Of a stretch of 64,000 bases of DNA, positions 1 through 64,000 are shown in pieces. A program made the translations under genes and the position numbers. The DNA comes from Schmidtea polychroa (taxonomy: Eukaryota). The stretch covers positions 234,050,001 through 234,114,000 of the forward strand of contig CM097885.1 in NCBI GenBank assembly GCA_044892525.1. The letters are read 5' to 3'. The notes beneath the pieces were generated by a model that worked only from the letters and a program-made list of their open reading frames with translations, did no database searches and was not told where the DNA came from. Each line of letters begins with the position of its first letter. Position 1 is the stretch's first letter.

Positions 1-1950
1 GAAGATTTAAAGAAGCAAAACGGAGCTATTAAATTATGTGAAAGCAACACTAAAATAAGACGTGCTTATGGAAATGACATAAACTACATTGGAAAAGTAC
101 AGCTAAGAGTTGCAATATGAACTGTTAAATCATGTATTTGATATTGTGCCAAATATTTCCCAGCATTTATATATTGGTATTAGAAGAATGAAATAAAAGT
201 GAAAAGATCGGAAGACTGTATTGAAATCCAAGGAATCAAAGTCCCATTTTTGTAAAACTGTATTACTTGCTTTTTTAAAGTAATAATACCTACCTTGTTA
301 GTGAGTTCGTAATTTATCTTATAATAAGTATTAGACTAATTTTGGCAATTAATATAAATATAAATAATAAGGGTGAATATTTTGTTAGGAGAATGGTGAA
401 AAATTAGTCAATGAATTTAGAAGTTTCATAGATAGTGGAGAAAAGTAATAAATGTTTGCAAGTGACATGTTAATTGGTAATTGTATAGGTATAACTGATG
501 ATGTATATAACAAGATATATCATAAGAAAAGGTTATACGTTAGTACAATTCTTAGATATGTTGAAGGTATGGTCGAAATCAAAATAGACACTAATGAAAT
601 AAAATTAGGAATTATAAAAATAAAGATGAACTAGTCTCACAAATATTAGAAAGAGACATAGAGAAACCTATAAAAAGAAAATATAAGACTAAAATTATGA
701 AAATACTAGGGATGTTTTCAGCAAGTATAAAATGTATATTGGAGTGTCAGATGTGATTAACCCTAACCAACTTAGTTATTTTAAATAGAATTATTAATTA
801 AAAATTCAATAATGTCTGTGAATTATTAAAAATGTTGGCAGCAACTAATGTGAATTAATGTTAGGTGTGTTGTTAACAGTTAGTAATGCGGAATACGCAT
901 AAAAGTCGTGTTAGATTACAGATCCAGAAGACCACGAATATACAGAAATGGGAAGTATCTAATCGTAAAAAAAAGAATTATAAATATTTCTGGGATTCTG
1001 TATTTATTACAGAAAGTTTATTCATTATTACACAACATCAAAGAACTGAAAAATAAATAAGCGAACTCCTTAGTCTTGATTTGACCGGTTAATGAATGCA
1101 GATACATTTCTGACAGTCACTTCTCATAACAGCGTTGGTGTTGTATTATCTCAAGAACAAAATGAAATATAAAGGGTTAATGTATATTCATCGTAAACAA
1201 TGACCAGACGTCAAAGATTACATACTGAAATTCGTACTGAAATTCAACCATTACTTATTAGGTACCAATTTTCTAGTTAGAACTGAAGTTACTGCATAAA
1301 TGGGATAATCCAAATACATCTCAGTAAAATATTTCGAGAGCAGATTTAGAGATGTTTTATATGGTCGTTGAATTTTGGAAAAAAGAGAACATAAATGTCG
1401 ATGCAATATCAAGGATGTCCACACGCGAGTAATATTTAGTAAAACAGAATGAACACAAGAAGTGATGAAATACAAAATTGTATGAATGCAATTCATTAGA
1501 AAATATTTCAACAACTTTTGTCAGGATTCAGAACAAGCATTATGCCAAATAGCCTATATAGTAGAGGAATGGGAGCAACACCAAGACCGTAATTTGAATA
1601 ATAGACATGTAAGAACTAAATTTATAAATTAATAATACCAAGCCACAAAAGAGAATATGTTGTAACCGTTTCACAGGGTCATGGGACACATTGGTATTGA
1701 AAAAACGTTAACGACACTGAGGCAAGAATATTACTGGCTTAATATGAGTAATACAATTATTCAGTCATTCAAAGAATGCCAAGATCATAAGTATTTAAAA
1801 GGACGTATTAAGGGACCATTGCAGAATGTAACGGCTACTACGAGTAAAGAGATTAAAAACAAATGGACGAATATGTTGAGAAGAACAGTTTGGAGAAACT
1901 TTAACCAAATAAATTTTGAAAAGCATCAATGAATGCAGAAAGATAATCAA
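1..1950 (+). mobile_element. Decayed Ty3/Gypsy pol region (RNase H and integrase zinc-binding remnants)
   Basis: Hand translation gives SHNSVGVVLSQEQ (~1120-1160) and FNHYLLGTNFLVRT (~1244-1285), both RT-RNase H motifs, then ENINVDAISR. ORF 1681-1932 GHIGIEKTLTTLRQEYYWLNM..C is an integrase HHCC-type domain. Many stops and frameshifts. Confidence 0.75.
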
Positions 1951-3265
1951 TGAATTTTATAAAAATAAAGATGACAGAAAGATAAATTCAACAGTACGTG
2001 CTAGCACTGCATCTATAAAACGTAAAGAAAGTATCTTAAGGAAAACTAGAGGAAATATCACTAAAGAATAGCGAAATAAGGACGAAATGATTAGAAGATC
2101 CTGCCAGAGAATCAAGAAATACTTGATTGTGAGAGGGAAATTAATATATTCAATATGTATTAAAAGTAGTTACCAAGTTATTTGAATATTGATTATCGAT
2201 TGGTAGTATATTCATTTAAATTTGATAAACATTAAATCGTTATTATTATTATTATTATTATTGAATTTAACGTTATTATCAAAAACACTATTGCTATTTT
2301 TTGAAATTTAAAGCATTCGGTTTTATTTATTATTGATTTTTATAAAAATACTTTTGTAATAAGAGGAAATTTGATTTATAAAATGAACGCAATTCTGTCA
2401 AAATCGATCTCTAAATCCAATAGATTACAAGCAGATTTCATATTTAATTGTAATAAAAGTAAATTATTCATTCATCCTCAACATCGATTGACTATTTTTA
2501 ATTTCATTTTTATAACTTTATAAATCAATAATGTTATTTTAATAAAAATCAATAACTATAATTTTAAAATAATAATAGAATTTGATTGGGTAGCAACAGA
2601 ATTTATTCAATTAGAACAGGGGTGCACAACCTTTTTTGCCTAAGGATCGAATTTTATTTTTTAGAACAGTCAAGGGCCGGAGACAAAAAAAGTTGTCTAA
2701 TTCTAATGTTAATCTAATGAGATGACTGTGACTGGATTCTCTTAACGATTTTATCAATGTTTGGTTGTAATTCAGTTGTTGCAATCTTCAAAATAGAGTT
2801 GAGGTTGCTATCAGTGAGGTTTGATCTCAGCTTATTTTTATTGATGTTCACGATTGAGAATGTTTGCTTACATATGTAGGTACATCCAAACTGTGAAAAC
2901 AACTTTAAAGCCATGCCCTTAATTTTGCCATTTTTGTCTGGACAAAGATTCCTAAAAAATTTCAAAATGCTATTTTCTTTAAAAGCTATTTTCAGTTCAG
3001 CTGAACTCTGAAGATCGATGACCTCTAATTGAAACTCATCAGGAACAGATTCTATCGTACAGTGAAAAGAATTGCGCATGAGATTGATTAAATTGTTCTT
3101 TTCTCTGATGTCTTGAAAGCGTTTTATGAATTCCCGAATCAAAGTTCCACAGGCTTCATGGCATCGTGAAAAGAAACACTGATACTCCATCTCGAAAAGT
3201 AATCAAGTCTCAAAATGGAAAAGATTGCCATACTGCAGAAGTAACTGAAAGAGTTACAGTTTTAA

Positions 3266-3487
3266 CCCTTTTACCACTAAAACCGTCTACAGACGGTCAT
3301 CATAAAAACCCCATTCGATTCAAATCAAAATATTTTCGCGTTCCAATCAACAAGACCGTTTTTCGTCTATAAAACTCCCCACCATAACTTTGTAGGTTTC
3401 AACACGATCAAACACATAGTTTGCTTGTAACGGTCAGTTTCGTTGAGAACTTCGGTTCCTCGTAATTCTATTTCAGTGGTTTAAGGG
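3266..3487. mobile_element. piggyBac-type MITE nested in the hAT element
   Basis: TTAA at 3262-3265 and 3488-3491. Ends CCCTTTTACCACTAAAA and (reverse complement) CCCTTAAACCACTGAAA. Confidence 0.8.
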
Positions 3488-3605
3488 TTAATTGAAAAGC
3501 TTGCAACTTTTGAAACATGTCAAAGATAAAGTGAAAAAACATTACAATTTAGGTGATTTAAACCAACAAAATAATTCAATTAATAACTTATAAACAAAAA
3601 AAGAT

Positions 3606-4383
3606 GGGATAATGGAAAAAATAACACCCAATTTTTCAAAAATGGAAAAATTACATCCAAAAATTTTTTATTGCCAAAATGACATCCGTTTTTTTAAAAG
3701 TGGAAAAAATAACATCGAAAATTTTTTCAATAACATCTTAAAAATGGAGCTTGTAAATTATCAGCTTGTAAAGATTTTGTTGATAACGGAATTATACTTT
3801 CAGAATACAATCTGGAATAATGATAAGATGTAAAATACGCTTCAATAAATAGCACAAGGTCTTGTCTTAGGAAGAGCATAACTGCTTAGATGCGCAAGTA
3901 TGATATGGCTCAGCTTTAGACACAATACATACATTTCTTTTCATGCTAAAGTAGGCATTGACTGTAAACGTACAAGCAATATCTTTACAAACACCTTTAG
4001 TGTTTCTTCTTTTAATTTTGAATGAAACTTGCTTCGTAGCAGCTGACTTTGAGAATGATTCAATAAATTCCTGTATTGATTTAAAATCACTATTTATACT
4101 GAATTCCTTTTTAAGAGAGTCGCCAGTTATCGCTTGAATTTGCAATTCGTTTTGTAGCATTTAACCGTAAATAGTGTCAATTTTTTTAAACAAAACTCCA
4201 AATATTTTTAATTTAACATATTCTTAATTATTAAAAAATAAACTTCATTGCTATTTTTCAAGAAAAAATTTCGATGTTATTTTTCCCATTATTTGAAAAT
4301 GGATGTCATTTTGGCAATTAAAAACTTTTGGATGTCATTTTTTCCATTTTTGAAAAATTGGGTTTTATTTTTTCCATTTTCCC
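3606..4383 (-). mobile_element. Non-autonomous Mutator-like element (MULE) nested in the hAT element
   Basis: ~125-bp TIRs starting GGGA(T/A)AATGGAAAAAATAA. 9-bp TSD AAAAAAGAT/AAAAATGAT (8/9 match). Internal ORF 3867-4160 carries C-x4-C-x-F...HTC, resembling a MuDR N-terminal zinc-binding DNA-binding domain. Confidence 0.8.
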
Positions 4384-4639
4384 AAAAATGATATATTAAC
4401 ACATAAGAATCATTATAATAATAATCGAATATTAATAAAGTTTTAACTATTTTTATAGTGTAATGAAGTTTAAATTCTTTCATAAAATTGCCGTAATTCA
4501 CGTGAAGTTTTTTAACTTGCCACGAGGGCCGCATCCGACCCGCAAGTTGTGCATCCCTGAATTAGAATGTGCTTGTTAAAGAAATAAAGTTTAAAAGTTT
4601 CTGGTTTGTATTAAAAACAATACTTAAACAAATTGATAC

Positions 4640-7197
4640 CTTAAATCCCTTTTTATGCAATAAAGCCGGTAATTCACTGCGAAATTCTCTCATATCAACT
4701 ATAACATTTGCTACAATGTTGTCAGAACCTCCAATCCGACTCGATGTTCCATAAATAGATTTTTGGACATCATAACACATTTCTGGTAAAATTAAATTAG
4801 CTTTGGATTTGATTAAATACTCAAATGATTCTTTTTCCTATAAGAAAATAGCTCAAATAAATGTTGTACGAATCCTTATACTTTTCTTAATGTCGTTAAA
4901 TACTTCTGTTCTTCAATTGAATTTGAATACATCATGAAATAAATACTAATAATATCTGGTTTATCAGAACACATCAATTCTGCTTGATAATTTTCAATTT
5001 CTCGAACTTCACTCATACGAGAATCAAATAAAATGATGCGACGTGGATCATATTTGCGAATTAGACAATGAAGTTTAAAATTTGGAGATGAAATGTACTT
5101 TTCACTACTCCCTTCAGATGTATAATGAATAATGATATTGGACTGTTCAACAATATAACAATTATTCTCTATCAATATTCCTCGAAATTCGTCCACCTCT
5201 TCTGGGAGTACAGACGAAGTCTAAATTAAAATTAAATTTACAGAAAATTTTGTTGCAAATTTTAATATAATCTAATTCCAACAACAAAGCTTAACAATTA
5301 ACGCTCTATTATTATTTCTTTCTTTACCATCTGACCTACCTCAAGGCTGGGTTTTATGGAAATATTTCATAGTAAGGAAATAAGATTTTAAGAAAAGTAA
5401 GGAACATGTGTGGATCAAGAACTTCTTTGTGAACTCAATCAAAACCTTGGGTTATACGGAACTGACAGCTATGTAACTCAGAATGACCCCTTGGAACTTC
5501 CGCTGTTGGTAAGGTAACGGTTCCCTACTATATCGGACAAACCTGCGTAAATAGATGAATTCTTTTAATATAGCGTAACACTAATTTTTCAGGTTAAAAT
5601 ACATATGACCTGCCAAAATACCCAATGAAACCGCGATACCAGGGTGATCGGTCACATAGCACGTAATCTGTTCACAGGTGACAGTATATTTTCTGAGGTT
5701 TTTGTGGAAAAGAAATGTTTAACTTTATTATTATTAGTCGAATTGTTATTTTAATTACTTTGCTTGCATCACTTTGATCAAAACGGCTTAAAAATTTATA
5801 TAGTGCCTATTGTGTTGTATTTGAACTGTTTGAACACTTGTAACGTCATTCCCATAAACCATAAAAATCTCATTTACTGTGTCACTAGCACTAAAACCTT
5901 TTTAAAACAATGCAGCATCACATGTCTTAAATGTTTTCTTTGATTTTCCATCGTTCAATAATAAAAAAGGGCTTTACTATTATTTATTTGATTTACACTA
6001 TTTGATAGCTAAAGGCTGACTGAATACAATGATAATAACATTGAACTTAGAACATCACAGGTTCATACAGGTTCGTGCATGCAAATTTCTTTGTGCGCAT
6101 TTGCGAAAGAGACTTATGGGACAACCTAATATTTACTTCAAGACGTTATGTTTTATGTATTATTACTATTAATATTGTGGAAGCAGCTGTAAGGCTCAAA
6201 AGAGCCACCCAATAAATATTGTGAGGACAGTTGAAGTGAATGCTATTTGTTACAAATAATTATAAAATAACAAATATGAATATGATTTAACGACTTTTAT
6301 TAATTTACAAGGAAAAAATAGAACGCACTTTTCAGTTTCCGGAACAAAATGATGAATAATTATTTTGACTCAGAGCTTCTTCTCTTTTGTAAATTTAAAA
6401 TCGGTTGATTCGGAAATATTGTTGACAATTTGAAATTTCAAAGTTTATTTAATTGCAGTTTAATTATTAATTTAATGATGTTTTTGTAGTAATAATTTAC
6501 TATAGAGAATTAAACTATATAGTTTTTTATTTAAAAAATAACAATAATAATAATAAAATTTGGCGGGGGGGGGTAATCAAATCATTACAGTGGCTAAAGA
6601 CAAAGAGTGTTTCTAATCCCAGCAGTATTTGCAAATCTACTTATATCTGGTAGGTACCTACGAGCAGGAATTTTGACATCTGTGTTAGTAAAGTTATTTA
6701 GAGTTTAAGGAATTATTATGATAAGGAGATCGGAAATTGGTTAATGAATTGTCGGTCAAGAAACCGCAGTGATGCCAGTGAAGAAGTCATCAATAATGCT
6801 CAACTATTTCAATACGAAATTCACAAGCTCCTTCATAAGTTTTAAATTAATGATGTTGTGATGTAATTTTATTGGGATAGTTGATTTCCCTATCTTCTAT
6901 ATTATGGTATGTTAACCGTTAAAATTAGTGATCTATGAATGCCTGCATGTTTGATTGATTGTCTAGTCTTCAGGTTTTATCATTTTATTCTTTATCCCAG
7001 TGATGCATGTGCTGCAGATACATATATAGTATGTATAATGTCTGGTTTTCATAAATAAACTTTTAGATATTGTTAATTAATCTTATTACAAACAGTATTC
7101 TGATGATAATGACAATTATTTAACAATCTTTCATTTAAATTTGTTCTATTAATTTTAATTAGTTCCCTTTTTAGAAGAATTATTTCACTTCTGCCTA

Positions 7198-7256
<59 letters not shown>

Positions 7257-9687
7257 TCCCAACTTTTTTACGTGGTTTTTTACACGATTTTGAAATAACA
7301 CGGTCCACAAAAAAGGAACAAATCTTCTTTTTTTGCACGAAATATTCGGTTTAACATTATTTCCAAAAGAATATTTCTTTTTAAATTTTTATGTCAAAAT
7401 TCAAATACATATCGGGGAATACCCAAATTTTATTATATGTACATATGTAATCAAGAAACTGAATTTTATGTTTTAATTTTGTTTTTTGACAAATATTTTT
7501 TTAGAAAATTTTACTTATATAAGGAAGTTTTAATAAACTGGTAATTTCCTATAAAAATTATTATTTTTAAGTTTTACTTACATAAGGAAATTTTAATAAA
7601 CTGGTAATGTTATTTTTTTAGATTTAAAAATTTTTTATTAAGTGTTTTTATTTTAATTTTTATTATAGTCGATTAATAAGATGCCTAAACCAACGAAAAA
7701 TAATCGGAAGCGACAAGCGATTTCTTTGGAAACTAAAATAAAAATCTTAGACAGTCTTGAGAGAGGCGTAGGTCCCACATCTGTTGGCAAAGATTTTAGT
7801 TTAAGTGAAGCGACTATCAGAACCATAAAAAAGTGAGGATTTCATTCGACGATCAGTAATTTCTGGATCGAACATCAGTTCAAAAGCATCGTCATATAGC
7901 CGAAATATTATCTCGGAGAAAATGAAAAAAAGTTTATTGGTTTGGATAGAGGATTTGTTGCAGAAAAAAATACCTATAGATGGAAAAATTATAAAGGAAA
8001 AGGCCCTTAGAATATACAAACGACTTCGGGAATTGGAGCCACCAACAAGTGTCAATGCAATGAAGATAATGACATTTTATGCAAGTGAAGTATGGCTGAC
8101 AGGATTCCTAAAAAGGCAAGTATTTGATAATGTAAAAATAAAAGTAGAAGTAGCATCAGCAGATGAAAATGCTGCAAAGAGTTTTCCAGAAAAATTCATA
8201 AAAATAATTGAACACGGTGGCTATACGCCAGACCAGGTATTTAATGCCGATGAGACGGGATTATTCTGGAAAAAAATGCCCTCCAGTACCTACATTGCTA
8301 AATCAGAAAAATCTGCTGGTGGTTTCAAAGCCGCTAAGGATCGAGTAACGTTTTTATTGTGTAGTAACGCATCTGGAGATAAGATTTTAAAGCCACTGGT
8401 AATCAACAGGTCATTAATGCCACGAGCTTTGAAAAGCAAGAATATTAAACAGCTGCTAGTCCATTGGATGGCTAATAGAAAAGCATGGATGACAGGAGAA
8501 TTCTTTACAAAATGGTTCCAAGAATGCTTCGTTCCTGAAGTTCAAAAATATATGGAACAAAAGAGTCTTCAATTCAAAGTACTCTTACTCGTCGATAATG
8601 CACCCAGCCATCCTGTACTACACCATCCAAATATTGAGTTGGTATTTTTGCCGCCTAAAATCACTTCTTTGATCCAACCATTGGATCAGGGTATAATAGC
8701 AACCTTTAAAGTCTATTACATAAAACAAGCATTTAAATATATTTTGGATTCAATCGAAGACAGAAATTTGACGGTTGTCGGAGCATGGAAAAGTTATACG
8801 ATTATGGATTGTATTACACATGCTTCTTTTGCCATAAAACAACTGCGGACTTCTACCTTAAATGCTTGTTGGAAGAAAATATGGCCAGCATGTGTTAAAA
8901 TTAGTAACTCTGTAATACAAAATGCAGTTGTGTGTTCTGAAATTGTAACGCCTTCACACGAAATTTGTAGTGAGGGCTTTGAAAATATGCAAGTTGCGGA
9001 TATAGAGGAGTTGATGCTTGAAAAACCTTTAGATGATGAGGACTTGATTGAAACTATAACAGTTAATGGTATTAATGAGAACCATAGTGACGAAGACGAA
9101 GGTGAAATGCATCAACTAACTTCTGATTTAATTCGCGATGGCTTAAAATTTGGTACCAGTATGGAACAATTTTTTCTCACTCATGATCCTAACGTGGAAC
9201 GTGCATTAAAATTCCAACGGAAATTACAGGTTTGTATGTCTGGCTATCAAAAATATTATAAGGAAGTTAAAAAAGCAAAATCCCAGCAGCTTATAACAGA
9301 TTTTATCATAAGAAAACCAATATCAGATTTGATAGACCTAAGTGAGTAAAGCAATTTTAGCCAGTCTATAATAAACGTGCACGCTTATTATAAAGTAGTG
9401 ATAATAAATATTAGTTGCTAAATAGGACTTATATTTCCAATTTGAATTTAATTTATATGTATTTATGAACTAAAATTTTATTTGTTTTTTACTTATGGAC
9501 TAAAATTACTATTATTATCTATTTTTAATAAAAACATGTATGGATTATATTTTCTAAAACTTATATAATATGGTTTCAAGATTTACTATTTTTTGCACGG
9601 TTTTCTATAATTGTAATTTTACTATGGTTAACATGTCTTTTTTTACACGATTTTCGTTCGAACGTATCTAAGTGTAAAAAAAGAGTT

Positions 9688-9727
<40 letters not shown>

Positions 9728-12300
9728 CGTAATTTTCATAACTTATTCAAATATAGATAATACTTCCTGCAGCCTCAGTCAAAAATATTGTAAAAACATC
9801 GCTATCACGAATCATGTTCCTGGATATGAACTCGTGTAGATACAAAAGAAAGCACGGCTTGTTTTAATTTTTTGATAATTAAGAAAAACTGACTCTTCTT
9901 TTCTGACTTCTATTTCATTTTCTTTTCATTTGGATGATACTTTTATTTTCTGTCAAATAGCCTCCTGAATTACCAAGAGTATTTGTACATTTATTTTCTT
10001 GTATCAATCGGATATGAAACATTGATTATTGTATTTTAATTAAGTAATTCCAACTTTAAAATTGTATAATTCAATTAATTAATTTGTATGATTTATTACT
10101 ATTTTATATATGTATACATTAACTGTAGCAATTTTCACCAACTTCCAATTTTATGTCATTTTATTTTATCATTATTTATTTTCAATTTGATAACTCAAAA
10201 AAGATTTTTAAAATCAAATTCTATGAAAATAGTTTAAGATATAAATTACCGGTTTAAGAATTTTTGTCTTTGTAACTTTACCAGTTTTGATATTCAAATG
10301 CTTTCGCAAACTCTCATTTAAAACATTTTTGGCTCCAGTAATTGTTAGTTTCGCCAACAATAAGGCTGTGACTTCTTTCCCCACAATAACTAGAATCTTC
10401 CTAGCATCTTCTGTAGGTTGCTTATTTTTTATTCGTTTTAGTATATCAGTGAATGCATTCCATTTTGGAGGTATTTCTATATTTACTAAAATAAATATAT
10501 TTTAAGGAAATTTTCCAATATTTTCCAAAGTTATTGATGATTTAGGTTACAATTATAATCAAAAATTAATATAAAATATTTTATCCAACTTAGAAAAAGT
10601 AATCAATAACAAGAACTCAATAATATATATTATAACTTTATTATAACAATATTATAAATGAATCAGTTATAAAAATAGTATTGATAGATAAATTGATTCA
10701 TAAATTATCAAATAAATTAAAACGACTAAAGGGAAAATAATGAAACATAAAAACAAGAAGTATCAAGGTTATCAAAGGATCGAAAAAGTAAACGAGATGA
10801 GCTTGAGAATGAAAATCAAATTGGAATAATACATTTATTTCTTTTCACTTCATTTTCTTTTGACTGCATTGTAATATTGTTTCATTTTTGCCCTATTTTT
10901 GTCGCTCCCACTTTTTGAATTTTTATTATTTTATTTTATCTGACAGACTACCCATTAATTATAATGCAAAAAGAAAAATCAAGTTTATATAAAGTAGATT
11001 AAAAAAGTTTGGGATTTAAATTTAGATAGAAAATGAAAGATTTATGAAAATGCGAGAAAATCTGAATAAAATAATTTTTATGATTCCTCTTTTATCAGGT
11101 TAATAACTATTAGTTCTGTTGAATGTTAAAATTATTTTGTTGTAATTTAAGCAAAGTCGTCAATTCGATTTGATACATGTTAGAATAATTAAATTAAATA
11201 TTTCAATTTTTGAATAAAAATTATTACATTCACTCGCAGTCGTTATTTTTCGCCAATCAACATCGGCATTCTTAAATAAACGAAGCTTCGCACTTTTGAA
11301 TAGAATATTTGCCGCTCGCAAAGTTATCCAATTGCTTTTCCCAGATAATGCATTTGACTTCATTGAATCTAGTACAATAAAAAAGCTAACAGGATCTTGT
11401 TCAATTAAAATATGCGTCAAACGACGCATATCTTTAATTTCATGTATTAATTGGCGACTCTGTCGACTTATTTGGCTCCAAATTGGTTCAAAGTAAATCC
11501 TCAACTATCGTCATTTTTGACATTAAAATAAAAATCCTAATTACCGTTCGATCAAATAAATTTGTTATTGCATTTTCCACTGTTAATTCATCACTATCAA
11601 TAAATGAATTAATAATTTTTAATTCATTTAACAATTCCTTGATAATATCGAGAAGAGAAATTTGGCAAGATGTGCTGTTTTGTGTAATTTCAACCATAAT
11701 TTCATGGATATTTGGCTTACAATTGTTAAGAGTTGTAACAACACTTAAGCTGAACCTAGGCCATAAATATACTTCTCTAGTGTGTAAATTCATCATCACT
11801 CTGTCTAATGTAGAAAATCCTGCACTTAATCCAAGAGGATTATCACTAAAAGCTTTGACAAAGCCATTCGGATTGCTTTCTTTGAATAGCCTTAACGCAA
11901 AAGCCTCTTGACACGCTTCAGTCACTTTATGACCTCTAAATACCAAAATTCCCGAGACTAGAACACCAGGAATACGCGCCATTAGATAATCAACTATTAA
12001 AATTTGACTAGAGACGAAGATCAAACCCCCTCTTTTATAAATACTTTCATGAGTTTTAGTTAAACATTCAGCAGTCATATGAATTGGATCGTGAGAAACA
12101 CTATCCTGTTTTAATTTGTCTATATAATACTTTGACTCTTCCATAGAAGCATTTATCACTAAAACTAGTACATCCTCAATACAGTATAGTTTAAGAAAAC
12201 TATAAATTATTTTTTCAATTCCCATCCCTTTTCCAGATACCAGAAATGTGCTACCATTATACATATCAATGATCATTTCATTTTCATAATCTAACAGCAT
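4640..12300 (-). CDS. ERCC4: DNA repair endonuclease XPF, 5' five exons (gene continues left of the window)
   Basis: Exons 12300-11545, 11504-11234 (or 11228), 10485-10250, 5220-4882 and 4837-4640 join in frame with GT-AG introns. Motifs: KAFSDNP, VYLWPRF, PPKWNAF, YSNSIEEQKYLTTLRKEKESFEYLIKSK, and the nuclease-domain start VIVDMREFRSELPALLHKKG. Extra small exons in 5221-10249 cannot be excluded. Confidence 0.95.
7256..9690 (+). mobile_element. Tigger/pogo DNA transposon inserted in a (TA)n tract within an XPF intron
   Basis: Imperfect TIRs (CTCCCAACTTTTTTACG vs reverse complement TCCAACTCTTTTTTTACA). (TA)n on both sides (7203-7255, 9691-9725). Internal DDE_1 transposase. Confidence 0.9.
7681..9349 (+). 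pseudogene. Tigger/pogo (TIGD1-like) transposase with a single frameshift
   Basis: ATG at 7681 gives MPKPTKNNRKRQAISLETKIKIL..(HTH-psq) to a stop at 7834. The next frame from 7835 (EDFIRRSV...) runs into ORF 7922-9349 with VFNADETGLFWK, LLVDNAPSH and LIQPLDQGII. Confidence 0.9.
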
Positions 12301-12658
12301 CTTATTGAATTATAATTAATAATAATTCGTATAATATAAATGATTCACAATAAATAGTTAAATTCAATTGAAAATAAATAATTAACAATTGCCTTTAAAA
12401 ATATGAATATTTAAACAATTATGTAAAACTTAAGTAGTTTCATTTATGCTAAAAGTAATTTTGTCGTTTTTTATTTTAAATACTTTTTATAATTGGTTTT
12501 TTATGAATTTGGTGAATTTTGAAAAGTAGAATTTTGAATCTTTTGATAGTTGATTTGCAATTTCATAGTTAATATTTTTTCATTTCTGTTAAAAAGAATA
12601 ATATGTTAAAAATGACTAAGTCTTTAAATAAGTCTATTCTGCTATAGTGATTTCCTTA

Positions 12659-13390
12659 TGTTGGGTTGTGGTCGTTGATATCGGCAACTTTGTCTGTCAG
12701 AGTAGAGCAAACTCTTCCTTTCTGTTGCCATAATCTAGTTGTCGTTCTTTTCAAATCTCAATCAAAATCATGATGAAACCAAGCTGCACCCATCATAAAT
12801 GACATTGGTTGCGTGCAATTTGGGTGAAACACGAAAATAAGGGTGAGAACCCCCTGGGTCTGCTAAATTTTTGGATTCACTGAGTCCATAGTGTTGTTGG
12901 GTTACCAACTAGGTCAACATTTCATTATCATCGACTAGGGGATGAAGGTTAATTATCATATCATCCGGAAATGAAACGCAGCACTTCTCGTTGGCCGCTA
13001 GTCAGACCCTCATGATCGTTCTTACGTCATGACACCCAAGACCTGAACCATGTTGGTGATGTGCATGGCGGTGGAGCGTAGTGGAGCAGGTGAGCCCCTG
13101 CATTAAGACTACTTCTTGACTACATTTCAACTTCTCTATTTCCCTGACGGTCGATAGGTTTTACGTCACCTGCGTTGAATTTCAGCGAAATCTATTAATT
13201 TATTCTCCTGGAAATCATCGTTATCAAAATGTCACATACTAAAATGAATAACTCCATCAACAAAACCAAAGTTATAATTAAGTACACAAGATTTAAAACT
13301 TGTCAGTGATGACTACACATAAACATGGATCTCAGACAACACACAGCGTCAAAGATGTGTTTCACAGACTAGACATGCATGATCGTGAGT
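12659..13390 (-). repeat. LTR-like repeat, family A (diverged copy)
   Basis: Shares the GCTCAC-N31/32-ACCAAC core and AACTTTGGTT(T/A)TGTT with the 19630-20444 copy. Ends in ...CCCAACA on the minus strand. Aligned by eye only. Confidence 0.55.
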
Positions 13391-13398
13391 AGGCGCAA

Positions 13399-14157
13399 TC
13401 AATCACAAAGTAGATGGAGATGTGCCAGTAAATAGTTCGTCCAAATCGAAAAAATCAGCAGCATCCTCTTTCCACGAGATGCTAGAGGGAGGCACGACTC
13501 AAAAATGGCGAGCCGGTACGGCTGGCACCGCTGCTTGTGTTTGTAGAGCTGCCTGACGATTTCTGTGATCAACCTGGCCTCTCGCTCGGTTTGTAACACT
13601 TTTCGTTTACTATTCCGCTCGGCTCGCGTCGGATGCCGGCGCTTGGAGGTTTTCTGCAGTATCGGGAGAGTGACCGATTCCGGAAGGACGACGGACCTTG
13701 GAACCGTATGATTGATGCCCGCGATGCTGACATCAGGTGTCGTGGGTGATAGAAGAGTGTCCACACAACTTGTATAAGCTTTACCCACTGATCGAATCGG
13801 ATCCAGTGGGTAGTGACGACTCGGAAAGGCATTATCCTCCTCGGCCATCGGCACATTGACGATCTTTTTTGTGATCATCGCCTGTGCGTAGACCTTGTGT
13901 AGGGCTTCGGATTGTTCCTTCACGAGCCGTCGCGAAGACCAGCTCTCATCGACGAGATTGTCACGGCAGTGCTCGACCCTTGCCAACTTCTTCCTCGTCT
14001 CTTTCATCTGCAGAGGTGCGAACCACGTTCCTTCCAGTTCATCTATCCTCTTCCTTAGCAATCCAATCTGTCCCTGCAGCGTCTTGATTATGGCATTCTT
14101 GTCTGAACAAGAATAACAAGGCTTTAAAATCGATGAGGTGGCGGGCTTTCCAGACAT
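13399..14157 (-). CDS. Unknown 252-aa protein (CxxC, coiled coil, basic patch), LTR-associated; the frame is open up to 14451
   Basis: Markedly more GC-rich than the flanks. MSGKPATSSILKPCYSCSDKNAIIKTLQGQIGLLRKRIDELE; KTSKRRHPTRAERNSKRK. A pyrimidine-rich acceptor TTTTTGTTGTTGTCATAG ends 2 nt before the ATG at 14157. Confidence 0.55.
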   Translation of the reverse strand: MSGKPATSSILKPCYSCSDKNAIIKTLQGQIGLLRKRIDELEGTWFAPLQMKETRKKLARVEHCRDNLVDESWSSRRLVKEQSEALHKVYAQAMITKKIVNVPMAEEDNAFPSRHYPLDPIRSVGKAYTSCVDTLLSPTTPDVSIAGINHTVPRSVVLPESVTLPILQKTSKRRHPTRAERNSKRKVLQTEREARLITEIVRQLYKHKQRCQPYRLAIFESCLPLASRGKRMLLIFSIWTNYLLAHLHLLCD

Positions 14158-14779
14158 TTCTATGACAACAACAAAAATATATATAGCTGAACCAGACAGA
14201 TAAACATAGGAAAAACATATAACTATAAGTAGATGGTGAAAGCTAATAATTGAGCGAGAAAGTTCCCTTACCTCGTATGTCTTGCCAGCGGTGATCACGT
14301 CCGTTTTAGTACGCATATGATGATACGGAATAAACACAAGTGAACAAGAGGAAAAGGGAAGTGAGATGAAGAACGCGTTTTCGACAGGCATCCGTTTATC
14401 GTTAGAAAGACAGGTTTCGGACGATGCTAGGGGATACGAGCACCCACTCATTACCGTGGTCGATTTAATTAGTATAACTTTTTATTATTGTCAATCGTTA
14501 ACCAAGATTGGGATGGAATTCAACTCACTCTTCAACATGCGAAATTTAACCATCAAAGACATGTCGAGACAGATGGTATCATTATTTCCAGATTACAAAC
14601 AGTAGACTCAAGCTAGTAGGAGAAAATTAACTAACTGATCTTCGATTTAAATTAAATTGAAATAAACAAAAATCAAGAACTAAGGGCAAAAATCGGAAAG
14701 TCAATTATCATTCATTGAAAAATGTGAATCCAATTTGTTAGGTAAGTTTAATATATTGTTGGGCTAGAACTGATTTCTA

Positions 14780-15435
14780 GACCCAAAGTTGGGAATGGGA
14801 CGAAATGTGTCAGTACACAACACGCATACCCAGCATTAAGTTTACTTAAATAAAAATATATAAAACACCAAGTAAACAATGATAATAGAGAGATAATATA
14901 CCCAAAAATAAAACATCTGAATTAAAAATAAAATAAAACACGAGCAAGAAGTATTACACGAAAACTTACTCAAATATAACCGAAAGACATAAAACAACAA
15001 AAAACAAATTCGAATAAAGGCGATTAGTAAAAATTAAAAAAGAAAATTAAAGAAAATCTTCATAAAATCTTACGTAAAGAAAATTATATCGATATTTTGA
15101 ATAAAAATCCAGAACAATTCATAAAAATGGCGAAATCCATCATGACGGCCAAACGACCCAATAAAATTTATAAAAAATCAATATTTTAGTTTAAAAAATA
15201 AATATTTTAGAAAAGAAATCATAAAAAACAATTTAAAAATAAGAAATAGATTGAATTTAGCATGGACTGTTCTGGAAATGCTGAAATCCATCATGGAGGC
15301 AAATTTAATAAAAAATAATTCAAAAATAAAATTTCAAAAATATAAACAAAAATTCTTACTGAAAAATCGCTATCAAAATCGATAAAAATTAAAAATCGAA
15401 TGTTCGAGAATTAAAATAATCTGAATTTGTTTTAC
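14780..15435 (+). repeat. A-rich dispersed repeat, family B
   Basis: Shares CAAGAAGTAT and CGC(T/C)ATCAAAAT(C/T)GATAAAAATTAA with 25270-25845 and 39200-39795, and AAAATGGCGAAAT(C/T)CATCATGAC with 25270-25845. Confidence 0.6.
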
Positions 15436-15663
15436 TGCATCAATGCACGCATGTATACTTACACGTCAAACAGAGGCTATATAAACTAACACATTTCGTC
15501 ACTTTTTAAGCAAGGAAAAAAAAATGCAAATGAATATTTTTACTCTTATGCCAAATTTTTGGTTTTGATTTTTCTGAGATTGTAGGTAAGGACGATTTCA
15601 TTGTGAATTATAAATTATTATTATTGAAACCTTGTTTTCATTATTTCTTTTTAACTATAGAAA

Positions 15664-16180
15664 TGTAGGTTTGAGTGAGATCGTCGGTTATCATTGATTT
15701 TGAAGCGAGATCCCAGTCAACCCTGCACCTATGCACTTCATCATCGATGAGTAAACAGCCCACAATGATCGCAGGCCACTGCCTGGCACGCACTTATCAA
15801 TATTATTGGTTTTTTTTCTGTTCAGGTCATTCGGAGGTCGCACCACTTCATGGTTCTGCCATGGAGTTAAGTCGATGAAATCCTCCGTCTGACTCTACCT
15901 ATTTATTATAGGTCAGCCGTAAAGGGTTGACTTACCACACAACAGTAAGGTTTGTCGTAGTGGTCACAGTGGGGCCGCGAAAGCAAACACTCTTCCCGAC
16001 TTTCAATGCATGAATAATTTACATAGTTAAAATCTACATCCAAAATCATCACAATACAATACACTAAGGTTAATAAACAGAGTAGATCTCAGACCTAAAT
16101 TAATCACAACTCTACAACTCACAATTAATGTAGACGGTTAAATATCATCAAGAACCAACTCTACCTATACGTTTGTCGAA
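15664..16180 (-). repeat. LTR-like repeat, family A (diverged copy)
   Basis: TCATCATCGA...GCAGGCCAC shared with 22330-22370, and GCA(C/G)CACTTC shared with 12980. TG boundary at 15664. Confidence 0.5.
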
Positions 16181-16379
16181 TCTAAATTTATAAATGTCCT
16201 AAATAAATTTTCTAGTAATAATGTAAAGTAAAGATTTTTTTCTAAATGATTGATTTAGTAGCGATAGTATTCATAAAGGTGTTCGACATGCGTATCGGCA
16301 AGACTTGGATTTTAAATTGAATAGACTCTGAACTAACTATAAAAATACAAATCGTAAACCCATAAAAGTATAAATTATC

Positions 16380-17340
16380 ATCTCAATTGCATAAAAATAT
16401 GAATTATACTTATAGATTTAATTTCTTCAAAATATAAATTATGATTAGTTATAAAGGTATAAATTACAAATTTAATTTTTCAAAAATATAAATTACAAAT
16501 TTATATTGACTGTAAAATTATAAATTATAACTCTAAGTTAATTACAAAAGTATAAATTATAATCCTAATTTCATAAAAATATAAATTATAATTAGTTATA
16601 AAAGTATAAATTATAAATTTAATTTCCTGAAAATATAAATTACAAATTTACATTGACTATAAATTATAAATTATAACTCTAAGTTAATTACAAAAGTATA
16701 AATTATAATCCTAATTTCATAAAAATATAAATTATAATTAGTTATAAAAGTATAAATTATAAATTTAAATTCCTAAAAATATAAATTACAAATTTACATT
16801 GACTATAAATTATAAATTATAACTCTAAGTTGATTGTAAAAGTATAAATTATAATCTTAATTTCTTCAAAATATAAATCATGATCTTAAAAGTATAAATT
16901 ATAAAATTATATTAGCTACAAAATATAAACTATAAATTTACCTTAACTTCATAAAAATATAAATCATAAACTTAAAAATATAACTTATAAAATTATATTA
17001 GCTTTAGAAATATAAACTATAAATTGAACTTCACCAAATATAAATTATACACTTAAAAAAAAAATAAATTATAAAATTATATTAGCTTTAAAATATAAAC
17101 CATAAAATTAGCTTCATAAAAATATAAATTATAAACTTAAAAATAAAAATTATAAAATTATATTAGCTTTGGGAATATAAACTATAAATTGAACTTCACC
17201 AAATATAAATTATAAACTTAAAAGTATAAATTATAAAATTATATCAGTTCTAAAATATAAACTATAAATTTAACTTCATAAAAATATAAATTATAAAATT
17301 ATATTAGCTTTAAAATATAAACTATAAATTTAACTTAACT
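16380..17340. repeat. AT-rich minisatellite with a 146-bp higher-order unit followed by ~80-bp units
   Basis: CTCTAAG recurs at 16531, 16677 and 16823, and AATC(C/T)TAATTT at 16561, 16707 and 16853. Subunit core AATATAAATTATA. Confidence 0.9.
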
Positions 17341-17669
17341 TAGATTGGCTTTAACATCATAGTTGAAAATTTTTCATCAAAGACCCCCCATAAACCATAT
17401 AGTCATCAACTACCACCTAAATATACTAAATTAGCTTATCTTAATATATATTTAACTTATATTATATTTTAAAATATAAATTGAAAATTTTCATAAATGA
17501 CCCCCCTTCAAATTATGTAGCCATTAACTATTCCTTAGGTATACTGAATTGTATCATCTTCGTATAGAGTCAAATTATATTTCAAACCAAAAAAAAAAAA
17601 TAATAATTCCATAAATTTTCGTAAATGATCCCCCCATATGTAGTAATCTTATAAAAATATAAATTTACA

Positions 17670-17712
17670 TTTATTATTATTATTATTATCGTTATTATTA
17701 TTATTATTATTA

Positions 17713-17754
<42 letters not shown>

Positions 17755-17823
17755 GCATTGTTACCAGTAACATTATCACTCTTACTATTATTATTACTAT
17801 TATCATTATTATTATTATATTAT
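17670..17823. repeat. (ATT)n microsatellite
   Basis: Direct reading. It explains the poly-Ile ORF 17582-17806. Confidence 0.95.
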
Positions 17824-18273
17824 TAAAATAATTATCTTTATTTCATAAAAATAAAATTATAAAACAAATTATTGATTTTGGGATTCCCCTATCTCTAAAT
17901 TTAGTTTCAATGGCCCTATCTTCCAATAAAATTACGGAAAATCACTAAAATCTATTTTTAGTAACACCCCCCCCCTGAAAACGACATCAATATTATTAAT
18001 TTAAATTATATCCATATATGTATATATGTGTGGGTGTATATGTATGTGTATATATAAGTGGATGTGTGTATGTACATACCGATTTATAAAACAACCTTAT
18101 AACAATACGATAACCTTCCCCCTCAAGACCCCTGTTATGTGATGGTCACAACCCCTTTAAGGTGATGGAACGAGGATAGAGTAGTTTACTGAAGTAATTT
18201 AGTAGAATCATTTATTAAAATTATTGGATTTATTTTTAACTAAATCAAAGAGACTAAATTTATTTTTAACTAG

Positions 18274-18483
18274 ATCAAAAGAAAAAGAAAAACAAAGACT
18301 AAGTTTATTGATTTCGATCATCAAATTTATTCACATAATTGTTTCTTTGAATCATATTCATACCAAAAAGTCCTTCAAGCTCAGTTGATGGACCATCCCG
18401 ATGAAATACATTTCCTGGGGTTGGAAAATGGAAAACTTATATTAAAATATCTTTCAGAATTTCTTTTAGATTTCCACAATTAA
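18274..18483 (+). other. Possible terminal coding exon of an unidentified plus-strand gene
   Basis: Acceptor TTTTAACTAG followed by 69 open codons (IKRKRKTKTKFIDFDHQIYSHNCFFESYSYQKVLQAQLMDHPDEIHFLGLENGKL...) to TAA. No upstream exon identified. Confidence 0.25.
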
Positions 18484-18545
18484 ATAATTCCAAATTATTT
18501 CTCACAAATATATTCGATCAAAAAGAATTTTAATATTTTATTTAA

Positions 18546-19214
18546 TTACAACATCCTGAATTTATTTCTTTGCTTGGCTGCTTTAAGATCATAAATGGGC
18601 ATTTTTCATTTATTAATCGGATAAAATCAGTTTTTCTGTACAACCTTTACATTCTTCACCCCAGCTTTCTAATATTTTTTGAGATCTTTAACGCGAGCTT
18701 TGTTTAGATTAATACCAGTAAGATCAATAGGTTTGTCTGAAAAATAGTTGAATTAATATTTAAAATCTTAACTGAACATACCATATTTTAATTCACAAAT
18801 TTGTGCATCAATTGCTTTTAGTTTTTCAGACTTTTTCAGCGGGCATAACCCAACTCAAAGGCTGAGACAAATGTTTTACAATATATGCAGTAGATGTTAC
18901 CAATCCTCCAATATAATAACACTAAAAATAAATTACAATTTTATAGTAATCAGTTATAATACCTTACCAGACTTTATTCTTTTCCTTTACTTGTTTTGCT
19001 CATCTTTTTGAATTTATTTTCAATATTTTCGATATTTGTACTTTCATCTCCATCTAGACTATCTTTCAGGCGTCTCACAAACTTAACACAAACTGAACAA
19101 TTTTTAAATATAATAAAAATAAGTGCCAAATACCTTCGCAATTATTTTCATTAACCGTAGCTGACATTACATAGTAAACAATGATTAGAAAAGAAAAACT
19201 GATAAAATTTTCAT
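18546..19214 (-). pseudogene. MANF: MANF/ARMET neurotrophic factor gene, 4 exons, frameshifted (pseudogene or consensus error)
   Basis: Exons 19214-19134, 19092-18968, 18921-18782 and 18736-18546 with 41-46 nt GT-AG introns. Repaired translation: signal peptide [83 protein letters not shown]. Confidence 0.9.
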
Positions 19215-19620
19215 TGCAAAATATTACTAATATAAAAAAATGGTTTGTTAAAAAAAAAATAATTAGTTAAAACAAGTTTAAAATACTTCAAACTGACGTA
19301 TAAGTTTTGTTTAAAATGTAAGTAACGAGTATTGTAAAATTAATTTAATATTATTATAAATTTTGAATTAAAATTTTCTTAAAATTCTAGAAAAAAAATC
19401 TATTATTAATAGAAAACAAATTTTTAAAAATAAATAAAGTTTGAGTCAATTTGAATTTTCTAGAAGTATCTCTTAAAATTATATAGGGAATTGTTTTGTA
19501 ACAGTTATTGATGTATTTTGAATTTATTTAACTTGAATTAAAAATATAATATTAACAAAAATGTATTGTGAGATTTTGATTGTTGATCTAACCATCTCTC
19601 TATAACTACCCGGGCTCAAC

Positions 19621-20444
19621 AAAGGGGAGTGTCATTGTAGGTCAACTAGGACAGTCATAGTCACCGCGAAATACGCTTAGTCAAATAATACGCGGTCATA
19701 AACAATCATGGTTCTTGTAAAGTTATTATATTTTGTTGTTGTGGTTGATGAAATTTCTGACCCTTATTTGTATGTTCACTAATATATAAGTTGTTTGTTT
19801 TTTGATTATTTTCTAATTAAATTCATTATTCCCAAAAATTTCTTAAGGTATGTTTAATAAACTTTGGTTATGTTTCACTTAATTTATACTCAAACATGTT
19901 AGATGGGGTATTGTATGAACAGGTTTTAATAGATTAATGTATGATTCCTGATGACTTATGATCGGTTGAGGATAGAAAGTTTGTATAGGCATAGTTGAGA
20001 AAGTAATTATAATAAGGGACCTGCGTAAATCGGACATACATCTTCTAACGATAGTCCGTGAACCCATTAGAGTGCTCGACAATTACAGTGCAAGTAGTGC
20101 GCTCACTTTTTGCGAGTACTCACCCTCTTGATACAGTACCAACGTTGATCACTCAACGGGTATCAAGCGGTAAACAATGTTGTATCTTGGGTTACGCTGG
20201 TAACAGCACTAAAGAGCAAAATATTTGATCATCAGTAACCCACCAATATTTTATCAACTGATTTAGACCCCTTCTAATTACAAATCTAGATATGAGTTTA
20301 CACTGTTGGTCTAATGGTGGTCTCATTAGCATGTCTGCACGTGTCGATTTTTCATGGATAAGACAGTATCTAGTGGCTGTGGATTTAACAATCATTTCAC
20401 TTGTGATCGTCTTATGGCTATATTGATTTGTGACTCGTGCAACA
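19621..20444 (+). mobile_element. Polypurine tract plus ~815-bp LTR, family A (best-delimited copy)
   Basis: AAAGGGGAG (19621-19629) is immediately followed by TGTCAT, and the copy ends ...GCAACA at 20444. AATAAA inside. Conserved core ACCAACGTTGATCACTCAAC at 20138. Confidence 0.65.
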
Positions 20445-20879
20445 CTGATAATTGTATTTTATTATCGCTCATTGGTTTAGCGGATGTTATTATTCCGATT
20501 AATATGAGGTGATTATCAGTGTGGTTTATGATTTTTAGATGTGTGTTGTGAATAGCCCGTGTGTTGTTTCAAATTCGGTATTGAGCTCCGATTCTTATCT
20601 GTTGCTATTCTTCCATTAGCATGGAAAATTTCTTATTGGAACAATATCTAAACGCTATCTAATGAGAAGTGAAATGCGGTAAATTACAGAAAATCACGTC
20701 GAATTGTCTTTATTGGGGCTTATTCTCTTAGATCTCAGCACTTAAGTTCCATGTTGGAGAAAGAAGTTCAAATTCTCATGAGTGATAAATTGCTTACCCT
20801 GATATTTGACTAATGTTTGGGTCTGTTTATTACTTATACCAATTTTGTGGGTAGATTTATTGTTCCTATTCAATTTCCA

Positions 20880-21230
20880 CGCGATTGAACGTCGAAAAAC
20901 AAATTTCTGCTACACCGATATTCACCCTAGCTGACGAAAGGTAGAATTCACAGATTTATTTACGATCTGAAGAAAATAAAATCCAGTTCTCGAAGATGGA
21001 AAGAAACCGAGTACGGACTTCCTTAGTCATTACGAGACTTCCTCTAAGCAGTGCAATCCAGCTACTATCGCATCGAATGTTGAAAATTACCTGGCGGCGA
21101 CAGATCAGGGGGAAACCCCCACGATGACCCGATCGATTCCGCCGCGATTCTGAAACACCAATCGACTTACTCGCAAGAGGAACAACGAATGTCCCTCAAG
21201 CTGTGGCCTTTCAGGTGCCAGTTTCGCGAA
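20880..21230 (+). mobile_element. Decayed coding remnant homologous to ORF 34822-35295
   Basis: CGCGAT..ACCGATATT..CCC and GAAGATGGAAAG (20992 vs 34942) are shared. Translations EDGK..ETSS...AT vs EDGK..ETSP...AT. Confidence 0.4.
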
Positions 21231-22275
21231 ATGTTTTCAAAATATATCATAACATTAATTCAATTTTGTATTCATTTATAATTTCCTTCTTGAACAAAAA
21301 CATAATCATCATTTTCATTAAATATCTAATAAATAATTAATTACGAATCAAAAGAGAAAACTGAAAACTGTTTTAAGTTTTAATTTTTAAAATACGTTAC
21401 ATTCATGATTACGTTTAAATATCATAATATACATAACAAATTAAAAGATTAACTGTCTAATAAAATTTCCTTTCAAAACGATAATAGTCCGTTAAATCAA
21501 CTTTCTTTCAAACTCTAGTTTATGATTTGGGATCTTCGAGTGATTTGTCTGTCGCGCAAAATGACCTAAAGTTATTATAAGTTAATATTTTTACATTATA
21601 CCTAGTGTGACTTACCTAAAGTTATTTTAAAATAACATTGAAATTTTCATTTCAATGCGGTGCTTATATAGTTTATTGTAAAATGTGTGGGACAATCAAA
21701 ATTGAGACACCGTTAAATTATTTAATTTAATTAAAATTTATATATTTTATTGATTTTTTTTGGTTTTTTTGGTTTTTCTTTAAATTATATTAATTTTCTA
21801 AATCTTTTCTATTAACTGTATGTATTTGGTGTTATTTTTTCCACTTTTATCGGCTTTTAATACTTTGATTTTTGTTTTAACTCTATGTTTTATTTATTTT
21901 TCTATGTTTTATTTATTTAGTTAATGTACTTATTTTGTATTTGAGTTATTTTTGATTTTGGGTATTTTTTGTTGTTACCTTTTCCTCCCTTTATTTGCTT
22001 ACTCTATTTCCTCTTTGGTTTTTGGTCTTACCTCTCAGCTCAACAGTGTCTATAGAAGACACAAACTCTTTCCTCTCAAGGTATGTCCCATCAGAACTCA
22101 GTCAGGTAGACATTTATTTAATGGTGAAACTCCAATCCAACCACATAGAATTCAAACGTAAAAATTATATAATACAGGGAATAAAGTTATCGAGACGAAA
22201 ATACAAGTCGCACTATGTTTGTCAAAATAAAATATTAGGTCACTAGACAAACACAAAGGTTAATTTTTAGAATGA

Positions 22276-22974
22276 TGTTCACGTAGGAACTTTCTCACAA
22301 TTTGGGTTTGAATCTCTCGACGAAGTTGAACTCATCATCGAGTCCGCTTATTCAATGCAGGCCACATGAATAGGCTTTGGTGGAAGATATAGTATAGGGA
22401 TCTTGAAGACATTTTTCAGAGTCGAAGAACCCGTTGTGGACAGTTTTAGGTCGGACGAATTTCATAGACTAATTCCTCTTCTATGAAATACTTGGAGAGC
22501 TTCTAGGTAATGGGTTACATGTGGGGAAGATCTTTCACTTCTAAGCTCCCATCCGATCAACACTTTATCTATTTTCGTACTTCCATCTGCACCCGCGCAT
22601 AATTGTTTTAACAAGCCACTAAACGCCCGTCACAGGCGACGTTGGTATTGCGATTTAACGAGTGGCTGTTGGCATAAGGTGAGCTCTACAATAACAATTG
22701 GTGATGACCAGACGAGCCGCTGAGTTCAATGGCTACTGTGGAAGTTGTCGTGCCTAGTCTTCTCTTGTCTCTCTATCATTTTACTATGTACTCGCTTTCC
22801 TAGTCGTCGCTGTCTACTTCAAACTTATATGATAAGAACCTTTGCTTAAATAAAATTCAAAGATTCAGGTAAAATTTCTAGATTATTTGACTGGAATTAT
22901 CTTTTGAATCATCCGCGATCATATTGACAAAATAAGATTATAGTTGTTTGTATTATGTCGCTAGTTATTTCACA
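22276..22974 (-). repeat. LTR-like repeat, family A
   Basis: Minus strand starts TGTGAAATAACTAGCGACA (compare AACTAGGACA), contains AGTCAAATAAT and the GCTCAC-N32-ACCAAC core, and ends ...GAACA. Confidence 0.55.
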
Positions 22975-24925
22975 AAATTTGTATTTAATTTATTGTTTGA
23001 TTAGATTCATTGTAATATTTAAATCTTTTTCCTAAGAAGATAACCTTTCTTGGCCTCAAGATGATAATAGTATCACGATTTAATCAATATATATCTTTAA
23101 ATTTCTAACTTTAATATGACTGATTCTTAGGAAAACAATCTTTCCGACTTAATTATTTTTTCATATTATCTTAATAAGATCAGAGTCAAAACATTATTAA
23201 AATAAAATATTTTATTTTATTTATACAATAAAGCAGGCAATAGCAACATTCAATTTTCAAATGAGTTCTTGCTCGAGTTTTTTCTTCTTTAGTTATTTCT
23301 TTCTTTTGTCGTACTAATTAACCTTGTCTTTCAAATCCATTTGGTTCTTCTTGTTCCAAAAATATTTTATTTTCTTTGTTTCTGAGATGGTTGAGAATGA
23401 AATTTTCCGTTTGTATTTTGTTTCTGTAGTTCTTCTATTGTAGCTTTCTCTTTTCTTTTCTCGGTTTTAAGATGAATTTTCGTGGAGTTTTTGTGTAGTC
23501 TCTGAAGAAATCTTTATAAAATTTTCTATATGGATTTTTTTGTGTTGAGGTTGGTTGAATTTTTATAGAATATTTTTGTAGAATTTCTGATAGACATTTT
23601 TTGGTTTTCTGTTGTGTTAGAATTTTTTATTTATACTAATATAAACTCTGGTAGGATTCCACAATACCGAGTTTCTACTTTATTTTTTTTGTTCAATTGC
23701 TGTATAATTTTAGTTAGTTGATTCAGCACCTAACTTTTTACAGTTGAAATTTTGACTATTGTAATTGAGTCCAAACTTTGACAGTAAAATATAATCTTTT
23801 GATTTTTTTTCGACTTTCTTCATTCTTTTTTCTGTGATTTTTTTTCGAGCATTTTTTGTTTAATTTCGAAATTTTATTTTCCATATTTTCACCAATTTTC
23901 CTCTAAAATGTTTATACTGATGGTTTGTTTATTTGCCCTTGTTTTCTTATAAGCTTTCTATCTCTAAATAACGCAAATTAGCGTTATTTGAACTATATTT
24001 GTATTTTTTTGCTTTTTCCAATCATTAATCTTTTTCTTAATCTATTTTTCCATTATTTTTCTTTTCTCTGTTGAGTTAGAACGGATTTTGACCCCAAGTG
24101 GTTATATTGTGACAGAAAAACATCAGGACATAGCACACAAACATAATATGAAGTTGAGTTAAACTCAAACAAGTCTGTAGTGTGACATTAATTTTTATTT
24201 TTGCAATTATGATTTGCAATTGTTAATTGTATTATTGTCGTTTATATTGGGAAAACTATAATAAAACTATATAGGATAATTCTCTATAGTAAATTACTAC
24301 TATAGAATTACAAATAAAAAATCAATAAAAACTTAAAAAGATTTAATAGATTCTGGAAGAAAATAATCTAAAAATAGTAAAAGAAAACAAATAGAAACCC
24401 TATTAATTCCCGAGATACAATACAATCTAGAATATTCTTATTCAAACATTTTTCATTCTATTATAACTCAAATCAGAAGAGATTTTCCCATTCAGCACAA
24501 ATATCTAAAATATTCAAAATATTCTCATTCAAATACTATAATTCAGTTCATCTTACTATAATTCAAGTCAATGAAAATTTAAATATTTAGTTTAAATATT
24601 TAAAATATTCAAAATATACTCATCAAAATACCATTCATCCTATTATAATTTAAACCAAAAGAGAATTCCCGCTCGGTTCAATCTCCTTAAATCGAAGTTT
24701 GATTTTCTTATTCTATAAATAAAATTTTGTAAAGTTAAATTAGTCTGTTATATTTCATTCGTTGTATTACGTACACTACTACATTCAACATACAAGCATT
24801 CCAACTGTCCCGAGACAATATTTTTTAAAAGTGACTCTGTTGGGTTCTACAAATTTCTTTAGTACAACACTAACAATCACAATTTACGATAAACTACAAT
24901 TTAGTAAATAACACGTAAGATCTTC

Positions 24926-25266
24926 GGATCAGCGAAAAAAAAGACGGGCCCAAAAATTAAATTAATAATTAAAATTTAAAAATAACTTAAAACATGTTGA
25001 GTGTGACCAGTCCCTTGTGAGCAATACCCATAGGGGGACAAAATATCTTGTCGGATAAACTCAGAGTATACCTTTTGTTTGATATACATATTATAAGGTT
25101 TGAAAACTTTCGAGGGTCTGACTAAAAATGACCTCTAAATAACCTTTTGAATGAACCATCGTTCAATAAAATCCATTGGAGGAAACTCTGAAAATTTATT
25201 TATTATTTATATTTTATTATTTAACAATACCGAAAAAAAGACGGCCGTCTTTTTTTTCGCTGATCC
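24926..25266. mobile_element. 341-bp MITE with GG termini and 8-bp TSD (Merlin- or MULE-like)
   Basis: 22-bp TIR GGATCAGCGAAAAAAAAGACGG. TSD AGATCTTC at 24918-24925 and 25267-25274. Confidence 0.85.
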
Positions 25267-25269
25267 AGA

Positions 25270-25845
25270 TCTTCAATAAAAAGTCCAAACATCAATTAAA
25301 CAACTAAATAAAATCCACTCAACACAAAAATGAACTAAAATGAAACAAAAGCAAGAAGTATTACATGAAATCCAATGAAACACCATATAGATACATAACA
25401 GAAGTATGCAAATTTGAATTATTGGCAATAAGAAGAGATATGAATTGAAATTAGAAAGATTTCCAAAAAAATAACATCAGAAAATGAAGAAGCGATAAAA
25501 GATTTTACAATAGAAATGAACAGAAAATTAAAATATTCTATAAAAATGGCGAAATTCATCATGACCGCCTAGTAGCTAGTGGAAATTGACTAAAAGAAAA
25601 ATTTTTAAGAATTAAATAAGCAAAAAACTATTCTGAGAAAAACATAAGAATTAAAAGTAAAAGGAATTATTTAATAAAATCTTTGAAATTACATAAAATA
25701 TTCTAGAAAACGTCCATATCCATTATGGAGGCAAAATTAGTTAAAAATAAATAAAATAAAAACATTAGAAAACAAAAAATTAATAAATTGCGAAAAAATC
25801 GCCATCAAAATTGATAAAAATTAAGATTAAAATTAATTGGAATAT
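25270..25845 (+). repeat. A-rich dispersed repeat, family B
   Basis: Motifs shared with 14780-15435. Followed by (TA)n at 25855-25927. Confidence 0.6.
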
Positions 25846-25850
25846 ACTTT

Positions 25851-25929
<79 letters not shown>

Positions 25930-27593
25930 GACGCATTTTCAGTCACAGTTTAACCAACTTGTGAATTTTAGTCACGATTTAATTTTCGTGAAATCATTGG
26001 AAAGTAAAGATTTATTTTGATTGTTTTGATTTTATGTAACATGATTTGTGAGACTAAATAAACGATACAGCTTGGAATTTTAAGTTACTGTTTTATGTTT
26101 CTCTTAAAAAGGATTCATTTTCTCAGCCTAACATCGCAAATTGTTTCTCGGCCCACACCAATTTCACATGCCAAGTAGTACCCATGATGCGTTCAAAAGG
26201 AAGTGGCAGTTGTACTACTAGGTTCATACGGATTAATTTTACTGTATAGTTTATCGGTATACTACTTGTCACCCGTGTGGACAACGACTAGAAACTGGCG
26301 TTGTCTAAATGGAATGCACTTGGGTAGTTCCATGCTATGCTTGCAGCAGGTAAGCCAAGTATCGCGAATACTAGGGCTGTTAAAATCCATATACGCAAAT
26401 CGGGAACTACGCAATCTTTTTGTTTGTTAGTGGTTCCAAGTTCTGAATATACAACATTAGATGTTCTTCGCACTAGAGTCCTGTGGGCCTTGTGTAATGA
26501 ACAATTTCCTATTTTCTGTAATGTAATCAGGGCCCAGGAGAGAGAGTGCGTATTTAGTTTTCATATTTATGAGACATGTAGTAATATTAATTTTCCAACA
26601 TCTCTTCATTTAATAGCGTTTAATATCATTTAGTATCATTTTTGTTTGTATTTGATTACGTTAAATTTGAGTACAATCACTAATATTTCCATTTAACACT
26701 GCTTACCGAAAATAAAGTTAACTAACACACTTTGACTAATTAATTAGTCGTTAATCGTCAAATTTTTAGCTTCATTTATATTTTAACTATAAATAAATGT
26801 TTTCCATTTAACACCATTTAATACTTCTACTTCAAGTGTTATTTAACTGGAAAAAGACAGTGAAAAAGATATCTTCAGAAATATTATTTTTCATTCTTTA
26901 TAAATAATAATTTAAAATTTATGAATATCATTATATTTGTAACAGGGTACTTTGAGGACTATGAGGTACTCCTTTGAATATTTGGCTCGAAAAGAGTTTT
27001 TCTTGGTGGCTTGAGGATATTTGGTTTAACACATGTTTTTCTAGACCCCCATAATTTTTAAATTATTTTTTGTTTAAATAATCTAATTAAAATAAAAATT
27101 AATTATTAATTTAAAAATAAATTATAAATATTAATTTAAACAAAAAAAAATTCACTTCATTTAAACAAAAATTAAATAAGAAAATTGATAGGATGACCTA
27201 GAAAAAATATTTCAAGTCAGATATTCGTAATGAGAACAGTCCCTAAAAGGTACACTACTGTACAATAATCAAGATAATAAAGATTCTAGTGTATATATTA
27301 ATTCTAAATTTGTAACAATAAAATTTATAAGAAAATATTGTTTTAGAACAACTAATTTTAAATATCTAAATATAAGTCCCCAGATATTCATAATGAAATA
27401 TGATAAAAATCATTTATTTACTAAAAAGAGTTAGAAAATATAATTTATATTGATATTCATAAATTTGGAAAGCCTTTTCTCCATTTGAAATAATAAATTA
27501 CGCAAGGTCCATAAATGACACCCGTATCTCCTTCAGCTTTTATAAAAGTTTCATGGTAATAATATAAATAAAACTAGTTTAAACATTTTTATA

Positions 27594-28601
27594 TTAATTT
27601 GATGATTCGTTTTTAAAATAACAACGGAAGGGAGATTCTAAAGATTGCAATCTTATCTTTTCTTTAATATCCCCAACCGAAAATGTATCTGGGAATTGTG
27701 ACCATATAAGATTTCTCATCCCTGGATCGAGTAATAATGCAATATTGCCTCGTTTGTCATTACATAATCTATTGAAGGGTTTAGGATTCAGTAAACCTTT
27801 AATGGCTTTCCGCAACACTGCAGGAATAATTTGAAAAGTTTCTTCACTTTCAAATCTATATGACACATCCAATGGATCTGGAACACGATATTTGGTAATC
27901 ATTCTATATACTAATATTCCCAAAGAATAATAATCAACCGAATGATCTACATATGTATTACCTTTACGAAACTCTGGAGCTAAATGCAAACTTTTTCCAT
28001 AGAAAATTGTTTTATAGAATCCCATTGGACAATCAGCTATTACCGCAGATCCAAGATCACATATTGTCAAATGACCATTTTTCCTCACTAGAATATTAGT
28101 ATCTTTGATATCTTGATGGACAACTCCAATTCCATGAAGCATACTAATACCTTCACTAATTTCTGCCATTGCGAATGCCAGCATATACTCTGTCACAACT
28201 TTCCTTGTATTGTAATAGATGAATTCTTCCAATGTACCCAAGCTCAGATACTCAAAGAAGATTATCGATAAACCATCCAAGCACTTTGAATATGCATGAG
28301 CTTTTATAATAAAGTCATGATTAATATTTTGTCCGACTTTTTTCAGAACATTTAGTTCATTTTCCATAAAAGGTGAAGGAACTTCATTGAATGCCTTCAT
28401 AACCATTAAATGTTCGTCATCACCAATAAATTGATCGGATTTTATAAGGTAAATGTTTGCACTCATGCCCGACGCAAAACTTTCAAGAACTGAAAATCTA
28501 CTAAATGCCCCCGTAAATAATTCAGGAGTTAATATTTTGATCTCGTTGCAATCGTAAGTGAACATTTGTGTAATAAATGAATTGACATCTAATTTATCCA
28601 A
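27594..28601 (-). CDS. Intronless divergent Ser/Thr protein kinase (AGC-like fold, non-RD)
   Basis: 335-aa ORF with the beta3 Lys (MVMKAF), alphaC Glu (ENELNVL), VHQDIKDTNILV, ICDLGSA, HLAPEF and VDYYSLGI. Confidence 0.9.
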   Translation of the reverse strand: MDKLDVNSFITQMFTYDCNEIKILTPELFTGAFSRFSVLESFASGMSANIYLIKSDQFIGDDEHLMVMKAFNEVPSPFMENELNVLKKVGQNINHDFIIKAHAYSKCLDGLSIIFFEYLSLGTLEEFIYYNTRKVVTEYMLAFAMAEISEGISMLHGIGVVHQDIKDTNILVRKNGHLTICDLGSAVIADCPMGFYKTIFYGKSLHLAPEFRKGNTYVDHSVDYYSLGILVYRMITKYRVPDPLDVSYRFESEETFQIIPAVLRKAIKGLLNPKPFNRLCNDKRGNIALLLDPGMRNLIWSQFPDTFSVGDIKEKIRLQSLESPFRCYFKNESSN

Positions 28602-30573
28602 ACAAATTTCATTGTGAATTTTTGATTTCCGTATTAAACTTTCTTATCCGTGACATCGAATTTCAAAAAATATATCCTTTTAAAGTCTCCTATAAAGACA
28701 TGAAGAAAACAGATACAATTTCATGTCAGATATTATAAAGTAAAAGTCAATAAATTTTAATTAATGACTTCCATAATGCTGAGAAAATATCACTGTCAAT
28801 AACTGAAATCGTGGCTTCACATTTATTGATTGAGCCGATTGTAAATCGTTTTCAGGAATGAGATTATTTGAAGCTTTGCTTTTAATTGTTACATAATAAA
28901 ATACACCCATTTGCCGTGAACAAACACATCTATAATGTAAATAAAATCAATAAGTGCATATTATATAAACATACAAACTTACCTGTGTGTTGATTTTAAG
29001 CGATGCAATGAATAAAGGCATTTAATATAGAAAGTTAGAAAGTGGTAGAAAATTAAATTGACACACATAAACACAACATATAGTTAAAAATTCATGTAAA
29101 ATTTGATATATAGAATCGTTGTAATGAATAAACGCACTATAAAAAATCATTTACAGAAATATTTAGAAAAAAATGACCGAAAAACTTTAACAAAATTCCC
29201 AAAACTCAACTTAGAGTTGTATAGAAAATGAAGACCCTATTTCGTAAGATTTATCTTAGATTTTTAATAAATTTTATATTATTTTAGTATTTCACATTAC
29301 CCTAGAATTTCAACTTTTCCGTCTAATGTTGATGTTGGGATAAAACTAGAACATCGTAAATTTTATTAATCTAAATTTAGTACAATGTCATTCGAAAGGA
29401 GATTTGATTTAATCAATGAGGCTCTGGAAAGTGGGCTGAAAAAAGATGAATATAAAAATATAGAAAACTATTTTGAACACATTCACCGGTTTTACCCTAA
29501 ATTTTGTAAATAATAGATATTTTTGGGTTTGTTACGTAATTACTTTAAAAATAATAAAACTCACATTGTATTAAAATAATTTCAAATTTTTATTTATAAA
29601 TATCTAAAAATCCTGTAAAAATTAATTATGAATAATTTATAATAAAAAATGTTGATAAAAAGTATAAGAGCTTGAATAATGATATCACATTTATATGGAT
29701 CAAAATCGAAGCCTTAAAGTTTACTCTAAATAAAAAAAATTACTTGAAAGTCATTTCTCAAATGGATAACATGGTTAAACTTATAAATTAACTATTTCAC
29801 CACAAATGGTGACGCATCTATAATTGGTTGTGCACACCAAGCTATATTATAGGTGCGTTTGTTCACTGCAAACGGGTGTATTTACAGTATAAATTAAATA
29901 TCAATCAAATTAAAGTAAATTTATTTGTTTTTATAATTCATTTTCTGACATCTTTATTTTTAAATAAAAATTCAACGTGCTTTGAAAAACACTAAAGTTA
30001 TCGCATATCAAATTGACAAATTTCGAAATAAGCTCAACAAAATACTGAATTTAGAGAATCTGAGAAATATTTTACAAAAAAATTATTTTGATGAGGTTTG
30101 ACAAATTGTGCACTCCAGAACAAAGGAATAATTCATACCAAAAACATATTATATAGATAATTTCTGAGACTCTTCTATATTTTATATACAGCCTCTAAAA
30201 TAATTTTTTAAACCGGGATTGTCAAAAATTTTCATTAATTTTTCCCTTTATTTCATTATTTTTATTAGTTAATTAATTATTATAATTTTATTTCTTAATT
30301 TTATTATTTAATTTAATTTAATTTAGTTTAAATTTAAATTATTAATTCTTATCTGTAATTCTTATTACTCTTTTAAAAAGAGTCTTTTTTACTAATTTTC
30401 GCAAACTGAGACAAAAATGTTCAAAATATAAAAATGTATATTAGTCAAACTTATACATTTAATTAAAAAAAAAATCAATAAAAACAAATTTTTTAACAAA
30501 GATTTATTTAAATAACATCTGGTATATCTTCAGCTGTTTCTTTGAATTGCGAGAATAATGGATCCGAATTGAA

Positions 30574-31830
30574 TTATTGAACAACAAATGAGTCACCTCC
30601 CATATAATGCCCATATGCATAACTTTTATTTTCCCCCACCCAAACCCTTTTATCATCTGCGTTGGTAAGTGCATTTTTTTCATTTTTTATGGTGAATAGC
30701 TGGTGATTTTTTGATGTCATTTTTGTTTGCGGCACAGAAAAAATTTGTTTAGTATTATTACAATCCAGGTATGACTGATGTTTTATATCACTACCTTTCA
30801 ATGTTACTCCTTTAGGTTTTTTAGTCTCATCCTCGCCTAACAAACTATAACATTTAGGTCTAAGAAAACCCAACTCCTAATATTTAAGACCTTCATTCTT
30901 GTCTTTGAACTTTCCAATGACAGAATCAAGTTTCTTACTGTATGAGGGATGAGTAGGATCATAATTAGAAGTGTCTAGTAAGTTATCTTGGATCATGGCT
31001 GGTAAAAGAACATCAAGCTTGCAATTAATTATTTCAAGGAAAATTGAATCCGTATCACCTGCAACGATATTAATTTTACAGTTGAATTCGTTACGATATT
31101 TATGTAACTCTTCATACTGCAGCTGATACATTCTAAGTTTCGATAGAGCAAGTAGAGTTTGGCCAATGTAGCTATCTAAACAAATAGCTTCCTTATTTAG
31201 CAAGACTGATACTAAGTCATTGTCAATTTCATAAGTCCTTTTAAACGTTGGTTTAGATGTATATGCAATTAGCCTAGAAGTCTAATTACATAGCCGCAAA
31301 TTCAGATGTTTTTTCAGATTCTCTACGGTTCTCTATATTTTTTAATAAATTATAATAATTTTTATCCAAGTCATTACTCGATTCCGCCCTAAGTAGGGTA
31401 TTATCGTTTGTGAATTTAATTGCCCTATATACATGAATTAATTTTACACCAAGAGAAAGAAAAAGCTTGAGAAGTCTCCAATGAAGAACATATTTCTTCT
31501 TGGGATGATGTGTAAGCATCAACTTCTCAACTTTAGAGCCAGATGGCAACTGGAAAATCATTCAATTTGTCGTGAATCAAATCAGGAATTTCCAAATCAA
31601 CCTCCAAGGTAAATCCAAATGGAAGTACTTCCAAATCTGCAGATTCACAAAAATAAATTATTTTATTTAACCCATTTAAAATCTTTATATGGAAGTTTTT
31701 GGTTTAAGGTCCACCCATACAAATTATTTATATCAATGTAAAGAAGTTCTGTATTGTCGTGGTATTTGTTAACAAATGTTAATACACCACGGATCCCTCT
31801 TTCTAAAAATATACATCTCCATATCTTGTA
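30574..31830 (-). mobile_element. Fragmented protein-primed family-B DNA polymerase (Polinton/Maverick or adintovirus-like)
   Basis: LYIDINNLYGW (~31710-31745, motif A), YVLHWRLLKLFLSLGVKL, IVAGDTDSIF (motif C), SVIGKFKD, LRPKCYS..KKPKGV, and ALTNADDKRVW..YAYGHY. Several frameshifts. Confidence 0.88.
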
Positions 31831-32088
31831 ACAGCTCGATAGGAGATTTCAAAGTCATTAAAGTCATTTAAAATTTATGTCTAATTTAGGTAAATTAAGG
31901 TCTAAAATTTTAAATTAAGTTCTAAAATAAGGTCTAAAATTTTCAATTAAGTAAATTAATTGCTAAATTTTAAATTAAAGTAATCAATGGGTTCAAATAA
32001 GTAATTTAAGGTCCAAATTTTAAAATTAAATAAATTAAATTAAGGATAAATAGGTGAATTATGGTTAAGTTTTAAATAAAGTAATTAA

Positions 32089-33619
32089 CCCTTAAATGCA
32101 TGATGATCAGGCCCGACGCTAGAGTATTTGGCGCCCTAGGCAAACTAAAAAAATGGCGCCTCTAGTCTAGAAACAAACCCAATAATTAAAGAAGTAAATG
32201 AAAATAAAATAACTATACTTCATTTATTTATTACACAAAAATATATATAAAAACAAAAACCATTTAAAATTTAATTTTTCGTGCTTTTAGTTTAGCGAAA
32301 TCTTCAAGCAGCAACTTCGTATCTATATCACGCGCCATTTCGTGTTCAATCGACAATATTGCTAATCCCACAAGCCGTTCTTGTGACATTGTAGATCTTA
32401 TATATGTTTTGATCTGTTTAAGCTTCGAAAAGCTTCGTTCACCGCTTGCCACAGAAACTGGTAGGGTTAATAAAATTCGCAAAGCAACAAATATATTTGG
32501 AACGCTGTCCACTATATTATTTTTACAAATATAATTAAGTACATCTTCCGGCAATAAGTTTTTTGGAATATGTCTAGCTATAAATATCAATTCGTTCAAT
32601 AAATCTGTACCATCAATATCTTTAGAATCATCGTGCCGTAAAAAATTTTTTTCTATCTGCCATTATGCTACCTCAAGTAAAAATTAATAGAATATAATAG
32701 ATTTAATAATAGGTGTAGAAAAATCCAATATAAATTAAATTACTGTGTTGTATATATGTAAAAATTATACTGGAAGTACGACCGAAATTATATATACTTT
32801 AAATAAAAAAAATTTGAGCCCTGCACTAATTAAATTTTATTTTTTTTTTCACTTTCTGTTTATTTATTTTTTAACTTTTTTAACATTTACTTTAGTCTTT
32901 TAAAACTTTACTGCATGTGACTTTATTCTTTTAAAATAAAACTAAAAATTATTGCGTAATTTAAAAAAATTTCAGAGCATGCTATATGCTAAATTTTTTT
33001 TAAAACCGCTTTTCAGTTAACTTTTTTGAACTTGCAAAATATTTTTTTAAATCGATTTTCCGTTGTATTTTTTTAAATTTTAAAAGAAATAAGTAATCGG
33101 TATCGGACTAAAACAACGATGGAANNNNNNNNNNNNNNNNNNNNNNNNNNNNNNNNNNNNNNNNNNNNNNNNNNNNNNNNNNNNNNNNNNNNNNNNNNNN
33201 NNNNNNNNNNNNNNNNNNNNNNNNNNNNNNNNNNNNNNNNNNNNNNNNNNNNNNNATCAATATAAAGATAGAAAGTTTATAAAATATTTAATTTACTTGA
33301 TAAAAAAAGCAGAACTATTTGGCGCCCGCTTGTAAATCGGCGCCCTAGGCTGCTGCCGACGTCGCCTATGCCTAAAACCGGGCCTGATGATGATGTATTT
33401 ATACATCAGTGTATTTGTCCTTAAATAATTTCTAAACGGTAACTCAAACACAGTATTTTTTGCTTTTATTAGGTGCTAAAAATATTTATCTTAGTTTCTG
33501 AACGCAAGCTGTCACAATATGGCAGTTAACTTTTTCAATTGTCAAAATTTGACAGCTTGGCGCAGCATTTTCTGTGTCAATTTATAGTATTAAAAAAGGA
33601 AAAATCATGCATTTAAGGG
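32089..33619. mobile_element. piggyBac-type MITE (~250 bp excluding the nested hAT)
   Basis: 16-bp TIR CCCTTAAATGCATGAT. TTAA at 32085-32088 and 33620-33623. Confidence 0.85.
32108..33386 (-). mobile_element. Non-autonomous hAT (ZMYM1-like) retaining the dimerisation-domain fragment; contains an N-gap
   Basis: Ends CAGGCCCG/CGGGCCTG. 8-bp TSD ATGATGAT (32100-32107, 33387-33394). ORF 32264-32599 has LPVSVASGERSFSKLKQIKTYIRSTMSQERL. Confidence 0.9.
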
Positions 33620-34821
33620 TTAAGGTCTAAAATTCTAAATTAAGTAATTAAGTTCTAAATTTTTAAATTAAAGTAAATTAATGTAAAATTTTAAATTAAA
33701 TTAATAATTTATTGTCAGATATTTTGAATAACTATCATCTGATGAGAAATGAAAATTTTAAATGAAAACTTTAATGAAATAATTTTAGATGGAATATTAT
33801 GTAAATTAAGGGATAAATTTTTAAATTAAAGTAATCAAGGAAATAAATGGTTAAATTTTAAAAATTAAAGTAAATTAATGACTATATTTGGTAAACAAGG
33901 GCTAAATTAAGTAAATAAAGGGTTAAATTAAAGTAGATTAAGGATAAATAGGTAAATTAAGGTCTAAAATTTTAAACATGAGTAATCAATGGTCTAGAAT
34001 TTAATTAAAATTAAAATTTTTAAATTATAGTAATATTTTTAAATTAAATAAATTAAAGTAAAGATTAAAAATTTAAAGTAATAATTTATTGTCAGATATT
34101 TTGAAAAACTAGCAATCAATGAGAATTAACAATTTAAAATGCAAATTTTTATGAAATAATAATAAGAGCTATATTTTTAAATAAAGTAATTAAAGGTTAT
34201 ATTTGGTAAATTAAATGCTAAAATTTTAAATGAAGTAAATTAACGGATGCAATTTGAAATTAAGTAATAAATTTTGAAAAATGATGAGAATTGGTAGTAA
34301 TTATTAAAGAAAATTATGATTAAGTTAATTAGGTTTAAAGAATAATTACCTTTCCATTTAACACTACAGTGTTAATTCTTACCATTTTAGAATAATATTT
34401 TTTAACAAAGTTATTATCTTGATTTATTTAATTTTAATTGAATTTAATGACAAATCCATGTTGAGGCGTGTTGAAGAACAGATCAGATAGCGTTTTAATG
34501 TTTTTTTTTAATAAAAATGTATGTTAGACTGCTTATTGATTATTTGATTGGGTGAATACTGAATGATACGGTTGTTGGACAAGCATAGTCTTGGAGCATA
34601 GTAATCAGTAGGGGTAAATTGGTGCCCGCAATTTTAACTAGAAATAAATTAAAATTCCAAAGGTAAAATAAGAATAACTAAATCATAGTGATGAAAATTA
34701 CGGGTAATAATTACATAATAAATATATATAGAGGTGTATATAGATATTTAGATGTGTAGGTTTTAAAATTAAAATAATAATTTACTTTTCGCGATGCTGA
34801 TCTAAACTTTTACCGATATTA

Positions 34822-35295
34822 TTGATCCCCATAATTTTTAATGATCAAACTATTAGAGAAGATTTGGAACGACCAGAAAACTGTACCACAACAAGTGAAG
34901 AAATTCCGTCACCAAGTAGAGGCACTCAGCGAACAAGTGAGGAAGATGGAAAGGTCGTGGTTTTAACTCGAGGCGATGTGGAAACGTCTCCAGAAACTCG
35001 AGATGCTACAGCTACAAGTGGCACAGGACCAACTGGAAATACGGGCCCTGAAAGTGAAAATCAAACAGCAAGGAGCCCGAGAACATCAAGACATTATTGC
35101 CCAAGCCTTAGCGGAACAGATAATAACTGGGCCAGCAATCGACCACAGAATCTGAAGCTCCACTCCACCTCGAATCCTCCTAAGACTATATCAACTTGGG
35201 AAAATTTTCCAAGCATAATAAACCGGACAAGCTTGAACGCCTTCGACGACGTACGCGAAGAAGCTCGAATCCCAGAGTGTTCAATTGATTTCTGA
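34822..35295 (+). CDS. T/S/E/P-rich ORF of unknown function directly upstream of an LTR family A fragment
   Basis: 157-aa open frame, GC-richer than the flanks, with a homologous decayed copy at 20880-21230. No recognisable domain. Confidence 0.35.
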   Translation: MIPIIFNDQTIREDLERPENCTTTSEEIPSPSRGTQRTSEEDGKVVVLTRGDVETSPETRDATATSGTGPTGNTGPESENQTARSPRTSRHYCPSLSGTDNNWASNRPQNLKLHSTSNPPKTISTWENFPSIINRTSLNAFDDVREEARIPECSIDF

Positions 35296-35329
35296 TTTAC
35301 ATGTTTGACCGTCACCTTAGTGTTGTGTG

Positions 35330-35480
35330 TATATAATAATAAACTTATATGTAGTTAATGCTCGTGACACATTACCAACGTTGATCACTCAACAAGTGTC
35401 GAATGGTTAAACCATTCATTGTATTTTGGGTTGCGTCGGAAACGACGCGAACGGGTAGAATATAGATTACCTGAGACCAA
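35330..35480 (+). repeat. LTR family A fragment
   Basis: ACCAACGTTGATCACTCAAC at 35374 is identical to 20138, followed by TGTATTTTGGGTTGCG (compare TGTATCTTGGGTTACG). Confidence 0.6.
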
Positions 35481-36034
35481 CTAATTTTAATAAAAAGATG
35501 AGTAAGCATTTGGAAATTCAAATTATAATATCGTGTCTAATTCATCTAAAATACACACTAAGTTTATTAAAAATTCTAAAACCCTGATTGGTTTGTGTTC
35601 TAATCTCGATTATTAATTTACATGCAATGGGTGTAATAACACATACATTGAAGAACTTCCCGTCATTTCCGTATTTGAGCTCTTAAACATTATCAACTGA
35701 AGGCTTATACTAATACTAATGAGAAAAAATGCAAAATCGTTTTGATCCATTAAATACCAAAGCCTTTGGTTTAAAAAATAAAATGTATCTGACTGAGTCA
35801 ACTTAATATAAAGATATATTTTAAAATTATTTCATTCGAGTATTTTTAATTGAAAATTAGTTGAAGCATAATTAAGCAACCGAAACTTTCGGATCAGATT
35901 CATTCTGTAAAATAATTTCCTGAATCTGAAACAGATAAAGGTGACTTTTATACGGTAGCTATAATAACCATCTAAATTGTTGTTACAAAATTCTGTTTTT
36001 CATAAATGTGAATCTAAAAAGTCAACTTTTGGTA

Positions 36035-55102
<19,068 letters not shown>

Positions 55103-55199
55103 TGGTATATACTAGACAGAAATCGTTTGGAAAAAGTTGACTTTAAACAATGAATTATTGAGAATTGTGAATTTTTATTTTAAATACCCGCTAGTCTAC

Positions 55200-55213
55200 G
55201 TATCCAAGGTTAC
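55200..55213 (-). promoter_or_regulatory. Candidate RFX X-box upstream of tektin
   Basis: GTAACCTTGGATAC on the minus strand resembles the X-box palindrome GTTGCCATGGCAAC with a GGATAC half-site. It lies 98 bp upstream of the tektin ATG, and a forkhead-like TAAACAA occurs at ~55144. Confidence 0.6.
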
Positions 55214-56248
55214 TTCTGTCAGATAGAATTTGCGCTGATACGGGACCTGTAATGAGAATTGAATTCTACAGAATTTTAGACAGCAGCAGCAGCAGTACAC
55301 ACACAGCATGCACACATATTCATAGACCACAAATATTATGTGTCCTTATCAAAGCATTGTCACTGACAAATAACAATAATTAATATTTACCAAATGCCAA
55401 TTGGTAATTTATACAAACAATAAATTAGTTATATGATCAATATTTAGTCTTTCATTATATATATTATATATAATAATTATTTAACTAATTATTAACAGCA
55501 CTTTAATCCACTTGAGTGTTGTGATTTGCTTTTGTTTTAACTGATATAAAATTATGTTACAGAGACCAGGTAATAGTTTTGAGTGTCATTAAACGTACCG
55601 TTACACAACAGGTCTTTTTAGCATTATTTTTATGTTCATTGACCAATTTTTGTTACAAAAAAAGTTGTTTTATTAAAACAATTATTAAAATATTATTTTT
55701 CTCCACAAAACGTCTGAAACAAATTACAGGTTTATAAGGGGAAAGGTTCTTAAAATTTGATATTTCACAAGGAACTGATTAAATGAATTAAGGCATTACT
55801 GACAGGACAAGTCTCCTGTAGAAGAACTATCCAAAACTCGTCAATACCTAAAATTGGAAAACTCACCTAAAACTCACAAGGTATTTATTATAAAAAAATA
55901 TTTAAAGGAAGATACTATTTTTTATTTATTTGATCATGTTTGATGTGTATTTTTGTTTTAATGATATATTTTTTATTTTCATTCTGACAAAGGTTCAACA
56001 ATTTAAATGATATATTTCTCTTTGAAAATGGGGAAAACGTATTTGGATCAACCAAGACTTTATTATTAGATTTAGTTGAAAGATGGAGAACCTTTTTGTC
56101 CGAAAACCATATTAGAAGTTATTTTTTACGAAGTCCTCACTCAAAAAGCATATAGGATTAGAATTTGTCGAAATAGAAAAAGAATTTATAAAAATTATTT
56201 ATAAACATTTTAAAAATTTATTTTATTAGACAGCGTTGTAGAATTGCG

Positions 56249-56622
56249 GGTACTTCCGTGTTATCTTACCCCCAAAAATTAAATTATAAAATACAATTAA
56301 AATAACAATATAAAAAATGATTGAATACATTATTGATGACGTTATTGAACATTATTGAACATGAATTTATTAAGGCTATCTGTGATTTATGTGATTATGT
56401 GATTAAGTGAGTTTATGTGGCGCAAACGTGTTCTAAGGCAACAGTGCCGATGTGTTCGACACTATTCTCAACGACATTGTGGTTTTCTGGCCACCTGGAT
56501 GACCATTTACAAACTCTTTACAAACATTTGCTGAGTTTGTAACTGTGATTTAGAAAATAAATATAATAATTATGTGTTCTTTTTTAATTTAATTTTTGGG
56601 GGTAAGATAACACGGAAGTACC
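56249..56622 (+). mobile_element. Non-autonomous Merlin (IS1016-like) element
   Basis: Perfect 35-bp TIR GGTACTTCCGTGTTATCTTACCCCCAAAAATTAAA. 8-bp TSD GAATTGCG. Internal transposase C-terminus EFMWRKRV..DVFDTILNDIVVFWPPG*. Confidence 0.9.
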
Positions 56623-58030
56623 GAATTGCGTTTTTTAAGGTAAAATTAGTCCATAAAATGCTAAATTGTTATTTTTTTCTTCATTATTTATATTTTCCAG
56701 ATTTTATTAATCATGTTTCTTTGACTTAATTTTATTTATTTATTTATTTATTTATTCAACAAAATCCATAATTCTAATTCAAAAAAAATTTATTTTTTGT
56801 GATACACAAAAGCAGCAGATTTTCCACTCTTGGTTCAATGCATCAAATCAAATTTGTATATTATAGTTATGTCTTTCTTGTAAATCATGTTGCTGTATTA
56901 TAAATTGATGAAATGTCGTGACAAAATAAATAATAAGATTATATGGACATTAGATGGATAAATATTGTAATTTTTTGATTCTAGGGGTACTCAATTATTT
57001 CGGGGAACTAGAACCTTTTTAACTTATGATATAACTAACGGAAACTTTATTTTTAAAAAACTTATAGGTTTTATAATGCAACAAGTTTTAGACATGAGTT
57101 TTCAAAAGAAATCCACATAAAGTCCAGTTTTTTACTTAATGAGAATAAAAAGAATAATCATCATCAAAACAAATTTTCAAAAAATATGGTCGTTATTGAA
57201 TATACTTTTTCAAGTATAGAAAATTACGGGAACTCCTTAAAGGTTTTAAGGAACCCAAAGGTTCCGTTGAACCTTAGTTGAAGAAACCCGATTTATGCTA
57301 TATAAAGGCAATTCAATAATAATGCACCTATGATACAATTTGGTGAACACAAGTTTTAATTAACCAACAATTTTTATCATATTTATCTTTTCGTTCCAAA
57401 TATACACTTGATAAAGACTGTACCGAAATATCGTGTTCCCTATATATTGTTTTAATTATTTAGTCTTACAAATATTAATATGATTATTATTGAACAATTT
57501 TTATAAATTATTTTTGTTTTAATTTCTTTATTGTAATGTTACATTTTAAAATGAAGTAATGAAAAATTAGTGGTTCATTTTCATTATAGAAAATTAATGA
57601 CTATTTAATAATAGAAGTAAAAATACTTCCAAAAAATGTTTCAACTGTAAAATAATTTCTGCTGTAAATATTCCACATATAAGAAATTTGTTTTAATGCT
57701 TGCCGTTGTGTGTACCGTGTATTTTAGTTATTATTTCATCAAAATCTTTTAAATTTTTTATATCTTTTTTATAAACCTACTTTATTTGTCTACAAAAGAA
57801 ATCCGTTGACTTCATATGAATTTCTAATGGTAAGTTTCTCCTTTATTCCTGCAAATTTTAGTGTGAACATAATTTGACATTTTTTTAGAAAAATAAATAA
57901 AGTTTTCTAATCATGTCTACCGAATGCGATTGGACAAGTTGATAAAACAATTTTTGATATATTTGAATTTTGAAATAATTATATAATAATTATGTATTAT
58001 AAAATGATGATTTCTTGGTAGCAGCATTTA

Positions 58031-58231
58031 TTATGTAAAACAATAAAGTAATAATTTAAGCCTTTTGCTGCGAAAATGTATTTAATGAAAATATTTCAAA
58101 ATATAAGATAGTCCTTGTCAATAAGATAGCCTTCCTGGAGATTGACAAGGACAATCTTAAAGTCGAAATTTTTTCATTAAATACATTATTCGCAGCAAAG
58201 GCTTAAATTATCACTTTATTGTTTTAAATAA
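58031..58231. repeat. Long fold-back (~92-bp arms, 18-nt loop)
   Basis: 58031-58122 is the near-perfect reverse complement of 58141-58231. Loop AAGATAGCCTTCCTGGAG. Confidence 0.85.
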
Positions 58232-59659
58232 TGTATTGAGTAATATTATTATGCGATGGCGGGGTACTAAAAATATTATATAATACTGTATATTAATGGA
58301 TATTTCACTTTAACTACCTTCTTACCTGATAATTCTGACTTAAATTTCACTATTAATAAAACAAAAATTTTTATTTCCAATCTAAACACATTTTAAAGCA
58401 AAATTACATTGTGCGTCAAATAGTATGTCGAATATTTTAAAAAATATTCAATTGCCTTAGTTTTTATTTTATAATGAGGAGGTATAGTTATTACGGTCAA
58501 CAGAGCAATGGATAAACTCTCTTATTAATATTATCAATGATAGTGCTAGGATATTCTGTCAATACAATGGCTCGCTATTGTAATTAAGAACATTTTATAA
58601 CTAATAATTTTCACTGAGTTAATTATTTTTGTTGTGAAAAAGAGCTGGTTTAAATGATGAGAGAAATTTTGAAATGTACGTTTTTTAAGCTTGGGTGCTG
58701 GGTATTAGTACTGTGAGAAAATTTCTTTTGAAAAAAATGCTCATTACAGACACATCTGTAGATTTAATAGTAAAATTTTTCAATATATCTTTTTTCAAGT
58801 ATTAAAAACTTCATTTTAACAAACAATTGATAAATTCAAAAATAAAATAAAGATGAACTAGATATACATATATAAATTTATTATTAAAAACGCAAAAAAT
58901 AGTATTTGATGTAATAACCGTATTTTTCCGCACAAAACCCGCAAACAAGTGCCACCCGCATCCTCATATAACCCGCGAGTTTTAACAAAACCAGTAAAAT
59001 AGAATTTAATATACTATAAAAAGTAAAAAAGATTCGGTGGAAATCTTTGAAATATATATGGCTGACGGCAAGATTTTTTGAAAGGTGTTGCAGAATCAAA
59101 CAAGGTCTATGAAAGGAGAACTATGTCAAATCCTTTTAGTCCCCTCAACATATTTTCGAGAAAATCGGAGCTCTATGAGACCCGAAATAATGACTAATTG
59201 GCTATTTTGATGGAAATTTCGAATATAGACTGCCGTCTAATAACCTGCGGTAGAATTGTACTGTATAAAATTCAACACTAAGACTTTAATACTTCTAAAT
59301 TTTTCATGTTGGAAACATGTTCATTACACATGCTAACATTATTTAATAACAAACGAACGCACGCAAATATTATGCGTGAGCTCGTGCGTTGATGAATGAT
59401 GCGTGACTTATTGACGTTTTGTATCGTTTTTATGTTTGCTAAGTGAATAACCAGACTTACATTTGGTAAGACTGATAATAATAAACAGTGCTTATTTATT
59501 TCCATTTTGTCAAAATATGACTTTTAGCCTTCTACATATAGTAATATACTGTATATTTTAGTGCGAAATATGCAATACTAACACCGTATAGGTTATACCA
59601 TAAAGTGAACAAAATTGTCTTAGTAATTTAAAAAAAATAAAAATTTCATTTCACCTATA

Positions 59660-60424
59660 ATGAGTGATATAAGGAATTTTTTTATCAAGAAGCGAAAGAT
59701 GAATGAAGAAATTCAAGAGAGCTCTCATGTACTTCCTTTGGATCCTTCCACATCTATGTCATTGCCAAAGTTATCGTCTGATTTATCAAGAAAAGAAGAC
59801 ATTTTAGAAGAAACAGTACAAAGTGATTTAGATATTGGTATGTATTTAAACAGGTATATTAATAACGAGGAACGATTGAAATTTTTAAAATCCCACTTTT
59901 TACCCAGTATAGAATATAATTTCAAAAAAGATGTAGATACTACTGCAAAACGAGCATTTCATCTGTAATGGTTAACAATTTACACTTCGATAGGTTACTC
60001 TTCCGCTGCAAAAGGCCCATTTTGCCACTTGTGTGTAGTGTTTCCACCTGTAGTGCATTGCAGTTTATTAGGAGCGTTTTTATAATAAATACGGCATCGT
60101 GATGCAATGAAACAATCAGAAAATTTTCTTAGTGTAGCATTAGGAAAACAAGCAGACGTATATCAGATTCTAAATAGTGCTCATGCCAAAGAAATTGATG
60201 CAAATAGAGTGAAACTTCGATATATAATAGCTTCAATAACTTTTTGTGCATGTCATGATCTTCGTTTTCCTGACAAAACTGACTATGGTTTGGTATTAAC
60301 AGACCTACTTCATTTTCAAGTGAATTCTGGAGATAAAACTTTTCAACAACACTTAGAATCAGGGGTTAAGAATGCGTTATATATATATTATCAGTCCCAA
60401 AATGAAATTATTGATGCTCTATAA
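59660..60424 (+). pseudogene. ZMYM1-like hAT transposase N-terminal remnant (TTF zinc finger / DUF4371 region)
   Basis: MSDIRNFFIKKRK..., then RAFHL*WL..YSSAAKGPFCHLCVVF, and LRYIIASITFCACHDL..GDKTFQQHLESGVKNALY..QSQNEII. Confidence 0.8.
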
Positions 60425-61302
60425 AGTTCTTTGAGAGAAACATTGATCAATCACCAGCAATCTCTCAATACAGGTCGAAAGGGGTAGATTGTCACGGTAA
60501 ATTAATATTTTAATTTAATTATTAATTGTACAAGTGTGCTTTTTGATAAAACCTAGTAACAGACTATTTCCAGTGCTCTATTGTTAAAAATATTGAAATT
60601 TTCAGTTGCTATAACATAACAATCAGTAAAGCCTAAACTCATAATTAAAATTTCAAATAATATTTTTATTCAATAAAAATAAAATTATATATTAATTATT
60701 ACAATTATGTTCTTTTTACAATTTAAAATTGTTTAATTATACTATTCCGTCTTTTCCATTTCAATTACGCTGCTGAAGTGGTTGAAGAGACATACTACGC
60801 GTCAATTTATTGACTCTCCGCAGTCTAACGGTTAAATGGATATTATATTTCCTTTTTAAAATTTTCATATTGTCAACTTTTTATATTTTTAATAATATTA
60901 AAATAATTAACATTAAAGTACATTGAACATTAATATTTGCAATGTCACAAAATTTCAACTACACTACTATAAATTGTTTTTGGATATAATGTTAATTTAT
61001 TATTTTTAATATTAAAAAAATATTTGTTAATTAATTTATATCAATTTCTAAATGACGCATCGGTTATAAGTCTTTAAAAGAATTTGTTTTAATTTCACAA
61101 ATAACTTTACGAATGATAACAAATAAACAAACAAAATTTGTCCTCAATTATTTGGGTTATTGAAAAATTTTCAACACAAAATACTTGCAATAAAAGATTT
61201 TTCTTACACAAAATAAAGCATGTTTAAAAAATCGGTAAAATAAAATATGATTCCGTCTGTGAGAATTCATAGATTGTTTATAAATGGCACCCCCATCACA
61301 TG

Positions 61303-62348
61303 CTACCTGATAATGAAACAGCTGAATATAATAAAAATAAATATAATTATTTCTTTATAGCTGGCGTGAAGTCTGTACGATTTATTGCACAAATCTGAGT
61401 CGCAAAAGCAATCTAATGTTTTTGAGTTGGAACCAGTTTTTTGTATACAGCCATTACCGATAACTGAGTGAGCACAATCTCTTGCTACTNNNNNNNNNNN
61501 NNNNNNNNNNNNNNNNNNNNNNNNNNNNNNNNNNNNNNNNNNNNNNNNNNNNNNNNNNNNNNNNNNNNNNNNNNNNNNNNNNNNNNNNNNNNNNNNNNNN
61601 NNNNNNNNNNNNNNNNNNNNNNNNNNNNNNNNNNNNNNNNNNNNNNNNNNNNNNNNNNNNNNNNNNNNNNNNNNNNNNNNNNNNNNNNNNNNNNNNNNNN
61701 NNNNNNNNNNNNNNNNNNNNNNNNNNNNNNNNNNNNNNNNNNNNNNNNNNNNNNNNNNNNNNNNNNNNNNNNNNNNNNNNNNNNNNNNNNNNNNNNNNNN
61801 NNNNNNNNNNNNNNNNNNNNNNNNNNNNNNNNNNNNNNNNNNNNNNNNNNNNNNNNNNNNNNNNNNNNNNNNNNNNNNNNNNNNNNNNNNNNNNNNNNNN
61901 NNNNNNNNNNNNNNNNNNNNNNNNNNNNNNNNNNNNNNNNNNNNNNNNNNNNNNNNNNNNNNNNNNNNNNCCCCAAGCATTTGGTGTCGATGTATATCTA
62001 TCAAACACAGTTTTCATACAAGAATTGTATTCTTCAGAATCACATTCTTGTTCATAATTGTTTAAATTTTCTATATTATCACTTTCTTGGCATCCGTCAG
62101 AGGACTTTTGTCCTTTATCAATCAAAGCATAATTGTCACAAACATAACATTTAATTTTCCCATCAACTAGATTAACAAAAAAATTATTTCAAAATTAAAC
62201 TTATTAGTCAAAATTTATAGAAAAACTTTGGATATATTAATAATATCAATTACAATTACAAAAAAAACAATTAACCTGAATAAAACAATAAAATGACAAT
62301 AATTGCTGGTAACAATCTCAAAGAATTAATTTTATTAATTATCGCCAT
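61303..62348 (-). CDS. Ly6/uPAR (three-finger, quiver/sleepless-like) GPI-anchored or membrane protein; middle part in an N-gap
   Basis: Exon 62348-62276 is a signal peptide (MAIINKINSLRLLPAIIVILLFYS). The exon from 62166 gives VDGKIKCYVC...GC...ECDSEEYNSCMK. After the gap: RDC..GC..CFCDSDLCN plus a hydrophobic tail. Confidence 0.85.
61490..61970. other. Assembly gap (others at ~33125-33255 and ~36417-36561)
   Basis: Runs of N. Confidence 1.
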
Positions 62349-62566
62349 TAAAAAGAAAAACTTTCTCCTCTACACAATTTGATATAAGTAGTGAAATAAA
62401 ATAAAAATCAAAATGTAAAACGCGAATATTTATACACGACACAATTGTCTTTATTTTCTCAAATTTCAAGCACCGACAGCACACAAAATTCAATAGCATC
62501 ATTATTTGACAAATCGATAAAATTAGAGTCGTTCTAAAAATTTATTTCTCATCTAACATTCAGTAT

Positions 62567-63946
62567 TTAATATTTTTTTCGTTGATTTTGTAGAAAAAGT
62601 GATTTTTCTACTTTCAGTTGGTTGATTTCGTTTTGAACGGTTTCAATAAAGCTGGATTTGGTGAAATAAATTGTTTTCAACCATTCTGTACTTTTTTGCA
62701 CTTGATTTCTGAGAGGATTGTTGATGAGCTGCTCGATGTTGTCTCTATCCGCCAATAATTGGTCTATGATCTCTTGTAAATCAGAGAGTTTTTTATTAAA
62801 TTTTTGCAATTTTTGATATTTGGGAATATCGGGATTTCTTTCCGTCTTAGCCAACTCGCTCCCTTCCAACAGTCGGCCCGATGAGAGGTCAATTTCATTG
62901 AATGAGGATTTTCTCTCATCGTCACTTTTTGACATGTTTGAAACTACACTAATTTTTGCCAAATAAGGTTTGATTTTGCTATGAGGTTTGCTGACTCCTC
63001 TTTTGTTTTTTAATATGAAAGCTTTATCAAATAATGTCGCATTCCTGCGAGTGGATTCGGCTGGCTCTTTGAAATTCCATTTACAAATCTTTAGATCACG
63101 ATTTAGACCTAACATATCTAGATTTGGGTCTGATGGAATCTCCAAAGCATTGTCCACAGCTTTCACTTTTGAATGATTTCTCAAATTATCTTGCCAGTTA
63201 TTCATGTGGGGTTCAGATTTTATTTTACTGTTGAATGTTTTTAAACTTTTACACTTATCAATATTTTTAATAAAAGTAATTTGTTTGTTTCGAAAATCAA
63301 TTGGCGGTAAATTTTCATTGTCAGATTCGGGAGATTTTGATCGTTTTGTGAGATTTTTTTCCCAATTATTTATTGATTCCAATTGATAACAAGTGGAAAA
63401 GATTTCCCTTTCAACGAGACAATACAAATACCATAATTTTTCATGAAATGGAAGATTGGAGTCGGAGAACGAAGATTTATCGTCAGGATTAGATCTTTCC
63501 AACGATTCCAGTGCTATTTTGGCATCATTGATCGACTGAAGAACTTTATTGAACCCTCGATTGTGTCGAGATTGCTGAAAGTATTCCATATGATCTCGAG
63601 CTAATATTTTTACGACATCAAATGTAAGAATGTGGTGAAGATTTGAAAGAGATTCATGAATAGATAATTGAAGATCTATATATTTGAAGTCTTTATCTTC
63701 CAGGAAGACTTTATAAATTGAAGAAGTCGAATTCGACTTCATTGATCGAATATGGAGAAGGTCATTGATTTCTGAAGGCTTTCTACTAAAATATTGTGAA
63801 TAATATTGGTTGATATTCCGATAGGTTGCATTGAAATTATTAAATTGGCTTTTTAATTGACTTCCAACCAGATTTATATTATCATAAATTAGCCTTAATC
63901 TACCCCAAAGTTTTTTGGAATCTCTTTGCTTGATTTTCGAGTTCAT
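62567..63946 (-). CDS. Uncharacterised intronless 459-aa protein with a C-terminal coiled coil
   Basis: A 1380-nt uninterrupted ORF in very AT-rich DNA is unlikely by chance. No domain recognised. Heptads at KLQKFNKKLSDLQEIIDQLL and VQNEINQLKVEK. Confidence 0.75.
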   Translation of the reverse strand: MNSKIKQRDSKKLWGRLRLIYDNINLVGSQLKSQFNNFNATYRNINQYYSQYFSRKPSEINDLLHIRSMKSNSTSSIYKVFLEDKDFKYIDLQLSIHESLSNLHHILTFDVVKILARDHMEYFQQSRHNRGFNKVLQSINDAKIALESLERSNPDDKSSFSDSNLPFHEKLWYLYCLVEREIFSTCYQLESINNWEKNLTKRSKSPESDNENLPPIDFRNKQITFIKNIDKCKSLKTFNSKIKSEPHMNNWQDNLRNHSKVKAVDNALEIPSDPNLDMLGLNRDLKICKWNFKEPAESTRRNATLFDKAFILKNKRGVSKPHSKIKPYLAKISVVSNMSKSDDERKSSFNEIDLSSGRLLEGSELAKTERNPDIPKYQKLQKFNKKLSDLQEIIDQLLADRDNIEQLINNPLRNQVQKSTEWLKTIYFTKSSFIETVQNEINQLKVEKSLFLQNQRKKY

Positions 63947-64000
63947 TTGGTTAATAATCTAATTAGTAATTAAATCTAATTAATAATAATTAATTAACAA

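Follow-up and report, generated by a model that had tools for sequence, protein, structure and literature searches.

A gene inside the long terminal repeats of giant Burro-type elements in Schmidtea polychroa, with a decayed copy in an old solo LTR

Giant LTR elements in the genome of the planarian Schmidtea polychroa encode a protein within their long terminal repeats. Young 30-kb elements carry the gene in both LTRs, and the gene family is under purifying selection. Judged by layout and domains, and compared with Burro by description, the elements appear to be Burro-type. The copy in the window (the whole stretch of 64,000 nucleotides analyzed here, contig CM097885.1, positions 234,050,001 to 234,114,000) is broken; it is neither intact nor domesticated, and is a decayed remnant inside an old solo LTR. 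The element family is already published, and its founding paper (Grohme 2018) may show the ORF.

The minus strand of the window contains a frame that is open from stop to stop for 360 codons (14481-13399) and encodes 252 amino acids from an ATG at 14157. Much of what a sequence-only reading had described here is borne out: the long open frame, a PCYSC motif, a zipper-like run, a Pro/Ser/Thr linker and a basic patch are all present, the GC content is 0.44-0.58 per 100 nt over 13301-14100 versus about 0.28 in the window, and a pyrimidine tract plus AG ends 2 nt before the ATG (likely splice acceptor, 14160-14180, minus strand). As had also been stated, gag, RT, integrase and env are not recognizable in the 252-residue frame, for which Pfam gave no such match. 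The approximately 100 open codons upstream of the ATG are judged not to be conserved among paralogues because open-frame lengths differ widely between them.

The ORF (13399-14157, minus strand) had been called intact, which comparison with its relatives contradicts. Alignment to the nearest relative places a 1-nt gap after ORF base 602 (near 13555), and the family frame, in which the conserved tail is encoded, is additionally interrupted by a stop at about 13501. The ORF follows the family frame up to about codon 201, its last approximately 50 residues are off-frame, and its family-like length is due to chance. With the frameshift and the stop, the copy is therefore without the conserved acidic-aromatic tail. 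Because it is broken, there is no selection on the window copy and no domestication; the gene was selected in active elements rather than at this site.

The ORF lies inside an old solo LTR of a Burro-type Gypsy element (12895-22045, minus strand) and ends about 500 nt before the LTR 3′ end. Read from 22045 to 12895, this LTR starts with TGTTGAGCT and ends with CCCAACA, thus having TG...CA ends, and it is flanked by an ACAC target duplication (22046-22049 and 12891-12894), with no internal region. It measures about 3.66 kb without a nested insertion, and its blocks occur in the same order as in paralogous LTRs. The same unit is paired around a primer-binding site (PBS) and gag-pol in related subfamilies, and the same PBS and RING gene come after an LTR end that is 86% like the one in the window. 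A conserved LTR 3′ block, with a weakly conserved AATAAA at 13204, is recognized by comparison with paralogues at 12895-13204 (minus strand).

The nested insertion is a younger solo LTR of 5,489 bp (14757-20245, plus strand) that splits the old LTR in the opposite orientation, has ATAT on both sides, and belongs to another, gag-only Burro-like family. Its empty insertion site is seen at locus L065. One part, 15600-16340, matches the genome at 40 or more places with 97-100% identity, and many of these matches form pairs about 16 kb apart. The full-length form of this family has gag domains between the LTR pair, where RT was not found, and a profile search found no homologue of the ORF in the younger solo LTR. 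The family thus spreads without an ORF in its LTR, a counterpoint to the need for a Rev-like protein that is considered below; being non-autonomous, it could borrow the product.

The sequence-only reading had drawn the ORF as internal cargo between two diverged copies of one LTR. We reject that pair: the two repeats are unrelated, with a local score of 24 versus 21.0 ± 2.4 in shuffles, 70 of 500 of which scored as high. The upstream repeat (15664-16180) is the inner part of the younger plus-strand solo LTR. The downstream repeat is the 3′ end of the ORF-holding LTR at 13390-12895 and flank at 12894-12659, the latter without a counterpart in 47 other matches. The ORF is instead inside a single LTR. 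An env-like position just before the 3′ LTR does not describe the gene either, which is found inside both LTRs of paired elements.

Searching the 781-Mb genome with the 252-residue protein gave at least 151 matches (150 scored of 5430 first-look candidates), and a diverged family member gave at least 148 further matches (148 scored of 6892 first-look candidates); both counts are lower bounds. The linkage of paralogues to LTRs, about which the sequence-only reading had asked, holds for the ORF-holding LTR. Paralogues sit in LTR units, and the young copies are in TGTTGGGCT...CA units of 3.4-4.1 kb with 4-bp duplications. Gene-bearing LTRs are 3.4-4.3 kb long. We picked 60 further loci from the best-match list, which are mutually related; the LTR 3′ block follows the ORF in 49 of them, and the hairpin block (described below) is present in 38, the promoter block in 35 and the LTR 5′ end in 28. 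Both LTR ends and the duplication were found at 14 of the 60, and none of the LTR features at 4.

In the diverged-member search, 42 of the 148 matches form 21 same-strand ORF pairs that are 26.1-26.7 kb apart. Eight of the nine pairs examined have 4.17-4.20-kb LTRs that align over their full length at 99.9-100%, and the ninth aligned in pieces. The same eight have a PBS after the 5′ LTR and an intact 254-residue frame. This PBS is complementary to the 3′ end of tRNA-Pro(TGG) from the same genome. Based on Pfam, the interiors encode gag with CCHC knuckles, a viral fusion domain, PR-RT-RH-IN, ankyrins, and RING/MATH genes. One locus (L068) suggested an antisense gene upstream of gag; this was rejected as chance adjacency because 20 further loci have no fixed gag-pol link and, read on the strand of the ORF, the PBS lies downstream of the LTR.

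Burro/GYPSM1 elements are giant Gypsy-like LTR elements of planarians with accessory ORFs upstream, according to the text of the published account (PMC6431247). That text describes elements of more than 30 kb with LTRs, gag CCHC knuckles and a fusion protein between gag and pol, as well as ankyrins, MATH/TRAF, BIR/RING and SUMO-like domains (PMC6431247). The elements analyzed here agree in size (26.1-26.7 kb between ORF copies plus a 4.2-kb LTR), in their MATH/TRAF, BIR/RING and SUMO-like domains, and in having gag, fusion protein and PR-RT-RH-IN in this order together with ankyrin and MATH/BIR cargo (Pfam, loci L101-L106, L113 and L186-L188). They differ in that the text of the account names no LTR gene, LTR intron or LTR hairpin (PMC6431247).

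Selection was measured on 12 representatives of the 26 open-frame copies, chosen for their open frames. Of 66 pairs, 56 are saturated at silent sites; the 10 measurable pairs between subfamilies have dN/dS of 0.07-0.25. Values within young subfamilies are 0.10-0.52, and fixed differences are silent to replacing in ratios of 37:16 and 57:26 versus a neutral 1:3.1. The comparison of paralogues proposed in the sequence-only reading thus shows purifying selection, not neutral evolution, and its idea of a selected retroelement accessory gene holds for the family while failing for the broken window copy. There are many diverged subfamilies, at 40-60% identity. The conserved protein parts are the N-terminal 110 residues, the basic patch and the acidic-aromatic tail, not the linkers. 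The tail is among the most conserved parts (pN 0.28 versus 0.52-0.63 in linkers).

The LTR contains a putative promoter upstream of the gene. The window has a TATA box (from 21670) and an initiator, with an inferred transcription start at 21639 (21639-21670, minus strand), at the spacing seen in paralogues. Of 57 promoter blocks from paralogues, 38 have a TATA box and an initiator, at about 360-390 nt from the LTR start, and 27 of these 38 also have a donor-like site at about +25. No promoter of this type follows the ORF at any of 86 loci. In the window, the inferred start begins a 24-nt first exon, an AG|GTAAGT donor at 21615 and a 50-nt GT..AG stretch (21566-21639, minus strand), the 3′ half of which repeats the exon with 20 of 24 positions alike, in what is an old copy.

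This leader repeat is common in the family. The first approximately 25 nt of the transcript are repeated about 50 nt later in 31 of 50 anchored promoters; the other 19 were scored as single (four are mis-anchored or disrupted), and 7 more promoters were not anchored. A GT..AG stretch of 42-58 nt is enclosed in 29 of the 31 two-copy LTRs. The two copies are 98% alike within an LTR, versus 53% between LTRs. A G precedes +1 of the second copy in 11 of 27 cases and of the first copy in 1 of 27, a mis-anchored row. Among nine young elements, two have a private change in both copies, one has a change in the second copy only, and five have a G before the second copy. In the simplest reading, the capped genomic RNA would start at the initiator and lose the short intron, and strand transfer onto the second copy would rewrite it in each cycle.

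The splice acceptor before the ATG, noted in the sequence-only reading, is conserved. Of the 71 loci that have an ATG, 70 have a YAG no more than 15 nt from it (32% background), and in 51 of the 71 a YAG is 1-3 nt before the ATG (8% background); the loci are mutually related, so these counts are not independent trials. Trans-splicing at this acceptor is possible. Since the promoter and the inferred start site are upstream of the ORF, the gene would be in R or U5, not in an env or U3 position, with the start site taken from DNA. The ORF is not upstream of the start site, as are U3-encoded LTR genes of the sag/nef type. An AATAAA follows the stop at a distance of no more than 300 nt at only 47 of 86 loci and is found at +30 to +330 at 23 of 40; a partly conserved column upstream of the hairpin is at most suggestive of a poly(A) site. 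No processed, intron-less copy joining the +25 donor to the ORF was recognized in the 86 loci. The ORF of one locus (L082) is covered by 242 contigs of a presumed RNA run, 16 of them at 99% or above, and a run of unknown kind gives the same profile. Neither a donor-to-acceptor joint nor a spliced leader was found among the contig matches listed for that ORF.

Between the promoter and the gene, 400-600 nt from the start, lies a GC-rich block with a stable fold (median z of -2.0, with z < -2 in only 29 of 60). In the window it is at 21086-21205 (minus strand), with a fold of -46.9 kcal/mol and a covarying terminal hairpin at 21147-21097. The hairpin alignment includes 47 of 57 anchored stretches, and 96% of cells are paired in 42 distinct rows. 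Two-sided changes occur in 4 of 13 pairs, with as many in 29 of 500 shuffles. There are 18 two-sided cells, a number reached by 0 of 500 shuffles, and no slid register is found nearby. The block has no match in Rfam.

The protein is predicted to be a dimeric coiled coil with CxxC, an arginine-rich helix and an acidic-aromatic tail. A model of a natural intact copy has helices at residues 17-42, 48-100, 178-206 and 239-244, disordered linkers and a mean pLDDT of 65. Residues 171-200 include 11 K/R and overlap the predicted helix 178-206. A parallel dimer is predicted for residues 8-118, in which C14 and C17 would be at the interface (score of 0.55 versus 0.00 for the best control; contacts agree at 76% or more between runs; pLDDT of at least 75). 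In benchmarks, 21 of 30 solved pairs from microbes and 17 of 29 from eukaryotes attain the mark used for dimers, and none of the single chains does (0 of 23 and 0 of 30, respectively).

We found no homologue outside the planarian's own genome among 233, 3961 and 7994 scored candidates (the last set being weak evidence) or among 1.84 billion representative sequences, in libraries that include few flatworm repeat proteins. Atlas matches were all below 0.9, with delta antigen at 0.79, the chance level. Pfam gave only generic coiled coils, solved-structure sequences gave nothing below E 0.014, and fold searches with the pLDDT 65 model gave nothing at E ≤ 0.001. No likeness to Rev, Rex or any other family was found in sequence or fold in the libraries searched. 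The searches recovered no donor gene of the kind expected for a captured host or foreign gene, as the sequence-only reading had offered, and no match to an ORF1 or gag in which the domains would be followed by pol or ORF2.

We tentatively favor, as nearly an even call, a Burro-type accessory gene inside the LTR and downstream of its promoter, the product of which would be a Rev/Rex-like regulator of the element's own RNA. The product is likely to be a small nuclear protein made from spliced RNA, and would control the RNA of its own element. Rev/Rex and Tat/Tas are small spliced regulators with an arginine-rich helix and structured RNA nearby. The planarian gene resembles them in its predicted arginine-rich helix and nearby structured RNA, with no sequence or fold match. 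As in Rev, Rex and CERV, the helix is accompanied by an oligomerization region, here a predicted one. Transcription would start about 390 nt into the LTR, upstream of the gene. The +25 donor could splice across the 50-nt stretch to give genomic RNA, or alternatively splice about 2 kb to the acceptor before the ATG to give the mRNA of the gene. The protein would dimerize through a parallel coiled coil that places the CxxC pairs at the interface; its arginine-rich helix would bind the hairpin block, and its acidic-aromatic tail would recruit a host export or processing factor. The long, largely unspliced RNA may thereby escape splicing or early polyadenylation and exit the nucleus. With a 30-kb RNA, a strong +25 donor and many downstream genes, a means to keep and export unspliced RNA would be needed.

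The acidic-aromatic tail can be read equally well as an export signal or as a transcription activation motif. A serious competitor, although we consider it unlikely, is a Tat/Tas- or bZIP-like transcriptional activator that would increase initiation or elongation at the LTR promoter. In its favor, a dimeric coiled coil and a basic helix are predicted, the acidic-aromatic tail is highly conserved, and the promoter-proximal hairpin block is a possible TAR-like target. However, about 80 residues separate the coiled coil from the basic helix that follows it, whereas in bZIP proteins the basic region immediately precedes the coiled coil. The hairpin, at about 400-600 nt from the start site, is also far for a TAR-like element, and the strong +25 donor poses a splicing problem of the kind solved by Rev-like proteins. 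It is improbable that the product instead counters host silencing or modulates host cells like the TRAF, BIR and RING cargo, with no LTR RNA target. Burro elements carry many host-modulating genes according to the text of their description (PMC6431247), and the many diverged subfamilies would suit such a role, but the protein has no host-like domain and its core evolves slowly under purifying selection, not rapidly.

A shade less probable again is a nucleic-acid chaperone or particle cofactor, similar to LINE ORF1, that aids copying, transfer or packaging of the approximately 3.5 kb of R/U5. The promoter position does imply a multi-kilobase strong-stop DNA, and the N-terminal CxxC with coiled coil and the basic helix are in keeping with it; there is, however, no ORF1, RRM or gag match, and the elements already encode a gag with CCHC knuckles. 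That two old LTRs at the window locus enclose a cargo gene that is intact and selected or domesticated is scarcely credible. The long open frame, acceptor and GC rise had suggested it, but the repeats are unrelated and the ORF is contained in a single LTR flanked by a target duplication; this copy has a frameshift and has lost its tail (unless the frameshift is an assembly error), and 21 of the 30 best matches to the window protein have internal stops.

A precedent by function for the Rev/Rex-like reading may be CERV of the C. elegans element Cer1, a Gypsy-family accessory protein made from spliced mRNA and needed for export of unspliced RNA, as its published account describes (PMC10309623). 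CERV multimerizes via coiled coils and cysteines, comparable to the dimer predicted here; it is a large three-domain protein in an element with LTRs of about 490 bp, whereas the planarian protein has 250 residues encoded wholly in a 4-kb LTR (PMC10309623). Plant Retand/Grande elements also have conserved extra ORFs that are proposed to encode nuclear regulators, but in the published descriptions these are internal and mostly antisense between pol and the 3′ LTR, unlike the sense gene inside the LTR (PMC11963269, PMC7264820). For Burro, no gene encoded in the LTR and no intron there came up in the text of the literature searched, which includes PMC11410931, PMC8532177, PMC11963269, PMC7264820, PMC13238120 and bioRxiv 10.64898/2025.12.11.693146, the founding Burro paper and its extended data aside. 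If the protein is a switch for RNA export or transcription, it would extend retrovirus-style regulation beyond Cer1, and it would be a single knock-down target for the control of 30-kb RNA of giant env-bearing elements in planarian stem and somatic cells.

Among retroviral genes, sag of MMTV and nef of HIV are LTR-encoded, located in U3 and read from the 3′ LTR. The planarian gene is likewise in an LTR, but is downstream of the LTR start site, so that it could be read from an LTR on its own. Solo LTRs are commonly regarded as remnants that do not code for proteins. Given a selected protein gene downstream of an LTR promoter, the remnants of one of the genome's largest repeat families may be protein-coding units. 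It is possible, though somewhat unlikely, that every LTR of the giant elements is a complete spliced gene that encodes a Rev/Tat-like regulator and has its own promoter, a structured response element and a first intron, with each reverse transcription restoring this intron from the capped end of spliced RNA. In that case the regulator could be provided in trans, or titrated, by solo LTRs in their thousands, setting the activity of the whole family. The window copy is dead and of no special interest; the feature of the family is real and testable. Cer1 is reported, in the text of one study, to be sister to a flatworm env-bearing element (PMC13524379).

Directly after the start site inferred for the old solo LTR, the window contains a GT..AG stretch of about 50 nt on the minus strand (21639-21566), and the 3′ half of this feature repeats the first exon. 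The same stretch with its repeated leader was examined at loci elsewhere in the genome (L140-L173, L082-L097, and L186-L205). The two leader copies co-vary inside one element, and the base preceding the second copy is often G. Both features are expected if the second copy is rewritten in each round from capped, spliced RNA.

The primer tRNA of these giant elements is tRNA-Pro(TGG), the 3′ pattern of which has 1,555 exact matches genome-wide; genes for this tRNA form a tandem array with a 475 bp unit (L214, on C1 of the S. polychroa genome, G000, near 130.9 Mb). L082:5231-5300, and also L087, L171, and L172, contain a long hairpin capped by a UUCG loop, the pairing of which is kept though the stem sequence is nearly all replaced between subfamilies.

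In elements at L113, L107, and L188, the interval from the TRAF-like gene to the 3′ LTR holds three to four more unnamed ORFs, each 165-370 aa long, and these are conserved from element to element. One element (L102:2531-3917) has a 3′ LTR without its first 2.5 kb, so the LTR ORF directly adjoins the pol-ankyrin frame, 3′ of it.

The window also includes a member of a very young gag-only, non-autonomous Burro-like family (14757-20245; also L061-L063). The LTRs of this family are 5.3-5.5 kb long, spaced about 16 kb apart, and contain tandem AT-rich arrays; they lack the LTR ORF and the repeated leader. Older pieces of the window (25333-25824, 35361-35443, and 39488-40313) are related to this LTR family, with 67-87% identity over short stretches.

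A 463-codon open frame (63958-62567, minus strand) matched nothing in Pfam or among solved-structure sequences. Pfam matches elsewhere in the window identify a Tc5/pogo-type DDE transposase (7829-9349, plus strand), a protein kinase domain (28643-27594, minus strand), and a hAT fragment (32662-32264, minus strand). A 273-codon open frame (12309-11488, minus strand), which may be a gene exon or a pseudogene, matches XPF/ERCC4 in its N-terminal part (E 3e-67); it shares its strand with the old solo LTR, whose end lies about 590 nt upstream.
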